A DNA stretch of 64,000 nucleotides from a virus (Duplodnaviria > Heunggongvirae > Uroviricota > Caudoviricetes), in IMG/VR virus record IMGVR_UViG_3300012933_000388, positions 1-64,000 of that record; one strand, given 5' to 3'. The notes under the pieces were generated by a model. That model ran no database searches. It was not told the DNA's origin and saw nothing but the letters and a program-made list of their open reading frames with translations. Positions within the stretch are counted from its first letter, which is position 1; each line of letters begins with the position of its first letter. The position numbers were made by a program, and so were the translations under genes. Below are positions 1-64,000 of the stretch, in pieces.

Positions 1-22
1 GTGCCGTGGTAACTTCCCTTCA

Positions 23-622
23 TTGATTCCTAAGACTGATCAAGAGCGTGTGCAGAACTTGAAGAAGGAAATTGTATCAGCTCAGAATGATGTGTTCGAA
101 GTCACTGAAAAGATGGAAGGTTCTTCAATGACTGTCTACCAGATGGTCGTTGATGGTGAAATGACATTCGGTGTTTGCTCACGTAACATGGATCTGAAAG
201 AAACACAAGGTAATGCTTTCTGGGATACTGCTCGCAAAGATGACATCGAAGCTAAGATGAAAGCCGTCGATGAGTTCTGGTCATTCGCTATTCAAGGTGA
301 GTTGATTGGTCCTGGCGTTCAAGGTAACATCTATGGTTTGAAAGAACCAATGTTTGTTGTGTTCGATGTATATGACATTCAAGCGGGCGAATACATCCCA
401 CCAGATGCTCGACGTGAGTTGATTGATAATATGGGGTTGAACCATGTGCCAGTGTTGAACGAGCGTTACACTTTGACTCAAACTGTTGATGAGATCCTCG
501 CTTCTGCTGAGGGTCAATCGACCTTCGCTAAAGTGGAACGTGAAGGTATCGTGTTCAAACAAGCGATGGGCGGGTTCTCGTTCAAAGCGATTTCGAACAA
601 GTACCTCCTAGGTGAAAAGTAA
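23..622 (+). CDS. RNA ligase, Rnl2 family (T4 RnlB-like nucleotidyltransferase domain, no C-terminal domain)
   Basis: Motifs EKMEG (I, approx residue 30), FAIQGELIGPGVQGN (III), EGIVFK (IV) and FKAISNK (V) parallel T4 Rnl2 KIHG / FGEFAGPGIQ / EGYVLK / AIKCKN. The ORF is open to the window edge, so the start may be TTG at 23 or lie upstream of the window. Confidence 0.6.
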   Translation: MIPKTDQERVQNLKKEIVSAQNDVFEVTEKMEGSSMTVYQMVVDGEMTFGVCSRNMDLKETQGNAFWDTARKDDIEAKMKAVDEFWSFAIQGELIGPGVQGNIYGLKEPMFVVFDVYDIQAGEYIPPDARRELIDNMGLNHVPVLNERYTLTQTVDEILASAEGQSTFAKVEREGIVFKQAMGGFSFKAISNKYLLGEK

Positions 623-1013
623 TATGAATAGCCGAATAGAAGAACTGGCTAATGATTCGTTTGCATATGCGCAGACGCGTCATAGTCAGCATTCACCTGA
701 ACTAATTCGCACATTCACATCGAAGTTTGCTGAGCTTTTGATCCGCGACGTAATGGAAACACGGAACATGGGCGAGAGCGACCGCGAGCATCTTTGTTCG
801 TACTATGGTCTTGAGTATAAGCCAGTCATGATGAAGCATCCGGAGTATGGGGATCTATATCAGTTGGATGAATGGGACGAGGCAGTAAACGCTGGTTATT
901 TCAATTCAGATGATGGCTCAGGATATTGGGCAACGAAGACAGAATATGCATACGTCTCTTGCTGGGACGAATGCCCAGAATGGGCAACTCACATATTGTG
1001 GTTCAACAAGTAA
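612..1013 (+). CDS. hypothetical protein, long member of the KFAELLIR paralog family
   Basis: ORF 133 aa. Contains SKFAELLIRDVMET, a block shared with five later small ORFs. Followed by a terminator. Confidence 0.45.
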   Translation: MKSNMNSRIEELANDSFAYAQTRHSQHSPELIRTFTSKFAELLIRDVMETRNMGESDREHLCSYYGLEYKPVMMKHPEYGDLYQLDEWDEAVNAGYFNSDDGSGYWATKTEYAYVSCWDECPEWATHILWFNK

Positions 1014-1030
1014 CTATTTTCTCCCCTTTT

Positions 1031-1058
1031 GCGCCCGCTTGTCGGGCGTTCTTTTTTT
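1031..1058 (+). terminator. rho-independent terminator
   Basis: GCGCCCG-cttgt-CGGGCG stem followed by a T7 run. Confidence 0.6.
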
Positions 1059-1074
1059 GGTGTATAATACTTGT

Positions 1075-1599
1075 ATGGAAACACTAGCACAACACATGAA
1101 GACACGTCACATGGACGTCAATCTCCACCACCCAGTATTGGATGAAGTGGAACGTGTTGCTACGTTCTATCTTTGGAACCTCAGTGGGCAGTTAGTTGGC
1201 TACCAACAATACAGGCCAGAAGGCGAGAAGAAGCCAAACAACAACCCACGAGAAGGTAAGTATTACACATACAGAAAGCAGCCTACGGTTGTTGTATGGG
1301 GTGTAGAATCGCTTCACCTTACACCGCATGTTGTATTCCTGACCGAGGGTGTGTTCGACGCTGCTAGGCTGACAGAACGTGGTGTTAGTGCACTTGCAAT
1401 CCTCAGTTGTAACACAGGCTGGGACTTACGCAACTGGTTAAGCATGCTCAATCGAAAGGTTGTTGCTGTTTGTGATGGCGATAAGGCAGGCGCGCAGCTT
1501 GCCAAGTTTGGTAATGTCAGTCTTTGTATGCTTGGGGGTAAAGACCTTGGAGATGCTGATGATGCGACTGTTGATATGCTAGTGAGGGAGTTTGTGTAA
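1075..1599 (+). CDS. Toprim-domain protein
   Basis: VVFLTEGVFDAARL (catalytic Glu) and VAVCDGDKAGAQLA (DxD) Toprim signatures. In-frame ATG at 1075 just after the terminator and a TATAAT at 1063-1068. The table ORF 910-1599 overlaps the previous gene, so the shorter start is preferred. Confidence 0.5.
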   Translation: METLAQHMKTRHMDVNLHHPVLDEVERVATFYLWNLSGQLVGYQQYRPEGEKKPNNNPREGKYYTYRKQPTVVVWGVESLHLTPHVVFLTEGVFDAARLTERGVSALAILSCNTGWDLRNWLSMLNRKVVAVCDGDKAGAQLAKFGNVSLCMLGGKDLGDADDATVDMLVREFV

Positions 1600-2210
1600 T
1601 GCCAGCCGTGCACCTATCAGGTCAACACAACGTAACATTCGTCCACATTCCTAAGTCTGCTGGTACTAGTGTAGGCAACTGGATAGTGGATCATGCTGAC
1701 GAGAGTGCTGTAATGTTGTGGTGGAATCATCCAACACTCGCTCAGATGAGACGTACTTGCAGTACCAACTTTTCAATTGCGGTGGTGAGGAATCCATGGG
1801 ACAGACTTGTTAGCATGTATCATTATGCTCAGTTTGGCACAAGTCCTCATCCAGCTATCGACTCTGATATGATTCACGAGATGTTTATCAGAGCAAACAA
1901 CTATAAGGTTTGGCCAACGTTCGATGAGTGGGTGTCCAACCTACCTTCATTCTACACTACACCAAACCAACAGGGCATGGATATGTCGCAGATGTATTGG
2001 ATTGGGGATGGAGTCGACTTGGTGATCAAGATGGAGACCATCGAACAGCAGTTTGAGGTGGTACAGGAAATGTTTAAGTGTGGTGATCCACTACCAAAGC
2101 AGAATACAACCAACCATGGTCATTATAGCAAATACTATGATGCTCGAACGAGAGATCTAGTTGCGAGATGGTTTAAGCGTGACATCGAAGCATGGCACTA
2201 TGAGTTTTAA
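1599..2210 (+). CDS. PAPS-dependent sulfotransferase-family protein
   Basis: 5'-PSB-like FVHIPKSAGTS and 3'-PB-like VVRNPWDRLVSMY motifs typical of carbohydrate/NodH-type sulfotransferases. ATGA-type coupling to the upstream gene. Confidence 0.5.
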   Translation: MPAVHLSGQHNVTFVHIPKSAGTSVGNWIVDHADESAVMLWWNHPTLAQMRRTCSTNFSIAVVRNPWDRLVSMYHYAQFGTSPHPAIDSDMIHEMFIRANNYKVWPTFDEWVSNLPSFYTTPNQQGMDMSQMYWIGDGVDLVIKMETIEQQFEVVQEMFKCGDPLPKQNTTNHGHYSKYYDARTRDLVARWFKRDIEAWHYEF

Positions 2211-2223
2211 TTAGGAGACAGAT

Positions 2224-2661
2224 ATGACAAGTATGATTTTAGTTCGTGGATTGCCAGGCTCTGGTAAGTCTACTGTTGCGAAGACTTTGATTGGTTTCTA
2301 CATGCACGTGGAAGCGGATATGTTCTGGATCAACGACTGTGGCGAATATGACTTCGATATCAAACGAATCGGAGAAGCACATTCGTGGTGTCAGAACCGA
2401 GTGTATGAGTTGATGGCTGCTGGGTTTAGTGTTGTTGTGTCTAATACATTCACAACATTGAAAGAGATGGCACCATACTTTGAAATGGCCCGCGACTTTG
2501 ATTGTGTTCCACAGATCATTGCCTGCCAAGGACAATATGGTAGCATCCATGGTGTGCCTGATGAGGCAATTACAAGAATGCGAGATCGATTTGTTTGGGA
2601 CGTGTCGCCATTGTATGATCTTGAATCAGCTTTTTGGCAAGATCGTACCTTGCAGCCTTAG
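2224..2661 (+). CDS. P-loop kinase, T4 polynucleotide kinase (Pnk) kinase-domain-like; no phosphatase domain
   Basis: Walker A VRGLPGSGKST. SVVVSNTFTTLKE parallels T4 Pnk GVIISDTNLNPER. 145 aa. Confidence 0.5.
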   Translation: MTSMILVRGLPGSGKSTVAKTLIGFYMHVEADMFWINDCGEYDFDIKRIGEAHSWCQNRVYELMAAGFSVVVSNTFTTLKEMAPYFEMARDFDCVPQIIACQGQYGSIHGVPDEAITRMRDRFVWDVSPLYDLESAFWQDRTLQP

Positions 2662-3277
2662 ACTTCGACCCGAGTACAACAATAATGTGCTCGGGAGTAG
2701 TCATAGCAACACACCAACCAGCTGCATTAGTGAACCCAGTCTTTGACACAGTAACATGGGTAAACTGAGTTAACAGATTATAGTTGGTATTTTGAAGGAG
2801 GGTTAGATGAGCCCTCTTTCCTTTTGGCATAACGGTTTGTACTGTAGGATGAGACGCAGCTCGTATCTCATCAAACTTCATCGCATATGCAATTAGCAGA
2901 GCAACATCCTCAGCAGTCGATATATTCATGCCGAGGCCAGATGGATCAATGAACCTAGTATTGGACATACCAAGCTGTCGAGCTCTAAAGTTCATAGCCT
3001 GGATGAATTTATCGCGACCATATGTTGCTGCGATCGCCTCAGCGGACTTATTATTGCTTTGCACTAGCATGGTGTCGATCAGGTAACGATCGTCGACTCC
3101 CAACTCCAAAGCAACAATTGCCGTCATCAGCTTAGTGATGCTAGCTAGTGGTCTTTGTTGGGATGAATCTTGTTCTACTACTACTTTGTTGTGTCGTATG
3201 TCATATACGAGAATCGATTCCTTGGCTTGCAAGGCTGTAGCGAAAAACAATGAGAAGATGATTAGAAGTCTTTTCAT
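2570..3277 (-). CDS. secreted D-alanyl-D-alanine carboxypeptidase/endopeptidase (PBP-like, peptidase S11)
   Basis: Signal peptide MKRLLIIFSLFFATALQA. Active-site SxxK (ASITK) and SxN (QSNN) motifs. 3' end overlaps the convergent kinase gene by about 90 nt. Confidence 0.6.
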   Translation of the reverse strand: MKRLLIIFSLFFATALQAKESILVYDIRHNKVVVEQDSSQQRPLASITKLMTAIVALELGVDDRYLIDTMLVQSNNKSAEAIAATYGRDKFIQAMNFRARQLGMSNTRFIDPSGLGMNISTAEDVALLIAYAMKFDEIRAASHPTVQTVMPKGKRAHLTLLQNTNYNLLTQFTHVTVSKTGFTNAAGWCVAMTTPEHIIVVLGSKSKAARYDLAKKLIQDHTMATRPKQIDLAFL

Positions 3278-3392
3278 AATTAGTGCCCCGTTTATGTCCT
3301 CCCACCTGGCGTAGTGGGATGTAGTAGGACGGGGCCACTCCTTTGTACACCTATCGTAAGTTTAACGGTCCTAAGGTAGGTGTGTTCTTTAG

Positions 3393-3755
3393 TTACCAGG
3401 CCTTGCAGGACCAGTAACGTGCTTTATCTTTTGGACCAGGGTTGTCACAATTGTGACGAGCTCTGAATGAAGAACGACGTGCAGGAATATTCTTCTTGAT
3501 CGTCATGTTCTTATCGCCGAAGTTTACTTTCTTAGCCTTGCCATCACCATCAGGATCGACGTAGACTTTAGACTTCTTAACATCGCCAGCCATTGGCTTG
3601 TTGAGAGGAACCTTCTTACCTTGGTAAGTCGCTTCATCGATTTCAGATTCTTCCTTAACGCAAGAATCTTCAGCGCATGGCTTTGTTCCAGCCTTACGCT
3701 TATACCCCTTCCAACAGGTACAATTCTCACTGATAAAGTATTTGAAAGACAACAT
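3393..3755 (-). CDS. hypothetical Lys/Cys-rich protein downstream of the tail fiber gene
   Basis: ORF 120 aa on the same strand, directly after fiber gene 3785-7078. Possible fiber-associated or assembly protein. Confidence 0.35.
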   Translation of the reverse strand: MLSFKYFISENCTCWKGYKRKAGTKPCAEDSCVKEESEIDEATYQGKKVPLNKPMAGDVKKSKVYVDPDGDGKAKKVNFGDKNMTIKKNIPARRSSFRARHNCDNPGPKDKARYWSCKAW

Positions 3756-3784
3756 CGATTATTCCTTTTTGAGTTTATTTATCG

Positions 3785-6700
3785 TCATGCGCCACGCAAC
3801 ATACAACCGTTGAACCAAGTAATAGCTGAGTTATTAACTGCCGTAACAGTTACGTTCCCGCCCGAACCTTGCTGAACGTATATTTCAAAGTAATCACCAG
3901 TGCCGTTTGCATACACCAATGAGCTTACTTGCATTGCCCAGAAGTTGGTAGCAATTTGCGCTCCTCTCTGGTTTATGCCACGCTTGTATTCTGTACCGTT
4001 TTTGTAAAGAATAATCATTATTTCGCCAGTGCCACTGGCACCATCTAGTCGAACTTCTGCATTCAATTGATAATAGCCTTCAACCGTAGGGGTGAATCTC
4101 GAGCTAGCGTAATTATTATTGGTGTCAAACTCTTCTACTTGAAATAGGACCTTGGTCTGAACATCAGTTGGAATTGTTTGGAGTGTGTTGTTTGCATATG
4201 CGGAGAATGCAGGACCATTGACTGCTTGCTTACCACCGACGGTGATCGGGCCTGGAACATTTAGCGCGCCCGTATCAGATAAAGAAAATATTGTTGCACT
4301 ATACGCACTGTTAATAATTTCTATTCCACCAACACTATTCAATCGGAACGATTTAGTGTTTGCGGTTGCACCAGCAGTTTTATTTGTGACCTTTAAGAAG
4401 TCAGCATACCCAGTACCGCCTTGCGTATTGGAAGCATTAACAATTAATGGATAACCGGTTGGAGTTGCACCAGCATATGTCAATGTTAAAGTATTGCTGT
4501 TGACGTTGACGGCAGAGATAGCACCGACGAAGCTAATGTTGTTTGAAGTGAGTGACGCAACACCATTAGCATATGCATACTGATTGGCAGCAATGCCGCT
4601 AAGGTATAGTGCGTTGTTAGCAGTGCCGGATATGTTGTCTGGTATCACGATCCCTGACACTTGCTCAACGTTAACAATAACTGCTGGTGTACCAGGTACT
4701 GTTGGTGTTGTACCGGCTGCATATGAAACCAATTTCACATGGCCGCCTTCGGATGAGTGCATCACCTGAACTCTATCACCAGCGTTGACAGTCACCATGA
4801 ACGGAGTAACAGCAATCAAGCTTCCAGGATCCTGACCAGTGTTCTTTCTATTGACTGAAAATCTACTATTAGTGTTTGTTTGATCGGTGCCGTTGATTCG
4901 AATCCACACATTGACGTCGTCGTCGGAATTACCATTATTTTCATACTGGTTGCTATATTCAATGTGGTATGTACCGCTATGTGCAAAGACTATATCGTTG
5001 TTGCTACCGACCGTTACGCCGTTTGTTCCATCATATGATGCAGTAATAGGAACGACGTATGCGTTGGTTGTATTAGATAACGCAACGTTAGCGCCGTTAT
5101 AGTAGAACGCCCCAAAGTATCCAGTAGTGAAGTTGTTAGATGTTCCGTTCTGGTTAATCCACTGGCTAAGCGCAGTGTTGTATGTCAACACTTGATTGTT
5201 CAACGGACCAGTAATAGTAACATCAGTCAGACTATCGATCGTAGTTGGAATCGTTGGCTTATTCTTAATGAAGTCAATCGCTAATGTATTCGATTGATTC
5301 CAATCAGTTTGAATCTGAGATGCAGTGGCATTAGTCCAATATACTCCTGTACCATTGGAGGCTAACACTTGGCCAGCAGATCCTTTAGCATTGTTTGCTG
5401 TAATCGATACAAGGGTTGCGTTGTTGGTATTAATGCCTGTTGAGTCGATAGTTGCTGTAGTGATTAGTGTATTGCTACCTACAGGCGTTGTTTGGAATGT
5501 TATCTTTGTGCCTGTATTGGCAGTATAGAAGTCTTCAGCAGCGTTCAAGTTGATACGAACAATACTACCTACGTACGTGTTGCTACCTGCCGCCCACCCT
5601 TGAGCTGTCAGACGCAACAAAGTATCGCCCGACAGCGTTGGTAGCGGTGAAGCTGCTGTTCCTCGAGCAGCCCTACCAGCAACAGATGCATATGCACCAG
5701 CACCATATGCATCAAAACCAATACGTGCTGGCTGCCCATCTTGCGCAACCGCTTGGATTAACGATCCAGAGAAGTTGCGAGGTTGAATGTCTCCTGTACT
5801 GGATCCGACTATTGTTAATGCCGCCTGTGATGTTAGTAGTGTTGCTGGAGTGTTGATAGTTACCAGACCCTCACGAGTTACACCGAATGTTTGGTTGCCA
5901 GTATCATAGCTGTTTACTACAATCGGGCGGTTGATGACAAGATTGCCAGTCCCTAATGTCGCTCCAATATAAAACGTTGCTTCTGTATTAGTTAACTGTA
6001 TGTAATTGTTTTGCAATAAAAAGTTACCAACACGAAGACCGCCATTAGATTGTTGTGTTGTATTTGCAATCGCAATATAGAATATACCATTAGCAAGTGT
6101 TAACTTTTGATCTGGAAACCCTGTCGTCTGATCTGCAAATGTAACAGAATTACCACCAACCCAAATGGACTCCCAGCGGTTGGTATTATTGCCGAGCGAG
6201 TATGTTAAGCTAGTATTCGGAATGATGGATGATGGAACGTGCAACCAGTCGACTGTTGTATTAGCGCTGATTACTTGATTACTAATTGTAATAGTTGTAC
6301 CGTCAATCTTTACACCACCCTTAGTGGTAGTAGAAGCAGTAGGGAGGACATAACCACCAGGGCCCCCGCCCGTTGGATCTTGTGCGGTCCACTTCTTGAT
6401 AGATTCATTATATGTAAGCACCTGGCCGTCTGTAGCACCAAGAACAGACGAACGAGCAACATCATCCAAGTCTCTTAACCATACTGCACCACCGCCTGGC
6501 CCGGTCATGGAAATCTTACCAACCCAACCTTCCAACAATTTCAACTTCTGTTGAATGTCCTTCAAGTCTCTACCAGTAACTTCTGGAGCAGGCTGGACGA
6601 ACATCGAAGGCGGTTGACCCTTCTTCTTAATTTTCTTAGCTGCCTCTTTGGCAAGTGATGGCTCTTCAATGGGCGCAAGGATCGCTTCCTCAATCACTTC

Positions 6701-7078
6701 TGGAATCTCAACAATACCTTCCAGGACATCCTCAACCTGTTGACCTTGGTCCGCATCCTCGGCGATAGTCACTTGTGGTTCGTCGGAAACTGCATTAGCC
6801 TTGATATCGTCAATCTTCGCGAGCACAGTCGCAAAACGATCTAACAGAGCCTGTTCTTCCGCGCTCTTTTGCTTTTCTTCAGCCATCAGCTTGCTAATCT
6901 GGCCAGAAAGGTCAGCGAACGTAGATTTGAAAACAGCCTTACGTTCTTCTTGTAAAGCAATCTGTTTCTTTTCTTTTTGTTCTTCAGCTATAATCTGGTC
7001 AAACACAGACTGTTCTGTCTCTACACCGAGACGTTCGTTCATTTTGACAATGAGGCGGAGTTCTTTTAGTTTATTCAT
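3785..7078 (-). CDS. tail fiber protein
   Basis: 1097 aa. N-terminal coiled-coil (EEQKEKKQIALQEERK...), repeated QVLTYN..W units, and a long Gly/Thr/Asn/Ser-rich beta-type body. Late-type AGATAAATATT motif 6 nt before the ATG. Confidence 0.7.
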   Translation of the reverse strand: MNKLKELRLIVKMNERLGVETEQSVFDQIIAEEQKEKKQIALQEERKAVFKSTFADLSGQISKLMAEEKQKSAEEQALLDRFATVLAKIDDIKANAVSDEPQVTIAEDADQGQQVEDVLEGIVEIPEVIEEAILAPIEEPSLAKEAAKKIKKKGQPPSMFVQPAPEVTGRDLKDIQQKLKLLEGWVGKISMTGPGGGAVWLRDLDDVARSSVLGATDGQVLTYNESIKKWTAQDPTGGGPGGYVLPTASTTTKGGVKIDGTTITISNQVISANTTVDWLHVPSSIIPNTSLTYSLGNNTNRWESIWVGGNSVTFADQTTGFPDQKLTLANGIFYIAIANTTQQSNGGLRVGNFLLQNNYIQLTNTEATFYIGATLGTGNLVINRPIVVNSYDTGNQTFGVTREGLVTINTPATLLTSQAALTIVGSSTGDIQPRNFSGSLIQAVAQDGQPARIGFDAYGAGAYASVAGRAARGTAASPLPTLSGDTLLRLTAQGWAAGSNTYVGSIVRINLNAAEDFYTANTGTKITFQTTPVGSNTLITTATIDSTGINTNNATLVSITANNAKGSAGQVLASNGTGVYWTNATASQIQTDWNQSNTLAIDFIKNKPTIPTTIDSLTDVTITGPLNNQVLTYNTALSQWINQNGTSNNFTTGYFGAFYYNGANVALSNTTNAYVVPITASYDGTNGVTVGSNNDIVFAHSGTYHIEYSNQYENNGNSDDDVNVWIRINGTDQTNTNSRFSVNRKNTGQDPGSLIAVTPFMVTVNAGDRVQVMHSSEGGHVKLVSYAAGTTPTVPGTPAVIVNVEQVSGIVIPDNISGTANNALYLSGIAANQYAYANGVASLTSNNISFVGAISAVNVNSNTLTLTYAGATPTGYPLIVNASNTQGGTGYADFLKVTNKTAGATANTKSFRLNSVGGIEIINSAYSATIFSLSDTGALNVPGPITVGGKQAVNGPAFSAYANNTLQTIPTDVQTKVLFQVEEFDTNNNYASSRFTPTVEGYYQLNAEVRLDGASGTGEIMIILYKNGTEYKRGINQRGAQIATNFWAMQVSSLVYANGTGDYFEIYVQQGSGGNVTVTAVNNSAITWFNGCMLRGA

Positions 7079-7153
7079 GGATAATATTTATCTGTTGCCA
7101 ATTCCGATTGGTCACTATACAATAGACGCCAACACACTTTCAAGAGGTATACA

Positions 7154-7519
7154 ATGTTTTTTGGTAAATCTGCACAATTGCAACACGCAGAGACGCGTAT
7201 TGATTACTTGTCAAAAACAATCGATGAGTTGAACGCTCAGATCAAACAGATGCGTGAAGATGCGGAGAAAGAAAAAGAATCCGATCTACAAACTTCCACA
7301 TTTGCGATCGACTTTAATATTATGCGTGCATTTGCAATTGAGCGTAATATACACAACGGCGTTGTTTGTACTATTGTTGGACACTTCATTTCGGAGCCAG
7401 TCGCATTTACCGATGGTAACGTTGCTGCTAAAGAAGTGACTCGTGAATGGTATATGTATTGCAGCCAAGAACAACACGAGAAGTTGGTTGCAGAATTTAA
7501 CGCATACAAAAAGAAATGA
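7154..7519 (+). CDS. hypothetical protein
   Basis: ORF 121 aa with SD AAGAGG 8 nt upstream. First gene of the + strand early block. Confidence 0.4.
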   Translation: MFFGKSAQLQHAETRIDYLSKTIDELNAQIKQMREDAEKEKESDLQTSTFAIDFNIMRAFAIERNIHNGVVCTIVGHFISEPVAFTDGNVAAKEVTREWYMYCSQEQHEKLVAEFNAYKKK

Positions 7520-7703
7520 TTGCTCGAGCATTACTGACCTTCTTGGTCTTATTTGCTGTCTTTTACTTTGGTATTAATGGTTGGCGCCACATGGCTGGCA
7601 AAGACCAATGGCAGTTGGTGAAATCCGTAACTTACAGTATAATCTGTTCAGTGCTTACAATTGTGGTGCTGACCTTCTTTGTAATTTTGTTCTAAGGAAA
7701 AAT

Positions 7704-8495
7704 ATGAAACGCTTATTTGTAATGTTGATGGTAATTGGTGGCGCATTGCTCACTGGTTGTACCCGTATCGAGACTGGTACTGTTGGTTTGCGTGTCGATA
7801 TGTCACGACAGATCCAAGGTAATGAATTACAACCTGGTACATGGAACCAGACGTTGATCGGTAGTGTGCTTGAATTCCAAGTGCGATCGATTCCTACAGG
7901 TTGGGAAAACTTGACTCCACAAACCGCTGATAACTCTACACTGAAAGACTTTGACGTCAATATTGTGTATGAAGTTAATCCAGCATCTGTCTCTGAATTG
8001 TGGACTACACAATCACGAAGCTTCCACACATATGAGCATGGCGATTATATGCTGATGCGTAACTATATGTCTCAGGTATTGAGCTCTGCTGCAGCTAAAG
8101 CTGTTCGTAAGTACAAGGCATTGGAAGTTGCTGACAATCGTGAGAACATCGAAAAAGCAATCCACGACATCATGGTCAATATGTTGACTGAAGAAAAGCT
8201 CGAGAAAGCTCTTACTATTAGCCAGGTTCGTGTCACTAGTGCCACTCCTGCCGATGACATTGTAGCATCTGCTAACAACGCTGTCCGTGCTCAGAACGAT
8301 CTGAAGACCAAGCAAGTCGAAGTACAGATTGCTCAACAAGAAGCTATCCGTATCCAAACTTTGAACAGCAACTCACAAGCTATTCCATACATGAATGCAA
8401 TGGCTCAAATGGAAATTGCTAAAGCTATCCGTGAAGGTAAGGTCCACACAATTGTTGTACCTCTAGACTTCAAGGGTATTGTAAACGTCAAGTAA
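7704..8495 (+). CDS. lipoprotein, SPFH/band-7-like
   Basis: In-frame ATG with SD AAGGAAA. Signal plus lipobox LLTGC. Body resembles an SPFH domain (GTVGLRVDMSRQIQGNELQPG...). Confidence 0.4.
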   Translation: MKRLFVMLMVIGGALLTGCTRIETGTVGLRVDMSRQIQGNELQPGTWNQTLIGSVLEFQVRSIPTGWENLTPQTADNSTLKDFDVNIVYEVNPASVSELWTTQSRSFHTYEHGDYMLMRNYMSQVLSSAAAKAVRKYKALEVADNRENIEKAIHDIMVNMLTEEKLEKALTISQVRVTSATPADDIVASANNAVRAQNDLKTKQVEVQIAQQEAIRIQTLNSNSQAIPYMNAMAQMEIAKAIREGKVHTIVVPLDFKGIVNVK

Positions 8496-8505
8496 GGAGT
8501 ATATT

Positions 8506-8676
8506 ATGGGAATGTTTGATTCATTGACAGATTTTGCGGCAGCAGTTGTTGCCTCTCCAGTAACCTTGGCGGCGAAAGCCGTTGAAGTAACGGTGGACGC
8601 GGTTGCAGCTGTACCAGATGTGGCTGAGAAGGCTATCGAAAATATCGAGCAAGCCGTCGATAAGATCGGAAAATAA
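8506..8676 (+). CDS. small hypothetical protein (56 aa)
   Basis: ATG 8506 after SD AAGGAG. Stop TAA at 8674-8676. Confidence 0.3.
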   Translation: MGMFDSLTDFAAAVVASPVTLAAKAVEVTVDAVAAVPDVAEKAIENIEQAVDKIGK

Positions 8677-8677
8677 T

Positions 8678-8884
8678 ATGGGATGGAGTTCTGGTGGTGA
8701 ATTGTTAGGTGATATCGTTCTGTCCACACAGAAGGCCGTCCCTCCAAAGTACCGTAAAGAGTTATACAAGCTGTTTATCAATCATTTTGAGATGCACGAT
8801 TGTGATGTGATCTACGAATGTAAAGGACTTGACAAAGAGTTCGATAAAGCATATAATGAGTTATACCCTGATGAGGATGAATGA
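8678..8884 (+). CDS. hypothetical protein (68 aa)
   Basis: In-frame ATG at 8678 in table ORF 8603-8884. Confidence 0.35.
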   Translation: MGWSSGGELLGDIVLSTQKAVPPKYRKELYKLFINHFEMHDCDVIYECKGLDKEFDKAYNELYPDEDE

Positions 8885-9066
8885 TGGATATTAAAAAGAA
8901 AATTACTGCTGCTCAGAAACGAGTACAGAAAAAGATCGATGCGTCTTTTGCTAAGTTGGCAGAAGAAACCAAAGCTGCATTTGAAGCAGCTCGCACAGAG
9001 AAGAAATAACCCCCGCAGTGTGCGTAGGGGCAATGTCAATAAGTCCTCTCCGATAAGGAATATATT

Positions 9067-9318
9067 ATGAAACAACGTGGATTTACACTAATTGAGTTGA
9101 TGGTAGTTATTACTATTGGTATGGTTGTTGTCAGTATTGGCCTTGGATTCCTTGGTGCAACTTCTGGCAATAGCAATATCAGCGTAGGTATCAACGGTGT
9201 AACCGAATCCCGTTGTATTGAGGGTTACAAGTTTGTACTTAGTGCAAGCCATGAGGCGCCTCGTCAGATCATTGACGAGTTCGGTAAGGGTGTTCGATGC
9301 AACGCAATGGTGAAATAA
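9067..9318 (+). CDS. type IV pilin/pseudopilin-like protein (prepilin N-terminal methylation motif)
   Basis: N-terminus MKQRGFTLIELMVVITIGMVVVSIG is the classic prepilin peptidase site (G/FTLIE) plus hydrophobic helix. SD AAGGAA. Confidence 0.6.
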   Translation: MKQRGFTLIELMVVITIGMVVVSIGLGFLGATSGNSNISVGINGVTESRCIEGYKFVLSASHEAPRQIIDEFGKGVRCNAMVK

Positions 9319-9319
9319 T

Positions 9320-10279
9320 ATGGAACAAAAAGTGAAACGCGGCTTCAAGCGTAAAACAATTGAGCAAACAATTCGCAACCACATCAAAGGCTGGTTGGCT
9401 TCAATCGATGACATCGAATTGCGTGATGAAGTTAAGAAGCACTATATTGTAACTGGTGGTGCTATCACTTCTATGTTGCTTGGCGACTTGCCGAACGATT
9501 ATGATGTATACTTGGATGATGTTGATGTCGCTGCTAAGCTGGCCAACTATTACATCAGCCGATTGTCTACACCTGACAATGAGAAGACTGCTGTTCCGAT
9601 CGTTGAAGTTCCACCAGAACGTAACCGTGTGACTATTAAAGTTAAGTCATCTGGTGTTGCTGGTGAAGATATCAATCAAGCAGACTACCAATACTTTGAA
9701 CAGTATGCTGATGGCGGTCAACGCTCTGCTTCATACTTGGATGCCATGGCATCGCGCGAGACAGGTGCATACAAAGCACTTGCTATTACTACTAATGCAA
9801 TCACGTTGTCTGATAAGACTCAGATCGTGTTGCGCTTTGTTGGCCCTGCCAACGTTATTCACAAGAACTATGACTTCGTCCACACAACCAACTACTTTAC
9901 AGAGTCAGAGGGTGCTGTATTTAACGAACCTGCTCTGGAATCCATCCTTGCCCGAGAACTCAAGTATGTCGGTAGTCTCTACCCGATTTGTTCGATCTTC
10001 CGGATCAAGAAATTCATCAAACGTGGGTGGACAATTACTGCAGGTGAAATGCTCAAGATTGCTTACGACATCAGCAAACTCGATCTCGACAATCCGCTAG
10101 TATTGCAAGAGCAATTGACTGGTGTTGATGCTGCATACTTTGCTCAGATCCTTCAGTTGATTCGACAAGAAGGTAAGCCAATCGATCGTACATATTTGTT
10201 CGAACTGGTTAACCGAATCTTCGATGAAGATTGGGAAGTTGAGCAAGCGATTAACGAATCTGGAATTAATTTAGCATGA
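9320..10279 (+). CDS. predicted nucleotidyltransferase-fold protein (tentative)
   Basis: IVTGGAITSMLLGDLPNDYDVYLDD fits a pol-beta-type hG[GS]...DxD pattern. 319 aa. Confidence 0.3.
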   Translation: MEQKVKRGFKRKTIEQTIRNHIKGWLASIDDIELRDEVKKHYIVTGGAITSMLLGDLPNDYDVYLDDVDVAAKLANYYISRLSTPDNEKTAVPIVEVPPERNRVTIKVKSSGVAGEDINQADYQYFEQYADGGQRSASYLDAMASRETGAYKALAITTNAITLSDKTQIVLRFVGPANVIHKNYDFVHTTNYFTESEGAVFNEPALESILARELKYVGSLYPICSIFRIKKFIKRGWTITAGEMLKIAYDISKLDLDNPLVLQEQLTGVDAAYFAQILQLIRQEGKPIDRTYLFELVNRIFDEDWEVEQAINESGINLA

Positions 10280-10560
10280 ACTACTCTTTAGACTACGACA
10301 ACACATACACGACAGATCCTGTAATGTGGGATGCGCTTATCGATATGATGAAACGCTATGGCCACAAGGTGTATGTTGTTACTATGCGTACACCCGAAGA
10401 AGGCGAAGAAGTACGCAAGTACCTCGCGGATAAGGTTGAGATGGTCATCTGCACATCACGTAAGGCGAAACAAGAATACGTCACTAACATGAATGTCCGA
10501 ATTGACATTTGGATTGATGACATGCCTTGGTTCATTCTCAATGATGCGAGACAGCTATGA
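10276..10560 (+). CDS. hypothetical protein
   Basis: ORF 94 aa with ATGA overlap to the neighbour. Confidence 0.4.
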   Translation: MNYSLDYDNTYTTDPVMWDALIDMMKRYGHKVYVVTMRTPEEGEEVRKYLADKVEMVICTSRKAKQEYVTNMNVRIDIWIDDMPWFILNDARQL

Positions 10561-10781
10561 AGAATTGGATCCTAACACAATGTGCTAAGGTACTACCATA
10601 CCATCGTTGGGCAGCTTTATTGTTTGTTCAGGTTTGGGTGTGGCCACAAATTCTCGACCCACATATGCCCGCAGGTGTTGGGTTCAGTACTATCGTCACA
10701 ATGTTCTTCTGCATAGTTTACAACATTATCAAACTGGTCATTGCATATGAAGACAGACAAAATTCAAAAGCTGTTAGATAA
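10557..10781 (+). CDS. small membrane protein
   Basis: ORF 74 aa, hydrophobic. Confidence 0.35.
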   Translation: MKNWILTQCAKVLPYHRWAALLFVQVWVWPQILDPHMPAGVGFSTIVTMFFCIVYNIIKLVIAYEDRQNSKAVR

Positions 10782-10969
10782 AGAAGCTCGACTGGGTAAC
10801 GAGCGTTACGATGTCGTACAGCAAATTAAGCAGCTACGCGGCACTGAGCCACCTGTGTGTTGGGGTCAAGACGATTGCTCTACAATGATGTTGGTCCGCT
10901 GTCCGTGGCGCATCGATTGTGGTAGTCCTAAGGATTGACAAGTTTGCCTAGTGGCAGTATAATTGCTAT

Positions 10970-11251
10970 ATGAAATTTCTTAAAATCGAAACCATCGAAG
11001 AGGGCATGATCCCTCCACGCGCTCGCATTGCCCTTATTAAGGTAGTCGACACATTCATTAAAGATTGCCCAATTAGCTACGCAATCGTTTTGCGTCTTCC
11101 GTTCAAACGATGGAAGACCTTTTTCAGTATGCGCAACTTCGATAACGATCAAGGGTGGTGCGTGTATACTTGTTTCCTAACATACCACAAATGGCGTCGT
11201 GAATTCAAACGAGGCGGCATGTGGGTCCCAATTGAAACGGATGACCTATGA
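10970..11251 (+). CDS. hypothetical protein
   Basis: ORF 93 aa. Confidence 0.35.
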   Translation: MKFLKIETIEEGMIPPRARIALIKVVDTFIKDCPISYAIVLRLPFKRWKTFFSMRNFDNDQGWCVYTCFLTYHKWRREFKRGGMWVPIETDDL

Positions 11252-11398
11252 GCGAACGATCGCTAATGTGGATAATGATCAAGAATATTGTACTTGTTAT
11301 ATCCACATGCCTGAGTGTGTATTATATTAGTGGCTGGATGATCTTTATGATGTTGGCCTATACCTCAATCGAAATCAGCCCCAAGAAGGATAAAGATA

Positions 11399-11833
11399 AT
11401 GAATGACGAAGAATTCAACGAGAATGGCACGTTCAGTGTCAACCTGGATAGGATCATTGCAAGCAAGGACATGCTTGCTGTCACTAAGCTCGTTGCAATG
11501 GAGGCAAAGAATGAAGGGTATGTTACTGTTGGCCGATTCCTCCAGCAGCTGTCCGATCACGACTTGACTGAGTTGTTAGGAATTGCTGAGTCATGCAAGG
11601 ATGAGACTAACGACCGTGTTGGTGAGTTGTTATTGATTGCTGAGATCCTTGCTGCAGGCGAAGGCCTTGAACCAGCCGAGATTGATGAGATTACTAAACG
11701 AATCAATGTGTTCATCGTATTGCTCAACGTCGAATCGTTGCACCGCAAAGGGCTGGTTAAAGCTATTCATAATAATATGTCGCTGGGCGAAGATGCAGGT
11801 AACAAAGTGATCGTAGAGAAAATCAAACCATGA
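11399..11833 (+). CDS. hypothetical protein
   Basis: ORF 144 aa. Confidence 0.4.
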   Translation: MNDEEFNENGTFSVNLDRIIASKDMLAVTKLVAMEAKNEGYVTVGRFLQQLSDHDLTELLGIAESCKDETNDRVGELLLIAEILAAGEGLEPAEIDEITKRINVFIVLLNVESLHRKGLVKAIHNNMSLGEDAGNKVIVEKIKP

Positions 11834-12060
11834 CGATTCTGGAATTTCTCAATAACGCTACCAACTTTATTGGTACTGTATTGAAGTATGGAGTCATTGC
11901 CTTCTTAATCGTATTGCTGTATGGGTTCTTCATGCAAGAAGAGTATGATGAAGACTATGTGACGTTCACCGTATCATGTAAGTCTGTCCTAAGCGATACT
12001 GATCATTATCCAGCCAACATTGTAAATTATTGTGTAGAAAATAGGAGCGACATTAAATGA
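11830..12060 (+). CDS. small membrane protein
   Basis: ORF 76 aa with ATGA overlap. Confidence 0.35.
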   Translation: MTILEFLNNATNFIGTVLKYGVIAFLIVLLYGFFMQEEYDEDYVTFTVSCKSVLSDTDHYPANIVNYCVENRSDIK

Positions 12061-12405
12061 GTAATCTTTGGAATTATATGGTAGACCAGTTGTCAGGCGA
12101 TTTGGATCACTTGCAGGATGACGACGAACATCTAGCAACAGACAAAGCATCTGTATATGTCGAGCAGCTGTTGCTACCAGAAGATGTGGCAATCACATAT
12201 CACCTCAAGTACGCGGTCAAGGCAGATGATGCGGTATGACGGAAAAGGTATTATCATACGAACAATTCCAGGAGCAGTACTACCCACGTCTGACTACTGA
12301 AGCATATCGTAAGGAAATGCTCGAGAAGTATGGCGTCGATATTGATGCCGAGCAGGAAGCAATGACCCGCAAGCAGTATGAGATGTACTTGGATGGTATA
12401 TTATA

Positions 12406-12702
12406 ATGGCCACTAAGAAACCAGTCGCTAAACCTGTTGCTAGGCCGGCCGCTAAGAAGGCACCTACGACTCCAGCTGTCGTGACGAAGGCAGCTAAGGT
12501 GGTCAAGCCTGTTGTTCCTGATGTGGAAATTAGTCCACCATTCGTAATGACAGATAAGTGGACGTTCAAATGCAACGATGAGGTCGTGTCTAAATCTGTG
12601 TTCGAGTCTATGATGAAAGACCATGATGCATATGTGGCTGAGCAAGCAAAGGCTGCACTTGCTGCCGATACGCCAGAAAAGAAAACTAGGAAAAAGAAAT
12701 GA
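12406..12702 (+). CDS. basic Ala/Lys/Pro-rich protein (histone H1-like N-terminal repeats)
   Basis: MATKKPVAKPVARPAAKKAPTTPAVVTKAAKVVKPVVP, C-terminus KKTRKKK. Confidence 0.4.
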   Translation: MATKKPVAKPVARPAAKKAPTTPAVVTKAAKVVKPVVPDVEISPPFVMTDKWTFKCNDEVVSKSVFESMMKDHDAYVAEQAKAALAADTPEKKTRKKK

Positions 12703-12959
12703 GAAAGAAACTATTTCGTGTTACTGTTGAATTTGATTATGTAATCGTCGCTGATGATGATGGTGACTCGTGTTGGGATGTTGCAGAACAGAATGTGCGA
12801 GACGCATTCAACGATCTAGACCGAAGCCAGTTGTCATTTCATGTAGTCCCATTTAAAATGGCAGATATGAAGAAGACTACAGGATGGGATGAAGAATGCA
12901 TTCCATATGGTGGTGATGGTAACACTCGCACAGGCGAGTATCTCAAAGGGGAAAAGTGA
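12699..12959 (+). CDS. hypothetical protein
   Basis: ORF 86 aa. Confidence 0.35.
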   Translation: MRKKLFRVTVEFDYVIVADDDGDSCWDVAEQNVRDAFNDLDRSQLSFHVVPFKMADMKKTTGWDEECIPYGGDGNTRTGEYLKGEK

Positions 12960-13252
12960 TGTTGGCTTTGTTTATAGTTGGTTTAGTCTTTTTTGGTGTC
13001 GTCATTCGTGGCTGGGCACTGTCGACGCTATGGGCTTGGTTCCTGGTGCCAATCGGCTTACCAGCAATCGGTATTGCTACGGCGTTGGGCATTTCTGTGA
13101 TCATTGGATTGTTCACAGTACACCTCAACAACGACAAAATCAAGGTCGATAAGAATTCGAGCTCTGATATGATCGGCACTATCATTGCCAAAGCAATCGG
13201 TGGTCCGTTGGTGTCTGTGTTTATCGGTTGGATTATCACATTGTTCATGTAA
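12956..13252 (+). CDS. membrane protein
   Basis: ORF 98 aa, three hydrophobic segments. Confidence 0.4.
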   Translation: MMLALFIVGLVFFGVVIRGWALSTLWAWFLVPIGLPAIGIATALGISVIIGLFTVHLNNDKIKVDKNSSSDMIGTIIAKAIGGPLVSVFIGWIITLFM

Positions 13253-13261
13253 GGATTAGTA

Positions 13262-13708
13262 ATGTCTAAGAAAGAAGTTGCAGTAGCAGCAAATGACCAA
13301 CTGACTCCACTCCAACAACAATTGTTGGATCGTGCAGATTCCATTATGAGTTCGATTGCAACAACAGTCGATAAGGCTAGTACATTTGCTGCGGAACAAG
13401 TACCAGATATCGCATTGCAGTATGTTGCATTTGGACGAGCGAGTATTTCAGCATATGTGGCAATCAGCGTAATTGTATTTTGTATTGCATTCTGGTTGTG
13501 TATTCGAGTTGGTATTATGAACTCACGCGGATATCCAGCTGATGGATATTCGTGGGATGATCGACGCATCGGAGCTACTCTATTCGGTGGCGGTATGGGT
13601 GTTATATCAATCATTGCGTTCTTCATTAACTTGAACAACTTTATCATGGTATGGGTTGCTCCTAAGATTTGGTTGATCAACGAAATTGCACGATTGGTCA
13701 AGCGATGA
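13262..13708 (+). CDS. membrane protein
   Basis: ORF 148 aa with SD. Confidence 0.4.
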   Translation: MSKKEVAVAANDQLTPLQQQLLDRADSIMSSIATTVDKASTFAAEQVPDIALQYVAFGRASISAYVAISVIVFCIAFWLCIRVGIMNSRGYPADGYSWDDRRIGATLFGGGMGVISIIAFFINLNNFIMVWVAPKIWLINEIARLVKR

Positions 13709-14070
13709 ACGTAATCATTGCAGGTGGCAGAGATGTCACCGATTTTGACTTAGTTGAACGAGCAGTCAACAACTCTGGTTTCGAAATCGAGCAAGTAGTC
13801 TCGGGCGGAGCTAAGGGTGTTGATACGCTTGCTGTACTATACGCTCAGAAGTATAATAAACACTTAGCGTTGTTTATGGCCGACTGGGACCGACATGGAC
13901 GTAAGGCAGGACCAATTCGTAATGGGCAGATGGCAGAGTATGCTGATGCTTTGATTGCGGTGTGGGACGGTAAGTCAAAAGGTACTAAGAATATGATCGA
14001 CCAAGCAACAGCTAAAGGTTTGAAAGTATACATTGAGCGAACAGATCAACCAACTGCATTGGATATTTAA
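13704..14070 (+). CDS. SLOG/DUF2493-family protein
   Basis: MNVIIAGGRDVTDFDLVERAV...VSGGAKGVDTLA. Rossmann-like GGxxGxD pattern of the DprA/LOG-like SLOG fold, common in phages. Confidence 0.45.
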
Positions 14071-14436
14071 ATGAACGAAATTCTCATCTTGATGCTTGCT
14101 TTGTTTACGAAGCATTTGATTGTGGACTTCCCTCTCCAAGGCCCATGGCAGTGGATGAACAAAGGGACATACATGCATCCAGGTGGCATGTTCCACGCAT
14201 TCTTGCATGGTGTTGGTACTATGTTGTGCTTCACACATTATGCACCACAAGCAGCGTTTTGGTTAGGGTTGTTTGATTGTATAATCCATTACCACATCGA
14301 CTGGTTGAAGATGAACATCAACGCTTGGTATGGTTGGAAGTCGGATAAGCATGAACAGTTCTGGTGGGCACTTGGTGTTGATCAGTATCTTCATGCTATA
14401 ACGTATATTGGTTTAGTCGCATTGGTAACGAAATAA
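14071..14436 (+). CDS. membrane protein
   Basis: ORF 121 aa, His/Trp-rich, hydrophobic. Confidence 0.4.
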   Translation: MNEILILMLALFTKHLIVDFPLQGPWQWMNKGTYMHPGGMFHAFLHGVGTMLCFTHYAPQAAFWLGLFDCIIHYHIDWLKMNINAWYGWKSDKHEQFWWALGVDQYLHAITYIGLVALVTK

Positions 14437-14445
14437 GGAAATATT

Positions 14446-14841
14446 ATGAGCAAGTCAAAACGAATTGTAGCCCCCTTCATCAACGACTTCGGTCAGGTGA
14501 TCCAACCTAACGAGTCAGTGTTTGCTGTCACTACATGCACACATCGTACAAACGTATTCGAAGCCAAATACGTCGGTTATGTTGAGCGTCAGTCATACAA
14601 CTGGAAAGAGAAGAAGCATGAGACGATGAAGTTCGCTCAGATCAGCACTCCTTCAAGCAGACACGTGTACTACAAGAAGGGTACCACAGAGTTGTTCCAA
14701 TGGAGCTCATATGTTAATGGCGTTCCTGGCGACCAGCAATACGACCGTGTAGAAGAAACGTATGATCACATCAGTACATTGCAATACAATCGCATCCTGT
14801 CTAAGAACTCATCATTGCATGAGCTTGCATCTGTAGTATGA
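14446..14841 (+). CDS. hypothetical protein
   Basis: ORF 131 aa with SD AAGGAAA. Confidence 0.4.
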   Translation: MSKSKRIVAPFINDFGQVIQPNESVFAVTTCTHRTNVFEAKYVGYVERQSYNWKEKKHETMKFAQISTPSSRHVYYKKGTTELFQWSSYVNGVPGDQQYDRVEETYDHISTLQYNRILSKNSSLHELASVV

Positions 14842-15054
14842 GTCACGTAGTTAGAGACGTCCGCTGGTTCTGTGGCCGTACAATGGTTGGCATTGTGCAG
14901 GTCGAAGACCAGTACGATGGTATCAAGTACTACATCGCTTCTCCTCCTGGCGAGGCGAATGGTCACAACGAGCAGGAAGATATCGACTTTATTGCTGATT
15001 GGGGATCTACGTTTCCGAAGCAAGCGGGCAATCTTTTGTTTGGGTTATGTAATA

Positions 15055-15399
15055 ATGATTGATTTCCTTACAGACATCCGTGAGACTTGGAGCATATCTT
15101 ACAAGGCTGCTGTTGAGCGTCGTAAGGAACGCGAGCGTGCCGCTGAGCGCAAGCGATTGGCTGCCGTGTTCAACGACATCTACACATACCGTTATCGCTA
15201 CGATAAGTCGAGCAGCGAACGATTGCCTGGTACCGGAATGTTTGGGTTTGCGGCAGAGACTGGTTATGCTTGGATGTGTCCCAAGTGCAATAAAATACAT
15301 TTAGCTAGTGGCTGTACTGGTATGACTGGTGTACAATATCCAGCATGCTGTGACCATCGTGAAGGTCATAGACTATACGACAACATAAGGACAAGATGA
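15055..15399 (+). CDS. hypothetical Cys-containing protein
   Basis: In-frame ATG within table ORF 14872-15399. CPKC..C..CC pattern. Confidence 0.35.
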   Translation: MIDFLTDIRETWSISYKAAVERRKERERAAERKRLAAVFNDIYTYRYRYDKSSSERLPGTGMFGFAAETGYAWMCPKCNKIHLASGCTGMTGVQYPACCDHREGHRLYDNIRTR

Positions 15400-15659
15400 A
15401 TAAAGAACTAATCGATAAGATCGCTTTCCAACACAACCTCCCATATAGCGAGGCACTTGTTGAGTACACTCGCTCTATCATCCAAGAGTGCGTTGGTCGT
15501 TGCGATGTGGTTGCTGAGGAAGCTCATGCCGCTAAGACTAGCGACTTTACTACAGACATGGGCAAGCAATTGTTCTCTGGTATGTGGGGTGGTGCTATGG
15601 GTTGCGGTAATGCCATTATGATGCACTTTGACATTGAAGTGCCAGAAGAAAGAATGTAA
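15396..15659 (+). CDS. hypothetical protein
   Basis: ORF 87 aa with ATGA overlap. Confidence 0.35.
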   Translation: MNKELIDKIAFQHNLPYSEALVEYTRSIIQECVGRCDVVAEEAHAAKTSDFTTDMGKQLFSGMWGGAMGCGNAIMMHFDIEVPEERM

Positions 15660-16060
15660 TGAAACTCGATATGGAAAAGCTCCGTCGTGAGTATGAGATT
15701 CAAAAGGCTGCAGAGAAGGTCGTCGTCGACAATTTGCTAGCTAAGGGTGAGTTCCTCGATGAGGACGGTTATCCAACATCTGATGCTCTAACGATTGTTG
15801 AGCTATGGCCATTCGAGGATGAGAAGGGTTGGTTCATATTCATTGAGAGCTTGTGGGCAATGAAGCATTTCGGTTGGGCTGAAGGCGAAGCTCCGCACGA
15901 TTGGGATAAAGATAAGGTTGTGTATCTTTATGAATTGTCTACTGCTGGCTGGTCTGGTAATGAAGCTATCATTCGATCGATGGAAGAGAATGATAGCCTA
16001 TGGCATACGACATGGGTACAATCTCGTCGTGGTGGTCATTATATTTTTGAGATAGACTAA
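15659..16060 (+). CDS. hypothetical protein
   Basis: ORF 133 aa. Confidence 0.4.
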   Translation: MKLDMEKLRREYEIQKAAEKVVVDNLLAKGEFLDEDGYPTSDALTIVELWPFEDEKGWFIFIESLWAMKHFGWAEGEAPHDWDKDKVVYLYELSTAGWSGNEAIIRSMEENDSLWHTTWVQSRRGGHYIFEID

Positions 16061-16251
16061 GATGACAATTAAATTATTGATAGCTAAGTTGTTCTTCACG
16101 TTTCTCGTGCTGATAGTTCCATATGTGATATACATTGGCAACAAAAAAGCTATTGATGTTCCTCGGTGGGCTCAGTGGCTTGGAGTATTTTTATTTGGTG
16201 GTGCTGCGGTGACACTCTTCGTGGCGATTATGATTGCAATTTGGGAATAGT

Positions 16252-16656
16252 ATGGAAGTAACATTAAACAAATCATGGCATCTGTGGCTCGCTAACTTTG
16301 GCGAGAAGCGAATCTACCCCAACTGCGGTACCGACATTTGTGAGTATACACGAGCAGTGATGGTTGGTTCGTTCTGGGCACTCGTTGCAGGAACCTTCAT
16401 CACGTTAGGTACGTTGTGGGTCGGATTCTCTTTCTATGATATTGCTTTGGCAATCTTTACAGGTAGCGCGCTCTTGCCATATTCGATCATCTTCCTCATG
16501 TTGGTTGGGGCGTTTGTGTTGTTGGTGACAATTGTGGCATACAAAGAGTGGCGTAAGATGCAACCAAGTGAGCCTCCAAAGCCACCATCTTTCACTGCAG
16601 TGGCCTACCGTAAGTTCAAAGACAAAACTTGTTTCCGGATTAAATTCAATGAGTAA
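16252..16656 (+). CDS. membrane protein
   Basis: In-frame ATG in ORF 16234-16656. Multiple TM segments. Confidence 0.4.
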   Translation: MEVTLNKSWHLWLANFGEKRIYPNCGTDICEYTRAVMVGSFWALVAGTFITLGTLWVGFSFYDIALAIFTGSALLPYSIIFLMLVGAFVLLVTIVAYKEWRKMQPSEPPKPPSFTAVAYRKFKDKTCFRIKFNE

Positions 16657-16660
16657 TGTG

Positions 16661-17023
16661 ATGATTCAAGAAGTGATCGAGCGTGCTAATGCATCATTCT
16701 GCAAGAAGTACGGTATGGAAGGAACATACCATAACGACTTCACCCCATTCTTTGCAGAGCACTTGCTCGACCAGGTATGTAAAGATATTTCAGGATGTGC
16801 CGATCCTGCTAGTGCTATAGCATATGTCCGGATGAAGTATCACGTTGGTATGTTCAAGCGTGGCGATCGAGTACGTGCAAGTGAGAATGCTGGGTTCCAT
16901 CGTGGAGCCACCGGTGTGGTTGAATTTGTAGAGCCATCATACAAACGTGTATGGGTATTGCGCGATCATTCAACTTCACCAGTATACTACGCACCAGTAG
17001 AGTTGGAGTATGAAAATGTTTGA
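16661..17023 (+). CDS. hypothetical protein
   Basis: In-frame ATG in ORF 16532-17023. Confidence 0.4.
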   Translation: MIQEVIERANASFCKKYGMEGTYHNDFTPFFAEHLLDQVCKDISGCADPASAIAYVRMKYHVGMFKRGDRVRASENAGFHRGATGVVEFVEPSYKRVWVLRDHSTSPVYYAPVELEYENV

Positions 17024-17414
17024 TACAATACACGTCAATAGGCACTTCAATGCTTCAACTTTGACTGCAACAGTAACCGAGAAGCGAGCACCGACCGATG
17101 CATCGGTTCGCTTACTCAAAGAGATGGAGAAAGCTGCTCGCGATAAGGTGATCGCATCGATCGAGCTTGACTCTAATATTGTCAAAGGCAGAGTATTTGT
17201 AATGAAAGAAGTCCTGTCTGGTAAGAACAACTTTGCTGTGCTGATGGATATCAATGGCAAACGAGTTGAGATCAGAGTATCGACAAATGAATATGAGTCA
17301 CCTGACGCACAACTACAAGAAGTGTATCAGGAGATTGGTCGTCGCATTGCTGCTGAGGTAATGCCTGATGTGTTTGACACTGCTAGAAAAGAATTGCTGT
17401 TTAAAAATGTCTAA
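17010..17414 (+). CDS. hypothetical protein
   Basis: ORF 134 aa. Confidence 0.4.
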   Translation: MKMFDTIHVNRHFNASTLTATVTEKRAPTDASVRLLKEMEKAARDKVIASIELDSNIVKGRVFVMKEVLSGKNNFAVLMDINGKRVEIRVSTNEYESPDAQLQEVYQEIGRRIAAEVMPDVFDTARKELLFKNV

Positions 17415-17516
17415 GTTCTGGGATATCTTCTACACTGTTGGGCAGCTTTGTGTCCTTGCTGGCATATTGTATATGTGCTTTCTATTTTTGATGCTAGGAA
17501 AGGCGTTGACTCAATT

Positions 17517-17870
17517 ATGACAGATAAAGAAACCATTGCGTTCATGCAGGACGTACTACGCTCAACACGTGAGCTGATTGTATATGGTTGCAATCCAGAT
17601 CTAACCGAATATCAGAAGCAAGTGATGAAACGGATTGGTCTTGCTACTGCCATGGCTCAAGATGCATTGAACCAACCAGACTCGGTTGATGAGATTACAA
17701 TCTACCAGTATAATACGTTTGAGGATTGGTTCTGTGAGATTGAGAACTACGGTACACGTGGTGAACGATTCTGGGAGTCACTCAACGGCTTCAAGTCCGA
17801 TCTCGGCAAAGAAGCCAATCATATTGTGTGGTTAAAAGCTGCATTTGAATCTGGACGACTATTGGGGTGA
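17517..17870 (+). CDS. hypothetical protein
   Basis: In-frame ATG (MTDKETIAF...) in ORF 17448-17870. Confidence 0.35.
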   Translation: MTDKETIAFMQDVLRSTRELIVYGCNPDLTEYQKQVMKRIGLATAMAQDALNQPDSVDEITIYQYNTFEDWFCEIENYGTRGERFWESLNGFKSDLGKEANHIVWLKAAFESGRLLG

Positions 17871-17873
17871 CTT

Positions 17874-18317
17874 ATGTTTTGGGGTGGACTGAACGGTGAT
17901 GGATTCGCTGATGAATCGGATTATGACTATGGAGCTTATGCCGAAGGTCCATATGTACGCAAACGTTTGTCCGTCATGCCAAGGACCAACATAACATGCA
18001 CTCGTTGTGGATATCGTGGTCTGCACTGGAAGAATACCGATAGCGGTTGGCGGCTGGCATATGACTCTGGCTCTCCTTTGTTCGGTAAAATACATGCATG
18101 CGATTTTGAAGGAGAAGATATGGTCAAGAAGAAAGTAAATCATTTCAACGTAGTGCAAGATGTCATCGACCAGGATGGAATTGAATATGCTTTCGAGTCA
18201 TATTCGAACTGGGATGAGATCAAAGATGAGCAATTCCACACATTGCGATTGAACTTCCTGTATGCGATGCAAGAGCTATCGGATTATGTCTCGGGCCATA
18301 CTGACGAGGAAGAATGA
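17874..18317 (+). CDS. hypothetical acidic protein
   Basis: ORF 147 aa. Confidence 0.4.
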   Translation: MFWGGLNGDGFADESDYDYGAYAEGPYVRKRLSVMPRTNITCTRCGYRGLHWKNTDSGWRLAYDSGSPLFGKIHACDFEGEDMVKKKVNHFNVVQDVIDQDGIEYAFESYSNWDEIKDEQFHTLRLNFLYAMQELSDYVSGHTDEEE

Positions 18318-18554
18318 TGGCAGTCATCGGCTTCCTATGCGTATGTGCGTTCCTGTTGTATCTCACGATCGTATATGTGCTCTTGTTCCTCGACACGATG
18401 GGCAAGTACAACATCGGGGGCGTTCCTAATACATTAACGTCCAAAGTTATAACTGCACTCGCTGGAGCAGTGTTGTGGTGGTTGTGGACCGAGGCGTTGT
18501 TGTACTCACCATTTGAGGTTATAATCAAATCATAAACAAACAAAAGAGTATATT

Positions 18555-18965
18555 ATGACGTTGATGGAACAAATTAAACAAAAGCAATTGGCAGCTCGCA
18601 AAGAGGGTTTACCAATTGCTAGCCTGTACACCACATTGCTCGGTGAAGCCGCAATGATTGGTAAGAACGCTGGCGACCGTGAAACTACAGACGCTGAAGT
18701 TGTTGCCGTTGTTAAGAAGTTCATCAAGAACACAAACGAAACAATCGACGCATTGACTACTCGCGGTCAGAATGCTGAGATGTTTGTGATTGAGCGAATG
18801 ATCTTGGAAGAGTTCCTACCAACACAATTGGACGAGGCTCGCTTGAAGGATATTGCATCCACAATGGCGTCGATGCCAGAGTTTATGAAGCACCTGAAAG
18901 AAAACTTTGCTGGTCAGTATGATGGCAAGTTGGCTTCGACTGTGGCTAAAACTGTGTTTGCATGA
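18555..18965 (+). CDS. GatB/YqeY-domain protein
   Basis: LAARKEGLPIASLYTTLLGEA...VVAVVKKFIKN...ILEEFLPTQLDEARLKDI follows the YqeY pattern (..lkeArK.gd....tL..l...i...ile.ylP.qlseeel). Confidence 0.5.
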   Translation: MTLMEQIKQKQLAARKEGLPIASLYTTLLGEAAMIGKNAGDRETTDAEVVAVVKKFIKNTNETIDALTTRGQNAEMFVIERMILEEFLPTQLDEARLKDIASTMASMPEFMKHLKENFAGQYDGKLASTVAKTVFA

Positions 18966-19148
18966 CGGAGACTGAGCAAACATGGAGAGGGACTGAGATT
19001 GAGTTGGAATACATTCAATCTCAGTTTGTCCATCTGCACAACGTTGGCGATAAGAACTGGACACCCGAACAAAAGTTAGAAGCATATAAGCTGCGCAGAC
19101 GCTGCATTGAGCTTGGTGAATATCGCTACTACCTACTAAGGAACAACA

Positions 19149-19373
19149 ATGGCTAAGAAGAAACAAGCAAAACAGTTTATGTATGCTGTCGGTCACTACT
19201 GGGAAGGTGAGTCTGGATCAGTTGGAACGTATGCATATGGCAATGAACTCTTCTACGGTACTATGGCACAGGCACAGAGCTTCTTGGGGTATGTGCAAGA
19301 AGAGAACAAGAAGAAGAAAGTGGCCGATCGACGTGACTGGCGTATCTTCCAATTGATTGAAGTGCCAGCATGA
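19149..19373 (+). CDS. hypothetical protein
   Basis: ORF 74 aa. Confidence 0.35.
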   Translation: MAKKKQAKQFMYAVGHYWEGESGSVGTYAYGNELFYGTMAQAQSFLGYVQEENKKKKVADRRDWRIFQLIEVPA

Positions 19374-19633
19374 GCGATCCATGCTACGAGGGTTGGTCTG
19401 AGGAGGGCGGCAATACGTCGGGAACGTGCTGTTGCAATTGTCGGTATCAGCAACCCATTGTAGGCCATCCTTGGAACAAGGCTCACTTTACTAAAACATC
19501 GATAATGAGTATAATCGGCTATGGATGTTCGATGCCAGAGTCTGATCGTATTGTGTTCTTCGATCAGAAGCATGGTATGTGTGAGATGCATGCACATAAG
19601 GACAACGTTGTCCAGTTAAAGGTTGTGAAATGA
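19370..19633 (+). CDS. hypothetical Cys-rich protein
   Basis: ORF 87 aa with CCCNC and CSMPE..C.MH motifs. Confidence 0.35.
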   Translation: MSDPCYEGWSEEGGNTSGTCCCNCRYQQPIVGHPWNKAHFTKTSIMSIIGYGCSMPESDRIVFFDQKHGMCEMHAHKDNVVQLKVVK

Positions 19634-19875
19634 AAAAGATTTTAATTGTATTGGGTGTTGTTATGTTGGCTGCTTGCTCGCCGAGCGCCAAGCAGAAGTA
19701 CTACCCTGTCCTTCCAGACGAATTGAAAGACTGTAAGTTCTATCGATTAGAAGATGGTGCTGGTGTTGCTATTACTGTTGCACGTTGTGGTAACGCTACG
19801 GCTGTTCGCCAAAGTGATAAGGCAGGAAACACTACGATCTTGATTGATGGTGTTGAATATGAGCGAAAGAACTAA
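19630..19875 (+). CDS. small lipoprotein
   Basis: MKKILIVLGVVMLAAC lipobox. Confidence 0.4.
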   Translation: MKKILIVLGVVMLAACSPSAKQKYYPVLPDELKDCKFYRLEDGAGVAITVARCGNATAVRQSDKAGNTTILIDGVEYERKN

Positions 19876-20049
19876 ACATGATTAATGATGAACCAAGTGT
19901 GAAAGACATGGCACGGCTGTGGGCATTGTGTGCAAAGTTTATTGAAGAGCAAGACATTCACTGTGCTGAAACGATATACCAAACAGATCGTATTGCAGAG
20001 AATGCATTACAGTTGATTGAAGATATCTGCGAGGAAGTTGGGTATAATA

Positions 20050-20604
20050 ATGACGACTGATCGAGTTTCAAAACTGAGTAAGCAAGCGATGGAGTATGCT
20101 GCAGAGCAGTATGGTCCTCAACGTGCTGGCGAGATGGTGTGGGATCCTCTAACATACGATCGTAAGTTCGCTGAGCTGATCGCAGCGGATTGTATTGCGA
20201 TGATTCAATTGCACATGCCACGCAATGGTGTTAGCTCGCCAGAGAATGTAATATCCAAACGCCATATCAACAACATCGCTGACCTATATGGTGTCGCATT
20301 ACCGCTACCTGCATCAGCGTATGAGGATCAGATTGCTAACATCATGGCTGGAGCTGATGCGATGGCAGGCGATGGTGGTTATAGTGAAGCTAGTCTGAAG
20401 ACTCCCCAATTTCTAGAGACTCAAGCGAGATATGAGGCTTTGTACAGCAAGACGCAAATAACAGCCGAAGCTGTACAACATCTGCGTGAAATGACAGATT
20501 GCCCGATGATGGAATGTAAGAAAGCATTAACAGCATGTAATGGCAACATGGATGAAGCGATGGAGTATTTACGCAAAGGCCGTCAATTCCGGACATACAT
20601 CTAA
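20050..20604 (+). CDS. hypothetical protein with C-terminal EF-Ts-N/UBA-like domain
   Basis: C-terminus TAEAVQHLREMTDCPMMECKKALTACNGNMDEAMEYLRKG parallels the EF-Ts N-terminal [27 protein letters not shown].LRK. Confidence 0.4.
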   Translation: MTTDRVSKLSKQAMEYAAEQYGPQRAGEMVWDPLTYDRKFAELIAADCIAMIQLHMPRNGVSSPENVISKRHINNIADLYGVALPLPASAYEDQIANIMAGADAMAGDGGYSEASLKTPQFLETQARYEALYSKTQITAEAVQHLREMTDCPMMECKKALTACNGNMDEAMEYLRKGRQFRTYI

Positions 20605-20619
20605 CCAAAAGGAAAACAA

Positions 20620-21042
20620 ATGAGTGATCAATCTACAAGATATGATGCATTCGAGAAGCGGATGCATGAAGAGTATCCAAAGATGTTCTCACAACCATAT
20701 GGTGGTTTTGCTATTGGTGAAGGTTGGTGGCCAATTGTCGAGATTCTATGCTCACATATTCAACAGCACATCGATTGGATCAACTTCAACATCGACAAGT
20801 ATCCTGAACGAGGCGTAGAGCCAGTTGAGCAAGTAGTTGTTGCACAGATCAAAGAGAAGTTCGGCAGCCTTCGATTCTATTATGATGGCGGGGACGCTTA
20901 TGTTCGTGGATTAGTTGAAATGGCTGAGTCATGGGCTGGTCGTAGTTGTGAGATATGCGGTGAGCGTGGAACACGTGGTGATAATAATGGATGGGTTAGT
21001 ACTTTATGCCCAACACACAGAGCAGAACGGAATGAAGCATGA
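20620..21042 (+). CDS. hypothetical protein with C-terminal Cys4/His cluster
   Basis: ORF 140 aa with SD AAGGAAA. CEICGERG...CPTH. Confidence 0.4.
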   Translation: MSDQSTRYDAFEKRMHEEYPKMFSQPYGGFAIGEGWWPIVEILCSHIQQHIDWINFNIDKYPERGVEPVEQVVVAQIKEKFGSLRFYYDGGDAYVRGLVEMAESWAGRSCEICGERGTRGDNNGWVSTLCPTHRAERNEA

Positions 21043-21448
21043 GTGAATTAAGTGATTTGAAAGCATTATTGTTAGAAGCTCCGAGTGATCAATTAGATCA
21101 TTCGATGTTTCCATTGATTGAGGCGTGGGATGCAGAGCCAAAGGCTATCCAGATCCTGGAAGTACTTGATAAGTGTATCTACTATGCGTTGGCTAGTGGG
21201 TTCGCTATCAAGGCGTTGCAGGTTATGTTGGATTATGCACTGACGAATGAAGGCACGACACTCGACCAGGTAGTACAACTAGCGACGTGGCGGACAACGT
21301 AATGTACTTCGGTAGTAGTGATATTAGTTGGATTTTTTCCAAATCAACGTGGACAGTTATTGCAATTGCATGTATACTAGCGTTATGGAAGATCGTAGAT
21401 GTTTTCATCTGGATCTTCTCACACATTAGTATATCGTGGAGTTAAACA

Positions 21449-21658
21449 ATGGAACAAGCCAAGCCATGTCCCTTCTGTGGGAGTAGTAAGCTGACATATC
21501 GTTATGAAGGTCAGCCTGCATTGCGCTATGCAATCATGTGTGGTGAATGTGGTGGAACGACTCGTTCTGTCTATGTGGGCGGAACACCGTCCGGTTCTAC
21601 TGTGTTGTTTAATAATCCAGAAGCAACTGAACTATGGAATAAGAGAGCACAGCAATGA
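21449..21658 (+). CDS. Lar-family restriction alleviation protein (tentative)
   Basis: N-terminus MEQAKPCPFCGSSKL and a second CGECGG pair match the Lar/zinc-ribbon family. 69 aa. Confidence 0.45.
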   Translation: MEQAKPCPFCGSSKLTYRYEGQPALRYAIMCGECGGTTRSVYVGGTPSGSTVLFNNPEATELWNKRAQQ

Positions 21659-21942
21659 ATATCTACAAGGCACGCTATCGCAATGCTCTGAAGAAGGCTG
21701 CGAAGATCAATCGCTATATGAAGAAGGGTTATCATGTATTCTTTGATAGTAACCCCAATCACCTCGGGTTTGTTATAAAGGACAACCAGCTATTGCTACG
21801 TGCCGATCAAAACTGTTCTTATATCTTCTATGAAAATGATAAGGACTGGGATCATGGGTATTGGACTCCAATCAAGCAATGGAATGCTGAGTTCAACGAA
21901 CGATTCGAAGTATACAAACCAGAAGCAAAGGTTGTATTATGA
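21655..21942 (+). CDS. hypothetical protein
   Basis: ORF 95 aa with ATGA overlap. Confidence 0.35.
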   Translation: MNIYKARYRNALKKAAKINRYMKKGYHVFFDSNPNHLGFVIKDNQLLLRADQNCSYIFYENDKDWDHGYWTPIKQWNAEFNERFEVYKPEAKVVL

Positions 21943-22169
21943 ACGAACGAATCCAAGAACTTGATAAGCAGGCTAAACTCTGGGCGATGGATAATACTAA
22001 TTTTCCAATATCGTCACATATTCCTGCAGGTTATACAGAAAAGTTCGCCGAGTTGCTCATAGAGGAATGCATTGGGCAGTGTTGGACGGTGTCTGAATTG
22101 GAATCGAACGGGTATGTTGTCAGCGAGTGTTCGAAGAAGATTAGAAAACATTTCGGAATTGAGCAATGA
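21939..22169 (+). CDS. KFAELLIR-family small protein
   Basis: TEKFAELLIEECIGQCW ... KKIRKHFGIEQ. Confidence 0.45.
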   Translation: MNERIQELDKQAKLWAMDNTNFPISSHIPAGYTEKFAELLIEECIGQCWTVSELESNGYVVSECSKKIRKHFGIEQ

Positions 22170-22411
22170 TAACGAATGAAGATATCCACATTTTAGCTGA
22201 ACAGGCTAAAGTATATGCTAACCAGTTCGAGGAGCATTGGAATGATGGCCCCGATACTGATAAGATATTCAACCAAAAGTTCGCTGAGTTGATAGTTTGG
22301 GAAACATTTGCTGCGCTGTGGACAGATGAATGCATGCAGAGCGATTTGGCATTGGAACAGTTTAACCGTAACGTGAACAACATTAAAAAACATTTCGGGA
22401 TGAAGGAATGA
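22166..22411 (+). CDS. KFAELLIR-family small protein
   Basis: NQKFAELIVWETF ... NIKKHFGMKE. Confidence 0.45.
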   Translation: MITNEDIHILAEQAKVYANQFEEHWNDGPDTDKIFNQKFAELIVWETFAALWTDECMQSDLALEQFNRNVNNIKKHFGMKE

Positions 22412-22611
22412 GCAAAACATATTTCCTCACAAACAATGACGGCGACATCATGTGTTGCTGGGACGGTGATCCGGCACGTACGAACATTATTGAGTTTAAA
22501 AGTGAGCGGCCATATACGCCAGAAGAGGTTGCACGACTGATGAACAAAGCATTCAAAATTGGTATGGATGCTAAGGCTCAGGACATAAAGAATGTGTTGG
22601 GGATTCGATGA
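22408..22611 (+). CDS. hypothetical protein
   Basis: ORF 67 aa with ATGA overlap. Confidence 0.3.
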   Translation: MSKTYFLTNNDGDIMCCWDGDPARTNIIEFKSERPYTPEEVARLMNKAFKIGMDAKAQDIKNVLGIR

Positions 22612-22811
22612 GCGACGACACAACCAAGCCAGCTGTCCGTGTATATGGATGGGTGTGGAAGGATAAGCTAGCAGATGATGGATCTTGCTATGTTCCATCA
22701 TACACACCAGCACAACACGTTCCAAGAGGCGAGTTGTTTGCTCTAGTAGATCCTGCTGATTTACATGAGCCACTTAAAAACACGAAATGGCATTACAGGG
22801 AAAGTGAATAA
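22608..22811 (+). CDS. hypothetical protein
   Basis: ORF 67 aa. Confidence 0.3.
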   Translation: MSDDTTKPAVRVYGWVWKDKLADDGSCYVPSYTPAQHVPRGELFALVDPADLHEPLKNTKWHYRESE

Positions 22812-22989
22812 TGGATTATAATGAAGCATATGTCCGCCTAGAGATGGGCGCAATCGATGATGTCGATGCTGCTGTATTCAGTGGCGATATCTTCCATGAT
22901 GAAGAGAATCGTAAGCGATTCCGCAAGATGCTCGAACGTTGGACAAAAGAGATGGATGCACTTGATGCGTCTGGATTTGGATTGAACCC

Positions 22990-23217
22990 ATGACACAAAC
23001 AATTTACGGATTAACATGCGACTATGGTGATGGCAGTGCCGGCATGCGTTGGTATCGCAACAAAGCAATCGTCGATGCTAAACTAGATGAAGATGGTCCA
23101 GACTGGGATGAGATGATGTATGGTAATGAAGGTGTGCCTAGCATGGTGCTGACGTTCCCAGCCGACTTAGATCTCGAGAAGTGTGGATTCTACTTCGACG
23201 ATGAGGACGATCTATGA
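22990..23217 (+). CDS. hypothetical acidic protein
   Basis: ORF 75 aa. Confidence 0.3.
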   Translation: MTQTIYGLTCDYGDGSAGMRWYRNKAIVDAKLDEDGPDWDEMMYGNEGVPSMVLTFPADLDLEKCGFYFDDEDDL

Positions 23218-23413
23218 GTAAAGGTCTAGAAATCCCATATGAGGTTGCCGATGGCATTACATTAGCATCGATGATTGATCAGCATGGGTACTTGAAAGAA
23301 GAGACAAGAGCGCATTTGGAAGATGGTGCATACCTTCATCCGGACGATTTGGGCAATAACATCAGGTTGATTGCTGCATTGGAGTTGTTGATTGCATATT
23401 ATGGTGGTGAAGT

Positions 23414-23767
23414 ATGAGTTTAGATGTTGATTTGCTGGTAACTAAGCCATCGTCTGTCTTCAGTTACAACATTACGCATAATCTAGGCGCAATGGCTAAG
23501 GCCGTTGTCCTCGATCCTCATACGGATATTCCGTTGACATTGTATCATGTGTTGTGGCGACCAGAAGAATATGATCTTACTTTAGCACATGAGATTGCCG
23601 ATTACTTGAACGTTGGTTTGGGTATCCTAATGGCAGACCCAGAGAAGTATAAGGCACTCAATCCGCCAAATGGGTGGGGTGATTATAACGGGCTGTGTCA
23701 ATTTGTCCGCGAGTATCGCGATGCATGTTGGGACAATCCATTTGCTGAGCTGAGTGTGTCGCGATGA
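23414..23767 (+). CDS. hypothetical protein
   Basis: ORF 117 aa. Confidence 0.35.
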   Translation: MSLDVDLLVTKPSSVFSYNITHNLGAMAKAVVLDPHTDIPLTLYHVLWRPEEYDLTLAHEIADYLNVGLGILMADPEKYKALNPPNGWGDYNGLCQFVREYRDACWDNPFAELSVSR

Positions 23768-24096
23768 GACTAATGCTTGGGCGCGCGGGTAGACCAGATC
23801 TTCTTGTTGATGTTAAGCAAGAGATCGCTCCCGACCACTTCGATTTCCGCGTTGTCAATGGACAATGGGATGGCACATACTACAAGGGGTATGTGACTAC
23901 CCATGATGCTCCGAGTGGTGATTATTCTAGTTTGGATAAGGTAGAGATACTGACAGACAACCAAGACCGGTTGCGTAGTGTCCCTTGGTATGAATATCAG
24001 GAAGTGTTTAATAACTTCGACAATCCAGCATATGTCGCACCCAAACCAGCGCCAGTTGTCTATCCGGCCAGCTGGGATGATGATATCCCATTCTAA
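23764..24096 (+). CDS. hypothetical protein
   Basis: ORF 110 aa. Confidence 0.35.
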   Translation: MRLMLGRAGRPDLLVDVKQEIAPDHFDFRVVNGQWDGTYYKGYVTTHDAPSGDYSSLDKVEILTDNQDRLRSVPWYEYQEVFNNFDNPAYVAPKPAPVVYPASWDDDIPF

Positions 24097-24105
24097 GGAT
24101 TCAGA

Positions 24106-24372
24106 ATGAACGGAAAAATCTTTGTCATAGCTGGTACCTATGATCAATTCAATATATTTCGCAGAACACTTGCAGGTACGATGATTGAGGAAAATATCGA
24201 TGTTCGTCTAAACGACATTGTGTACGTTCACAGCGACAACTTGTATGGGTATGAAGACATCTGGGGATACAAAGTCGGGACTTGGCAACAACGAAAAGAC
24301 ATTGATGTTATTTGCATGATGTTGCTCGCCTGCCGAAGCTCAATTGATAATTTTATTGAGGTTGAATTATGA
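24106..24372 (+). CDS. hypothetical protein
   Basis: ORF 88 aa. Confidence 0.35.
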   Translation: MNGKIFVIAGTYDQFNIFRRTLAGTMIEENIDVRLNDIVYVHSDNLYGYEDIWGYKVGTWQQRKDIDVICMMLLACRSSIDNFIEVEL

Positions 24373-25097
24373 AACAACTATACTCACACGAAGTACCAAG
24401 ATGGATGAGAATGCTTGGCGTGACTCGAGTACATAAAGAGTCAATCGATTTCAAATGGGGATACTTTGCTCCTCGTCCATCATTTCAGCTACTATTACAT
24501 CGTGGTGGATACTTTGATTCGCGATATGCTATCAGTATTGCACTAGGCTATGGTGTGTTCCACTTCTACCTTCCGTTCAAAACCAAGCTGAAAGAAGGTT
24601 GTGATTTACCACAGTATGGTATTCATATTCATGGTGATACGTTTTGGATAATGATCGGTGGCGATTATGATGAATCAATTGGTCAGGTTCAGGGTAAGAC
24701 GTGGATTACATGGGACCTACCATTCTTCAGCTATGAGTTCGATGGCCATTGGGTCAAAGACAAACAGCAGCGTTGGGCGCTGATGAAGAACTTTGAATCA
24801 TACGAATTCAAAAAGGATCAAGCATACAAAGAGCAACATCCGTTTACCTATGTTCTCAAAAACGGTACAATACAGGAAAGAACTGCGACTTGTACTATTG
24901 AGAAGCGTAAGTGGCATCGTAAGTGGTTTCCATGGCTGACCCGGGTCAGTGAAGTGATTGATGTTGAGTTCTCTGATGAGGTCGGCGAACGGTCGGGAAG
25001 CTGGAAGGGTGGAACGATTGGGTGTAGCTATGAGCTCGAGCCAGGTGATACGATTGAGAGTTGCCTAAGACGAATGGAAAAGGAAAGAAACTTTTAA
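24369..25097 (+). CDS. hypothetical protein
   Basis: ORF 242 aa with ATGA overlap. Confidence 0.4.
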   Translation: MKQLYSHEVPRWMRMLGVTRVHKESIDFKWGYFAPRPSFQLLLHRGGYFDSRYAISIALGYGVFHFYLPFKTKLKEGCDLPQYGIHIHGDTFWIMIGGDYDESIGQVQGKTWITWDLPFFSYEFDGHWVKDKQQRWALMKNFESYEFKKDQAYKEQHPFTYVLKNGTIQERTATCTIEKRKWHRKWFPWLTRVSEVIDVEFSDEVGERSGSWKGGTIGCSYELEPGDTIESCLRRMEKERNF

Positions 25098-25283
25098 TAT
25101 GGATGAAAAACTAATTGAGCGATTGAAGAAACTTGCTAGTAGTGAATGCTTCTATGATGATGAGGACGAAGATAAGATCATTGACGATTATGCTGGTGGC
25201 AACGTTGACGATGCTTTCCAGGTAGGTGAGCATGCAGGTCAAGTATTGCTTGCTCGTGATATCCTGACGGCGTTAAAAGTTCA

Positions 25284-25547
25284 ATGGTGGACGGAATGAA
25301 TGATCGAATCGAAAAACTTGCTAAAGAGCATAGGTTAATTCATATTCACATGAGCACAGGCGAATATAACGATACATTGAAGAAGTTCGAAAAGCTCGCC
25401 GAGCTGATTATCCTAGAGTGTGCTAAGGTATGTGCGGATAATGGAATGCGTGCAGGTGGTGGGAATACCATAGTTGGTGAAACTTTCTTGGATGCATCGA
25501 AGCTGATCAGAGGCAATTTCGGATTAGACACATTTGGGATGTACTGA
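25284..25547 (+). CDS. KFAELLIR-family small protein (divergent)
   Basis: LKKFEKLAELIILECAKV ... RGNFGLDTFGMY. Confidence 0.4.
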   Translation: MVDGMNDRIEKLAKEHRLIHIHMSTGEYNDTLKKFEKLAELIILECAKVCADNGMRAGGGNTIVGETFLDASKLIRGNFGLDTFGMY

Positions 25548-25786
25548 TGAACGATCGCACCAAGCAACTTGCTGAGCAGGCTGATCTATATGCTCGGTCT
25601 GATAATTCCAGCATGCTATTCGAAAACTGGAAAAAACAATACACCGAAAGGTTGACTGAGTTGATTGTTCGGGAATGTGCTGATAAAATCGAGCATGATT
25701 ACAAATATGAACGCGGCGAAGATACAAAGTGGATCACAGCATTTGCTATTGCTAGTGATTTGAAGGCACATTTCGGGGTTCAATGA
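25547..25786 (+). CDS. KFAELLIR-family small protein
   Basis: YTERLTELIVRECADK ... LKAHFGVQ. Confidence 0.45.
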   Translation: MNDRTKQLAEQADLYARSDNSSMLFENWKKQYTERLTELIVRECADKIEHDYKYERGEDTKWITAFAIASDLKAHFGVQ

Positions 25787-26010
25787 TGTGGAACGATGAA
25801 GAATTAACCCAAGAAGAACAAAATGCACAATATCTGCAAGACAATCCGCATGTTGAATCTGGGTTGTGGGCAGAGTGGGTAGGGGTTGTATGTGGGTGGG
25901 ATAAGATTCCAACACCTACATCAGAAGAATGGACTAAGTTAAAAGCAAACTTCTATCATGGCAAGGCGCCGATAGAATCGGTTGCTGAATTAAAAAAGAT
26001 GCGGGGTTGA
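25783..26010 (+). CDS. hypothetical protein
   Basis: ORF 75 aa. Confidence 0.3.
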   Translation: MMWNDEELTQEEQNAQYLQDNPHVESGLWAEWVGVVCGWDKIPTPTSEEWTKLKANFYHGKAPIESVAELKKMRG

Positions 26011-26013
26011 ATA

Positions 26014-26211
26014 ATGAAGTATAATGTAAAGAAGTTCCATGCTATCCTAGCAAAGGCACATTTGGAGATTGGTCCAAATGCAGATACAACGGCTTTGGCG
26101 GATAAGTTTGCTGAGTTGCTTGTGAGAGAATGTATCGATGTGTTATCGGAAGACGATGGGGCTACTCATCACGAGCAGTTGTTGCTCAATCATTTTGGAG
26201 TGAAACAATGA
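26014..26211 (+). CDS. KFAELLIR-family small protein
   Basis: ADKFAELLVRECIDV ... LLNHFGVKQ. Confidence 0.45.
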   Translation: MKYNVKKFHAILAKAHLEIGPNADTTALADKFAELLVRECIDVLSEDDGATHHEQLLLNHFGVKQ

Positions 26212-26613
26212 CATCAGCTCAATTCATGTGTATTATCGGGACAATCTACTTGGTTCCTGATATGAGTAAGGAATACCGGGCATTTGCCGGTATTGTATGT
26301 TTTGTTGTTGCTATTGTGACGGAATTCTTATCGTGACAGAGCAACAAATCATTGATACATACAACAAGATGGTAGCGCACTATGGTGATATGCTACCGAA
26401 TCCAGAACATTGCCCTAAGGAATTTCAATATTATGTCAAACTCTTCGCATACACTGAGAACGCTAATTCTGGAGAGAATCAAGCATATTCGGCCAACAGT
26501 TAATCTATCAGACTTTGATGATCATGGAGACCGTGATCTGTTGGATGATTTTGAAGAGATCCTGACTGAGTATATTGAGCAACAGAGGATAGCTGACGCT
26601 GAATAAACAGCAC

Positions 26614-27141
26614 TCAATATCTTCTTAGATAGTCCTTAACCTCAGGACTTCTACCCCATACCCAGCCTTCGGGTAATTCGCGCTTTCGCCCCTCTGATCC
26701 AGTAATAGGATGATGACACCACTTCAATCCAGTCGTAGTCGGCTTACCCATACGAGCCATGGCAACAAGAGCCTTACCCATAGCAGACTTACGACTTCCC
26801 CTAGCATTACTAGGCTTACCACGCTTAGCAATAGCCATCTTCGCCTTAGTCTCATCAGACATAGTCTTACCGGTATTAGCTAACTTAACAGCAGCAACCA
26901 TCTTCATCTTCTCATCTTCAGTGAAGTATTTCCATCCCCACTTCTTCTTTACAATAGCATCCTCATAGACATCAGAGACATTATATTGCTTCTTGAGACG
27001 ATCAATAACACTAGCATAATTGCCAGAATCTTTGATCATTGCTACCTTTTCCCATGCCCGACCATGATCGTTGTAAAATTGTTTATCGCCCTTATCGGAC
27101 GTTCTGAGCGTTCTATCCCGGAGGTAAACAGTGATAAGCAT
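26614..27141 (-). CDS. homing-endonuclease-like protein with NUMOD3 DNA-binding motifs (catalytic domain not recognisable)
   Basis: GKTMSDETKAKMAIAKRGKP and GSRKSAMGKALVAMARMGKP are NUMOD3-type repeats. C-terminus LPEGWVWGR. Isolated - strand gene at the end of the + strand early block. Confidence 0.45.
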   Translation of the reverse strand: MLITVYLRDRTLRTSDKGDKQFYNDHGRAWEKVAMIKDSGNYASVIDRLKKQYNVSDVYEDAIVKKKWGWKYFTEDEKMKMVAAVKLANTGKTMSDETKAKMAIAKRGKPSNARGSRKSAMGKALVAMARMGKPTTTGLKWCHHPITGSEGRKRELPEGWVWGRSPEVKDYLRRY

Positions 27142-27370
27142 ACGTATATTCCATAATTGATTAATCCTAATATATAGGAAACAATGTATTTTTATGAGAA
27201 ATACTCGTATTACTTCTTGCAGATATTAATACCGCATCTTAAACTAGTATGTACGGGAATATAGAATGATGTGCGGGAAAATAGTTCAGTCGTACAGTAT
27301 ATGCGCGCGTCTTAAACTAGTATGTAGCCCCTGCAGTCGACTCTAGGGATAGACCAAAGTGGTCCAGCAA

Positions 27371-27628
27371 TCAGCAGTAGTTCGCTTCACATAGCAGGAA
27401 AGACTCCTCCATAACTGCATCCAAGTCAACGCTAGGCTGTGTCATCATTAGCTGGCAGAGTACGCGCGGAAAGATGTAGCATGTTTGTGTCCCGTGTAGC
27501 TCAGTGCATGACACTAAGTCAGCAGGCAGCTTCTTTACAGTGAAAACGCTACCAGCCTTTAGTGTTAACGTGTTGCTGATTTTGTGTTCAGTTTTCAGCG
27601 TTGAGTACCAAATTTTAGCCATATTCAT
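27371..27628 (-). CDS. hypothetical protein
   Basis: ORF 85 aa. The upstream region carries the GGAAACAAAA..GCCACT direct repeats. Confidence 0.3.
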   Translation of the reverse strand: MNMAKIWYSTLKTEHKISNTLTLKAGSVFTVKKLPADLVSCTELHGTQTCYIFPRVLCQLMMTQPSVDLDAVMEESFLLCEANYC

Positions 27629-27803
27629 CCTTGTTCAGTCAAAAGTGCCAGTTTCATTCTGGAAACAAAATAGCCACTCTGCCCCCACAAACCTGGAAAC
27701 AAAAGCGCCACTGATCCTCGCACTAGTCATGCGATTGAATGAATCCCATTATACCACAGTTTTAGTGTATTGACAACTAGCTAGGAATAGCCAATTGCCC
27801 CGT

Positions 27804-28022
27804 TCACTTTGTAGTACTATATGTGTATACGCCAGAAGGCTTACCAAAGATATTATTTCCATACACTTCCACTCTAACGGTCTTGCCATTTCCGAATGGA
27901 TTAATGCCATATTTGAATGCATTTCGGAATGTTTTATAGCCACTGATAATACAGCGGTTATTCATTCCTACCTCATCATAGCTACCATCTGCATTCTGCT
28001 TAGTCACCAAATAGCTAGTCAT
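27804..28022 (-). CDS. tiny protein mC (72 aa), third gene of a 3-gene micro-operon
   Basis: ATG preceded by GGAGAA, 3 nt after the mB stop. Sequence MTSYLVTKQNADGSYDEVGMNNRCIISGYK... Confidence 0.4.
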   Translation of the reverse strand: MTSYLVTKQNADGSYDEVGMNNRCIISGYKTFRNAFKYGINPFGNGKTVRVEVYGNNIFGKPSGVYTYSTTK

Positions 28023-28026
28023 TGAT

Positions 28027-28146
28027 TCATTCTCCTTCAAATGCATTGTCGCCATATGTGTCAAACTCAGTACCCTGGTTAGCCCAATAGTCGTACTCTT
28101 CACACAGTGCCACTAATTCTTCCAACTCTTGATCGATATTGCTCAT
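28027..28146 (-). CDS. tiny acidic protein mB (39 aa)
   Basis: MSNIDQELEELVALCEEYDYWANQGTEFDTYGDNAFEGE. Its ATG immediately follows the mA stop (TAAATG). Confidence 0.35.
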   Translation of the reverse strand: MSNIDQELEELVALCEEYDYWANQGTEFDTYGDNAFEGE

Positions 28147-28317
28147 TTACTTCCCCTGGTTATAAATGTCGTTTTCTAAATCACAAAACAGCGATTCAGT
28201 GCCATTGACTAGATCTAGTTCACTTTCATCGAAAATGCCTAATCTTTTGCCATGCCAAATCATTCCGAGAACTAACGAGACTTGCTGCTCGTTTAGTGTT
28301 ACTGTGATCTCTTTCAT
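28147..28317 (-). CDS. tiny protein mA (56 aa), first gene of the micro-operon
   Basis: SD AGGAGATAACG before ATG. Sequence MKEITVTLNEQQVSLVLGMIWHGKRLGIFDESELDLVNGTESLFCDLENDIYNQGK. Confidence 0.4.
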   Translation of the reverse strand: MKEITVTLNEQQVSLVLGMIWHGKRLGIFDESELDLVNGTESLFCDLENDIYNQGK

Positions 28318-28339
28318 CGTTATCTCCTATTGAACCACG

Positions 28340-28368
28340 ATTATCTGACAAAAACGAAAGTTGGTCAA
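28340..28368 (-). promoter_or_regulatory. sigma70-type promoter (TTGACC-N17-GATAAT) for the - strand micro-operon
   Basis: - strand reads TTGACCaactttcgtttttgtcaGATAAT, then SD and ATG 22 nt downstream. Confidence 0.5.
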
Positions 28369-28528
28369 CATAGGCGATTAGTATCAGACTGAGCTGTACG
28401 CTTATTCTAAAAGTCATTTGTCCGCAGCCGCCGTCCACCCCAGTTGCTTTCGAATGACCCTATTATACATGGTTTTGGGAAGTCGGCAACTAGGCTGTAA
28501 GTATCAGACTAGAGTTGAAGGGTACTGG

Positions 28529-28557
28529 TTGTACAAATTCCAAAACTATTGTACAAT
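28529..28557 (+). promoter_or_regulatory. sigma70-type promoter TTGTAC-N17-TACAAT
   Basis: Divergent from the - strand promoter. Precedes P1. Confidence 0.5.
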
Positions 28558-28578
28558 AGTGTTTTAGGAGATAAAAAA

Positions 28579-28917
28579 ATGAATAAAGTTGTTTTTGGTT
28601 TTGGTGTGAGTGTTGATTTTATTAAAAAGAATGTTGATTTTGATTTTGAATTTGAGGGTAGTGGTGTATATGAGTTTGTTGGTGGTAGTGGTGAAATATA
28701 TGGTTATGAGAAGATTAGTAATAATAATGAAGTTGAATTGATGAATGTGGATGATATTCTAAATTCTATTGTTGATGAAGATTTTAGTGAAAAAGATATT
28801 AACAAATTGAAAGAGTTTGTTTTTAGTGATTTTGATGATGATTTGGGTTGTGAGAAAATGAGGTATGTTTGTTGTTATGGTGAGGATGATTTTAGAGAAT
28901 ATTATTATGTGAAATAA
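28579..28917 (+). CDS. highly acidic small protein P1 (112 aa); DNA-mimic/anti-defence candidate
   Basis: ATG after AGGAGATAAAAAA. MNKVVFGFGVSVDF... About 30% D+E. Paralog of P3. Extreme T-ending codon bias. Confidence 0.45.
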   Translation: MNKVVFGFGVSVDFIKKNVDFDFEFEGSGVYEFVGGSGEIYGYEKISNNNEVELMNVDDILNSIVDEDFSEKDINKLKEFVFSDFDDDLGCEKMRYVCCYGEDDFREYYYVK

Positions 28918-28951
28918 TAACATACTAAAATGTAAGCTTATTTTAAAAAAG

Positions 28952-28980
28952 TTGTACAAAATTGAAATTTGTATTATAAT
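28952..28980 (+). promoter_or_regulatory. consensus sigma70 promoter TTGTAC-N17-TATAAT (module copy 1)
   Basis: 57-bp module ctaaaatgtaagcttatttt..gttgtacaaaattgaaatttgtattataat, duplicated at 29243-29303. Confidence 0.55.
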
Positions 28981-29025
28981 ATATTTGTAATTTGATAAAA
29001 TGTAAACTTTTTAAAAGGGGATAGT

Positions 29026-29208
29026 ATGAAAGTAGCAAAAGTTGTGTTGAACATTGAAGTGTCAATTAATGAAAATGATTATAATGATTTGATGGCAAAT
29101 TTGAAAGATGTTTGTGGGTTGACTAATAAGTGTGACTTAGAAAATTATATTAGTGATGGTTTAGTGTATGATATTGAGAAAAATAATAGTAAGTTTTTGT
29201 TTGATTAA
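29026..29208 (+). CDS. acidic small protein P2 (60 aa)
   Basis: SD AAGGGG. Followed by a GAAA-tetraloop terminator. Confidence 0.4.
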   Translation: MKVAKVVLNIEVSINENDYNDLMANLKDVCGLTNKCDLENYISDGLVYDIEKNNSKFLFD

Positions 29209-29214
29209 AAGTGG

Positions 29215-29240
29215 GAGGGACACGAAAGTGTCCTTTCTAT
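29215..29240 (+). terminator. rho-independent terminator (GGACAC-GAAA-GTGTCC + TTTC)
   Basis: Stem-loop with GAAA tetraloop. Confidence 0.45.
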
Positions 29241-29274
29241 ACTTTACTAAAATGTAAGCTTATTTGAAAAAAAG

Positions 29275-29303
29275 TTGTACAAAATTGAAATTTGTATTAT
29301 AAT
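29275..29303 (+). promoter_or_regulatory. consensus sigma70 promoter TTGTAC-N17-TATAAT (module copy 2)
   Basis: Duplicate of the 28952 module. Confidence 0.55.
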
Positions 29304-29336
29304 TGGTTTTCTGTTTAAATGAAAAAGGAATTTGAA

Positions 29337-29714
29337 ATGAATACAAAAGTGTTTAGTTTTGGTGTGGATGAAGATTCGTTAACTTTTGAAACAGAATTTG
29401 ATTCTTTAGAGTCTTATTTTAAAGTGGAAGGAATTCGCTATTGTGGCTATTTCTTAGACAAATATAATACTGAGGTAGTCAATAGTGTTACTGTTCAAGA
29501 TAAAGAGGAACTTTTTGATTATGATGAAGGTGAGTTAGAATTAGCTAAGTTTGATGAAATGGTAGCTAAGTATGATTCATTTTTGAAAAATAATAGTGAT
29601 TATGTGTTAGTCAATTATTGTATTGAATATGATATTTCTTGGATATTAATGAGTAAAGCTGATTATGCTAAGTTTTTAGAATTGTGTGAACTAGAAGTAG
29701 CAAACGAAGAATAA
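29337..29714 (+). CDS. highly acidic small protein P3 (125 aa), paralog of P1
   Basis: SD AAGGAA. MNTKVFSFGVDED parallels P1 MNKVVFGFGVSVD. Could also start at ATG 29319. Confidence 0.45.
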   Translation: MNTKVFSFGVDEDSLTFETEFDSLESYFKVEGIRYCGYFLDKYNTEVVNSVTVQDKEELFDYDEGELELAKFDEMVAKYDSFLKNNSDYVLVNYCIEYDISWILMSKADYAKFLELCELEVANEE

Positions 29715-29718
29715 AATT

Positions 29719-29742
29719 GGGAACCGAAAGGTTCCCTTTTTT
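29719..29742 (+). terminator. rho-independent terminator (GGGAACC-GAAA-GGTTCCC + T6)
   Basis: Perfect 7-bp stem, GAAA loop, T-run. Confidence 0.65.
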
Positions 29743-29810
29743 ATCTCTATCGGAAACAAAAGTGCCAATCGCCCCCGGCCGAGTAAGCTTACACTTTGAT
29801 TGGTTATTGG

Positions 29811-29839
29811 TTGACCAAATTCCAAAACTGTGTGATAAT
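29811..29839 (+). promoter_or_regulatory. early promoter family member (TTGACC-N17-GATAAT)
   Basis: ggttgaccaaattccaaaactgtgtgataattcagtca. Confidence 0.5.
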
Positions 29840-29868
29840 TCAGTCATCGATTAAATGAAAGGTCTGTT

Positions 29869-30132
29869 ATGACAAAGTTTTTGGTTGAGGTTGTTTCGAT
29901 TGAAGATGGTGAGTATTATTCTGATAACAATGTTTCTGGATCTACTGTGAATGTGACATTACAACGTGGTAGTGACTTTGCTAGTTGTGATCAGATTTTG
30001 TTTTGGGAAGCAACTGATCAAGAAGAGTTAAACGATCTGTTCGATGAGTGGGTCGATTTGGCTATCGGTGGTGAGGAAGGCTATAGTGCTATGATCACTG
30101 AAAATGGTGTTACAAAAATGTATTCTCAATAA
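29869..30132 (+). CDS. hypothetical acidic protein
   Basis: ORF 87 aa downstream of a family promoter. Confidence 0.4.
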   Translation: MTKFLVEVVSIEDGEYYSDNNVSGSTVNVTLQRGSDFASCDQILFWEATDQEELNDLFDEWVDLAIGGEEGYSAMITENGVTKMYSQ

Positions 30133-30156
30133 GCTTCGGCTTTGTATGGTTATTGG

Positions 30157-30185
30157 TTGACCAAATCGAAATTTGGTCTTATAAT
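30157..30185 (+). promoter_or_regulatory. early promoter family member
   Basis: TTGACCaaatcgaaatttggtctTATAATagagtca. Confidence 0.55.
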
Positions 30186-30208
30186 AGAGTCATCTAAAGG
30201 AGATCAGT

Positions 30209-30517
30209 ATGTCATTCAAGTTCGGTGTTTCTTACAACTGTGAAGTTGGTAGCAATTGTGTTGGTGGAGCAGATGATGGTTATTACAGCACTGATATGCT
30301 TGGAAACGATTTGGGCAAGATTTGTTTACACATTCAAGCAAAAGAAGCAGATCCTGATATGACATTGGTACTTAACGATGACAACTTCATCGGCGAACAA
30401 TGTTCACAAGGTGGCAAGGTTGTGGCTTATTTTGGCTACGATTATAACGGCGATGGTGAATTCTATCCAACTATCGTGATTTACGAAGATCCTGTCGACA
30501 TTGAGATTATCGAATAA
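30209..30517 (+). CDS. hypothetical acidic protein
   Basis: ORF 102 aa with SD AAGGAG. Confidence 0.4.
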   Translation: MSFKFGVSYNCEVGSNCVGGADDGYYSTDMLGNDLGKICLHIQAKEADPDMTLVLNDDNFIGEQCSQGGKVVAYFGYDYNGDGEFYPTIVIYEDPVDIEIIE

Positions 30518-30541
30518 CCTTACACTCTAGTAAGGTATTGG

Positions 30542-30570
30542 TTGACCAAATTTCGATTTGGTCTGATAAT
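30542..30570 (+). promoter_or_regulatory. early promoter family member
   Basis: TTGACCaaatttcgatttggtctGATAATagagtca. Confidence 0.55.
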
Positions 30571-30596
30571 AGAGTCATTGATACAGGAGAAGTAGA

Positions 30597-30860
30597 ATGA
30601 GTACAAAGACACGTTTGGTAGCACGCACAGTTTGTGACCTCACTGGCAAAGGCCATGTGATCTATAATGACAAGATGGCTGATGGTCGCCGCAGTCTGAA
30701 GGTTTGGGGTTGGGGTGAAGACGAATATTACAGAGCTAAGTCATTGCTCGAAGTAATGGGCTGTAATGTCAAGCTGGTTGTGAATGAGCGCTTCGATGCT
30801 CGTTGGGGCGGCAATATCGTTGTGCGTCGATTGCACGTGACTGAGAATGTGACATACTGA
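30597..30860 (+). CDS. hypothetical protein
   Basis: ORF 87 aa. Confidence 0.4.
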   Translation: MSTKTRLVARTVCDLTGKGHVIYNDKMADGRRSLKVWGWGEDEYYRAKSLLEVMGCNVKLVVNERFDARWGGNIVVRRLHVTENVTY

Positions 30861-30870
30861 GGAGAATGAG

Positions 30871-31242
30871 ATGAGTACACGCAGCTTTATTGGGTATCAG
30901 CATAACGTTGGTGAGTTTCGTGGCATGTACTGTCACTATGACGGCTACCCTAGTCACGTGGGTGCAATTCTAGCAAAGCACCACAGCAGCTTCGAATCTC
31001 TATGTGAGATCGTCTATGGTGGACAGATCCGCAACTTCGATAATGATGGCACAATCGTCCGTTTCGGTGATGAAGGCGACGACAATCCAGAAAGCTTTGT
31101 CAATCTCGCTGAGGTATTGAATGATGTGTATGATTATGCATATCTGTTTGATCAGGGTGAAAATCGTTGGAGATGCTTCGAACGCAATCGTGACCTTCTT
31201 ATTGAAGAAGTCAACATCCCCGTGAATGAGCTTACAGTTTGA
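30871..31242 (+). CDS. hypothetical protein
   Basis: ORF 123 aa with SD GAGGAG. Confidence 0.4.
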   Translation: MSTRSFIGYQHNVGEFRGMYCHYDGYPSHVGAILAKHHSSFESLCEIVYGGQIRNFDNDGTIVRFGDEGDDNPESFVNLAEVLNDVYDYAYLFDQGENRWRCFERNRDLLIEEVNIPVNELTV

Positions 31243-31262
31243 TCTGGTACTTTTAGCCCGAG

Positions 31263-31291
31263 TTGTCCAAATTCCAAATTGGACTGATAAT
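31263..31291 (+). promoter_or_regulatory. early promoter family member
   Basis: TTGTCCaaattccaaattggactGATAATagagtca. Confidence 0.5.
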
Positions 31292-31317
31292 AGAGTCATC
31301 TTTTAAGGAGTACCCGA

Positions 31318-31662
31318 ATGATTGCATTGCCACATAACCCAGAGTTGTTTGTTCCACACCACACATTGCAAAAGCTGATGTACGATAAGGCGTTGATCAA
31401 GCAATTGGCCATTCAAATCGTTGCAGGGCAAGTGGAGGCTCACATCGAGATGGGTTGCGATATGCCGAGTGAGTACAACAATCACGCAGATACTGCGGCT
31501 ATGATTGGCGATGCTAAAGTAACTGCAGAGGAATACTTCGCAGATTTAGTGACTGAATTCCGCGATGCAGTATATGAGGCAATCCGTACTGTTGAAGTCA
31601 ACGTGAAATCGACTACGTTTTCACCAGAGGGCTTGGAAGATGCAGTTGTGGAGGTGCAATAA
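31318..31662 (+). CDS. hypothetical protein
   Basis: ORF 114 aa with SD AAGGAG. Confidence 0.4.
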   Translation: MIALPHNPELFVPHHTLQKLMYDKALIKQLAIQIVAGQVEAHIEMGCDMPSEYNNHADTAAMIGDAKVTAEEYFADLVTEFRDAVYEAIRTVEVNVKSTTFSPEGLEDAVVEVQ

Positions 31663-31841
31663 TGTATACGATCGATGAATTTGAAATGCTAATGAATGAG
31701 TCATACCCTGCGATATTGATTGGCGGCCGCGAGTATGGCCGCGGCACTACATTGCGTGCAGTCGATCCAAAGCAATTCGAAATCGAATTCCATGACTGGA
31801 TGCATTATTTGGATGAGTGTGAAGAAGACCGCGTGAATTGA
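31662..31841 (+). CDS. small acidic protein (59 aa; below the ORF-track cutoff)
   Basis: TAATG coupling to the previous gene. MYTIDEFEMLMNESYPAILIGGREYGRG... Confidence 0.3.
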   Translation: MYTIDEFEMLMNESYPAILIGGREYGRGTTLRAVDPKQFEIEFHDWMHYLDECEEDRVN

Positions 31842-31869
31842 ATACCCTTACAAAGTAGAAGCTTATCCG

Positions 31870-31898
31870 TTGACGGAATGTCGATTTGGACTTATAAT
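31870..31898 (+). promoter_or_regulatory. early promoter family member
   Basis: TTGACGgaatgtcgatttggactTATAATagagtca. Confidence 0.5.
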
Positions 31899-31922
31899 AG
31901 AGTCATTGCAAACAAAGGATGA

Positions 31923-32534
31923 ATGATGTATAAGATCGCTGAGTATGATTTGGTCAACATTGGCCGCAACGGTATGGGTTCGATTCGCTGCAAGGTGACT
32001 GGCTTTTGGAGTGGCGATTCAATCACTCTGTATATTGATCGTCGCTTTAGCACGGTAAAAGAACCAGGTTGGAGAATCACATTATCTAACTCTTCTGGAG
32101 GCCGCGATACTGATGAGGTTGCAGACGACCTAGATGCATATAAGAATTATGCAGCCGCACTCGAAGCGATGTGTGACGTCGGTAAGATGGTTCGTATGGA
32201 GCTCCCTAAGATGGAAGCCGCATATCAAGTGCAACGCGAAGCGGACCGTCAAGAGCGTGAAGCTCAGAAGGCTGCAGAACAAGCGAAGGTTGAAGCTGAT
32301 GAGCGATTGACCGAAGTAGGCGCAACTTTGCTGGTGGAAGAGATGGCTCTGACAGGCGCATATGCACACGCTTACTATCGTGGTAGCGATGAAGTGCGAT
32401 TGGTGGAGTGCGTTCGTCGCGAAAAGACAAAGTACTACTTTGCTGGTAGCATCATGGCTAAGAAGGCTCTGATTGCTAAGTTGGCTGAGATGTCGGCACG
32501 TTCACGTATTCCTGCGGAATTGAAGGCAGCTTAA
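31923..32534 (+). CDS. hypothetical protein with central Glu/Ala/Gln-rich coiled-coil
   Basis: ORF 203 aa. Confidence 0.4.
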   Translation: MMYKIAEYDLVNIGRNGMGSIRCKVTGFWSGDSITLYIDRRFSTVKEPGWRITLSNSSGGRDTDEVADDLDAYKNYAAALEAMCDVGKMVRMELPKMEAAYQVQREADRQEREAQKAAEQAKVEADERLTEVGATLLVEEMALTGAYAHAYYRGSDEVRLVECVRREKTKYYFAGSIMAKKALIAKLAEMSARSRIPAELKAA

Positions 32535-32561
32535 TAAGCTTCTGAGTTGTAAGGTTACTAG

Positions 32562-32590
32562 TTGACCATTTTGGAATTTGGACTTATAAT
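32562..32590 (+). promoter_or_regulatory. early promoter family member
   Basis: TTGACCattttggaatttggactTATAATagagtca. Confidence 0.55.
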
Positions 32591-32613
32591 AGAGTCATAC
32601 TAAGGAGAGAACG

Positions 32614-32759
32614 ATGAATGATTCGATTTTGATGTTTGTGGCACAACGCACGATGCCTAACCAAGTAGCAGCAATCATGGCAAAGACTGAATTGTCATTG
32701 CGTGAGCAGACTACACAATCAGTTAAGCACGAAGCCAAACTCCCAGAGGTGACAGAATA
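32614..32759 (+). CDS. small protein (48 aa; below the ORF-track cutoff)
   Basis: SD AAGGAGAGAACG. TAATG coupling to the next gene. Confidence 0.3.
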
Positions 32760-33020
32760 ATGTTCAAAACTCAAAGCTCAAGCAAGCCACGTCTGGCAAA
32801 CGACACACTCGGTAACGATGCTCTGACCGCATTGTACGATGCATTCAAGACGATGGACCGTGATTCGTTCCACATCTTCGCTGAGGGGGTAGTCATGGCT
32901 GGAGGTGGAAAACAACCTGTGAAACTGGCAATCTGCGAATCGATGGTAGGCGCTACCAAGGAAAAGATTCTTACGAAAGCACAGAACTTCATCCTCGCTG
33001 GGATGGGATTAGGAGTCTAA
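32760..33020 (+). CDS. hypothetical protein
   Basis: ORF 86 aa. Confidence 0.4.
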   Translation: MFKTQSSSKPRLANDTLGNDALTALYDAFKTMDRDSFHIFAEGVVMAGGGKQPVKLAICESMVGATKEKILTKAQNFILAGMGLGV

Positions 33021-33038
33021 ATCAGAACAAATAAACTG

Positions 33039-33066
33039 TTGACCTTATTCCAAATCTGTGTATAAT
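33039..33066 (+). promoter_or_regulatory. early promoter family member (16-nt spacer)
   Basis: TTGACCttattccaaatctgtgTATAAT. Confidence 0.45.
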
Positions 33067-33091
33067 TGGTTGTACTGAACAAGGAAACGAA

Positions 33092-33496
33092 ATGGCAAAC
33101 AACGAACACTCAGAATATTTGGACCGTAAACTGGCTCACTACAATGTGTGGCTACTTGACCCTAAACGTGAATTCGGCGTCCCATACAAGGGATTCCCAG
33201 AAGATTTAATTAAGACCAAAGGAAAGAAAATGCAATCAAACGTAATCGCTGATATGACTCAAGTGTTGTCTGGTACTAAGGCTCCTGTGGCCGCATCTAA
33301 GGCTAAAGCCGTCAAAGCTAAGACTGCTAAGAAGTCTGACGGTCCTCGTGCAGGTTCCAAAGGCGATATGGCCTTGGCAATCTACAAGCGTCTGAATGGC
33401 GACAAGACATCTGTGATCTCTGCAATCCAAACTGAGATCGGTATGTCTGCTGCTGGTGCGACGACTTACTTCTACAATGCTAAGAAGTTGGCCTAA
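33092..33496 (+). CDS. hypothetical protein with Lys/Ala-rich middle
   Basis: ORF 134 aa with SD AAGGAAACG. Confidence 0.4.
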   Translation: MANNEHSEYLDRKLAHYNVWLLDPKREFGVPYKGFPEDLIKTKGKKMQSNVIADMTQVLSGTKAPVAASKAKAVKAKTAKKSDGPRAGSKGDMALAIYKRLNGDKTSVISAIQTEIGMSAAGATTYFYNAKKLA

Positions 33497-33524
33497 TTAG
33501 CCACTTTAAAAGGTTTCTCCTTTT

Positions 33525-33549
33525 AGCCCGCCTTGCGCGGGCTTTTTTA
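33525..33549 (+). terminator. rho-independent terminator
   Basis: AGCCCGC-cttgc-GCGGGCT + T6. Confidence 0.65.
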
Positions 33550-33577
33550 TTGTCCTTCAACTTTGTATGGTTATTGG

Positions 33578-33606
33578 TTGACCAAATTCCAAATTGGACT
33601 TATAAT
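33578..33606 (+). promoter_or_regulatory. early promoter family member
   Basis: TTGACCaaattccaaattggactTATAATagagtca. Confidence 0.55.
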
Positions 33607-33629
33607 AGAGTCATACTAAGGAGAGAACG

Positions 33630-33836
33630 ATGAACAAGTTTGAGTTTGAGGCTACTGCGACAGACGTAGTGACAAAGAATTTCGAGATCGATGCTGACTT
33701 CTACGCTGGTTCGATGTTTGTGACATGCTCATCAGCTGTTGCAGCAAGAATCGAGACTCTGTTGATCGAAGCTTTGAAGTGTGGTGTGATCGTCAGCAAA
33801 GTTGGTCCTGAATACGCTTTCGACTTCACAGTATGA
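33630..33836 (+). CDS. hypothetical protein
   Basis: ORF 68 aa with SD AAGGAG. Confidence 0.35.
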   Translation: MNKFEFEATATDVVTKNFEIDADFYAGSMFVTCSSAVAARIETLLIEALKCGVIVSKVGPEYAFDFTV

Positions 33837-33954
33837 AATACATCTTAATCACGAACACAGGTAAGGTGTTCACGTTTTATCTCAAAGCTGTTGCAGAGAC
33901 TTACCAACAAGCATACGGCGGCACAATCATCAACGAACAACAAAAGGAACTAGC

Positions 33955-34140
33955 ATGAGTACGAATTCAAATTACATCGATGCGCAATTGTTTACGGTAG
34001 CTCCGCTGCCATTGGAAGAAGCAAACTATCCATATGGCTTCGATGTGCAAATCAGTCAGCAAGGCCGGAAGACGAATCACTTGCGAATCACGGCTGAGCA
34101 AATGCGTAAGATTGAGAATGTTTTAAGGGGTATCGAATGA
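33955..34140 (+). CDS. hypothetical protein
   Basis: ORF 61 aa. Confidence 0.3.
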   Translation: MSTNSNYIDAQLFTVAPLPLEEANYPYGFDVQISQQGRKTNHLRITAEQMRKIENVLRGIE

Positions 34141-34334
34141 TAGTAACAGATGTGACGTTTACCGTAATGCCTGACCAAGACTACTGCTACGAAGTGTGTG
34201 CAGGTGAATTGCTGTCCCTCACATACAAAGAGAATGCAGGCCAAGAGATTTACATCGGATTTGGTTCAGTTGGAGAGATGCAAGCAGTCGCTAAGGCAAT
34301 GTTGAAAGCGTGTGAAGTGAAGGAATCGGTATGA
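34137..34334 (+). CDS. hypothetical protein
   Basis: ORF 65 aa with ATGA overlap. Confidence 0.3.
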   Translation: MIVTDVTFTVMPDQDYCYEVCAGELLSLTYKENAGQEIYIGFGSVGEMQAVAKAMLKACEVKESV

Positions 34335-34558
34335 AAATGAATGACGTATTGCAGTGGGTTGGTTGTCTGTTCTTGATTGGTGGTCACTCACTCAATGCGC
34401 GCGGCCCGGAGGTACATCCATGGAATATCGTCGCTTTCACGCTTGGCACTTTGATGTTCCTTATCTGGACGATTCGTGTCCGTAATGCTCCTCAGATGAC
34501 CGTCAATGCAGTATCAATAACCTTATGCGTTGTAGGCTTATTAAAGGCTGTTGGTTGA
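34331..34558 (+). CDS. small membrane protein
   Basis: ORF 75 aa. Confidence 0.35.
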   Translation: MKMNDVLQWVGCLFLIGGHSLNARGPEVHPWNIVAFTLGTLMFLIWTIRVRNAPQMTVNAVSITLCVVGLLKAVG

Positions 34559-34583
34559 CCAACTTTCCTTTTGGACTTATAAT
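34555..34583 (+). promoter_or_regulatory. early promoter family member
   Basis: TTGACCaactttccttttggactTATAATagagtcaacaaacaaagg. Confidence 0.55.
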
Positions 34584-34719
34584 AGAGTCAACAAACAAAG
34601 GAATGATATGAACACCGATCTCAAAGTAATCCTAACAGCATGTGCAGCAGTTGTGTTGGTCTTCTCACCAGCGATTGCTACTGCTGTTTGGTTCATTGCT
34701 ACTCACTAAGGAGCAGAGC

Positions 34720-34908
34720 ATGTATATTGAGATGACAACATACGCGATCCCAACATTCCTAATCAAGCTGATCACTGTGATTGCAGCAGCACTTGTAGTT
34801 TGGTTTGTGTTGGTTATTCTGGGCACGGCTTTGTACAGCTACATGACAGCACGTGCGATTGAGAAACAAATGAAAATCGATGCAGAGATCGATCGTCTCC
34901 ACAAGTAA
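34720..34908 (+). CDS. small membrane protein
   Basis: In-frame ATG with SD AAGGAG in ORF 34642-34908. Confidence 0.35.
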   Translation: MYIEMTTYAIPTFLIKLITVIAAALVVWFVLVILGTALYSYMTARAIEKQMKIDAEIDRLHK

Positions 34909-34917
34909 GGAAGCAAC

Positions 34918-35190
34918 ATGATTGTCACTACAGGTCTCCCACTAGGTATGGAATTCGATTGGGAAGGCAACCCACGCTACCAAAAGAGCTGGTACCAGGT
35001 GTTCGAATGTACAGACGCTGATGATAAGTGGAGCTACGGACACACCAAAGTCCTGTTTGAAAGCGCTAACCTAGCATTGGCACACACCTATGCATACAAC
35101 GCGTGGCTTGAAGATGAGACTAGGATCTACACTATCATTCAGGCGTGCGATGAATCGTGTCGTGGTGGCTACGGATTCGCAGAAGAATAA
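34918..35190 (+). CDS. hypothetical protein
   Basis: ORF 90 aa with SD AAGGAAG. Confidence 0.4.
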   Translation: MIVTTGLPLGMEFDWEGNPRYQKSWYQVFECTDADDKWSYGHTKVLFESANLALAHTYAYNAWLEDETRIYTIIQACDESCRGGYGFAEE

Positions 35191-35214
35191 CCTTCAAGTT
35201 TGTATGGATATCAG

Positions 35215-35243
35215 TTGTCCAAAGTCCAAATTGGACAGATAAT
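35215..35243 (+). promoter_or_regulatory. early promoter family member
   Basis: TTGTCCaaagtccaaattggacaGATAATtgagtcaacaaacaaaggaa. Confidence 0.5.
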
Positions 35244-35269
35244 TGAGTCAACAAACAAAGGAAAGCAAC

Positions 35270-35545
35270 ATGCGTAATCCACTAGACTTCATTCCACACT
35301 TGATCCTGGGTTGTATCATTGCAGGACCATTGCTGTTGTTGGTCTGTGCGATCGATCATGCAATTGGTACAGACAAGGTGTTGAATACGTGGACGGGCAC
35401 TAAGAGCGTATGTTCACGTCAGCAATACAACTACAGCCTGAAGGTCACTCAATGCAAGGAATATAAGTCTGTTCCTGCTGCTTGCAAGAAGGTTGAGCAC
35501 ACTGGTCCGATCTTTGGTACATTCATTAACGATCGTTGCGAATAA
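35270..35545 (+). CDS. secreted/membrane Cys-containing protein
   Basis: In-frame ATG with SD AAGGAAAG. Hydrophobic N-terminus. Confidence 0.4.
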   Translation: MRNPLDFIPHLILGCIIAGPLLLLVCAIDHAIGTDKVLNTWTGTKSVCSRQQYNYSLKVTQCKEYKSVPAACKKVEHTGPIFGTFINDRCE

Positions 35546-35555
35546 GGAGAGAATC

Positions 35556-35825
35556 ATGGACAAGTCACAAGGTTACCCAGACATCCCCGGTGCAGCAGAA
35601 TACTACTGCGAAGTGATCAAGCCAAGCGAGATGGTCACTAAGGCATTTGAAGTGATCGAGATGCAATTCTTCACTGCATATGGTGGCTGCACTCGTGGAT
35701 ACTCCTCAGAGCGTAAGGTTGCTGAGGCCTCTACCAAAGAGGTCGCTGAACAGATCGCTAAGAAGTGGTCTGCCGATCGTGGCATTGCCGCACCGTTCTA
35801 TTACTACACAAAGGAAGCGAAATGA
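35556..35825 (+). CDS. hypothetical protein
   Basis: In-frame ATG with SD AAGGAGAG. Confidence 0.4.
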   Translation: MDKSQGYPDIPGAAEYYCEVIKPSEMVTKAFEVIEMQFFTAYGGCTRGYSSERKVAEASTKEVAEQIAKKWSADRGIAAPFYYYTKEAK

Positions 35826-36052
35826 AGCTGACTAGTAAAAAGGATTTCACGGCCAATCACACTGACTACTACACTGTGTTTGATGATGGTGTTGAGATTG
35901 GGTTCTATTCACGTCGACGTAGCGCAGATCCGGTAGAGTTTGCGTTCTTCTTTGACTGTGACAGTATTGTATACGATAGTCCTACTTTTGCTAGCAAGAA
36001 GGAATTGTTTGATCATCTGAATACCCTTCAACTTTGTATGGTTGCTCGTTGA
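35822..36052 (+). CDS. hypothetical protein
   Basis: ATGA coupling. Confidence 0.35.
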   Translation: MKLTSKKDFTANHTDYYTVFDDGVEIGFYSRRRSADPVEFAFFFDCDSIVYDSPTFASKKELFDHLNTLQLCMVAR

Positions 36053-36077
36053 CCAACTTGGAATTTGGTCTTATAAT
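36049..36077 (+). promoter_or_regulatory. early promoter family member
   Basis: TTGACCaacttggaatttggtctTATAATtgagtcaacaaacaaaggaacactcaaATG. Confidence 0.55.
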
Positions 36078-36104
36078 TGAGTCAACAAACAAAGGAACAC
36101 TCAA

Positions 36105-36494
36105 ATGTACAGCTTCTATCCAACAGCTCCAATTCCAGTCGATCACACAGGTCTGTTCATCGTAGGCATGGTATGTGCTACATGGCTGGTCGTCTGCTTG
36201 ATGAATTGTGCAGAAGAGTTCTTTGTCAACTTCTTCTTCGTGGCAATCGTCATGGCTATCGGCTATGGTGTTAGCTTCCACTGGACAAGCCAAGAAGTGA
36301 AGACATTCAAGAATGAGAAGGTCACTGCTGAATTCGTTAGCTTTCAACCAGAAGGTTATCGCGAGAAAAGCGGTAAGTCAATGGTCGACAAACACTACAT
36401 GTACGTTGTATACTCAGTGAACGGCGATCCAGTAATCTTGCAAGGTCAGCCTGGCCAGACATATCCACAAACAGTAATCCTCTACAAGAACTAA
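36105..36494 (+). CDS. membrane protein
   Basis: ORF 129 aa. Confidence 0.4.
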   Translation: MYSFYPTAPIPVDHTGLFIVGMVCATWLVVCLMNCAEEFFVNFFFVAIVMAIGYGVSFHWTSQEVKTFKNEKVTAEFVSFQPEGYREKSGKSMVDKHYMYVVYSVNGDPVILQGQPGQTYPQTVILYKN

Positions 36495-36503
36495 GGAGTT
36501 AAT

Positions 36504-36740
36504 ATGAGTCACGAAGGTTATGATACAGCTCACGAAGCAATCAAGGCCGCTATTGAAGCGGGTGGTGTAGACGAGTTTGAGGGGATGAATTGCAACGATT
36601 ACACATTTGATGATGAGACGTCAGAATGCGCTGGTTGGGACGGAGTAGATCGACGTTGTGACTGTGGCAATCGACGTGTTAGTTGGGAAACAGGTCAGTA
36701 TGATAACGGTAAATTCTATGCGTACGCTGTAGCATATTAA
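36504..36740 (+). CDS. hypothetical acidic Cys-containing protein
   Basis: ORF 78 aa. Confidence 0.35.
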   Translation: MSHEGYDTAHEAIKAAIEAGGVDEFEGMNCNDYTFDDETSECAGWDGVDRRCDCGNRRVSWETGQYDNGKFYAYAVAY

Positions 36741-36743
36741 CCG

Positions 36744-36772
36744 TTGTCCAAATTCCAAATTGGTCTTATAAT
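36744..36772 (+). promoter_or_regulatory. early promoter family member
   Basis: TTGTCCaaattccaaattggtctTATAATtgagtcaacaaacaaaggaacactcaaATG. Promoter and 5'UTR are identical to the 36049 copy. Confidence 0.55.
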
Positions 36773-36799
36773 TGAGTCAACAAACAAAGGAACACTCAA

Positions 36800-37180
36800 A
36801 TGGAATTCGTAATCAAAGCCTCTGCTAAGCAACTCAAGTGTATCGCTACTGACCTCGTCGACAACCTCCTTGGGGAGTGGGATGAGGAGATCAGTCGCTT
36901 TGCTGGTGTCTATCATGCTGAGCTGGTTGAGGGAATCCTGGAAAGCTATGAATTCTCCAAGTATGTTGAAAAGAAGATAATGGCACATGGTCCAGACTTC
37001 CTCGACTATCCATTCGACTACGACAACTACATGACTGAGCTGAATGCAATTAATAAGCATATTGATGTGTTCTGTGATATTTGGTGTGAGGCTGAGCATT
37101 CAGACCGTAATGCGGTCAATCAAGAGACTCTCAATGCTGCACTGCACATTGTGCGGAAGGCTGGTTATCAGGTAATCTAA
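36800..37180 (+). CDS. hypothetical protein
   Basis: ORF 126 aa. Confidence 0.4.
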   Translation: MEFVIKASAKQLKCIATDLVDNLLGEWDEEISRFAGVYHAELVEGILESYEFSKYVEKKIMAHGPDFLDYPFDYDNYMTELNAINKHIDVFCDIWCEAEHSDRNAVNQETLNAALHIVRKAGYQVI

Positions 37181-37188
37181 AGTGCTAC

Positions 37189-37217
37189 GTTGACCAAAGT
37201 CCAAAACGGTGTATAAT
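37189..37217 (+). promoter_or_regulatory. early promoter family member
   Basis: TTGACCaaagtccaaaacggtgTATAAT. Confidence 0.5.
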
Positions 37218-37241
37218 TGGACACATCAACCGGAGAATACA

Positions 37242-37445
37242 ATGAAAATCGAATCCATGTTTTACATCGCTTTAGGTACAGTAGTCGATGAGATTGAGAA
37301 GGCAGATTCCTACAAAGGGTTTGTCGAGTTGGCGGAAACAACAGATGAAGCCAACCGCTATGCTCGACGTGCTCTGAAGTACAAGGCTAAGGCAATCGTT
37401 GGTTTTGATCGTGAAATGGACCGTCTGGTAAAGGAATACAAATGA
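37242..37445 (+). CDS. hypothetical protein
   Basis: In-frame ATG with SD GGAGAA. Confidence 0.35.
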   Translation: MKIESMFYIALGTVVDEIEKADSYKGFVELAETTDEANRYARRALKYKAKAIVGFDREMDRLVKEYK

Positions 37446-37909
37446 AACGCGGCGAAATGTTAGACAAGATGCTATTGATTGTGACGAACGCTCACCATGG
37501 TCAATTCGACAAAGGCGGAAGCCCATATATCCTCCACCCACTAAAGGTCATGCATTATCTGAAGACGGATGATGAAGAGCTGATGTGCATGGCACTAGGG
37601 CACGACGTAATTGAGGACACTAAGACGACTTATGCTGAATTGCGGGAAGCAGGGATCTCTGAGCGTGTAATCAGTGCAATCAAATGCCTGACAAAGCAGC
37701 CAGGCCAGACTCTGGAAGAATATAAGGACGTGATCTTCAGCAACACAGATGCAATGCGTGTTAAGATGGCCGACTTACGTCACAACTCAGACATCCGTCG
37801 TCTGAAGGGCGTCACAGAGAAGGACCTCGCACGTATGGCAAAGTACCATATGTTCTATCTGGAAATCAAGGCCAGATTAGAGTTGCCTATTGAACATAGG
37901 TCAGTATAA
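37442..37909 (+). CDS. HD-domain small alarmone hydrolase (RelA/SpoT-type (p)ppGpp hydrolase)
   Basis: HHGQFDKGGSPYILHPLKV, ALGHDVIEDT and ADLRHN motifs of the RelA/SpoT HD hydrolase domain. 155 aa. Confidence 0.6.
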   Translation: MKRGEMLDKMLLIVTNAHHGQFDKGGSPYILHPLKVMHYLKTDDEELMCMALGHDVIEDTKTTYAELREAGISERVISAIKCLTKQPGQTLEEYKDVIFSNTDAMRVKMADLRHNSDIRRLKGVTEKDLARMAKYHMFYLEIKARLELPIEHRSV

Positions 37910-37933
37910 TAAGCTTTTTACAAAGGACAGATA

Positions 37934-38155
37934 ATGGCACAGTCAAATAACCCCATCCCCTATACGGGCGTCTTCCACACACCAGCGAATAGCACTGAGC
38001 TGATGGAGTGGATCACACAACACACAGGCCCTGAGCGTAGCATTGCTATGACTGCAGCGTGCATGGCATTCAACCTGGCATATACGCTCGTGGAAGAGAC
38101 CTATGACACGTCTGTGTCCAAACCAGCAAACTACGCTGACGGCACAATGGCATAA
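37934..38155 (+). CDS. hypothetical protein
   Basis: ORF 73 aa. Confidence 0.35.
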   Translation: MAQSNNPIPYTGVFHTPANSTELMEWITQHTGPERSIAMTAACMAFNLAYTLVEETYDTSVSKPANYADGTMA

Positions 38156-38335
38156 GCGCTCAGAAAAAGCGCATGGGGGGGTATTTCAGTCTGAGATATC
38201 CCCCAGTGGGTGGCGTATAATAAGGTCCGGAAGAATTCCTGTTGTATACCTTTTTCCAAACCGGATTTGTATAAAACCGAATCGTAAAATTTTTTTGCGG
38301 AAAAACTGACCTAAAAAAGGTCGATAGGAGTTATT

Positions 38336-38548
38336 ATGGTAGAGCAATGTAGAGTGATGTGGTTTGCGAACGAGCCTCAGGATCGTCCTATTCGCAATGG
38401 TGGTACTATTGTTAATGGGCGGATATACACAACTGGTCGTGTTGATTTGACTGATTGTTTATTCCTGGGGGTTGTTGATGTTGAGATCTCGGATGGAATC
38501 AGTGCGATGGATGTATATGTTGGACCTACTGTGGAGCGTGTAAGATGA
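38336..38548 (+). CDS. hypothetical protein
   Basis: ORF 70 aa with SD GGAG. Confidence 0.35.
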   Translation: MVEQCRVMWFANEPQDRPIRNGGTIVNGRIYTTGRVDLTDCLFLGVVDVEISDGISAMDVYVGPTVERVR

Positions 38549-38733
38549 AAATCGAAGTTCAAGCTGGTTTAATCACTGCTGGCATTATTGTAGCCGCTGG
38601 CTCACTCGCTACACTAATTGTGTTTATCCCTGAGGTAATCGCTAGTATTGCTGTTGGTGTAATTGCGTCCGTTATCGTCTATCATCTGTACAAGTCTGTA
38701 TTGCATGATTTGCGTGCACGCGATTGGGAATAA
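38545..38733 (+). CDS. small membrane protein
   Basis: ORF 62 aa with ATGA overlap. Confidence 0.35.
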   Translation: MKIEVQAGLITAGIIVAAGSLATLIVFIPEVIASIAVGVIASVIVYHLYKSVLHDLRARDWE

Positions 38734-38793
38734 CACCTATAGCGGTGTATCCACTGCACAATTACACCAGATCTTCCCCACATATCGGTGCTA

Positions 38794-39480
38794 TTATAAT
38801 TCTCCGAATAGTGCGGCCGCCATTTCGTGTGTCTCTATGATTTCTAGCGTTGGGTGATATTCATGGATCGCCATAATCGTGTCAGCATCCCACATATTCC
38901 TAACAGCAATATATGGAACATTCATGCATGCTGCTATATGAGTCCATCCACCCTCTATTCCCACAACATATCTGGATCTAGACATAATATCGACTGACTG
39001 TTGTACTGTTAGTGGTAGACCGAGGATTGGATATAGCTGTGGATTGGACTGTGCTATTTGGTTTATCCTCCTGAGGGCGTGAGAATTAAAAAACTTCCTT
39101 ATTGAATCTGACCCATGCCCCCTATACATCTTGTGTGTAAGGTATAATGCTATTGGCCCGTCTGTATTCGGAATCCATTGTGTCTTGAATGGGTGATATT
39201 TGTGCGGGAGTGTTAGTGATGTTTCCAGCCTGATCAGATCATCTGTATTTTCTCTAATATCAATTAGCTGCTGGCGGTCATGTAGCCTAACCTCATATGT
39301 GTATTGATACTGAGGTTGTTGGAATAGCGGGATCAGCTGATCTATCGTATGATCTATAGGCCTTGCTCGGCTATAGTGGAATATTAGATGCGTCGGTTCT
39401 GTTAATGTGGATAACGCATATGATATCGTTCTGACCAAATCACCAAATCCCGTCATTCCGGATATGTGTTGTATTTTCAT
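38794..39480 (-). CDS. glycosyltransferase, GT9 (heptosyltransferase)-like fold, tentative
   Basis: C-terminal YVVGIEGGWTHIAACMNVPYIAVRN resembles the GT9 motif (liG.DsG..HlAaAlg.P.val). Lone - strand gene in the + strand block. Confidence 0.35.
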   Translation of the reverse strand: MKIQHISGMTGFGDLVRTISYALSTLTEPTHLIFHYSRARPIDHTIDQLIPLFQQPQYQYTYEVRLHDRQQLIDIRENTDDLIRLETSLTLPHKYHPFKTQWIPNTDGPIALYLTHKMYRGHGSDSIRKFFNSHALRRINQIAQSNPQLYPILGLPLTVQQSVDIMSRSRYVVGIEGGWTHIAACMNVPYIAVRNMWDADTIMAIHEYHPTLEIIETHEMAAALFGEL

Positions 39481-39536
39481 TAGTTTATTTAGAGTAGGAG
39501 CGTTGACCCAAACACTAACTCCGTGTATAGTCAGCC

Positions 39537-40004
39537 TTGTTGCTGTCAGATACTATTAGAAAGACTAAAATGAAGACATGGGATAATATGTTCGAAGGCC
39601 CTCATACGTTTGATCCTGAGACTCAATTCTATACAAGAGACCGTAGTTTGAATCGTCAGGACTATGCTATGGAAGCAAGGGTTCCTCCTGCATCTATTCG
39701 GTTTAATGTAGAAGAGAATCTACAAGGTGAGATGCGAGCTCGGATTGTTCATCACGTATACCAAGAACAAGTTGGTGTATATTACTACTCTGTACAATGG
39801 CCTGATACATGGGTAGATCACTTTAAACAAGATGTTGTCACTAAATGGGGTAGGTTAGGTGAATGGTTGTTGGACCGCTACCCTATCCAGTATAATAGCA
39901 AGACAGTACAGCTGGACGTACAGGCAATGTATCCAGACTTTGTACCTATCAATGGCTATGGCCAGGTCAATTATATTGTTCGAGAAATGACAAGGAAGAA
40001 GTGA
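39537..40004 (+). CDS. hypothetical protein
   Basis: ORF 155 aa. Start may be the internal ATG at 39570. Confidence 0.4.
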   Translation: MLLSDTIRKTKMKTWDNMFEGPHTFDPETQFYTRDRSLNRQDYAMEARVPPASIRFNVEENLQGEMRARIVHHVYQEQVGVYYYSVQWPDTWVDHFKQDVVTKWGRLGEWLLDRYPIQYNSKTVQLDVQAMYPDFVPINGYGQVNYIVREMTRKK

Positions 40005-40204
40005 TGAGTTCAGATAAGATCCGCGAAGCTTACATCAAAGCATGCCAGGCGTTCCGTAATCGCCCGGCAATGTATGCACAGGTAAAAATGGACCTTAACG
40101 CTGCTAAGGCACGTGGCGAGATCTCTGAGACCGACTATAAGATCGTCGAACAAATCCATAAGTCATTCGGCATTATCGATACCAAGAGCTCAATCAAGGT
40201 ATAA
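40001..40204 (+). CDS. hypothetical protein
   Basis: ORF 67 aa. Confidence 0.3.
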   Translation: MMSSDKIREAYIKACQAFRNRPAMYAQVKMDLNAAKARGEISETDYKIVEQIHKSFGIIDTKSSIKV

Positions 40205-40337
40205 CAATGGCTCAGAAGCTTTCTGAAATGTCATTCGCAGACTTCATCGATAACCCATGGACATACTGTATCGGCTTGGCCGTTTTCTGTGGAATCTGCT
40301 TCGTAACCGCGCTACTAATCTCAATGGTAATCTGGAA

Positions 40338-40583
40338 ATGAAAAACATCATCATTCTGTCAGACTTTGAATTTGACCAAATCGCTCCGGATCTCAGCCTA
40401 GAAGCACGTGCCTCTGCATGGGAGCTATGGCGAGACGACCTCACTACTGCGTTGTCCAGAGATCAGCTAATCATCGGTGCCAATAGCATCCTATACTACT
40501 TCGGTTCTAAAGTGCTGATCACTGATGTTGATTGGAGCGCGCCAGACAACTGTTTCCTGTGGGAAGTGGAACAAGACCAATAA
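40338..40583 (+). CDS. hypothetical acidic protein
   Basis: In-frame ATG (MKNIIILSDFE) with ATGA coupling to an upstream 44-aa membrane ORF at 40207-40341. Confidence 0.35.
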   Translation: MKNIIILSDFEFDQIAPDLSLEARASAWELWRDDLTTALSRDQLIIGANSILYYFGSKVLITDVDWSAPDNCFLWEVEQDQ

Positions 40584-40586
40584 TCT

Positions 40587-40616
40587 GTTGTTGGTCTAAC
40601 GTTTTCGTCATATAAT
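40587..40616 (+). promoter_or_regulatory. early promoter family member (TTGTTG-N18-TATAAT-AGAGTCA)
   Basis: ttgttggtctaacgttttcgtcaTATAATagagtcatc. Confidence 0.45.
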
Positions 40617-40650
40617 AGAGTCATCACTTAACAACACAGAGGTTATTATT

Positions 40651-41601
40651 ATGGCACATATGGTCGAGACGATGGCATACGCTGGTGAAACGCCATGGCA
40701 CGGTTTGGGCGTGCAGGTACCAGCAGACTTATCTCCAGCTCAGATGCTGGAAAAAGCTGGCTTGGACTGGACGGTAGAAAAAGTTCCTGCTTTCGCAGAA
40801 ATCGGCGGGAAAAAAACCTCGGTCGGCTGGAGCGCTCTTGTCCGTAGTAATGATGAGAAAGTATTGTCTGTAGTTTCTAATGATTGGAACCCGGTCCAGA
40901 ACCATGAAGCTTTTGAATTCTTCCATGAATATTGCGCTGTTGGTGATATGGAAATGAATACCGCCGGTTCTTTGCGTGATGGCCAGATCGTTTGGGGCCT
41001 TGCTAAAGTAAAACAGTCTTTTGAGCTCTTTAAGGGCGATACAGTCGAGTCATATTTGCTGTTTACTAACCCTCATAAGTTCGGTCAATCGATTGACGTC
41101 CGCTTTACACCTATTCGCGTCGTCTGTAATAACACATTGACGCTGTCACTCGAGCAAAAAGCCGACCGAGTCGTCAAGAAAAGCCACCGTACACAGTTTG
41201 ATCCTAACATGGTCAAAGAGCAACTTGGCATTGCAACGGATAAACTGGCAAAATACAAGGAAATGGCTCAATTCTTGGGTAGCAAGCGCTACAACAACGA
41301 GTCTCTGACCGACTATTTTAACAAAATCTTCCCTGTTATCGCATACAACAAGGAAAAAGGCCCCCAGCGTAAGATTTTATCTAAGTCTGCCGAGCGTGCA
41401 TTGGAAGTTATCCACACACAACCTGGTGCTAACTACGCTGAAGGTTCATGGTGGCAAGCGTTTAACGCAGTGACATACCTGACTGACCACGAAATTGGTC
41501 GCTCTACCGACACTCGTTTACAATCGGCATGGTTCGGACCCAATAAGAACCTGAAATTAAAGGCGCTGGAGACAGCAGTTGAAATGGCGGAGATGGCATA
41601 A
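40651..41601 (+). CDS. DUF932-family protein (WHGLG motif; phage/plasmid-like protein)
   Basis: N-terminus MAYAGETPWHGLGV and a length of about 316 aa match the DUF932/TIGR03299 family. Confidence 0.5.
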   Translation: MAHMVETMAYAGETPWHGLGVQVPADLSPAQMLEKAGLDWTVEKVPAFAEIGGKKTSVGWSALVRSNDEKVLSVVSNDWNPVQNHEAFEFFHEYCAVGDMEMNTAGSLRDGQIVWGLAKVKQSFELFKGDTVESYLLFTNPHKFGQSIDVRFTPIRVVCNNTLTLSLEQKADRVVKKSHRTQFDPNMVKEQLGIATDKLAKYKEMAQFLGSKRYNNESLTDYFNKIFPVIAYNKEKGPQRKILSKSAERALEVIHTQPGANYAEGSWWQAFNAVTYLTDHEIGRSTDTRLQSAWFGPNKNLKLKALETAVEMAEMA

Positions 41602-41931
41602 ATGGAATTCCACTTTACAAAAGTTAAACGTGTGCGTAAAGCACCTGCAGTAACCAAAGCTGAAAAGCTTTTGAAGATGATGCAAAACGGCGAACGAGGC
41701 TCAATGGAGTACTTTGCTCGCAAATTGAAGACTTCTAAGGATGGCGTACGCAGCTTTGTCTGCCACTTGCGCAAGCAAGGCCATAATATCTTCAATCGAG
41801 CTGTTGATGGTTCATTGCGCAAGACAGAATACTTCCTTGCAAAGAAGGGAATGCAGGAACAAGTCGTTCTCAATAAGGTACGCCACACAATGAATGTACC
41901 AAAAGGATCACATATCCTTAAAATTCGTTGA
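41602..41931 (+). CDS. basic winged-helix-like DNA-binding protein (tentative)
   Basis: 109 aa, Lys/Arg-rich, coupled (TAAATG) to the DUF932 gene. Confidence 0.3.
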   Translation: MEFHFTKVKRVRKAPAVTKAEKLLKMMQNGERGSMEYFARKLKTSKDGVRSFVCHLRKQGHNIFNRAVDGSLRKTEYFLAKKGMQEQVVLNKVRHTMNVPKGSHILKIR

Positions 41932-41957
41932 TTTTGATTGTGAATTGACTATATACT

Positions 41958-41992
41958 GGGGTCAGGGTGCAATGCCTCGACCCCTTTTCTGT
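41958..41992 (+). terminator. rho-independent terminator
   Basis: GGGGTC...GACCCC stem followed by TTTTCTGTCTTT. Confidence 0.5.
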
Positions 41993-42042
41993 CTTTAATA
42001 TTAGGATGCTAGACAGACGTCCGTAACAATTAGGAGTATGTA

Positions 42043-42882
42043 ATGATGTACAATAACAAAATGGTCGCCGTTATCAAGACTGGTGGCAGAGTTCTTCGCG
42101 AAGCGGACAGCACAGTCTACCTTCCATTCGGATGCGAGTATTCGATCCTTCTCAAAAACCTCAACACCGTTCGCGCTGAAGTCAAAATCACAATCGATGA
42201 TGTGGATGTCCTTGGTGGCAATACGATTGTCGTCAATGCTAATGACAGAGTAGAGCTTGAGCGTTTCCTCAAAGACCTTTCTAAAGGTAACCGATTCAAA
42301 TTCATCGAGCGTTCTGCTAGCGTAGAAGAGCATCGTGGCGTCGGTGCTACCGATGGCCTGATCCGCATTGAATGGCAATTCGAAAAGCCACGTCCAATTT
42401 ATACCGCTCGCCCAGATCCATTCCCACAATGGGGCGGCCAAACACCATCGCAATGGCTTACCGCTTCTGGGTATAATGTCAACGGTGTGATGCGTAGCGT
42501 CGATTTCAGCAATGGTGAGGCTACTAAGGCATATGCATCCGCTGCTGCAGATGTTACATTAGCACAGATGGGGTATGCGACAAACAGCGAAGTGCATGAT
42601 GGCATGGCAACAATGGATTGTGCATTTGCCGCACCTGCTAATGATGTTGGTATTACTGTTCCAGGATCAATGTCCGGTCAGAAGTTCACTACAGTCGCTT
42701 CGTTCCCATTGGAAGAACAAAAATACGCAATGGTGTTGCAACTGAAGGGCGAAACAGCGGATAATAAGGTAACGGCTCCTGTGACCGTAAAGGCTAAACC
42801 AAAGTGTGTAACTTGTGGTAAGGTAAATAAGGCCACAGCAAAGTTTTGTTCTAATTGTGGAACAGCATTAGAGATCGTATAA
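42043..42882 (+). CDS. hypothetical protein with C-terminal zinc-ribbon
   Basis: 279 aa. C-terminus CVTCGKVNKATAKFCSNCG. Confidence 0.4.
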   Translation: MMYNNKMVAVIKTGGRVLREADSTVYLPFGCEYSILLKNLNTVRAEVKITIDDVDVLGGNTIVVNANDRVELERFLKDLSKGNRFKFIERSASVEEHRGVGATDGLIRIEWQFEKPRPIYTARPDPFPQWGGQTPSQWLTASGYNVNGVMRSVDFSNGEATKAYASAAADVTLAQMGYATNSEVHDGMATMDCAFAAPANDVGITVPGSMSGQKFTTVASFPLEEQKYAMVLQLKGETADNKVTAPVTVKAKPKCVTCGKVNKATAKFCSNCGTALEIV

Positions 42883-43026
42883 TGAAAAGCATGAAGCAAG
42901 CAGCTAATTTTAAGATGCGTGGTAGAATTACCATGCGTTGCCATTGCCGCTGCTGCGAGGTTTTTAATCCGAAGTGGGCATATCGTATGAAAATGGCTGC
43001 CAAGGATATAAAAGAATTGTTGTAAT

Positions 43027-43080
43027 CCCTTCAAAGAGAAGGACTTCTGGACGCGGGTTCGACTCCCGCCATCTCCACCA
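43027..43080 (+). ncRNA. ssrA: tmRNA acceptor piece of a circularly permuted (two-piece) ssrA gene
   Basis: GGAC-GCGGG-TTCGACT-CCCGC-CATCTCC-ACCA (43049-43080) is near-identical to the E. coli tmRNA 3' end GGACGCGGGUUCAACUCCCGCCAGCUCCACCA. The 5' boundary is uncertain. Confidence 0.6.
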
Positions 43081-43218
43081 AAAGTAATCACCGAAGTGAC
43101 TAGGAATAAAAGCGGTCATCGAGTTAGGGCATCAGGTCAAGACTGTGTTAGTAGTGTGGACAGCCTCCCTAACCGACCACTAAGGCGAGTGGTTGAGAAT
43201 GCAACGATTACTTTTGAT

Positions 43219-43440
43219 GGGGATGCCATGGTTTCGACAGGGGTAGATATTAGAGACGGCAACACGGTAGGCGATGACCGCAAATCAAGCAAATAAAAGT
43301 AACTGCAAACGAAAGCTCTTACGCATTGGCAGCCTAAACGCTGACTAGGGTTTCGGATGGTTTCCTCGTAACAGAATAACCATCCACTAATATATCAGAC
43401 ACGTTGCCCATTAGAGGCCCTGTATGGTCTAGCAGTACCA
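43219..43440 (+). ncRNA. ssrA: tmRNA coding piece (5' tRNA-like half, pseudoknot region, tag ORF ANESSYALAA)
   Basis: GGGGATGCCATGGTTTCGACAGGGG parallels the ssrA 5' end GGGGCUGAUUCUGGAUUCGACGGG. Resume codon GCA at 43305 reads GCAAACGAAAGCTCTTACGCATTGGCAGCCTAA. No T-arm or CCA lies downstream. The 3' boundary is uncertain. Confidence 0.55.
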
Positions 43441-43755
43441 TCAAAGAAACTGCTAATATTGCTTATCATAAGTAATAGACCAAATCAAATAGATGGAGAT
43501 TCAATGTCGCTCATCCCACAAGATAAACTAGCAACAGATTTCTGGCAACACAACTGTGAAGCAAAAGAAGGTGCTGTAGTTTATAACGAAAAGGGCAAAC
43601 CTTGCCCCTACTGCTCGGCAACCGAGCCCAAGCCAACCAAATAAGGCTTGTTAACCCCAATGATTCGCTAGTGCCACTTTTGTGGTGAGTACACATGCCA
43701 GTCGACTTTTCGGCTTGGGCATAGTATAATAGCTGATCTGACTAGGAGGTGCATT

Positions 43756-44328
43756 ATGCATTCAACAGCTGTAAACGCTGTCGATAAGACGGTGGTACAA
43801 CTTATCAGGGCCGTGTGCTTTGTTATTGGTGTAACTGTCGTTATATCTGCTTTAAGACTCGCTATTGACTATCGTACTGAAAATACAGTTGCGCCAGTAG
43901 TCAATACATCCGCAAGAGAAATCGAAACCCAGCTTACGTGCCTAGCACGGAACATTTACTGGGAAGCTGCATCCGAACCTTTTGAAGGCAAGGTCGCTGT
44001 AGCACAAGTCACAATGAACCGCATGAATAGCGGTAAGTTCCCAGACACAGTCTGTGGAGTTGTCCACCAGAAGACGACTGTGTATAATAAGATCGTCTGC
44101 CAATTCTCGTGGCTATGTGAAAATAACTATCGTACACGTCCCATACACCGTAAGATGTATGAGGAAAGTGAAGAAGTTGCTAAGATGGTGATGTTAGAGG
44201 GCTTCCGTTTGAAGACATTGAACGATGCTTTGTATTATCACGCTGATTATGTCAACCCACGATGGAAGTTAGACAAAGTTACGCAGATTGGTCGTCATAT
44301 TTTCTATAAGGAAAAGAGCAATGGATAA
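43756..44328 (+). CDS. cell wall hydrolase, SleB/CwlJ-like (Hydrolase_2), with N-terminal membrane anchor
   Basis: LARNIYWEAASEPFEGKVAVAQVTMNRMNSGKFPDTVCGVVHQK ... ALYYHADYVNPRW. Confidence 0.6.
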   Translation: MHSTAVNAVDKTVVQLIRAVCFVIGVTVVISALRLAIDYRTENTVAPVVNTSAREIETQLTCLARNIYWEAASEPFEGKVAVAQVTMNRMNSGKFPDTVCGVVHQKTTVYNKIVCQFSWLCENNYRTRPIHRKMYEESEEVAKMVMLEGFRLKTLNDALYYHADYVNPRWKLDKVTQIGRHIFYKEKSNG

Positions 44329-44608
44329 GTTGGAATCTATTAAAGAGTATCTCCGTCATATCTCGACGGAGACTATCGGATGGCTAGCTGTGATTATGAT
44401 TCACTGTAGTACGATTCCTCCTATCCTCGCTCTTCTGCTCGGCGTATCAGACCACCTACCTTCTATTGATGTGGTAGCGTTTATGTGGTTCGGTTTAATC
44501 TTGCTTTTCATCAAAGCTCTGATTACCAAAGATATGTTGAATGTTATTACTATTGGCGTGGGGTTCATCATCCAAGCCATGTTACTCGGATTATTGGTAT
44601 TCAAATAA
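44321..44608 (+). CDS. small membrane protein (holin-like candidate)
   Basis: In-frame ATG overlapping the hydrolase stop. Two or three TM segments. Confidence 0.35.
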   Translation: MDKLESIKEYLRHISTETIGWLAVIMIHCSTIPPILALLLGVSDHLPSIDVVAFMWFGLILLFIKALITKDMLNVITIGVGFIIQAMLLGLLVFK

Positions 44609-44847
44609 TGGAAGAACAAATCAATCAACTCATTAACGTCCAGGACTTCTTATTAAAGATCGAATCGATCTCACGCGAGAAGCGTTTAGACGCTATGGAC
44701 GCAGTACTGTGGTATTGTGCCAACTCAGGCCTCGAAATTGAGACCGCTGCTGAGCTTATTCGTAAGAATGCAAAGATGAAAGCTCGCATCAAAAACGATG
44801 CAGAGAACAATGGATATTTTCCTAAGACCGCAAAGCTACCAATTTAA
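44608..44847 (+). CDS. hypothetical protein
   Basis: In-frame ATG (MEEQINQL). 80 aa. Confidence 0.35.
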   Translation: MEEQINQLINVQDFLLKIESISREKRLDAMDAVLWYCANSGLEIETAAELIRKNAKMKARIKNDAENNGYFPKTAKLPI

Positions 44848-44891
44848 CCTGAATTGATAATAATTTAAAATTATCACGAATTGATTATATT

Positions 44892-45476
44892 ATGAATGGA
44901 TACGAAGCGTACAAGTTATATGTTGCGATGAAGAACCACTTCAATTCGCAATCATATGACTACTTCAAGTACGGTGGCAAGACTCGGGCAAGTTTAGCCG
45001 CGTTTGAGAAACGGAACGATAAGCATTTCTTCAATGTCATTGGACGACATAAGGACTGCCAGAACTATATCCTCGCTAACATTGTTGAAGGTGGTCCCGA
45101 TCTTTGGGTCGGAGACATTGCCAACGAGCAACAAGCAGAGAGTGTGTATCTAAAGTGGAAAGCAAAGAACGAATCATTGACGTATAACTTTACGAATGAC
45201 TTGGATAAGATGCTTCCATCGTATGATGATAATTTGCTGGTGGAGCAGGGCCAGCATCCCCACTTATTGAAATTAGCAATGAGCAAAACAATTAACATTG
45301 AGACGCTCGTTATACTAAACGATATGTGTGGGTTCTTTAAGTATTGGTCTCGAAACATTACGGATCCTGTTGTTTGGCCTCGGTATAAGATGCTCGTCAA
45401 GAAGTACCGACCATTCGTTACATTTGATCAACAAAAAATGAAAAAAATTGTTGTAGATCACTTCAAAACCCAGTAA
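44892..45476 (+). CDS. 59: gp59-like helicase loader
   Basis: YKLYVAMKNHFNSQSYDYFKYGGKTRASLAAFEKRNDKHFFNVI aligns with T4 gp59 YKLYLMIKQHMNGKYDVIKYNWCMRVSDAAYQKRRDKYFFQKL. Confidence 0.75.
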   Translation: MNGYEAYKLYVAMKNHFNSQSYDYFKYGGKTRASLAAFEKRNDKHFFNVIGRHKDCQNYILANIVEGGPDLWVGDIANEQQAESVYLKWKAKNESLTYNFTNDLDKMLPSYDDNLLVEQGQHPHLLKLAMSKTINIETLVILNDMCGFFKYWSRNITDPVVWPRYKMLVKKYRPFVTFDQQKMKKIVVDHFKTQ

Positions 45477-45559
45477 AGTAAGCTAAATAAACATGCAGGT
45501 TGCAAGACTTGCAATACAACGTTTATATTTTTAATACTCCGCATATATAAGGAAATACA

Positions 45560-46486
45560 ATGGCAGATTTTAGCTCCCTCAAGAAAAACAGCAAGTCACA
45601 ATTCGACAAGCTCGTATCAGAAGTTCAGAAACTGAACGCACCAGCCCAAGGCGGCAACTCCCAAGACGAAGACAAGTACTGGAAACCAGAAGTAGATAAA
45701 GCTGGTAACGGCTACGCTATTCTCCGTTTCTTACCAGCACCAGGTGGTGAGGACCTTCCATACGTCCGTATCTTCGACCATGGCTTCCAAGGCCCAGGTG
45801 GATGGTACATCGAGAAGTCTTTGACTACGCTTGGTGAAAAGGATCCAGTATCCGAATACAACAGCCAGTTGTGGAACTCAGGCATCGAAGCAAACAAAGA
45901 ACTCGTGCGTAAGCAAAAGCGTCGTTTGTCTTTCGTCTCTAACGTGTTGGTCGTTAAAGATCCAGCACACCCAGAGAACGAAGGTAAGGTCATGTTGTTC
46001 AAGTATGGCAAGAAGATCTGGGACAAGATCGAACTCGCTATGAACCCAGAGTTCGAAGATGAACAAAAGATCAACCCATTTGATATGTGGGAAGGTGCAA
46101 ACTTCAAACTCAAGATCCGTAAGGTTGAAGGCTATCGTAACTACGATAAGTCAGAGTTCGAAGCAGCAGCTCCTATCAGTCAAGATGATGATGAGTTGGA
46201 AGCAATTTGGAAACAAGAGCACTCACTTGCTGAGTTGGTCGATCCAAAGAACTTCAAGTCTTATGATGAATTGAAGGCCCGTCTCCACAAAGCCTTGGCT
46301 TTGGATGGTCGCACTCAACCACGTACGACGGCAGAGTCTTCAACTGCTCCATGGGACGACGAACCAGCAGCTCCAGCAGCTTCTGCTCCAGCGTTCAAGA
46401 CAGCAGCAGCTCGCCCAGCTCCAGCAGCAACAGTAGATGACGATGATGATTCATTGGACTTCTTCAAGAAGCTCGCAGAAGAGTAA
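45560..46486 (+). CDS. 32: gp32-like single-stranded DNA-binding protein
   Basis: KYWKPEVDKAGNGYAILRFLPAP matches the T4 gp32 N-terminal region (WKLKLDNAGNGQAVIRFLP). Acidic C-terminal tail. Follows gp59 as in T4. Confidence 0.75.
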   Translation: MADFSSLKKNSKSQFDKLVSEVQKLNAPAQGGNSQDEDKYWKPEVDKAGNGYAILRFLPAPGGEDLPYVRIFDHGFQGPGGWYIEKSLTTLGEKDPVSEYNSQLWNSGIEANKELVRKQKRRLSFVSNVLVVKDPAHPENEGKVMLFKYGKKIWDKIELAMNPEFEDEQKINPFDMWEGANFKLKIRKVEGYRNYDKSEFEAAAPISQDDDELEAIWKQEHSLAELVDPKNFKSYDELKARLHKALALDGRTQPRTTAESSTAPWDDEPAAPAASAPAFKTAAARPAPAATVDDDDDSLDFFKKLAEE

Positions 46487-46492
46487 AAAGTA

Positions 46493-46517
46493 AGGCCCCT
46501 TTCGGGGCCTTTTTTAT
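46493..46517. terminator. bidirectional rho-independent terminator
   Basis: AGGCCCC-tttc-GGGGCCT with a T6 run on + and an A-run on -. Separates convergent gp32 and the late - strand operon. Confidence 0.65.
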
Positions 46518-46519
46518 TG

Positions 46520-49015
46520 TCATATGGTTCCACCAGATGTATACCACGTCTGTCTTTGACCGAAGGAGTGCTTCTCCTTATACTGGCTAACTGGCGGCAC
46601 TGATGGTGGCGTACGGTTGCTGTTGCCGCCTGATGGTGCAGCTCCACGATTGCCTCCTCCATCGGATGGTACTGTCATTCCAGCGAAGTTACCTTGTAGT
46701 ATACCTTGCATCATGTTGCCTAGGTCTTGATACTCGCGAATCGAATCTTGTAGCCCAGTAATATTCTTTATTTGTTGATCGTCCAATCCCAGTGCTTTGA
46801 GGTTACCAGTATCAAACCCTGTTGCGCTAGATACAGTCGTAGACATATTTCCACGACCCTGTGCATTACTTGCTCTGTTTTCGAGATCGGCTAAGGTAAT
46901 GCTGCCTTTATTGTCTGAATCGAGTCCCTTATTTGCCTCATACTCCCTCGATCCTTTGCTATACATCACAAAGTCTTTGTTCTTTAGAGCAGCTGGCTTG
47001 AAGATAGACGCGTATATTTGTCCTTTGGTTGCACCATGTGGTAGGCCAACTTTGTCGAAGTATTTGTCTACCCACTTCATCTGGCCAGCACGGGACATCC
47101 CAGCCAATTCAGTAGTCGATGTACCTAACCACTTTGCGGTCTTGTCCATAAACTGTATGAGGCCAGTTGCACTACTATTTGGGTTCTTACGCGACGGATC
47201 GAATGTGCTGTTCTCTGCCTTCATCACACTGAGTAGGTCCGATACGCTGATTCCGTGCTTATCAGCCACTCGCTGAACTTCGGCCATAAATGCCTTATCA
47301 GCAAGCACATCTTTAGGTACAAATGATAGGTCGCCTTGTTGTGTTGTATTAGACGAACCAGCTGGCATGCTATTAGGAGTGATGTTATTATCTCTTCCTG
47401 CTGATGTGTCGTTGCTATTATTGATGTTAGTTGCGGCAACGTTTGGCGTCTTTGTTCTAAATTGGTCAGCAAGCAAGCTTGAGCCTACTCCTATACCCAT
47501 ACTAACACCGAATCCCAAACCACCTGTCAGGCCTGTTGCAGCTAGAGATGCTGCGACACCAGTCGCTGTGATTGCAGCAGCTGCATAATCGCCGTTTTGT
47601 ATGTCTTCATATATGCCAGGCAACGACATTGCTACGTTCAAAGCTCCGAAGATTTTACCTGAGTTCTTAGCAATCATGCCGCCAGCTTCTTTGCCTAGAT
47701 CGCTAGCTTTGCTGATTGCGCCGCCGATTGTGGCTTGAGTCTTGCTCAGCGTGCTTGCTTGTTGCTCAGCTGCTCTCTCCATTGCTAAACGACGAGCTTG
47801 TGCTTGAGCACCTACAGTGCCGTAATCGGACAACTTGACGGCGCTTCCTATTTCTGGAGTAGCGACAGGAGGAGCCTTTTTAAATAAATTAGCAAGCCAT
47901 GGGCTACCAGTAGCAGATCCCGTTGCTTGAGGAATAGCATCAGCCGCGCCGGCGGAAGGCTTTACTTTACCCTTAGAAAGGAAATACATCGCAGCAGCTG
48001 GCAATGCAATTGAACCTGCAGCCGCCAACCCAGGCGACTCTTGTGATGCTGCATAACCACCCAATGCGCCTAGCGATCCAGCTGCAGTCTTACCCATGAA
48101 TCCTGTAAGGCCGAGCATTTTGAGTACCGGGTATTTCTTGGCGAGTAGTGCAAGTCCCCCTACGCCGAGTGCTCCTCCAACTAACGGAGCTGCATCATTT
48201 GCAAAGTCCCGAGGATCAGACTTCCCTGTATATGACCACTCTTTAGTCTTCTTATCCTGCTCGAATCCCAACAACTTACCGATATCGTTTTCAGCGCCAG
48301 TCGCAATCTTTCTACCAATAGCAATGCCGAGAGCTTTCGTGCCCGACCAAACCTGGCTCGCAATGAAGTCGGCAATGTCGCCACCCTTCGCTGCTAGCTT
48401 TTCCTGTAGGTCTTTGCTCAATTCTTCCTTAGCTGGGAGCTTAGCTCCTCTTAGGAAATCATCAACAAATCCTTCGATCTTATCTTTGTTTTGATATGCG
48501 TATCCAGCACCAGCAACAATACCAGCACCCATCAACGCCTTCTTTATAGCACTAGCAATCGCATCGGCATTGGTTGAAGCAGCTGAGGCCTGTTTGTCTT
48601 GGATATCGTTTGTGACAATTACTGATGATCTATTGAACGACGTGTCCTTGATGTTCGCTCCGACCTTCATTGCTTGAAGCTGAGCGATGTTGATCTTTCG
48701 AATGTCGCCGAGGATATTATTCATCGCACGCAATTGAACATTCATTTTATTGAGGCTGTTCTTGCTAGTAGCGGTCATCGTCTTGATGTCTACTACATCC
48801 TTTGCGGTTTTCTTAGCTTCCTTCTCGGTACTCTTGCCTTGTTGTTTCTTATACTCAGCTACGGTCTGTCTAATTAGAGGCCCAACACCAAGCCCGAGCC
48901 CATATATCGATTTACGTGGGTCGAACTGGCTCATTACGCTTTCTTTTGCGTCTTTGGCAGTTGTTGCTACTCGGTTCTTTGCGCCTGTAGCTAATGCATC
49001 TAATAGACTGGCCAT
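46520..49015 (-). CDS. virion-associated protein with Ala/Gly-rich N-terminal half and soluble lytic transglycosylase (SLT) domain
   Basis: 831 aa. SLT signature ENSTFDPSRKNPNSSATGLIQFMDKTAKWLG ... YASIF. Long A/G-rich low-complexity region. Confidence 0.5.
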   Translation of the reverse strand: MASLLDALATGAKNRVATTAKDAKESVMSQFDPRKSIYGLGLGVGPLIRQTVAEYKKQQGKSTEKEAKKTAKDVVDIKTMTATSKNSLNKMNVQLRAMNNILGDIRKINIAQLQAMKVGANIKDTSFNRSSVIVTNDIQDKQASAASTNADAIASAIKKALMGAGIVAGAGYAYQNKDKIEGFVDDFLRGAKLPAKEELSKDLQEKLAAKGGDIADFIASQVWSGTKALGIAIGRKIATGAENDIGKLLGFEQDKKTKEWSYTGKSDPRDFANDAAPLVGGALGVGGLALLAKKYPVLKMLGLTGFMGKTAAGSLGALGGYAASQESPGLAAAGSIALPAAAMYFLSKGKVKPSAGAADAIPQATGSATGSPWLANLFKKAPPVATPEIGSAVKLSDYGTVGAQAQARRLAMERAAEQQASTLSKTQATIGGAISKASDLGKEAGGMIAKNSGKIFGALNVAMSLPGIYEDIQNGDYAAAAITATGVAASLAATGLTGGLGFGVSMGIGVGSSLLADQFRTKTPNVAATNINNSNDTSAGRDNNITPNSMPAGSSNTTQQGDLSFVPKDVLADKAFMAEVQRVADKHGISVSDLLSVMKAENSTFDPSRKNPNSSATGLIQFMDKTAKWLGTSTTELAGMSRAGQMKWVDKYFDKVGLPHGATKGQIYASIFKPAALKNKDFVMYSKGSREYEANKGLDSDNKGSITLADLENRASNAQGRGNMSTTVSSATGFDTGNLKALGLDDQQIKNITGLQDSIREYQDLGNMMQGILQGNFAGMTVPSDGGGNRGAAPSGGNSNRTPPSVPPVSQYKEKHSFGQRQTWYTSGGTI

Positions 49016-49193
49016 TTTTATTTTTGTCTCGCTTGTTGAAGTCTGTCAGCCTCTGTCTCTAGGTAGTCTTTTAATAAGTCAACGTAGATGTCTCTTTCAT
49101 ATGGCATCATGTTCTCTATTTCCGAAATTGAGTAATGATGGTGCTGAGCCAAGTTAAAAAGCAACTGGTAGTAGTTGCTTATCGTGTTGTGGC

Positions 49194-49901
49194 TCAGCCC
49201 AATATAAAAAAATCATTGAGGTTTTGAAGGACCACTTTCTTTTCTACGCCTTCGCTATTTGTATACGATGTCTCGTAGTGTAGCTTTGGCATTGTTTCTA
49301 GGAACTTTTGAACTTCTTTGAATGTCGTTACATCAAGTGCAGTTACAAACTCAGTCAATTCTTCGTCTGTGTAATCTTTTGCTTCGTATACTTCGTTTTC
49401 GTCATATACCTTATCGATGCAATACTTAATTACTTCAAAATACAAATCAACTTCTGTAGTTGCAGCCTCGACTGCCTTGAGCATGTCGGTCTTTGGATAA
49501 CGTAAAACAAGTCCAACCTGATCGTTGATCTTGACATTAGGATTGTGGTCAGGATCGTTGACAATTTCCACCTTATCTAAGTCGATCTGAAGCTTGTAAT
49601 CCAGTTCATCATCAGGGTCACGGTATGTGACATCGATAACGTTGTTAATCGATCTTCCACGCAATTTAATAAACAGATACTCGAGGTCAAATGTGGCTAA
49701 TTTTTCTACATCCACATTGTCGAGCAAACAATTGTTCACGACCTGCTTGATGGCTAACACCACATCGCGTGAGTTGCCTGTAGTTTGTGCAGTCAATAGT
49801 ACCTTTTCCTCTTTAACGAGGAACGGGCGCATTTTGACCTTCGCCTTAGACGAAGGAATTGTCACTTCAAAGATAGGATAATTGATTTTAGGAAGACTCA
49901 T
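49194..49901 (-). CDS. virion structural protein (baseplate/hub-type, unassigned)
   Basis: 235 aa with SD GAGGTG. Lies within the late operon. Confidence 0.35.
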   Translation of the reverse strand: MSLPKINYPIFEVTIPSSKAKVKMRPFLVKEEKVLLTAQTTGNSRDVVLAIKQVVNNCLLDNVDVEKLATFDLEYLFIKLRGRSINNVIDVTYRDPDDELDYKLQIDLDKVEIVNDPDHNPNVKINDQVGLVLRYPKTDMLKAVEAATTEVDLYFEVIKYCIDKVYDENEVYEAKDYTDEELTEFVTALDVTTFKEVQKFLETMPKLHYETSYTNSEGVEKKVVLQNLNDFFILG

Positions 49902-49914
49902 GTTTTCACCTCAG

Positions 49915-50856
49915 TTAATAGTCAAGTCGGGTTGGTAATAATGTTTTCAGCAGTGTCGATCCGGTATTGACGACATTCAATACGTCGTTTACGTTGCGTG
50001 GGCTCTTCACCGCACTGATCGTTTGCAACACAGATGCACCACGCATAATATTGTCGAATAGCGACACATTCTGCGAAGCGAGTGTTTGTTGGTTTGGCTC
50101 ACGTAGTTGCATTTCGAGGCTACCATCGTATGCCCAGTGCGAGTATGTGAATGTAATAGGAATCCGTACAAGGTCGTTAATGTTAGACCAGTCGCGTTGT
50201 ATTTCGCCCAAAGATATTGGGTAGGCGTTGTATAGTTTAATGACGCCTATTTTCTTTTGTATCTCATCGTATGTTACGATGTCGATTGTTGTTTTGTATG
50301 AGTCGCGGTAGCTGAGTTCGAACGGCTTACCATAGAAGGAGTCAACGCCAGCGCCGGCATGTGGCATATTGCCGAACCCGATGATTGAATTCATCCACAC
50401 ATAGAAGAACTGATGGATTACTCCACGAGCATCGCCAATGAACGATATAGACACATCATTGAACCCTGCAGAGAAAGGCTTCTTTTCGAGAGGTCCCACA
50501 CCATGACGTCTAACACTAGAAGTCATTAGCTGCACACCTGGCTGGTTGACACGCTCGGCGCGCAAGGTTACGAGCTTATCTAATATTGCTCCAGCATCTG
50601 GTACGACGGCTTGTCTAGTGTTGATATTATCTGTGAAAATCTTAGGAGCGGAGATGCCGATATATGTCAATGACGGCTTTTCAATGCCCCACTTACGGAT
50701 ACCTGCCCGGACCCCCTCGGACGCTTTTGCAAACGGCTCGGCTTGTCTCTTTTCGCCAGTCGTTTGTCTAAACCCACCGAGTAGACGGTTGGCAGCGCCC
50801 CCTGCCAGGCTGATTGCGCCTAGTATTTGTTGGTTACGTTCGTTTAGGGATGCCAT
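49915..50856 (-). CDS. virion structural protein (unassigned)
   Basis: 313 aa, in the late operon between the gp4-like and hub proteins. Confidence 0.35.
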   Translation of the reverse strand: MASLNERNQQILGAISLAGGAANRLLGGFRQTTGEKRQAEPFAKASEGVRAGIRKWGIEKPSLTYIGISAPKIFTDNINTRQAVVPDAGAILDKLVTLRAERVNQPGVQLMTSSVRRHGVGPLEKKPFSAGFNDVSISFIGDARGVIHQFFYVWMNSIIGFGNMPHAGAGVDSFYGKPFELSYRDSYKTTIDIVTYDEIQKKIGVIKLYNAYPISLGEIQRDWSNINDLVRIPITFTYSHWAYDGSLEMQLREPNQQTLASQNVSLFDNIMRGASVLQTISAVKSPRNVNDVLNVVNTGSTLLKTLLPTRLDY

Positions 50857-51464
50857 TATCTCTTTCTAGTTTTTCGTATGCTGTCTTCATATACTCGTGC
50901 TGAAGATGCCTTCTGGAATCTTTCGAGTGGTAAGAATAACGCTACACTCCACTCGGTTGCTGGAATAGTGACCAAGTTGGAGGCTAACCCCTTATTTAGG
51001 TAGTGCTTCACGCATGGCTCGAAATAACGATTCTTGGAAATGTTCTGAAGTACGCTATACGACAATTGGAGCTTGGTTCTGGCGTTTGTCAATTCGCCGG
51101 ATGCTGCAGTTAACAAAGCATCCATTAGAACGGCTCTCATTTGGTATGGCAAATAATGCATGTTGATTCCCCACATCCCTGTACTATCGGTGTGGAATGG
51201 GAATACTAAAGGAAATTTATCCCAATATGGTAGATCCTTTGCTGTAGTTGCCTCATATTGAAACAACACCATTTGACCTATGATTGAACTTACTGGCCCA
51301 CCTTTTTGTAAGGTGGATGGGGCAGACTTAATCACAGTCTTTGGATTCTTCATTGCATTAGTGGCTGCTTGTTGGACCCACGTTTGCGCTTCAGCTGTTC
51401 TGAGAGGGATAGATCTCGACTGCACGTTTTTCTGAAGAAGGTTTGCGAATATGCCAGTAGCCAT
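50856..51464 (-). CDS. virion protein (position corresponds to T4 gp2/gp3, not verified)
   Basis: 202 aa, coupled to the gp4-like gene. Confidence 0.3.
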   Translation of the reverse strand: MATGIFANLLQKNVQSRSIPLRTAEAQTWVQQAATNAMKNPKTVIKSAPSTLQKGGPVSSIIGQMVLFQYEATTAKDLPYWDKFPLVFPFHTDSTGMWGINMHYLPYQMRAVLMDALLTAASGELTNARTKLQLSYSVLQNISKNRYFEPCVKHYLNKGLASNLVTIPATEWSVALFLPLERFQKASSARVYEDSIRKTRKR

Positions 51465-51907
51465 TATTTAATTCCTAGGTGTTGCTCGGTCAGTATGCGA
51501 AATTGCCACGACTTCTTGTGACAAAACTCGGTAGCCGCCTGCCATTTAGCTGAGTTTACGCCCCATGTCATTACCTCGTTAATATACCTTTTCGTACGTC
51601 GTGTCTGTACAGGAGGAGGTTCTGTCTGCTTCTTTGGCTTGATCTCGACCACGATTATCTCTTCGACGCCGTGTACGTTGCGTTGTCTGATCCAGAAGTC
51701 TGGGAAATATCTATGCACGCGGCCATCGATCGGAGATCTATAAGGAATGCAGAATTCCTCACTCGACCATTCCAATACGTCTGGGTGCGCGTCTAAATAT
51801 GTCATAAACTTTAGTTCCCACGACGACCTGAAAACGATGCCAGACGGATCGCCTTTGTATTTTGTTGGATTTTTGGGACGGTAACTTCCCTTGTAACTTT
51901 TACTCAT
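51464..51907 (-). CDS. 4: gp4-like head completion protein
   Basis: VFRSSWELKFMTYLD...EEFCIPYRSPIDGRVHRYFPDFWI...VVEIKPKKQTEPP aligns with the T4 gp4 family (YRSSWE...IPY.SP.DGK.HRYF.DF). Confidence 0.6.
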   Translation of the reverse strand: MSKSYKGSYRPKNPTKYKGDPSGIVFRSSWELKFMTYLDAHPDVLEWSSEEFCIPYRSPIDGRVHRYFPDFWIRQRNVHGVEEIIVVEIKPKKQTEPPPVQTRRTKRYINEVMTWGVNSAKWQAATEFCHKKSWQFRILTEQHLGIK

Positions 51908-51926
51908 ATAGAATATTTATCTAAGC

Positions 51927-53369
51927 ATGGCAAACAAATATACACAATATGGCGCCGCAGTAGCTGGTGCTGTTGCGATTCCTGCTGCTGTTAGTGGTAT
52001 TAAGGCCGCGTCTACTGCCTGGAATGCGTTTGGCGGCGCACAAAGTCAGATTGCTCAATCAGTTGATGCAGGCGGCACAGCAGCCGATGCGCTCGGAGCT
52101 ATGTCAAGCTCAGCCGTTGATGCTGGAACCTCGGCTATGGGGTCGGCGTTAAGTTCCACACTTAACAATCCTGCGTTCCTTACGTCCATCGGTGTGGGCC
52201 TCGTCGGTCTTGCTCTAGGGTCTGGATCGAAGACTCCTTCTCTCAATCTACCAAATTTGGCAGCTACTGCGGCTGTTGCGCTAAGCGTTAGTTCAATGCT
52301 TAAGCAAGGCAAAGCGGCCGCAGCAGCCAATGAGCGTGCCGCGGCAGCACGCGGTGGCGCTTTAACTTCTCCATCTAACTTCAAGACGGTCGCAGCAAGC
52401 GATCCGAACGTTGCAGTTATGAATGAAAGACAGAAAGGAGTTACACTCCAGATGTCGTTCCCGAAGACGCTCAATTCAGATTATTGGATGCGCTTCTCGG
52501 TCCGTAAATATAGTCGCTCCACGTCTCAGGACAATGCAGCTAGCACGTTATCTGATTTCCACACAATGATAAAGCTACCGTTACCTACCAATTTGGTAGA
52601 CGCGTTGAAGCTTTCATATCAGGAAGTCGGGCTAGGGATGTTTGGGGGGCCTGGTATGCAAGCTGGCGATGCGGCATATGAAGCATTCAAGAATAGCGGG
52701 GGATCTACGGGCGATGCACTGGGTGCCGCAGCACGTGCCGGAGCCGGTAAAATGTCCACTCTGCTAGGTCAGGATGGGGTCAAGGCAGCGTTAGCTCGTA
52801 AAATGCTAACAAATAGTATGCCAGCAGTTGCAACTGCAATGGACATGATCACTGGTAATGCTCCTAACCCACACATGGCTGTGACTTTCAATGGCGTAAA
52901 TTTAAAGAAGCACCAATTCTCATGGCGCCTATCGCCAGATAACTATGCAGAGAGTAGAGAGCTTGAAAATATCATAAGACAGCTACAAGCTGCAGCACTG
53001 CCATGGACTGAGGGGGAGTTTGCATTAATGCTTCAATTCCCTGACGTTGTTATTGTTGAAATGAATCCAAGCAACTTAATACCATTCAAGCCATGTGCAA
53101 TTGACTCGGTTGGTATTAATTATGCCCCTAACGGTGTTCCTTCATTCTTCAGAGCAGATAACCCATCCAATGATGATGGTAAGAGATATCCAACTGAAGT
53201 AGAGCTGACGATTGTGCTACGTGAATTGGATATCCATACTGGTAACATGCCATTCTATGAGGAGGCACGTAAAGGTCAGATGGAGTTCTATGAGGGAGCT
53301 ACGCCAACATCCGCAACTCAAACATCCGAGGCTACACAGGCTCGTGATGATAGCATACAAAGCGCATAA
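51927..53369 (+). CDS. virion structural protein with Ala/Gly-rich N-terminus
   Basis: 480 aa, first gene of the + strand late block. Confidence 0.35.
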   Translation: MANKYTQYGAAVAGAVAIPAAVSGIKAASTAWNAFGGAQSQIAQSVDAGGTAADALGAMSSSAVDAGTSAMGSALSSTLNNPAFLTSIGVGLVGLALGSGSKTPSLNLPNLAATAAVALSVSSMLKQGKAAAAANERAAAARGGALTSPSNFKTVAASDPNVAVMNERQKGVTLQMSFPKTLNSDYWMRFSVRKYSRSTSQDNAASTLSDFHTMIKLPLPTNLVDALKLSYQEVGLGMFGGPGMQAGDAAYEAFKNSGGSTGDALGAAARAGAGKMSTLLGQDGVKAALARKMLTNSMPAVATAMDMITGNAPNPHMAVTFNGVNLKKHQFSWRLSPDNYAESRELENIIRQLQAAALPWTEGEFALMLQFPDVVIVEMNPSNLIPFKPCAIDSVGINYAPNGVPSFFRADNPSNDDGKRYPTEVELTIVLRELDIHTGNMPFYEEARKGQMEFYEGATPTSATQTSEATQARDDSIQSA

Positions 53370-53371
53370 CC

Positions 53372-54235
53372 ATGTCACGTTATTTTGAAAACTTTAATAC
53401 TGCCCAATATAATGGGGAGATTTGTAGAGTGCTTACACATCGCGCAGGTATTACTCGCGATGTTATGAGCCGTGCATCTGTATTTTATCCATACCAAACC
53501 CGTGAGGGCGAGCGTCCTGATACGTTGTCGCATCTATACTACGACGATTCGGCTATGGAATGGTTGGTGTTCTTTGCCAATGGCATTATCGATCCATATT
53601 ATGGGTGGTATCTGACTACAGAACAGTTCAATCAATATATTATCAGTAAATATGGTTCGCTCGTTGAGGCTCAGCTAAAGATTCATCACTACCAAGTCGA
53701 TTGGACAAATGATAGCCGCAGACTTACTATTGCAGCATACAATGCATTAGACAGTGTAGCTCCTATCAACCTCAAGCGCTACTGGGCACCCGTACTGAAC
53801 GATTATGGTAGCGTCGTATTTTACCAGCGCGCTGCAGTGGAACTAATATCTACAACCAACAAAGTTTTGAAGCTTAGCGTTACTAGTACAGCAGGATTCG
53901 AAGTTGGTGAATTGGTTAGCCAGCTTAATGGAGATACAGTATCTGGATATGGCGAGATTGTAGCCATGGATGATATTAGTATCACTATTCAAAATATCAC
54001 CGGGGTGTTCATTGGTGGTACGGCCATTACTGGATTCACTACAGCAACTCAGACCATTCCCACAACGGTGACTCTACTAACAGAGAGCATTCCATCAGTT
54101 GAGCAATCCTACTGGCGTGCAATTTCAATATACGATTATGAGGAACTGCTAAATGAGCAGCGTAAGACTCTACGTATGATTGACAAGCGATATGCAGAGC
54201 AAGCGCAACTCAACCTACAGGCTGTAATGAAGTAA
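53372..54235 (+). CDS. 53: gp53-like baseplate wedge protein
   Basis: GERPDTLSHLYYDDSAMEWLVFFANGIIDPYYGWYLTTEQ aligns with T4 gp53 GSPRPEELANAIYGNPQLYWVLLMCNDNYDPYYGWITSQE. Confidence 0.55.
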   Translation: MSRYFENFNTAQYNGEICRVLTHRAGITRDVMSRASVFYPYQTREGERPDTLSHLYYDDSAMEWLVFFANGIIDPYYGWYLTTEQFNQYIISKYGSLVEAQLKIHHYQVDWTNDSRRLTIAAYNALDSVAPINLKRYWAPVLNDYGSVVFYQRAAVELISTTNKVLKLSVTSTAGFEVGELVSQLNGDTVSGYGEIVAMDDISITIQNITGVFIGGTAITGFTTATQTIPTTVTLLTESIPSVEQSYWRAISIYDYEELLNEQRKTLRMIDKRYAEQAQLNLQAVMK

Positions 54236-54236
54236 T

Positions 54237-55559
54237 ATGGCAGAATCTACACAGAACGTACTCGGCCGAGCAATTATCAAAGAGGCATACATCTATAACA
54301 AGGATGGGGTAACTCTATCAATCACAGACAATCTAGTGTCTGTTGAAATTTATGAAGACATTTACAATCCATTCGTGAGTTGTGAAATGATGCTCGTCGA
54401 TTATGACAGTCTTGCTAAGCAATTCCCATTAGTTGGAGAGGAATTCTTTAGATTCTCCTACAAGAGCATTGAGGGGAAGATTGTTACGTATGAATTTTTC
54501 TTAGGTACTAAAGACACAGCTGCTATGACGGAAACAAACGCCGCCAAAGCATATGTTCTTCGTGGTGTAACTAAGGAGCGTGCATTCGATACTGCTAAAA
54601 CTGTCAGTCGCGCGTTCGTAGGAACATATGCATCTATTGCTGGCCAGATATTTGACGACTTCATTAAGGTCGATAGTGACGGATATGGGTTTGATTTTGA
54701 ACCAAGCCGCGGCGTCACTAGATTTACTGTTCCTCAACTGAGTCCACTGCAAGCAATTGAGTATTGCAAGTCGCGTGCTATAGCTACTGGTGAGGCACGC
54801 ACACCATTCACATTCTTCCGTAGTTCTGAGGGATACTCGTTCACTTCCATTAGTGGTCTGTTTAACAGAAAAGGCTCTGAAGCATCGGCTGGCGTCACTC
54901 ACACATATGCAGCTCGTCAATTGCCGGCTGAATATGATGAGAAGTTATCTAATGGAACGAAGGTTGATATCGTCAAGTTTGATATCGCCTCATTCTATGA
55001 CACTACGGAGAAGATCGATCGTGGATCGTATAATGGCGACTGCTATTCTTTCGATCTCACTACCAAAGCATTCACGCTGAAGCAGAGATACAACCTTGTC
55101 GACCAAGGTAATAAATTCCAATTGGGTGGGCAAGGTTATATCAACCGAGCCGATTTTGCTGGATCGTTTGCAAATACTAGATGTGTTGCTTATTATGTTC
55201 CGACCGATTGTGCTTGGGAGATTAATGGCGATCAAAGTACACAGAAGGATCTATACCCTGACTATGTTGGTGAGATGTCTGCATACTCGAACCTAATATC
55301 GGAGTACAACATTCATTACACAATATATGGCGACTCGAATGTTACTGCTGGCCAGGTAATGAAAATCAACGTGCCACAATCACGTGAGCAAGCAGGCAAG
55401 GGAACAAATCGCGGAACTCAGGATAAGATGTATTCGGGATCTTTCCTATGTGCTCGAACAGTGCATACTTTTAATTTTAATGAAAACGTGGACTACTACG
55501 TACATATTAGCGCAATCAATGGCGCACGTAACCACAGTATTGAGGATCTAAGAACATGA
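54237..55559 (+). CDS. baseplate hub protein (gp27-like by position, tentative)
   Basis: 440 aa, immediately upstream of the gp5-like spike. Confidence 0.3.
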   Translation: MAESTQNVLGRAIIKEAYIYNKDGVTLSITDNLVSVEIYEDIYNPFVSCEMMLVDYDSLAKQFPLVGEEFFRFSYKSIEGKIVTYEFFLGTKDTAAMTETNAAKAYVLRGVTKERAFDTAKTVSRAFVGTYASIAGQIFDDFIKVDSDGYGFDFEPSRGVTRFTVPQLSPLQAIEYCKSRAIATGEARTPFTFFRSSEGYSFTSISGLFNRKGSEASAGVTHTYAARQLPAEYDEKLSNGTKVDIVKFDIASFYDTTEKIDRGSYNGDCYSFDLTTKAFTLKQRYNLVDQGNKFQLGGQGYINRADFAGSFANTRCVAYYVPTDCAWEINGDQSTQKDLYPDYVGEMSAYSNLISEYNIHYTIYGDSNVTAGQVMKINVPQSREQAGKGTNRGTQDKMYSGSFLCARTVHTFNFNENVDYYVHISAINGARNHSIEDLRT

Positions 55560-56458
55560 TAGAAATGGGTAAAATGGGGTTTGTGTGGTGGTTTGGTATA
55601 GTGGAGGACGTAATGGACCCACTTCAGATCGGCCGTGTAAAGGTTCGAGTGTACCACTTCTACTCGCTAAACGATTCGGTGCTACCTACTGATGAACTGC
55701 CATGGGCTCACGTCGTGATGCCAACAACCAGTGCAAGCTACCAAGGCAAAGGATGGAGTCCTACGTTCATCCGCCCAGATAGTACCGTGTTCGGGTTCTT
55801 CGTTGATGGCCCAGAAGGACAGATGCCGATTGTGTTAGGAACGTATCCTGGCATTCCACAACCCAATCCAGACTTCACAGATACTGATAACCTCAGCGTA
55901 GACACACATGATGTTAGTCAACTCGCTCGTGGTGTTAATAAGCTAGCTACAGCAAAAGAAGAGATCCGCTCGAAGGAGCGCTCGAAGGAGTCTGAGCCGA
56001 TGGAGCCGCCTCCATCAAATACGTTCAGAGCACAATACCCATATAACAAAGTGTTTGAGTCAGAACGTGGTCATGCCGTTGAAATGGATGACACACCAGG
56101 CGCCGAACGAATCCATGTATACCACAATAGTGGCTCATTTATTGAGATGAATACTGGATTGACGATCGATAAAACTAACGGTATTCGAGTCAACACTGCG
56201 ACTGTTGGGCATTGGACTAAGAGTAACGGAGATATGTTCCTCGTTGCGGACGGAGCATTGCAGATATTCGCCAAAGGCGCAATAACGATATCTTCGGAAA
56301 AACAAATATCGATGAATGCCCCACTGATAAATATAAGCGGCACGATTGCTACATCGATTACTGGGGGAGCAACTCTTTCTATGTCGTCTACAGGTATGAC
56401 GACTGTTAGTGGATTAGTTGCGTTGTATCTGAACCCAGGCGCAGTAAGTGCAGCATAA
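55556..56458 (+). CDS. 5: gp5-like baseplate spike (OB-fold plus beta-helix, no lysozyme domain)
   Basis: WWFGIVEDVMDPLQIGRVKVRVYHFYS...LPWAHVVMPTTSAS matches the gp5/VgrG OB-fold N-terminus. C-terminal Gly/Thr/Ser beta-helix repeats. 300 aa. Confidence 0.6.
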   Translation: MIEMGKMGFVWWFGIVEDVMDPLQIGRVKVRVYHFYSLNDSVLPTDELPWAHVVMPTTSASYQGKGWSPTFIRPDSTVFGFFVDGPEGQMPIVLGTYPGIPQPNPDFTDTDNLSVDTHDVSQLARGVNKLATAKEEIRSKERSKESEPMEPPPSNTFRAQYPYNKVFESERGHAVEMDDTPGAERIHVYHNSGSFIEMNTGLTIDKTNGIRVNTATVGHWTKSNGDMFLVADGALQIFAKGAITISSEKQISMNAPLINISGTIATSITGGATLSMSSTGMTTVSGLVALYLNPGAVSAA

Positions 56459-56475
56459 GAATAAACGGAGATTGT

Positions 56476-56748
56476 ATGGTAAGACCAGTAGGACGAGTTG
56501 GAGTAGATTTAGCGGGGGGCGTACTTGCTACCCCACTGTATCCTAACGTCACCGTCAACGGTGCCCCAATCGCCGTCGTTAAAACAAAAATTACACCACA
56601 TGGGCCTTCGCCTCACAACGTATCGATGATGGCTACTGGTAGTCCTAATGTATTTGTTGGGGCAGCAAGAACTCCAGTGTGCTCTGCGGGCGATATTGCA
56701 ACTTGCGGACACCCTCTAATATCAAAATCAAACGTGTTTGTAAACTAA
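56476..56748 (+). CDS. 5.4: PAAR-repeat spike tip protein (gp5.4-like)
   Basis: 90 aa with PAAR-like pattern: GAPIAV...HGPSPH...GSPNVFVGAARTPVCSAGDIATCGHPLISKSNVFVN. Confidence 0.65.
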   Translation: MVRPVGRVGVDLAGGVLATPLYPNVTVNGAPIAVVKTKITPHGPSPHNVSMMATGSPNVFVGAARTPVCSAGDIATCGHPLISKSNVFVN

Positions 56749-56749
56749 C

Positions 56750-57178
56750 ATGACAATAACAACAGTAGCAGATAGATACACATCGACTGACATTAAGACC
56801 GAGCTATTCAGCGATCTAGGCGTCAACTTTCAATTGCATCCCGGTAAGCGGGATCTCGTTCGTTTAACGGATGAGAGCTCTGTCAAGCGATCGATTGTTA
56901 ATTTGTTATTGACTGACTATCACGAGCGATTCCATCAGCCATATCTTGGCGCTAACATTAAGCATTTGTTGTTTGAACCGGCCACTGAAGACACATTGTC
57001 CCTACTAAGACATAGAATTTTGACTTGTATTAGTAAATTCGAGCCACGCGCAAATGTAATCTCGTTGAGAGTGACTACAACCCCTGATGAGCACCACGTT
57101 CAAGTGAATATGGTGTTTAGTGTAGTGAACACCTCAACCCCTGTATCACTTAACCTCCTTCTTAATAGAGTACGATAA
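56750..57178 (+). CDS. 25: gp25-like baseplate wedge protein (GPW/gp25 family)
   Basis: C-terminus VQVNMVFSVVNTSTPVSLNLLLNRVR parallels T4 gp25 VEIRFSVIDNPDDIEQIKLQLASSNRV. Central RSIVNLLLT. Confidence 0.7.
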   Translation: MTITTVADRYTSTDIKTELFSDLGVNFQLHPGKRDLVRLTDESSVKRSIVNLLLTDYHERFHQPYLGANIKHLLFEPATEDTLSLLRHRILTCISKFEPRANVISLRVTTTPDEHHVQVNMVFSVVNTSTPVSLNLLLNRVR

Positions 57179-58986
57179 TGGCCAATAGTAACGGTTCAGT
57201 CAACCTTGTCAATCTAGACTTTGATACCCTAAAGTCATCATTTAAATCATATCTGAGCTCACAGACGGCGTTTCGGGACTACAACCTCGAAGGATCGAAC
57301 CTGAGTGTGTTGCTCGATGTGATGGCATACAACACATATATCAACTCATTCTACTTAAACATGGTAGCGAGCGAGATGTATTTGGATACAGCACAGCTGA
57401 GAGCTAGTGTAATATCGCACGCTAAAGAATTAAACTATACTCCTCGTTCGTTTAGATCGGCCAAGGCTATTGTTAATCTAGCCATTGCGCCAACCAATCC
57501 GACCGGAATTACTACAGTTACTGTTCCGCGTGGAACATCCTTCACTAGTAAGGTTGGCTCAAACACATATACGTTCACAGTTCCAGATAACTTGCTGATC
57601 ACTGGTTCGATCGATGGCGTCTTTTATGCAAGCAACGTTGCGTTGTATGAAGGATCGTTGATTACTGACACGTTTGTATATAACTCATCTAACGAGGGAC
57701 AGCGTTTCATCTTGTCAAACCCGACCGTAGATACCACAAGCCTGCGTGTATATGTTACTGAGAACAATGGTAGTTCGGTATTGCAATATCAACAAGCAAC
57801 ATCATACTTGGGCATGACAGCATCGACCCAAGGATTCTTCGTGCAAGCTGCTGAGAATGATTTGTATGAGATATTATTCGGTAATGGCGAGCAAGGACGT
57901 ATGCCTAGCCATGGAGCAATTATTTCCGTCGTATATCAAGTAGGTAATGGTGAGTTGCCAAACGGATGTAGTATATTCTCCAGCGATGATGCTATTGACG
58001 GCCACACCAATGTACGCGTGACTACAGTTCAAGACGCAATGGGAGGAGCCGTCCACGAAACGACACAGATGATTAGACGCAATGCGCCTAGATTCTATCA
58101 AACTCAAGAACGTGCCGTTACAGCCACCGACTACCAAACACTGCTCCAGCTTGCATATCCTGAAATTTCTGCAATTTATGTGTATGGGGGCGAAGAAGCT
58201 CAACCACCCCGATATGGTAAGGTGTTGGTATCTGTCGACATCGATAACGCCGATGGTGTATCTGACTCGAAGAAGGAAGAGTACAGAAAGTTTCTCAAAA
58301 CTAGATGTCCATTGACGATTGATCCTATCTTTATCGATCCTGAATTCCTGAACGTGGAAGTGTATAGCAATGTGTCTTATAACATCAACACGACTCCTGT
58401 ATCTGAGTCTGAGCTCATTTCAGCAATCAAGACTAAGGTTAGAGTATTCAACGAGCAAACGCTGAATGACTTCAACGCGGTATGTCGCTATTCAAAGCTC
58501 GTCAATGAAATCGATGCTACATCAGAGCACGTCATTAGTAATAGCACAGATCTGATGGTGTATAAGGAGTTGAATCCTACACTAAACTCTACAGAACCGT
58601 TTACGGTCAGCTTTTATAATAAACTCAAGTCGACACAGTCGTCTAGCACGCTTCACTCGTATACAGACAGTCACACAGTATCATCTACGTATTTTACATA
58701 CCAAGGCAACACCTGTAAGATAGAAGATGATGGGTATGGTGTGATACGTATCGTGGCACTCACCTATGGTACCACTGGTCATACTACTATAGTTAATATT
58801 GGTACTGTTGATTATGATACTGGTACTATTGTATTTGAGGGCGGTCTGCCGATCTCTGCATATGAAGGACCGTATATCCGCCTGCGTGTTGTCACTGATA
58901 GTAAGGACATCGACGCATCGCAGAATAACATTATCAGAATCAAGGATGATGACATTTACATCAACGTAACTGGTGAGCGTGCATAA
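57178..58986 (+). CDS. 6: gp6-like baseplate wedge protein
   Basis: TAFRDYNLEGSNLSVLLDVMAYNTYINSFY aligns with T4 gp6 NEFLDYDFEGSRLNVLCDLLAYNTLYIQQF. 602 aa. Confidence 0.75.
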   Translation: MANSNGSVNLVNLDFDTLKSSFKSYLSSQTAFRDYNLEGSNLSVLLDVMAYNTYINSFYLNMVASEMYLDTAQLRASVISHAKELNYTPRSFRSAKAIVNLAIAPTNPTGITTVTVPRGTSFTSKVGSNTYTFTVPDNLLITGSIDGVFYASNVALYEGSLITDTFVYNSSNEGQRFILSNPTVDTTSLRVYVTENNGSSVLQYQQATSYLGMTASTQGFFVQAAENDLYEILFGNGEQGRMPSHGAIISVVYQVGNGELPNGCSIFSSDDAIDGHTNVRVTTVQDAMGGAVHETTQMIRRNAPRFYQTQERAVTATDYQTLLQLAYPEISAIYVYGGEEAQPPRYGKVLVSVDIDNADGVSDSKKEEYRKFLKTRCPLTIDPIFIDPEFLNVEVYSNVSYNINTTPVSESELISAIKTKVRVFNEQTLNDFNAVCRYSKLVNEIDATSEHVISNSTDLMVYKELNPTLNSTEPFTVSFYNKLKSTQSSSTLHSYTDSHTVSSTYFTYQGNTCKIEDDGYGVIRIVALTYGTTGHTTIVNIGTVDYDTGTIVFEGGLPISAYEGPYIRLRVVTDSKDIDASQNNIIRIKDDDIYINVTGERA

Positions 58987-61900
58987 TGAGTATACTTCTA
59001 CACGATAAGATCTCGCCTTTAATTGAATCGCAGTTTCCTGCCTTTTATAGGGAGGAAGGTCCTCAATTCGTTGCATTCGTAAAGGCATATTATGAATGGC
59101 TCGAGCAGACGAATAACCCACTGTATCATTCGCGCCATCTGCTGGACTATAAAGACATCGACCTCACGCTGGATGAGTTCGTACCTCACTTTGCATACAA
59201 ATACTTACACGGAACACAAACTTCAAAGATCGCATCTCAGCGTGATCTGATTAAACACTCACATGATCTTTACCAAACTAAAGGGACGATACAGTCGCTT
59301 GAGTTGGTATTTCGGATGTTGTTCGATCAGGATATTGAAGTGTATTATCCTGGAGATGATATTCTCCGAGCATCCGATGGTGTGTGGATTATCCCAAAAT
59401 ATATCGAGTTGTCTGTTAGCGACAAGGCTAGAGAGTTCGTCGGTAAGGATATTATAGGTAACTTGTCTGGATCAAGAGCGTTCGTTGAACGTGTCGATCG
59501 TAAAGTATTTGATGGTCGCGTTATCGATGTTGCATATTTGTCTAACGTACAACCAAACGTTGATACTGGTGCCACGTTCGTTTATGGTGAATATATCTCG
59601 ACTGATGGTATCATCAAGGATGCACCACGTGTAGTCGGATCATTAACTCGTGTTAACATCACGTCCTCAGGAAGTGGTTTTGCTGAGGGTGAAGTTGTAG
59701 ATATCGTATCTGACCGTCGTGGCCATAAAGGTACAGCGCGTGTAACTTCCGTTGGTAATAGAACTGGTGAAGTTAACTATAGATTGCTAGATGGGGGATA
59801 TGGGTATACGTTGAACGCCAACGTGTCTGGTATTTCCCAGAAGGTGTATGTGTCAGCCAACGTGCTATCGCTCACGTCGTTCACAAGCAGTAACACCTTC
59901 ACTAAAGGATTTCCAGAGTTTAGTACAATCGTCCAGCCTTTGACTGAGTTGTCATTCAGCACAGCCAACACCACATTCGCTGCGGGCGATATGATATATG
60001 GTACTACCAATACAACATCGAATGTCATAACTACTGGTTTTGTGTTGTCGGTTTCGCAAGCATTGGGATCTGGTACTCTATTGATATCCCCTCACACTAC
60101 AGCATTTGTTGATATCGATACTGTACAATTTGCTAATACGATCACGGGATCGTTTGCACTTGGCGAATCCATATATCAAACGAACAACAGCGGCAACTCA
60201 GCTGTTGGTGTTATCGTCGAAGCTAACTCTACGGTGATTGTTATTGATCAAAAGTATGGTCCTTTTGCAAATGGCGAACTGCTTGTTGGTAGCACGTCAG
60301 GAGCAACGGCCAACGCAACTGCTGTTAACACACGCGTATCTGACAACACCAATTTTACAGATAGTAATGTTACTCGAATCGTGATTGGTGAGACTGATCA
60401 GGGAGCGTATGTAACGGGAGCAACCGACGAGACGGCTTCAGCTAACGTCGTTGGATCCAATACTGGAGCTGTTGGGGTATTCAACATAACTAACAATTTC
60501 CGTGGCGGATCGTTTGCGCGCGTATACTCTCCTACCACTGGAGCGACGGCTGATATTACCGTAACAAGTAGTGGATATCCGGGACAATTTAAGATCGGTG
60601 CTATTGCAAACACGGAAGTTGTGTACCTTGGTGCGGATATGTTGAATGCTAATAATTCATCCAACGTGAGCTTCCTATCAGTCAATCTCGACGATCCTAC
60701 GTATGGGTTTTCAGCTAATGCTTCGGCAAACCTATCATCCGTACTTGCGTCTGCGTTCACTAAAAACCCATATACAATTGGTACGATTTTGTCGTTGACT
60801 GAACGTAACCCTGGTTTCGACAACACAGCTAAGCCGTTTGTTGTGGAGATTGAGCAGGTTGTGGCATCGTATGGTAAACGTAGCCGACTGACAGCAGGCG
60901 TAATTAATAGAGTGGGATCATACGGTATCGGCGAGACTGTAACTCAAACAATTAGCCTACCGCTTGCCAACGTTGGTATTACTAATGCAAGCAATACGTT
61001 CAATTTTAGCAGTAGAGAAACTATCAAACAAGTGCGTGCAGATGGGCACACTACATTTGGTGACCTATACACAACATCTGTTGTGGGTGCGAATGGATCA
61101 ATACGAATATTTGTTGCGAACACAGCGAACACATTTGACGCCTCAAACACGATCGTAGGTTTGGTATCCGGAAGTACTGCTAATGTGGTGTCGGTCGGTA
61201 TCACTAATACGAATATCGTTGCAGCGGGCATTGTTCGAGGTACTTTTGAAAATCAAATCGACATTCAACGAACCACGTTCACAGACTTCGTCAGAGATCT
61301 GCAGCTTTATGGATCTGAAACAGGTACAACATCTACTGTGATCACGCTCCAGGAAGATTCTTCCTCTGGGGTACTCGGCAATAATGCTTTCGTCGATCCA
61401 GAAGCAGGCATCTCCGACGGTCGAATTAATACACTCGAAGTGTTAGACTCAGGGTTCCTATATGAGGAAGGTGAACCGGTAATTGTGTCGGCACCAGGCA
61501 ATCAGATTACCGCTGCCGGTATTGCTCGTGTTGAGACTTATGGTACCTCACAAGGATATTGGAGAGGGGATCGTGGCACACTCGATAGTACTAAACGAAT
61601 TCAAGACAATGAATATTATCAAGAATACTCATATGAGATCCAGACTGGTCTTGATAAAGACAAATATGAGTCAGCAGTCAAGAGTCTAGCGCACGTCGTC
61701 GGCACAAAGATGTTTAGCAAATATGTCAACGTTTCTACGTCTAGTAAGCCTGTAGCAGCCGCTAATGCCACATACAATCGTATCACAACACTAACACTAA
61801 CGGGTGTATCGGGCACGTTTGCAAACAACGAAGTAGTTTCGCAGGCCGCCAATACTGCAAACGGTCGTGTTATATCGTTTAATGCGTCGCTAAATACATT

Positions 61901-62006
61901 GCAGCTAGTTGACACTACAGGATCGTTTATTGCAGCGGGAGTAGTAACAGGAGCAAACTCAACAGCTACCGGTACGATCTCCAGTACAAACCTTTTGTTT
62001 ATATAA
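58986..62006 (+). CDS. large baseplate/fiber structural protein (gp7-like by position, tentative)
   Basis: 1006 aa with repeated G..TGATANATAV-type beta-rich segments. Coupled to gp6. Confidence 0.4.
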   Translation: MSILLHDKISPLIESQFPAFYREEGPQFVAFVKAYYEWLEQTNNPLYHSRHLLDYKDIDLTLDEFVPHFAYKYLHGTQTSKIASQRDLIKHSHDLYQTKGTIQSLELVFRMLFDQDIEVYYPGDDILRASDGVWIIPKYIELSVSDKAREFVGKDIIGNLSGSRAFVERVDRKVFDGRVIDVAYLSNVQPNVDTGATFVYGEYISTDGIIKDAPRVVGSLTRVNITSSGSGFAEGEVVDIVSDRRGHKGTARVTSVGNRTGEVNYRLLDGGYGYTLNANVSGISQKVYVSANVLSLTSFTSSNTFTKGFPEFSTIVQPLTELSFSTANTTFAAGDMIYGTTNTTSNVITTGFVLSVSQALGSGTLLISPHTTAFVDIDTVQFANTITGSFALGESIYQTNNSGNSAVGVIVEANSTVIVIDQKYGPFANGELLVGSTSGATANATAVNTRVSDNTNFTDSNVTRIVIGETDQGAYVTGATDETASANVVGSNTGAVGVFNITNNFRGGSFARVYSPTTGATADITVTSSGYPGQFKIGAIANTEVVYLGADMLNANNSSNVSFLSVNLDDPTYGFSANASANLSSVLASAFTKNPYTIGTILSLTERNPGFDNTAKPFVVEIEQVVASYGKRSRLTAGVINRVGSYGIGETVTQTISLPLANVGITNASNTFNFSSRETIKQVRADGHTTFGDLYTTSVVGANGSIRIFVANTANTFDASNTIVGLVSGSTANVVSVGITNTNIVAAGIVRGTFENQIDIQRTTFTDFVRDLQLYGSETGTTSTVITLQEDSSSGVLGNNAFVDPEAGISDGRINTLEVLDSGFLYEEGEPVIVSAPGNQITAAGIARVETYGTSQGYWRGDRGTLDSTKRIQDNEYYQEYSYEIQTGLDKDKYESAVKSLAHVVGTKMFSKYVNVSTSSKPVAAANATYNRITTLTLTGVSGTFANNEVVSQAANTANGRVISFNASLNTLQLVDTTGSFIAAGVVTGANSTATGTISSTNLLFI

Positions 62007-62008
62007 GC

Positions 62009-63769
62009 ATGTCAAAAATATTCACTACAAAATTTAGAACAGCGGTTGTTGGTAGAATTATAACTACCAATCCAATATTCTACATGTTCCTTGGGAAGTC
62101 GCAAGAATTCCCAGACGACCTCAATCCTCCTGTGCCTACCGATCGTATATCGGAGACATATACAGGAGCATATGATTCGATGATCGTTGCTAAGTCCATC
62201 AAGACTACTGATATGTCTCCTATGATTCCACGCATTGACTGGCAAGCTGGGGTAGGGTATAAGGCATATCGTCAAGATTCTGGCTCGCTGTATGGAAACA
62301 ACTTTTATGTGTCCGTCAACTCCGGTAGTGGGTATGATGTGTTTAAGTGTTTAAGTAACAACGGCGTATTGTCTACCGTTCCACCGGACGCTACTGCAAC
62401 ATCCCCTTCCGATGATGTATATGAGACGTCGGATGGGTACCAGTGGAAATTCATGTACACTGTACCTAACGCAGTATTTACAAAATTTGCATCTAAAGAT
62501 TATATCCCAGTTTTTGCAAACGCCGCAGTCGTGGCCGCCGCCCAGCCTGGATCGATCGATTATGTTCAAGTAACGTATGGTGGATCAAATTACGACGCAA
62601 ACGCAAACGGCACCATTCAGGCAACGTCTGTTGGTGGTAATGCTCTAGTGCACATCATCGAATCTTCAGCATCCTCAAATGCTAACTTCTATACTGGGTC
62701 AGCGTTCAAGCTCACTACAGGGACAGGCGCCGGTCAGCAACGTACGGTTGCAGGATATCTGGTGTCAGGATCCACCAGAACTATTGTATTAGACCAGCCG
62801 TTTGATACGTCCCCAGATACCTCATCCACATACGAAATCACACCAAACGTGATAGCAGTTGGTAGTGGTAGCGATTTCCAAGCGCGCGCATTAATTAATA
62901 CAGCTGCTTCAAACTCTGTGTATAAGGTAGAGATTACCAATAGAGGCGTTGGGTATACTCACGGATCCCTATACGTTGCAGGTAACACAGGCGGTGTTAC
63001 AAACTCTGCCGCTGTAGAAGCTATCATTGGTCCTAAGGGTGGCCATGGATCAGATCCCATTAACGAGCTTGGTGGTAGGTATTTGTGTATCACTACCACA
63101 TTTAGTACAGCTGACGTAGAGGCAAACAACAAGGTACTCGACACAAGCAAGTTCCGTTCGATTGGTATTATATCCAATCCACTAATGGCCAACATCGAGT
63201 TGTCCTATACTAGTGCTACCGGTACCTTTATCGTTGGTGAGACCATCACTCAGCCAACCACAAATGCTGTCGGTAAGGTTGTAACCTACTCTGCTAATAC
63301 CATCACTCTGACTAACGTATCACGACACTTCCGCACTGGTAACTCCTCGGTGAATTATATCGTCGGTGGTAATTCTAGTGTGACTGCAGAAGTACTTGCT
63401 GTGAGAAACAACGGTAGTGCTAATCTGGTAGCAAACGTATCATATGCATGTCAACTCACTAAAGTTAATATATCGAGTCTTACAGGTGCGTTCGTACCTA
63501 ATGAGACTGTTACAATGACGGGTAACGTTGCAACATCCAATGCTGTTGTATATTTTGCTAACACATCCCAAGTGTGGTTAACTGAAGTTAGAGGAACTGT
63601 GGGTACCACAGTAGCTAGCTTGACTTCGGGGGCTTCTGCTCCTGTCGATTCCGTAATACCTCCTGATATTATATACGGAACTGGTGATATTTTCTATATG
63701 GAGAATTTTTCGCCGATAAATAAGTCATCAGGTCAAACAGAATCAATCAAAGCTATTATAGAATTCTAA
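62009..63769 (+). CDS. baseplate/fiber structural protein (unassigned)
   Basis: 586 aa, Gly/Thr/Ser/Asn-rich. Confidence 0.4.
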   Translation: MSKIFTTKFRTAVVGRIITTNPIFYMFLGKSQEFPDDLNPPVPTDRISETYTGAYDSMIVAKSIKTTDMSPMIPRIDWQAGVGYKAYRQDSGSLYGNNFYVSVNSGSGYDVFKCLSNNGVLSTVPPDATATSPSDDVYETSDGYQWKFMYTVPNAVFTKFASKDYIPVFANAAVVAAAQPGSIDYVQVTYGGSNYDANANGTIQATSVGGNALVHIIESSASSNANFYTGSAFKLTTGTGAGQQRTVAGYLVSGSTRTIVLDQPFDTSPDTSSTYEITPNVIAVGSGSDFQARALINTAASNSVYKVEITNRGVGYTHGSLYVAGNTGGVTNSAAVEAIIGPKGGHGSDPINELGGRYLCITTTFSTADVEANNKVLDTSKFRSIGIISNPLMANIELSYTSATGTFIVGETITQPTTNAVGKVVTYSANTITLTNVSRHFRTGNSSVNYIVGGNSSVTAEVLAVRNNGSANLVANVSYACQLTKVNISSLTGAFVPNETVTMTGNVATSNAVVYFANTSQVWLTEVRGTVGTTVASLTSGASAPVDSVIPPDIIYGTGDIFYMENFSPINKSSGQTESIKAIIEF

Positions 63770-63780
63770 GGAAGAGCTAC

Positions 63781-64000
63781 ATGCCATTAGACAAACAGGC
63801 AACGACCCTAAGACAGTCGCCATATTTCGACGATTACGACGAAACGAAAAATTTCCACAGAGTGTTGTTCAAGCCCTCGGTGGCTGTACAGGCTCGTGAG
63901 TTGACTCAACTGCAAACCATCTTGCAGTCGCAGATTGAGCGATTCGGTGATAACATTTACCAGACAGGAACAATCATCAAGGGTTGTTCCTTGATTACAG
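63781..64000 (+). CDS. structural protein, N-terminal fragment (runs off the window)
   Basis: ATG at 63781 (MPLDKQATTLRQSPYFDDYDETKNFHRVLF...) is open to the window end. Confidence 0.3.
   Translation, partial: MPLDKQATTLRQSPYFDDYDETKNFHRVLFKPSVAVQARELTQLQTILQSQIERFGDNIYQTGTIIKGCSLIT

Follow-up and report, generated by a model that had tools for sequence, protein, structure and literature searches.

An exchangeable sulfotransferase gene beside putative RNA-repair enzymes in a mosaic phage accessory region

Why would a phage carry a sulfotransferase gene between those of a Toprim protein and a polynucleotide kinase (Pnk)-like protein, downstream of an RNA ligase, and do these enzymes serve one pathway or several? 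The question is raised by the first 2,661 nucleotides of a viral sequence of 64,000 nucleotides, the whole of which is referred to here as the window. A sequence-only reading of this DNA had offered three accounts of the gene set, namely RNA repair by the ligase and kinase, a sulfated hypermodification of DNA, and sulfation of a host envelope glycan. The explanation that we favour, with moderate confidence in it as a whole, is that a distant T4-like phage carries two unrelated functions side by side in a hyper-mosaic accessory region. The region is probably expressed early, and the phage probably comes from fresh water; its tmRNA points to a betaproteobacterium as a possible host.

The genes and their order are borne out by coordinates and profile matches: the four enzyme genes and an additional reading frame, orf133, lie where they had been placed, all on the plus strand. 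Profile searches matched PF09414, PF03567 and AAA_33, while Toprim_2 scored just 19 bits, under its cut-off of 22.1. The features are as follows.

2-622 (feature 1..622), plus strand: Rnl5-type RNA ligase, 3' part of the gene (PF09414)
612-1013, plus strand: orf133 (phrog_14149), overlapping the ligase stop by 11 nt
1031-1049, plus strand: terminator-like GC hairpin and T-run (consensus scan only)
1039-1068, plus strand: sigma70-like promoter match, TTGTCG-18-TATAAT, overlapping the hairpin (consensus scan only)
1075 (or 1096)-1599, plus strand: Toprim protein (phrog_849, Toprim_2)
1599-2210, plus strand: sulfotransferase (PF03567, Sulfotransfer_2)
2224-2661, plus strand: Pnk-like kinase (AAA_33)
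37442-37909, plus strand: SpoT/RelA-hydrolase-type HD protein (TIGR00691, HD_4)

The hairpin, with a 7-bp stem containing six GC pairs plus TCTTTTTTTG, and the overlapping promoter match likely mark a boundary at 1031-1068 between a ligase-orf133 unit and a Toprim-sulfotransferase-kinase unit. Within the second unit, the Toprim stop codon overlaps the sulfotransferase start (TAATG), and only 13 nt, with an AGGAG ahead of the kinase, separate the sulfotransferase from the kinase gene. The three genes are thus tightly packed and probably co-transcribed, so that a functional link among their products is conceivable. In the first unit, orf133 matches phrog_14149 over its C-terminal 59 aa (E=9e-18) and gave no match in a Pfam search. 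A megablast search of positions 1-3400 against cultured phages returned no match, and PADLOC yielded weak, uninformative matches only.

The sulfotransferase signature (HIPKSAGTS ... RNPWDRLVS) proved to be real. The protein matches PF03567, a family of carbohydrate sulfotransferases (PMC11625862, PMC8205485), over profile positions 6-251 of 252, with a score of 46 bits (cut-off 22). It has the sulfotransferase fold (as defined in PMC11625862), and across 26 homologues the residues that characterize the family are retained. In the 5'-phosphosulfate loop HIPK19SAG22TS, which aligns with HIQKTGGTT of HS6ST, G22 is invariant and a lysine or arginine at position 19 is conserved; in the PxxRxxS motif that binds the 3'-phosphate (R64-N-P66-W-D-R69-L-V-S72), R64, N65, P66, W67, R69 and S72 are invariant, as is H44, a candidate catalytic base between the two PAPS motifs. 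The lysine loop, the PxxRxxS motif and the intervening histidine are shared with HS2ST, HS6ST, CHSTs and bacterial polysaccharide sulfotransferases, although identity to solved structures is 12-23%. Unlike those enzymes, the window protein is a compact 203 aa, predicted to be cytoplasmic and PAPS-dependent, without a membrane anchor or acceptor-binding inserts.

Such a gene had been described as very unusual in a phage, which holds for cultured phages, where relatives occur in 3 of 50,697 records, but not for environmental viruses, where at least 403 IMG/VR contigs encode them (an earlier IMG/VR scan queried with this protein alone had found none). Phage sulfotransferases have already been reported as auxiliary genes (PMC10580990, PMC8290583), and published work describes their function as unclear. 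The GC content of the gene (0.451) equals that of the genome (0.44), and there is therefore no compositional sign of recent acquisition.

Comparison with related phages reveals that the sulfotransferase gene is a replaceable passenger in a slot that separates Toprim from kinase. In one relative (L102; Toprim protein and kinase both 79% identical), the slot is empty and the Toprim stop overlaps the kinase start, whereas in another (L101; 75% and 70% identical, respectively) it is occupied by a fatty-acid desaturase; a third locus (L090) carries a sulfotransferase there, as the window does. An overlapping stop/start junction is kept in all four cases. Furthermore, NAMPT takes the upstream position in a phage whose kinase is 76% identical, and another phage, with a 92%-identical ligase, lacks the Toprim, sulfotransferase and kinase genes altogether within 9 kb downstream. 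When 160 loci of related sulfotransferases were searched by tblastn with the window ligase, Toprim protein and kinase, no conserved linkage emerged. The gene cluster is a mosaic and not one pathway.

This architecture bears directly on the proposal that kinase and sulfotransferase together build a sulfated hypermodification on hydroxymethylated bases of DNA, to which we assign a next to negligible probability. The proposal draws on gene adjacency and on analogy to the kinase-initiated 5-hmdU pathways (PMC5889632), and about 40 kb of phage genome lies outside the window. It is not supported, however, because the kinase is unrelated to the 5-HMUDK enzymes of thymidine hypermodification in ViI, M6, SP10 and PhiW-14, with which the locus shares solely a phage P-loop kinase beside a group-transfer enzyme. 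The match to M6 gp54 is confined to the P-loop (18 aa, E=0.18), which excludes an identification as 5-HMUDK, and an HMM of the kinase family found nothing in the M6 cluster. Nor was a thymidylate-synthase-like gene or dUMP hydroxymethylase seen among the 104 window ORFs, and the sulfotransferase is itself swappable. It is likewise extremely unlikely that the sulfotransferase acts independently of the kinase on nucleic acid, be it a sugar or hydroxymethyl group of phage DNA or an RNA end; an acceptor on phage DNA would, if true, amount to a sulfated DNA hypermodification.

Two other ways of coupling the neighbouring genes fare little better. If the adjacent kinase acted as an APS kinase, the pair would form a self-contained sulfation module in which PAPS is fed to the sulfotransferase. 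Modules with an APS-kinase-like partner do exist in viruses (IMG/VR loci L105, L111, L119-123, L128 and L130-133), and their phage- or virus-borne sulfotransferases belong to the same family, at 29-38% identity. In contrast to these, the 64 kb of the window contain no APS-kinase-like or HxGH nucleotidyltransferase partner, and the kinase that adjoins the sulfotransferase is of another family: it has the P-loop alone in common with the viral APS-kinase-like proteins and no match to PF01583 at E<0.1, ruling out CysC. We consider such a module very unlikely. Almost no credence attaches to a sulfotransferase that works within RNA repair, co-expressed with the Toprim protein and kinase and sulfating an RNA hydroxyl (5'-OH or 2'-OH). 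Its operon-like packing, through the TAATG overlap and the AGGAG spacer, would fit, as would the fold and analogous chemistry common to sulfotransferases and P-loop kinases; yet such a reaction is without precedent, the slot is empty or desaturase-filled in close relatives, and a Pnk-like kinase, ligase or Toprim protein accompanies 0 of the 160 related sulfotransferase loci.

The RNA ligase and small kinase, on the other hand, have the appearance of a conventional RNA-repair set of a phage. The ligase frame is open to base 2, and the gene therefore extends past the window edge; the part within the window is the nucleotidyltransferase domain, and the N-terminal domain would fall upstream, for a full-length protein of about 342 aa. 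This part matches PF09414 at 104 bits (cut-off 27; E=1e-29), TIGR02306 of the DRB0094 type over model positions 134-340 of 341 (NCBIfam), and Naegleria NgrRnl (PDB 5cot/6vt5) over chain residues 137-335 of 340 with approximately 55% identity (E=1e-45). It is a nucleotidyltransferase with a lysine-adenylylation motif I, and motifs I, III, IV and V align with those of NgrRnl (KMEGSS/KLDGSS, QGELIG/QGEIIG, FVVFDVYD/FYLFDIYD and REGIVFK/REGLVFK, ligase first; FSFKAISN is identical in both).

The initial assignment of an Rnl2-type ligase lacking the Rnl2 C-terminal domain was therefore wrong, the ~55% identity to NgrRnl placing it in Rnl5. The Rnl5 family is defined by an N-terminal domain and has no C-terminal domain. 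The PF09414 match reaches residue 196 of 206, with the stop codon at 620-622, leaving no C-terminal appendage, as in NgrRnl and Deinococcus DraRnl, and relatives of 339-345 aa at 92-97% identity have an N-terminal PF21189 domain together with PF09414, the window copy being cut by the edge. A truncated Rnl2 can be rejected: every strong PDB match (E about 1e-45) is to an NgrRnl entry, and among the listed matches Rnl2 is absent and the others are far weaker (E >= 5e-6). The window enzyme differs from those two Rnl5 ligases in being phage-encoded and in having KMEG, rather than KLDG, as motif I. Rnl5 seals 3'-OH(RNA)/5'-PO4 nicks in duplexes (PMC4408790), and no physiological substrate is known for these ligases, the type enzymes included (PMC5397189).

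The kinase, of 145 aa, has a P-loop and a Pnk-like kinase fold (AAA_33, E=2.5e-12). As had been read from the sequence, no phosphatase domain is present, and the fused 3'-phosphatase of bifunctional T4 Pnk is thus missing. The same holds for its more than 1600 stand-alone homologues, which among the matches listed are 127-165 aa long and consist of the kinase domain alone in 120 of 120. D32 and R122 are invariant across 34 homologues and may correspond, from their position only, to D35 and R122/R126 of T4 Pnk, which would make them the general base and the lid arginine. Compared with T4 Pnk and Clostridium thermocellum Pnkp, these proteins (about 130-145 aa) are stand-alone with no fused phosphatase, and the window kinase resembles T4 Pnk in sequence no more than marginally (E=0.01).

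The suggestion that ligase and kinase form an RNA-repair pair with a phosphatase from elsewhere is supported because in five further lineages of phages kinase homologues adjoin an RNA ligase gene together with one for an HD protein or a metallophosphoesterase (Pyxpy02, ACP17, an rV5-like phage, L097 and L099) and because an HD homologue is encoded in the window at 37442-37909 (TIGR00691, E=7.6e-15; HD_4, E=2e-4). In blastp, the latter matches the HD proteins next to the kinase and ligase of Pyxpy02, L097 and ACP17 at 1e-10, 5e-8 and 2e-6, respectively. A search of the window for homologues of the metallophosphoesterases of rV5, Pyxpy02, ACP17 and L099 gave no match. By analogy with these neighbourhoods, the HD protein is a candidate trans-acting partner for 3'-end healing, though as an enzyme of (p)ppGpp-hydrolase type it may be unconnected with RNA ends.

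Whereas the domains, the folds, the conserved motifs and the architecture of the slot are shown by these comparisons, the substrates and biological roles of all the enzymes are inferred. RNA with 5'-OH ends would be phosphorylated by the Pnk-like kinase, and structured RNA with 3'-OH/5'-PO4 nicks, for example cleaved tRNA, would be sealed by the Rnl5 ligase; healing of the 3' ends would fall to a further enzyme, perhaps the SpoT-type HD protein at 37.4 kb. Jointly the three would reverse damage from host RNA-cleaving defences. Such a system would differ from tRNA repair by T4 Pnk and Rnl1 in that the partner ligase is Rnl5 and the phosphoesterase is unlinked. If the assignment is right, a three-part unlinked kit (Rnl5 ligase, mini-Pnk and possibly a SpoT-type HD protein) joins the phage counter-measures against RNA-cleaving defences, and Rnl5 ligases gain a candidate role.

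The Toprim protein of the second unit is a short, stand-alone protein of 167-174 aa, depending on the alternative start at 1096, with a DnaG-like core and the motif E...DxD (FLTEG, CDGD). It belongs to phrog_849 (E=3e-39) and is 57% identical to gp218 of Synechococcus phage B3 and about 39% identical to 189-aa T5-like proteins. A bona fide DnaG-type primase was considered and rejected: no zinc-ribbon or zinc-finger family was matched in profile searches, the weak DnaG matches cover the Toprim region, and, like Toprim_2, the dnaG model stays below its cut-off (19 bits for a required 283).

What, then, does the sulfotransferase modify? Because its gene is swappable cargo and its family travels in other viruses with APS-kinase-like and sugar-modifying genes, the hypotheses narrow to PAPS-dependent sulfation of a glycan or metabolite. 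In about 45 low-GC metagenome loci, the genes around its relatives are mostly for additional sulfotransferases, GT2/GT1/GT4/GT25 glycosyltransferases, sugar-nucleotide epimerases/dehydratases and polysaccharide-synthesis proteins, and in viral loci APS-kinase-like genes, additional sulfotransferases, GDP-mannose dehydratase and glycosyltransferases are found among the adjoining genes. Family membership and these censuses make a glycan a plausible acceptor and our best guess. As an orphan O-sulfotransferase, the enzyme would draw on host PAPS and sulfate a hydroxyl of a cytoplasmic acceptor, most probably a sugar carried by a precursor of the envelope or of an exopolysaccharide, or some other glycoconjugate.

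Counted against a glycan, however, are the modest identity (25-40%) of the relatives in the census, in a family whose specificity is not predictable from sequence, and the setting of the closest phage relatives (37-39%), which adjoin NifU/IscA, radical-SAM enzymes and unknowns. Neither glycosyltransferase nor sugar-nucleotide genes came to light in the 64-kb window. The enzyme may instead modify something other than a carbohydrate, for instance a small metabolite, a lipid, a signalling molecule or a protein, in the service of host takeover or counter-defence; this is a possible, though less than probable, alternative to the glycan that we favour. At 203 aa, the compact sulfotransferase is suitable for acceptor screening.

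The five ORFs within 1-2661 of the window run in the same direction and are closely packed:

2-622 (+): ligase fragment, its frame open up to the window's first base (PF09414 E=1e-29; phrog_968, positions 156-392 of 398)
612-1013 (+): orf133, whose sole match is a PHROG of unknown function
1075/1096-1599 (+): Toprim protein (phrog_849 E=3e-39; Pfam Toprim_2 19 bits, below the cut-off of 22.1)
1599-2210 (+): sulfotransferase (PF03567, 46 bits against a cut-off of 22; phrog_3347)
2224-2661 (+): kinase (AAA_33 E=2.5e-12; phrog_2071 E=1e-32)

As these Pfam and PHROG scores indicate, Toprim_2 itself excepted, the domain calls of the sequence-only reading are real and well above chance, and its observation on this cluster was largely right apart from two descriptors, one for the sulfotransferase and one for the ligase. 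All parts of the cluster are new members of known families, and together they read as a mosaic and not as one pathway.

The sulfotransferase gene lies between the Toprim and kinase genes, a position whose content varies among the close relatives compared. Locus L090 (Toprim 77%, sulfotransferase 74% and kinase 72% identical) has the same order of Toprim, sulfotransferase and kinase as the window, L101 (Toprim 75%, kinase 70%) carries a fatty-acid desaturase between Toprim and kinase, and in L102 (Toprim 79%, kinase 79%) the kinase start overlaps the Toprim stop (GTATGA). The following gene, be it kinase, desaturase or sulfotransferase, always starts on the Toprim stop codon, with the junction form GTATGA / GTGTAATG kept. 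Since this is so in every case, the sulfotransferase sits in an exchangeable slot, which is located at the following positions:

window 1597-1601 and 2208-2226
L102, approximately 400-420
L101, approximately 7180-7190

The other genes show varied surroundings as well. Upstream of a 76%-identical kinase in another phage lies NAMPT instead. In locus L184, from a phage whose ligase (9001-10026) is 92% identical, the 9 kb downstream of the ligase contain no Toprim, sulfotransferase or kinase gene. An HD_4 protein (186-650; 72% identical to window 37442-37909) is encoded 8 kb upstream of that ligase, with homologues of window genes from 34.9-36.7 kb just downstream of HD_4, which means that the ligase has changed its position compared with that genome. 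Within the cluster, at 1031-1068, a terminator-like hairpin and a promoter-like site overlap (consensus match only) and probably separate ligase-orf133 from Toprim-sulfotransferase-kinase. Two phage sulfotransferases at 37-38% identity have different neighbours again: NifU/IscA beside one, and beside the other a methyltransferase and a cytidylyltransferase-cupin protein, with an AAA_33 kinase, DSPc and Metallophos 6 kb off. The Toprim protein belongs to a recurrent, stand-alone family of about 170-190 aa (Synechococcus phage B3 gp218, 57% identical; T5-like proteins annotated 'DNA primase', 39%); the window protein keeps the Toprim acidic motifs and has no zinc-binding domain.

The ligase had been described as missing the Rnl2 C-terminal domain, which is a misclassification rather than an anomaly. 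Against Naegleria gruberi NgrRnl it shows approximately 55% identity, spanning residues 137-335 of the 340-residue chain with all nucleotidyltransferase motifs aligned, and it falls into TIGR02306, the DraRnl type (NCBIfam). Such Rnl5 ligases by definition have a signature N-terminal domain and no C-terminal appendage (PMC4408790), and relatives at 92-97% identity are proteins of 339-345 aa composed of PF21189 and PF09414. Members are widespread among phages, with 334 records from cultured phages and upwards of 6660 proteins from metagenomes.

Gene context in other phages supports the proposal that ligase and kinase serve RNA repair. An AlphaFold model of the kinase (pLDDT 92.5) is nearest to polynucleotide 5'-kinases; its family exceeds 1657 proteins and is represented in 628 records of cultured phages, and each of the 120 homologues listed is a stand-alone protein of 127-165 aa. 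In Pyxpy02 the kinase is overlapped by an RNA ligase, and genes for an HD protein and a calcineurin-like phosphoesterase are close by; ACP17 has RNA ligase, HD and metallophosphoesterase neighbours, and rV5-like MaxBurger has RNA ligase, kinase and phosphoesterase together. Locus L097 (kinase 65% identical) reads kinase, DUF4884, HD_4, one ORF and then an Rnl1-type ligase, while L099 reads kinase, Metallophos and an Rnl1-like ligase. Such repeated pairing, which involves ligases of three different families, supports a putative role of the kinase in 5'-end healing. For 3'-end healing, the HD protein at 37442-37909 is a homologue of the kinase- and ligase-linked HD proteins (blastp 1e-10 to 2e-6), but its SpoT/RelA-hydrolase type makes it no more than a lead. 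A search of the window for metallophosphoesterase homologues gave none.

A second proposal, that kinase and sulfotransferase produce a sulfated DNA hypermodification, finds no such support. M6 gp54 is the 5-HMUDK (PMC5889632), a kinase of phage 5-hmdU hypermodification, and the window kinase matches it over 18 P-loop residues only (E=0.18); the kinase-family HMM gave no match to the M6 cluster, and no thymidylate-synthase-like gene occurs among the 104 window ORFs, with approximately 40 kb of the genome lying outside the window.

The sulfotransferase conserves all the features listed as defining PF03567, namely the PSB lysine, the PxxRxxS helix serine and the fold (PMC11625862), and its invariant H44 is probably the catalytic base. 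Since it carries no signal peptide or membrane anchor as read from sequence, it should be cytoplasmic. 'Very unusual in a phage' is true of cultured phages alone: relatives occur in only 3 of 50,697 cultured phage records, yet in at least 403 IMG/VR contigs. Matches among cluster representatives number 7435 at E<=1e-3 and 23 at E<=1e-30, and phage sulfotransferases are already known as auxiliary genes whose biological function has been termed unclear (PMC10580990; also PMC8290583).

The best guess for its acceptor is a carbohydrate, in line with the third proposal, sulfation of a host envelope glycan. Neighbours of its relatives in approximately 45 low-GC metagenome loci (149 ORFs) include 19 further Sulfotransfer_2, 10 GT2, 13 GT1/GT4-type and 5 GT25 matches, 8 epimerases, 5 GDP-mannose dehydratases, polysaccharide-synthesis proteins and 2 APS kinases. 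Among the neighbours in the viral set (32 loci, 126 ORFs) are 8 Sulfotransfer_2, 7 APS_kinase and 7 radical SAM matches, plus sugar-nucleotide and glycosyltransferase genes. A viral family of approximately 262-299 aa, in which an APS-kinase-like domain is fused to an HxGH (cytidylyltransferase-like) nucleotidyltransferase domain, is an immediate neighbour of the sulfotransferase at 13 of the 80 viral loci and 4 of the 80 metagenome loci; sulfotransferase-adjacent members are:

L005, 493-1296
L111, L119-L123 and L130-L133

This fusion is a candidate for a minimal PAPS synthase encoded by viruses. At L105:4556-6651 (38%-identical sulfotransferase) the genes run from kinase through two sulfotransferases to nucleotidyltransferase. 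In other viruses, then, the pairing of kinase and sulfotransferase is meaningful and looks like PAPS supply. The window kinase, from another family, has the P-loop alone in common with the viral APS-kinase-like proteins, and no APS-kinase-like gene was found in the window. Its sulfotransferase is an orphan that would depend on host PAPS. These viral APS-kinase/sulfotransferase modules and the cargo-slot architecture are the most useful by-products of the analysis.

The phage is a distant T4-like myovirus, with baseplate genes gp5/6/7/8/25/53 as well as gp32, gp59 and a gp33-like gene. Its gp6 best matches, at 36-40%, are Caulobacter Cr30, the Sinorhizobium phiM12 group and Stenotrophomonas DLP_6; no close relative was found among cultured phages, and freshwater metagenomes are the source of related contigs. 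A phage-borne tmRNA gene (42974-43397, +; Rfam beta_tmRNA 140 bits against a gathering score of 84, tmRNA_permuted 147 bits; ARAGORN tag peptide VTANESSYALAA) is of a type that hints at a betaproteobacterial host. The stretch between 7 and 57 kb abounds in counter-defence genes; there a Pfam census recorded an Acb3 CBASS inhibitor (E=1e-55), Lar restriction alleviation and a TnsA-like endonuclease, along with DUF932, a YAcAr SLOG domain, PAAR and Band_7 (7581-8495). The segment 28001-30000 is a low-GC island (GC 0.32; window 0.44) in which GC skew is strong.

Downstream of the cluster, a minus-strand block (2570-7078; peptidase, orf120 and a 1097-aa tail fibre) is not at this position in L101. 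The peptidase (2570-3277, -) is a secreted PBP7/PbpG-like DD-endopeptidase, unusual for a phage (Peptidase_S11 E=5e-30, PRK11669 E=2e-32), with a signal peptide and the SITK, SNN and KTG motifs kept; its 3' end converges on that of the kinase with a 92-nt overlap. Homologues of orf120 (phrog_7595; 3393-3755, -), 56-57% identical, lie a few kb from a sulfotransferase gene in two marine contigs that are not otherwise related, L048 and L137, a nearness that may be coincidence or reflect a shared phage lineage.

Follow-up and report, generated by a model that had tools for sequence, protein, structure and literature searches.

A circularly permuted, two-piece tmRNA gene of betaproteobacterial type on an uncultivated T4-like phage

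The locus described here lies in a 64-kb stretch of DNA from an uncultivated virus (positions 1 to 64,000 of its IMG/VR record, referred to below as the window), and it raises the question of whether this phage carries an intact tmRNA gene with its two halves in permuted order and, if so, which type of tmRNA it encodes and what that RNA may do for the phage. A sequence-only reading of the window had proposed such a gene, phage-encoded and two-piece, with the tag ANESSYALAA. ARAGORN, covariance models and covariation in relatives all agree with this proposal. Judged from its sequence, the tmRNA gene of this uncultivated T4-like phage is genuine and intact, and is circularly permuted (two-piece).

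Among the proteins encoded in the window are gp32, gp59, gp33, gp5 and, from the baseplate wedge, gp6, gp7 and gp8, a set that indicates a divergent T4-like myovirus. Its gp6 is 34-40% identical to the proteins of Caulobacter phage Cr30, Sinorhizobium phiM12-like phages and Stenotrophomonas phage DLP_6, and is within the same range of identity (34-40%) to those of cyanomyophages and Pelagibacter phage HTVC008M. The GC content of the window is 44%. For the 38-48 kb region of the window, no deposited phage with near-identical DNA was found, and the phage is without a close relative in culture. A contig from a public sequencing run (L110) is 97% identical to the window, and begins inside the tmRNA gene.

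ARAGORN called a permuted tmRNA at positions 42988-43428, which is the sole RNA gene that it reported in the 64-kb window; it found no tRNA genes there. Two Rfam models match the locus far above their gathering thresholds, and both do so over their full length. RF04321 (tmRNA_permuted), with a threshold of 47 bits, reaches 147.5 bits and aligns from model position 1 to 213 of 213 (43018-43337), and RF01850 (beta_tmRNA), with a threshold of 84 bits, reaches 140.1 bits and aligns from model position 1 to 331 of 331 (42974-43397, so that the match runs beyond the second pseudoknot, PK2); the E-values of the two matches are 4e-29 and 9e-43. RF01850 is the best member of the tmRNA clan on this gene. 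The subtype is therefore betaproteobacterial, and not the alphaproteobacterial or cyanobacterial type whose gene order the sequence-only reading had cited.

The gene is in permuted order, with the CCA end at 43080 followed by an intervening sequence (IVS), then G1 at 43219 and the tag from 43305. The positions originally proposed for the T-arm, the acceptor strands, their G3:U pair, the tag and the inverted repeat all match the sequence, and the 3′ half does lie upstream of the 5′ half, although the spacer between them is 138 nt long rather than the 135 nt first given. The resemblance of the 3′ half at 43049-43080 to an enterobacterial ssrA 3′ end is real, but the description of it as near-perfect was too generous, as its identity to the E. 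coli ssrA 3′ end is 88.6% across 44 nt. The 5′ half, GGGGATGCCATGGTTTCGACAGGGG, is read at 43219-43243. The T-loop motif GGTTCRANTCC has one exact copy in the 64-kb window, at 43056-43066, and there is thus no second T-arm or standard-order tRNA-like end 3′ of the tag, just as had been claimed. Searches for a glutamine riboswitch or any other riboswitch gave nothing at gathering threshold in the window, and nothing at E-values up to 10 in positions 42800-43700. The features of the locus are collected in the table.

Table. Features of the permuted tmRNA gene and its neighbourhood, in window coordinates
Feature	Position	Strand	Basis or remark
47-codon ORF	42882-43025	+	ORF list; its end, GAA TTG TTG TAA, overlaps the first 8 nt of the tmRNA gene
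Acceptor piece (upstream piece of the permuted gene)	43018-43080	+	RF04321 and RF01850 alignments, ARAGORN 3′ tRNA domain, covariation; ends in ACCA
Terminal helix, 5′ strand	43018-43023	+	In acceptor piece
Putative local hairpin	43028-43032 with 43038-43042	+	In acceptor piece
P2, 5′ strand	43043-43049	+	In acceptor piece
T-arm GCGGG/TTCGACT/CCCGC	43053-43069 (43053-43057 with 43065-43069)	+	T-loop TTCGACT
Acceptor 3′ strand CATCTCC	43070-43076	+	Sequence reading
Discriminator A73; encoded CCA	43077; 43078-43080	+	Sequence reading
IVS, 138 nt	43081-43218	+	Predicted to be removed from the precursor; ends 43081-43089 and 43206-43214 in closing helix
TGAT leader (last four IVS bases)	43215-43218	+	Immediately 5′ of G1
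Coding piece	43219-43385 (3′ end inferred)	+	Rfam alignments, cofold, covariation per helix
Acceptor 5′ strand GGGGATG	43219-43225 (G3 at 43221)	+	
D-loop-like segment CCATGGTTTCGA	43226-43237	+	
P2, 3′ strand	43238-43244	+	
Terminal helix, 3′ strand	43259-43264	+	
Putative pseudoknot PK1	P3: 43264-43267 with 43278-43281; P4: 43275-43277 with 43285-43287	+	5′ of resume codon
Tag frame ANESSYALAA	43305-43334; TAA stop 43335-43337	+	Direct reading; register from Rfam alignment and relatives
Pseudoknot PK2 (post-tag)	Hairpin 43355-43362 with 43378-43385; 43348-43350 with 43364-43366	+	
Cell-wall hydrolase	43756-44328	+	Pfam labels on L110, PHROG matches
106-aa ORF	44288-44608	+	Downstream of tmRNA
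Late-transcription coactivator gp33	44608-44847	+	Pfam labels on L110, PHROG matches
gp59	44892-45476	+	Pfam labels on L110, PHROG matches
gp32	45560-46486	+	Pfam labels on L110, PHROG matches

Relatives were sought with an IMG/VR search anchored on gp32, which yielded 80 loci, and ARAGORN detected permuted tmRNAs in most of the loci examined. The comparative set consisted of 47 unique tmRNA genes, the window's included. Where at least 5.5 kb of upstream flank was available (33 gp32-anchored loci), 21 loci carry the tmRNA, on the same strand and 1.7-4.4 kb upstream of gp32. Exact copies of the tmRNA's 5′ 25-mer are found in 24 viral contigs; among 185,579 species genomes of bacteria and archaea there is a single match, on a 46-kb contig of an ‘Alteromonadales’ MAG that also carries an endolysin and another phage-family protein. 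This distribution and the phage-like nature of the MAG contig suggest that the tmRNA lineage is phage-borne. As a route to a host or donor, the 25-mer led to this one, apparently phage-derived, contig and was abandoned.

The structure of the RNA was analysed by covariation, for which 33 window-like variants were aligned without the IVS and nine helices of the window, comprising 48 base pairs, were mapped onto the alignment. Across all pairs and variants, 95.0% of the cells are canonical, compared with 83.4 ± 0.5% (maximum 85.3%) in column shuffles; sliding the 3′ partner by 1-3 columns reduces the canonical cells to 42-56%. Double-sided (compensatory) changes are present in 28 of the 48 pairs. 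The acceptor stem consists of seven pairs, formed by 43219-43225 with 43070-43076, among which G3:U70 (43221:43074) is invariant in all 33 variants and pairs 4-6 vary by compensation. Between 87% and 100% of the cells are canonical in each of the acceptor stem, T-arm, P2, terminal helix and PK2 hairpin, and each shows several pair types. In the 33 variants, every T-arm cell is canonical and the pair 43054:43068 occurs as four types. P2 is canonical in 99.6% of cells, six of its seven pairs having double-sided changes, and the terminal helix is again 100% canonical, with double-sided changes in three of six pairs. The putative local hairpin of the acceptor piece is nearly invariant among the variants, and the Rfam beta model pairs its bases differently. 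All 47 tmRNA genes, that of the window among them, have the ACCA end.

PK1 is plausible, and is the weakest element of the window's tmRNA structure. Its P4 stem is 87% canonical, compared with 71.5% in shuffles, and all three of its pairs show compensatory changes. Its P3 stem, at 82% versus 76%, is weakly above the shuffles, and has an A-C mismatch in the window (43264:43281). Compared across these variants, the tmRNA gene is shown to be intact, with its structure under selection across the whole phage clade. Cofolding of the two halves, which had been suggested as a check, gives a minimum-energy structure in which the expected intermolecular acceptor, P2 and terminal helices are all formed. 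However, the dimerisation energy gain of -9.2 kcal/mol is no better than that of shuffled acceptor pieces (-10.7 ± 4.1 kcal/mol). Thermodynamics alone thus gives no support for assembly of the two pieces, and the case for it rests on covariation.

These patterns bear directly on the possibility that the locus is a non-functional relic, either a pseudogene in decay or a piece of ssrA captured from a host, for example as an attachment-site fragment when an ancestor was temperate. Matches of the kind expected for att fragments do exist: in temperate Klebsiella and Acinetobacter phages (H8, H11-H15), the match to the gene covers only about 45 nt of its 3′ end. The window differs from this pattern, as it has the two halves together with the tag and the pseudoknots, and both Rfam models are matched full length. 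Decay, for its part, is contradicted by compensatory changes across dozens of phages. The relic reading also sits poorly with a 5′ segment that is found in 24 viral contigs but in just one species genome, where it is accompanied by phage-type genes, and with a T4-like genome in which no integrase was seen among the proteins examined. An attachment-site fragment of a temperate phage was accordingly rejected, and we give the relic reading as a whole almost no credence.

The coding piece carries a complete tag frame. Its resume codon is GCA 43305, and a GCNAAYGA start is common to all 32 aligned relatives. ARAGORN reports the tag as VTANESSYALAA, which begins two codons upstream of GCA 43305; we rejected that start because GCA 43305 is supported by the Rfam alignment and by every relative. 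In all, 31 distinct tags were recorded, each of which keeps the AN(D/E) start and has a hydrophobic-AA end just before its stop codon. An AN(D/E) start, an aromatic residue and an xAA end are features recognised by E. coli ClpX and SspB. The tags vary widely among close phages: the closest relative of the window (L005) has the tag ANDEAFLMAA, yet shares 73-94% identity with the window in the flanking proteins. Only one of the 31 distinct phage tags matches a bacterial tag in ARAGORN's table, and with the other 30 unmatched in that table the tags were set aside as a clue to the host.

Such phage-specific and fast-evolving tags, differing even between the window and L005, could suggest that the phage tmRNA serves to retarget tagging, an idea raised previously (PMC9004378). 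On the other hand, the ends that are important for recognition by E. coli ClpX/SspB are kept in all tag variants. Furthermore, tmRNA tags any stalled ribosome, with no known means of selecting host proteins. Retargeted tagging therefore seems to us an improbable role.

Another conceivable role is that of an inhibitory decoy, whose tRNA-like domain would titrate host SmpB and thereby block host trans-translation, a role that has been proposed for the mini-tmRNA without a tag in mycobacteriophage DS6A. Molecules of the DS6A type have been reported as tmRNA inhibitors (PMC4131195, PMC11915505), and a decoy would fit with the result that tblastn with an E. coli SmpB query detected no SmpB gene either in the window or in any of 108 related loci (the search of the window covered 64 kb of a genome that is probably about 230 kb). 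However, the tag frame, PK1 and PK2 would be superfluous in a decoy. Here, the resume codon and stop have been kept, as have the ends of the degron and both pseudoknots (PK1 less securely), and compensatory changes accompany this conservation. We thus regard a decoy as very unlikely. A tag-less mini-tmRNA of the DS6A type was ruled out, since the tag frame is present and conserved.

Between the two pieces lies the IVS, and it was here that the sequence-only reading had pointed to an 11-bp inverted repeat that would juxtapose the CCA and GGGG ends. The repeat (43079-43089 with 43206-43216) is perfect, and lies within a 20-nt helix (43070-43089 with 43206-43225) that is 90% complementary. Within it, the acceptor stem is prolonged by a closing helix made up of the end bases of the IVS together with the CCA and the leader. 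Beyond the stem, it consists of A73:U(-1), a C-A mismatch, C75:G(-3) and A76:U(-4), followed by the IVS. The window precursor is predicted to fold with -67.8 kcal/mol (z = -2.8) into the closing helix and three internal hairpins. The TGAT leader is present in 42 of the 47 tmRNA genes. The set contains 47 distinct IVSs, which range from 26 to 200 nt and begin with 42 different 5′ decamers; when their first ten bases are set against the bases before the leader, 9.3 of 10 are paired, compared with 6.6 ± 1.5 for swapped partners. The closing helix is thus kept by covariation, and the proposal that the repeat joins the CCA end and the GGGG start in the precursor is supported.

The sequence of the window's IVS is unique, matching nothing in relatives or in the rest of the window, and we therefore rejected the IVS as a conserved element. 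We likewise rejected as a gene the ORF at 43096-43296, which has a GTG start without a Shine-Dalgarno sequence and covers the IVS, unconserved in relatives, and the tRNA-like domain. A 10-nt perfect complementarity between the IVS (43112-43121) and PK1 (43272-43281) is not conserved, and probably arose by chance, because the IVSs of relatives are unrelated to that of the window.

The IVS could also be a cargo slot in this phage lineage, released as a separate product during maturation of the tmRNA. If so, the product of the window would be a structured 138-nt RNA, and that of close relatives possibly a mini-mRNA. Small ORFs that end at the TGA of the conserved leader are found in the IVSs of several relatives, namely ORFs of 62 aa in L012, L087 and L107, hydrophobic peptides of 26-27 aa in L013-L015 and L094, and, in L109, an ORF of 37 aa that has an AAGGA ribosome-binding site. 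PHROG and Pfam gave nothing for the 62-aa ORF, and a search of 5.8 billion proteins yielded only a single homologue, near-identical to it; it was therefore rejected as a protein family. We consider the cargo slot improbable.

In the window, a promoter scan near 43000 and an inspection for a terminator 3′ of the gene revealed no recognisable element of either kind. A TATAAA at 43007-43012 was rejected as a promoter; it is without a usable -35 element, and agrees with the T4 late motif in 6 of 8 positions. As there is no promoter, and the upstream ORF (for which PHROG and Pfam gave no match) extends over the first 8 nt of the gene, the window tmRNA is probably transcribed from further upstream and cut out. 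The window's closest relatives, L005 and L008, show a similar read-in from upstream, with neither promoter type present. At least 12 relatives have a sigma-70 promoter, TTGAC(A/T)-17-TATAAT, ending 7-9 nt before the same 5′ end, and a distant subgroup has, in place of this early promoter, the motif ATAAATAG, which resembles the T4 late promoter. Some relatives have a run of U 3′ of the PK2 hairpin. The gene order tmRNA, hydrolase, gp33, gp59, gp32 is conserved in relatives.

The promoters are relevant to the suggestion that the tmRNA is chiefly a means of counter-defence, which would neutralise mRNA-cleaving abortive-infection or toxin systems (mRNA interferases and nucleases of a similar kind) by rescuing non-stop ribosomes, rather than a means of sustaining translation in general. 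E. coli tmRNA relieves the toxicity of RelE- and MazF-type mRNA cleavage. The retention of an intact gene across the clade would be in line with such a function, and the strong early-type sigma-70 promoters in many relatives fit an early need. However, the distant subgroup carries the late-promoter-like motif instead, about one third of relatives lack the gene, and in the window no defence or anti-defence locus is linked to it, its neighbours being the hydrolase, gp33, gp59 and gp32. Counter-defence as the chief role is possible in our estimation, but unlikely.

The reading that we prefer, and hold to be very probably correct, is that the locus is a functional permuted ssrA gene of betaproteobacterial type, with which a lytic T4-like myovirus would rescue ribosomes via host factors. 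All elements needed for trans-translation are present and conserved in the window tmRNA, PK1 less securely than the others. Since no SmpB was found in the window or the related loci, we infer the use of host RNase P, AlaRS, SmpB, EF-Tu and ClpXP, and reliance on host factors is most likely. In this mechanism, a single precursor would be made, probably by read-through from upstream genes in the window phage, and in many relatives from their own sigma-70 promoter, with transcription starting at about the mature 5′ end. The IVS would fold back, such that the long helix extends the acceptor stem and keeps the ACCA beside the TGAT leader. The enzymes that cut at this precursor helix, as we infer them, would be host RNase P, before G43219, and host nucleases, which would trim to the CCA at 43080. 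The two resulting RNAs (about 63 nt and at least 167 nt) would be joined by the acceptor stem, P2 and the terminal helix, would be charged with alanine by host AlaRS through G3:U70 and A73, and would be delivered via host SmpB and EF-Tu to ribosomes stalled on broken mRNAs. Translation would resume at GCA 43305, adding ANESSYALAA, a putative ClpXP-type degron. The phage would gain by keeping ribosomes free while mRNA cleavage and host shut-off yield non-stop messages. Arguing from general knowledge of trans-translation, ribosome rescue during infection is the most likely benefit to the phage, of which counter-defence and retargeted tagging may be refinements.

The window gene was compared with known bacterial and phage tmRNAs. 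A betaproteobacterial two-piece tmRNA was reportedly described by Sharkady and Williams in 2004 (cited in PMC9004378). The window gene shares with the betaproteobacterial RF01850 tmRNA the permuted order, the layout of P2, T-arm and acceptor stem, the D-loop-like UGGUUUCGAC, a nearly identical terminal helix (GUUGU with GCAAC), a tag of the AND/ANE...ALAA type and a post-tag hairpin with a CCU(C/U)G..AC..AA loop. Unlike the RF01850 RNAs of bacterial chromosomes, it belongs to a T4-like virus, and its exact 5′ 25-mer is absent from the 185,579 species genomes save for the one phage-like MAG contig. The Rfam consensus allows a short IVS, whereas that of the window is long, at 138 nt, and belongs to a hypervariable family of 26-200 nt; the Rfam model also includes a promoter, and the window copy has none of its own.

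The sequence-only reading was not aware of any permuted tmRNA in a T4-like phage. The novelty that this would imply does not hold, as one has been published in Melnitz, a T4-like OM43 myophage, and in related pelagimyophages (Buchholz et al. 2022, PMC9004378), and as the T4-like phage DLP_6 has one of beta type. Buchholz et al. detected permuted tmRNAs in 17 of 47 Melnitz-related contigs; their count of tmRNAs in phage genomes came to 133, with 53 unique two-piece ones among them (PMC9004378). Like the Melnitz gene, the window gene is a permuted ssrA of a T4-like myophage that lies upstream of gp33 on the same strand, and both groups have the tmRNA in many but not all members (17 of 47 there, 21 of 33 here). 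In contrast, the Melnitz tmRNA is of the alphaproteobacterial group and has a glutamine riboswitch in its 3′ domain, whereas that of the window is of beta type, with no riboswitch detected, and is separated from gp33 by three ORFs.

Further counterparts are the beta-type permuted tmRNAs that we found in the cultured phages XacN1 (Xanthomonas), PA_L9 and PaMx31-like phages (Pseudomonas), and DLP_6 and Mendera-like phages (Stenotrophomonas). These belong to the same Rfam families as the window gene, with 116-137 bits on RF04321 and 92-108 bits on RF01850, and have the same ACCA end, TGAT leader and IVS closing helix. DLP_6 is T4-like as well, with a gp6 that is 36% identical to the window's. There are also differences. 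In XacN1, DLP_6 and Mendera, the gene is beside or within tRNA arrays, whereas the window has no tRNA genes. The tags of the cultured phages are longer (12-13 residues by the AN(D/E) register, and 14 for Mendera by ARAGORN), and sequence similarity to the window is confined to about 40-75 nt of the tRNA-like 3′ half. The one-piece phage tmRNAs (mycobacteriophage Bxz1 group, Bacillus phage G) and DS6A resemble the window in having a phage-borne ssrA that presumably works with host SmpB. However, the one-piece tmRNAs have an unpermuted order and the DS6A mini-tmRNA has no tag frame (PMC4131195), while the window gene is permuted and has a complete tag frame. A tmRNA database of 2025 lists 79 bacteriophage sequences.

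The window tmRNA is thus well supported but is not the first, phage two-piece tmRNAs being already documented. What appears to be new is the size and synteny of the clade, the precursor helix with its leader, the two promoter types and the hypervariable IVS. In the searchable literature, we found no experimental test of a phage tmRNA of the beta two-piece kind. The set of 47 variants defines the helices, the precursor helix with its TGAT leader and the two promoter types. It should help annotation, because the tmRNA gene is unannotated in the GenBank records of XacN1, PA_L9, DLP_6 and Mendera. Some related Stenotrophomonas phage records do annotate a tmRNA. The finding alters no concept. It enlarges the group of phages with their own ribosome-rescue RNA by one well-documented case and by an uncultivated clade of considerable size, and shows that the beta-type two-piece form of tmRNA is widespread in phages.

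Permuted tmRNAs of the beta type, the two-piece form found in the window, are present without annotation in the GenBank records of the cultured phages XacN1, PA_L9, DLP_6 and Mendera. In PA_L9, the 3′ end of a CDS annotated as 'hypothetical protein' falls inside the tmRNA, and in XacN1 two tRNA-Sup(CTA) genes are located about 1 kb upstream of it. The sole 'bacterial' genome match to a 25-mer from the 5′ part of the window's tmRNA coding piece was L109, a 46-kb contig (CALMJT010000228.1) from an 'uncultured Alteromonadales' MAG. This contig has its own permuted tmRNA, and it encodes an endolysin (phrog_181) and a second phage-family protein. L109 probably derives from a phage or a prophage and was binned into the MAG.

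Upstream of the tmRNA in the window are two conserved genes. The product of one belongs to DUF932 / phrog_1221, and that of the other has a zinc ribbon at its C terminus; in close relatives both genes again adjoin the tmRNA. Elsewhere in the window, the product of a long ORF has no match in PHROG or Pfam. There is also a low-GC block (32%, vs 44% overall) with strong GC skew, which is populated by small AT-rich ORFs, and between these ORFs a promoter-like cassette of ~65 nt (ctaaaatgtaagcttatttt...gttgtacaaaattgaaatttgtattataat) is repeated.

Positions and properties of the features discussed (IVS, intervening sequence between the two tmRNA pieces; L-numbers, comparison loci)
Feature	Source	Positions	Strand	IVS length	Properties
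Permuted tmRNA	XacN1 (L001)	locus 1483-1903
Permuted tmRNA	PA_L9 (L002)	locus 1478-1898
Permuted tmRNA	DLP_6 (L003)	locus 1444-1787
Permuted tmRNA	Mendera (L004)	locus 1441-1814
Permuted tmRNA	L109	583-1031	-		tag ANDSTYALAA
DUF932 / phrog_1221 gene	window	40651-41601	+
Zinc-ribbon gene	window	42043-42882	+		279 aa
Long ORF	window	3785-7078	-		1097 aa
Low-GC block	window	28500-29400
Promoter-like cassettes	window	~28925, ~29245
Putative IVS ORF	L012/L087/L107	IVS 2351-2550 (L012)		200 nt	62 aa, MKLFAKTRDNQ...EVFF
Putative IVS ORFs	L013-L015, L094			95 nt (L094, 92 nt)	hydrophobic, 26-27 aa, MTRKQESRQLRIFCICAALIIFAIVFL / MTWEDKKRIKITICCGLVILFALVFL
Putative IVS ORF	L109			147 nt	37 aa, AAGGA ribosome-binding site
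Putative IVS ORF	L092			58 nt	10 aa
IVS-PK1 complementarity	window	43112-43121, 43272-43281

In several relatives, the IVS of the tmRNA is occupied by a small ORF, which starts ~10 nt past the ACCA and whose stop codon is the TGA of the conserved leader (TGAT, directly before G1). The IVS of the window itself is without a comparable ORF. The longest of the listed peptides, of 62 aa, had no match in PHROG or Pfam and a single near-identical homologue among 5.8 billion proteins. These ORFs are only putatively coding, since the closing helix, in which the paired IVS ends extend the acceptor stem, partly dictates the ends of the peptides.

In the window, 10 nt of the IVS are perfectly complementary to the 3′ side of PK1, the predicted pseudoknot upstream of the resume codon. 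By chance alone, about 0.1 matches of this kind would be expected across this region of 551 nt. As the IVSs of relatives are unrelated, the complementarity is not conserved, and it is probably a chance match.

A comparison of the upstream flanks of relatives revealed two distinct types of promoter preceding the homologous tmRNA genes. The first is a consensus sigma-70 type, TTGAC[AT]-17-TATAAT, which ends 7-9 nt ahead of the tmRNA 5′ end (loci L085, L086, L089, L091, L096, L097, L100, L101, L102, L107, L036 and L046). The second, found in a more distant subgroup (L019, L021, L028, L032, L047, L050 and L065), is a conserved motif, ATAAATAG(A/G)(A/T)TTGCC, that resembles T4-type late promoters. 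These two predicted promoter types suggest that the timing of tmRNA expression may differ between phages.
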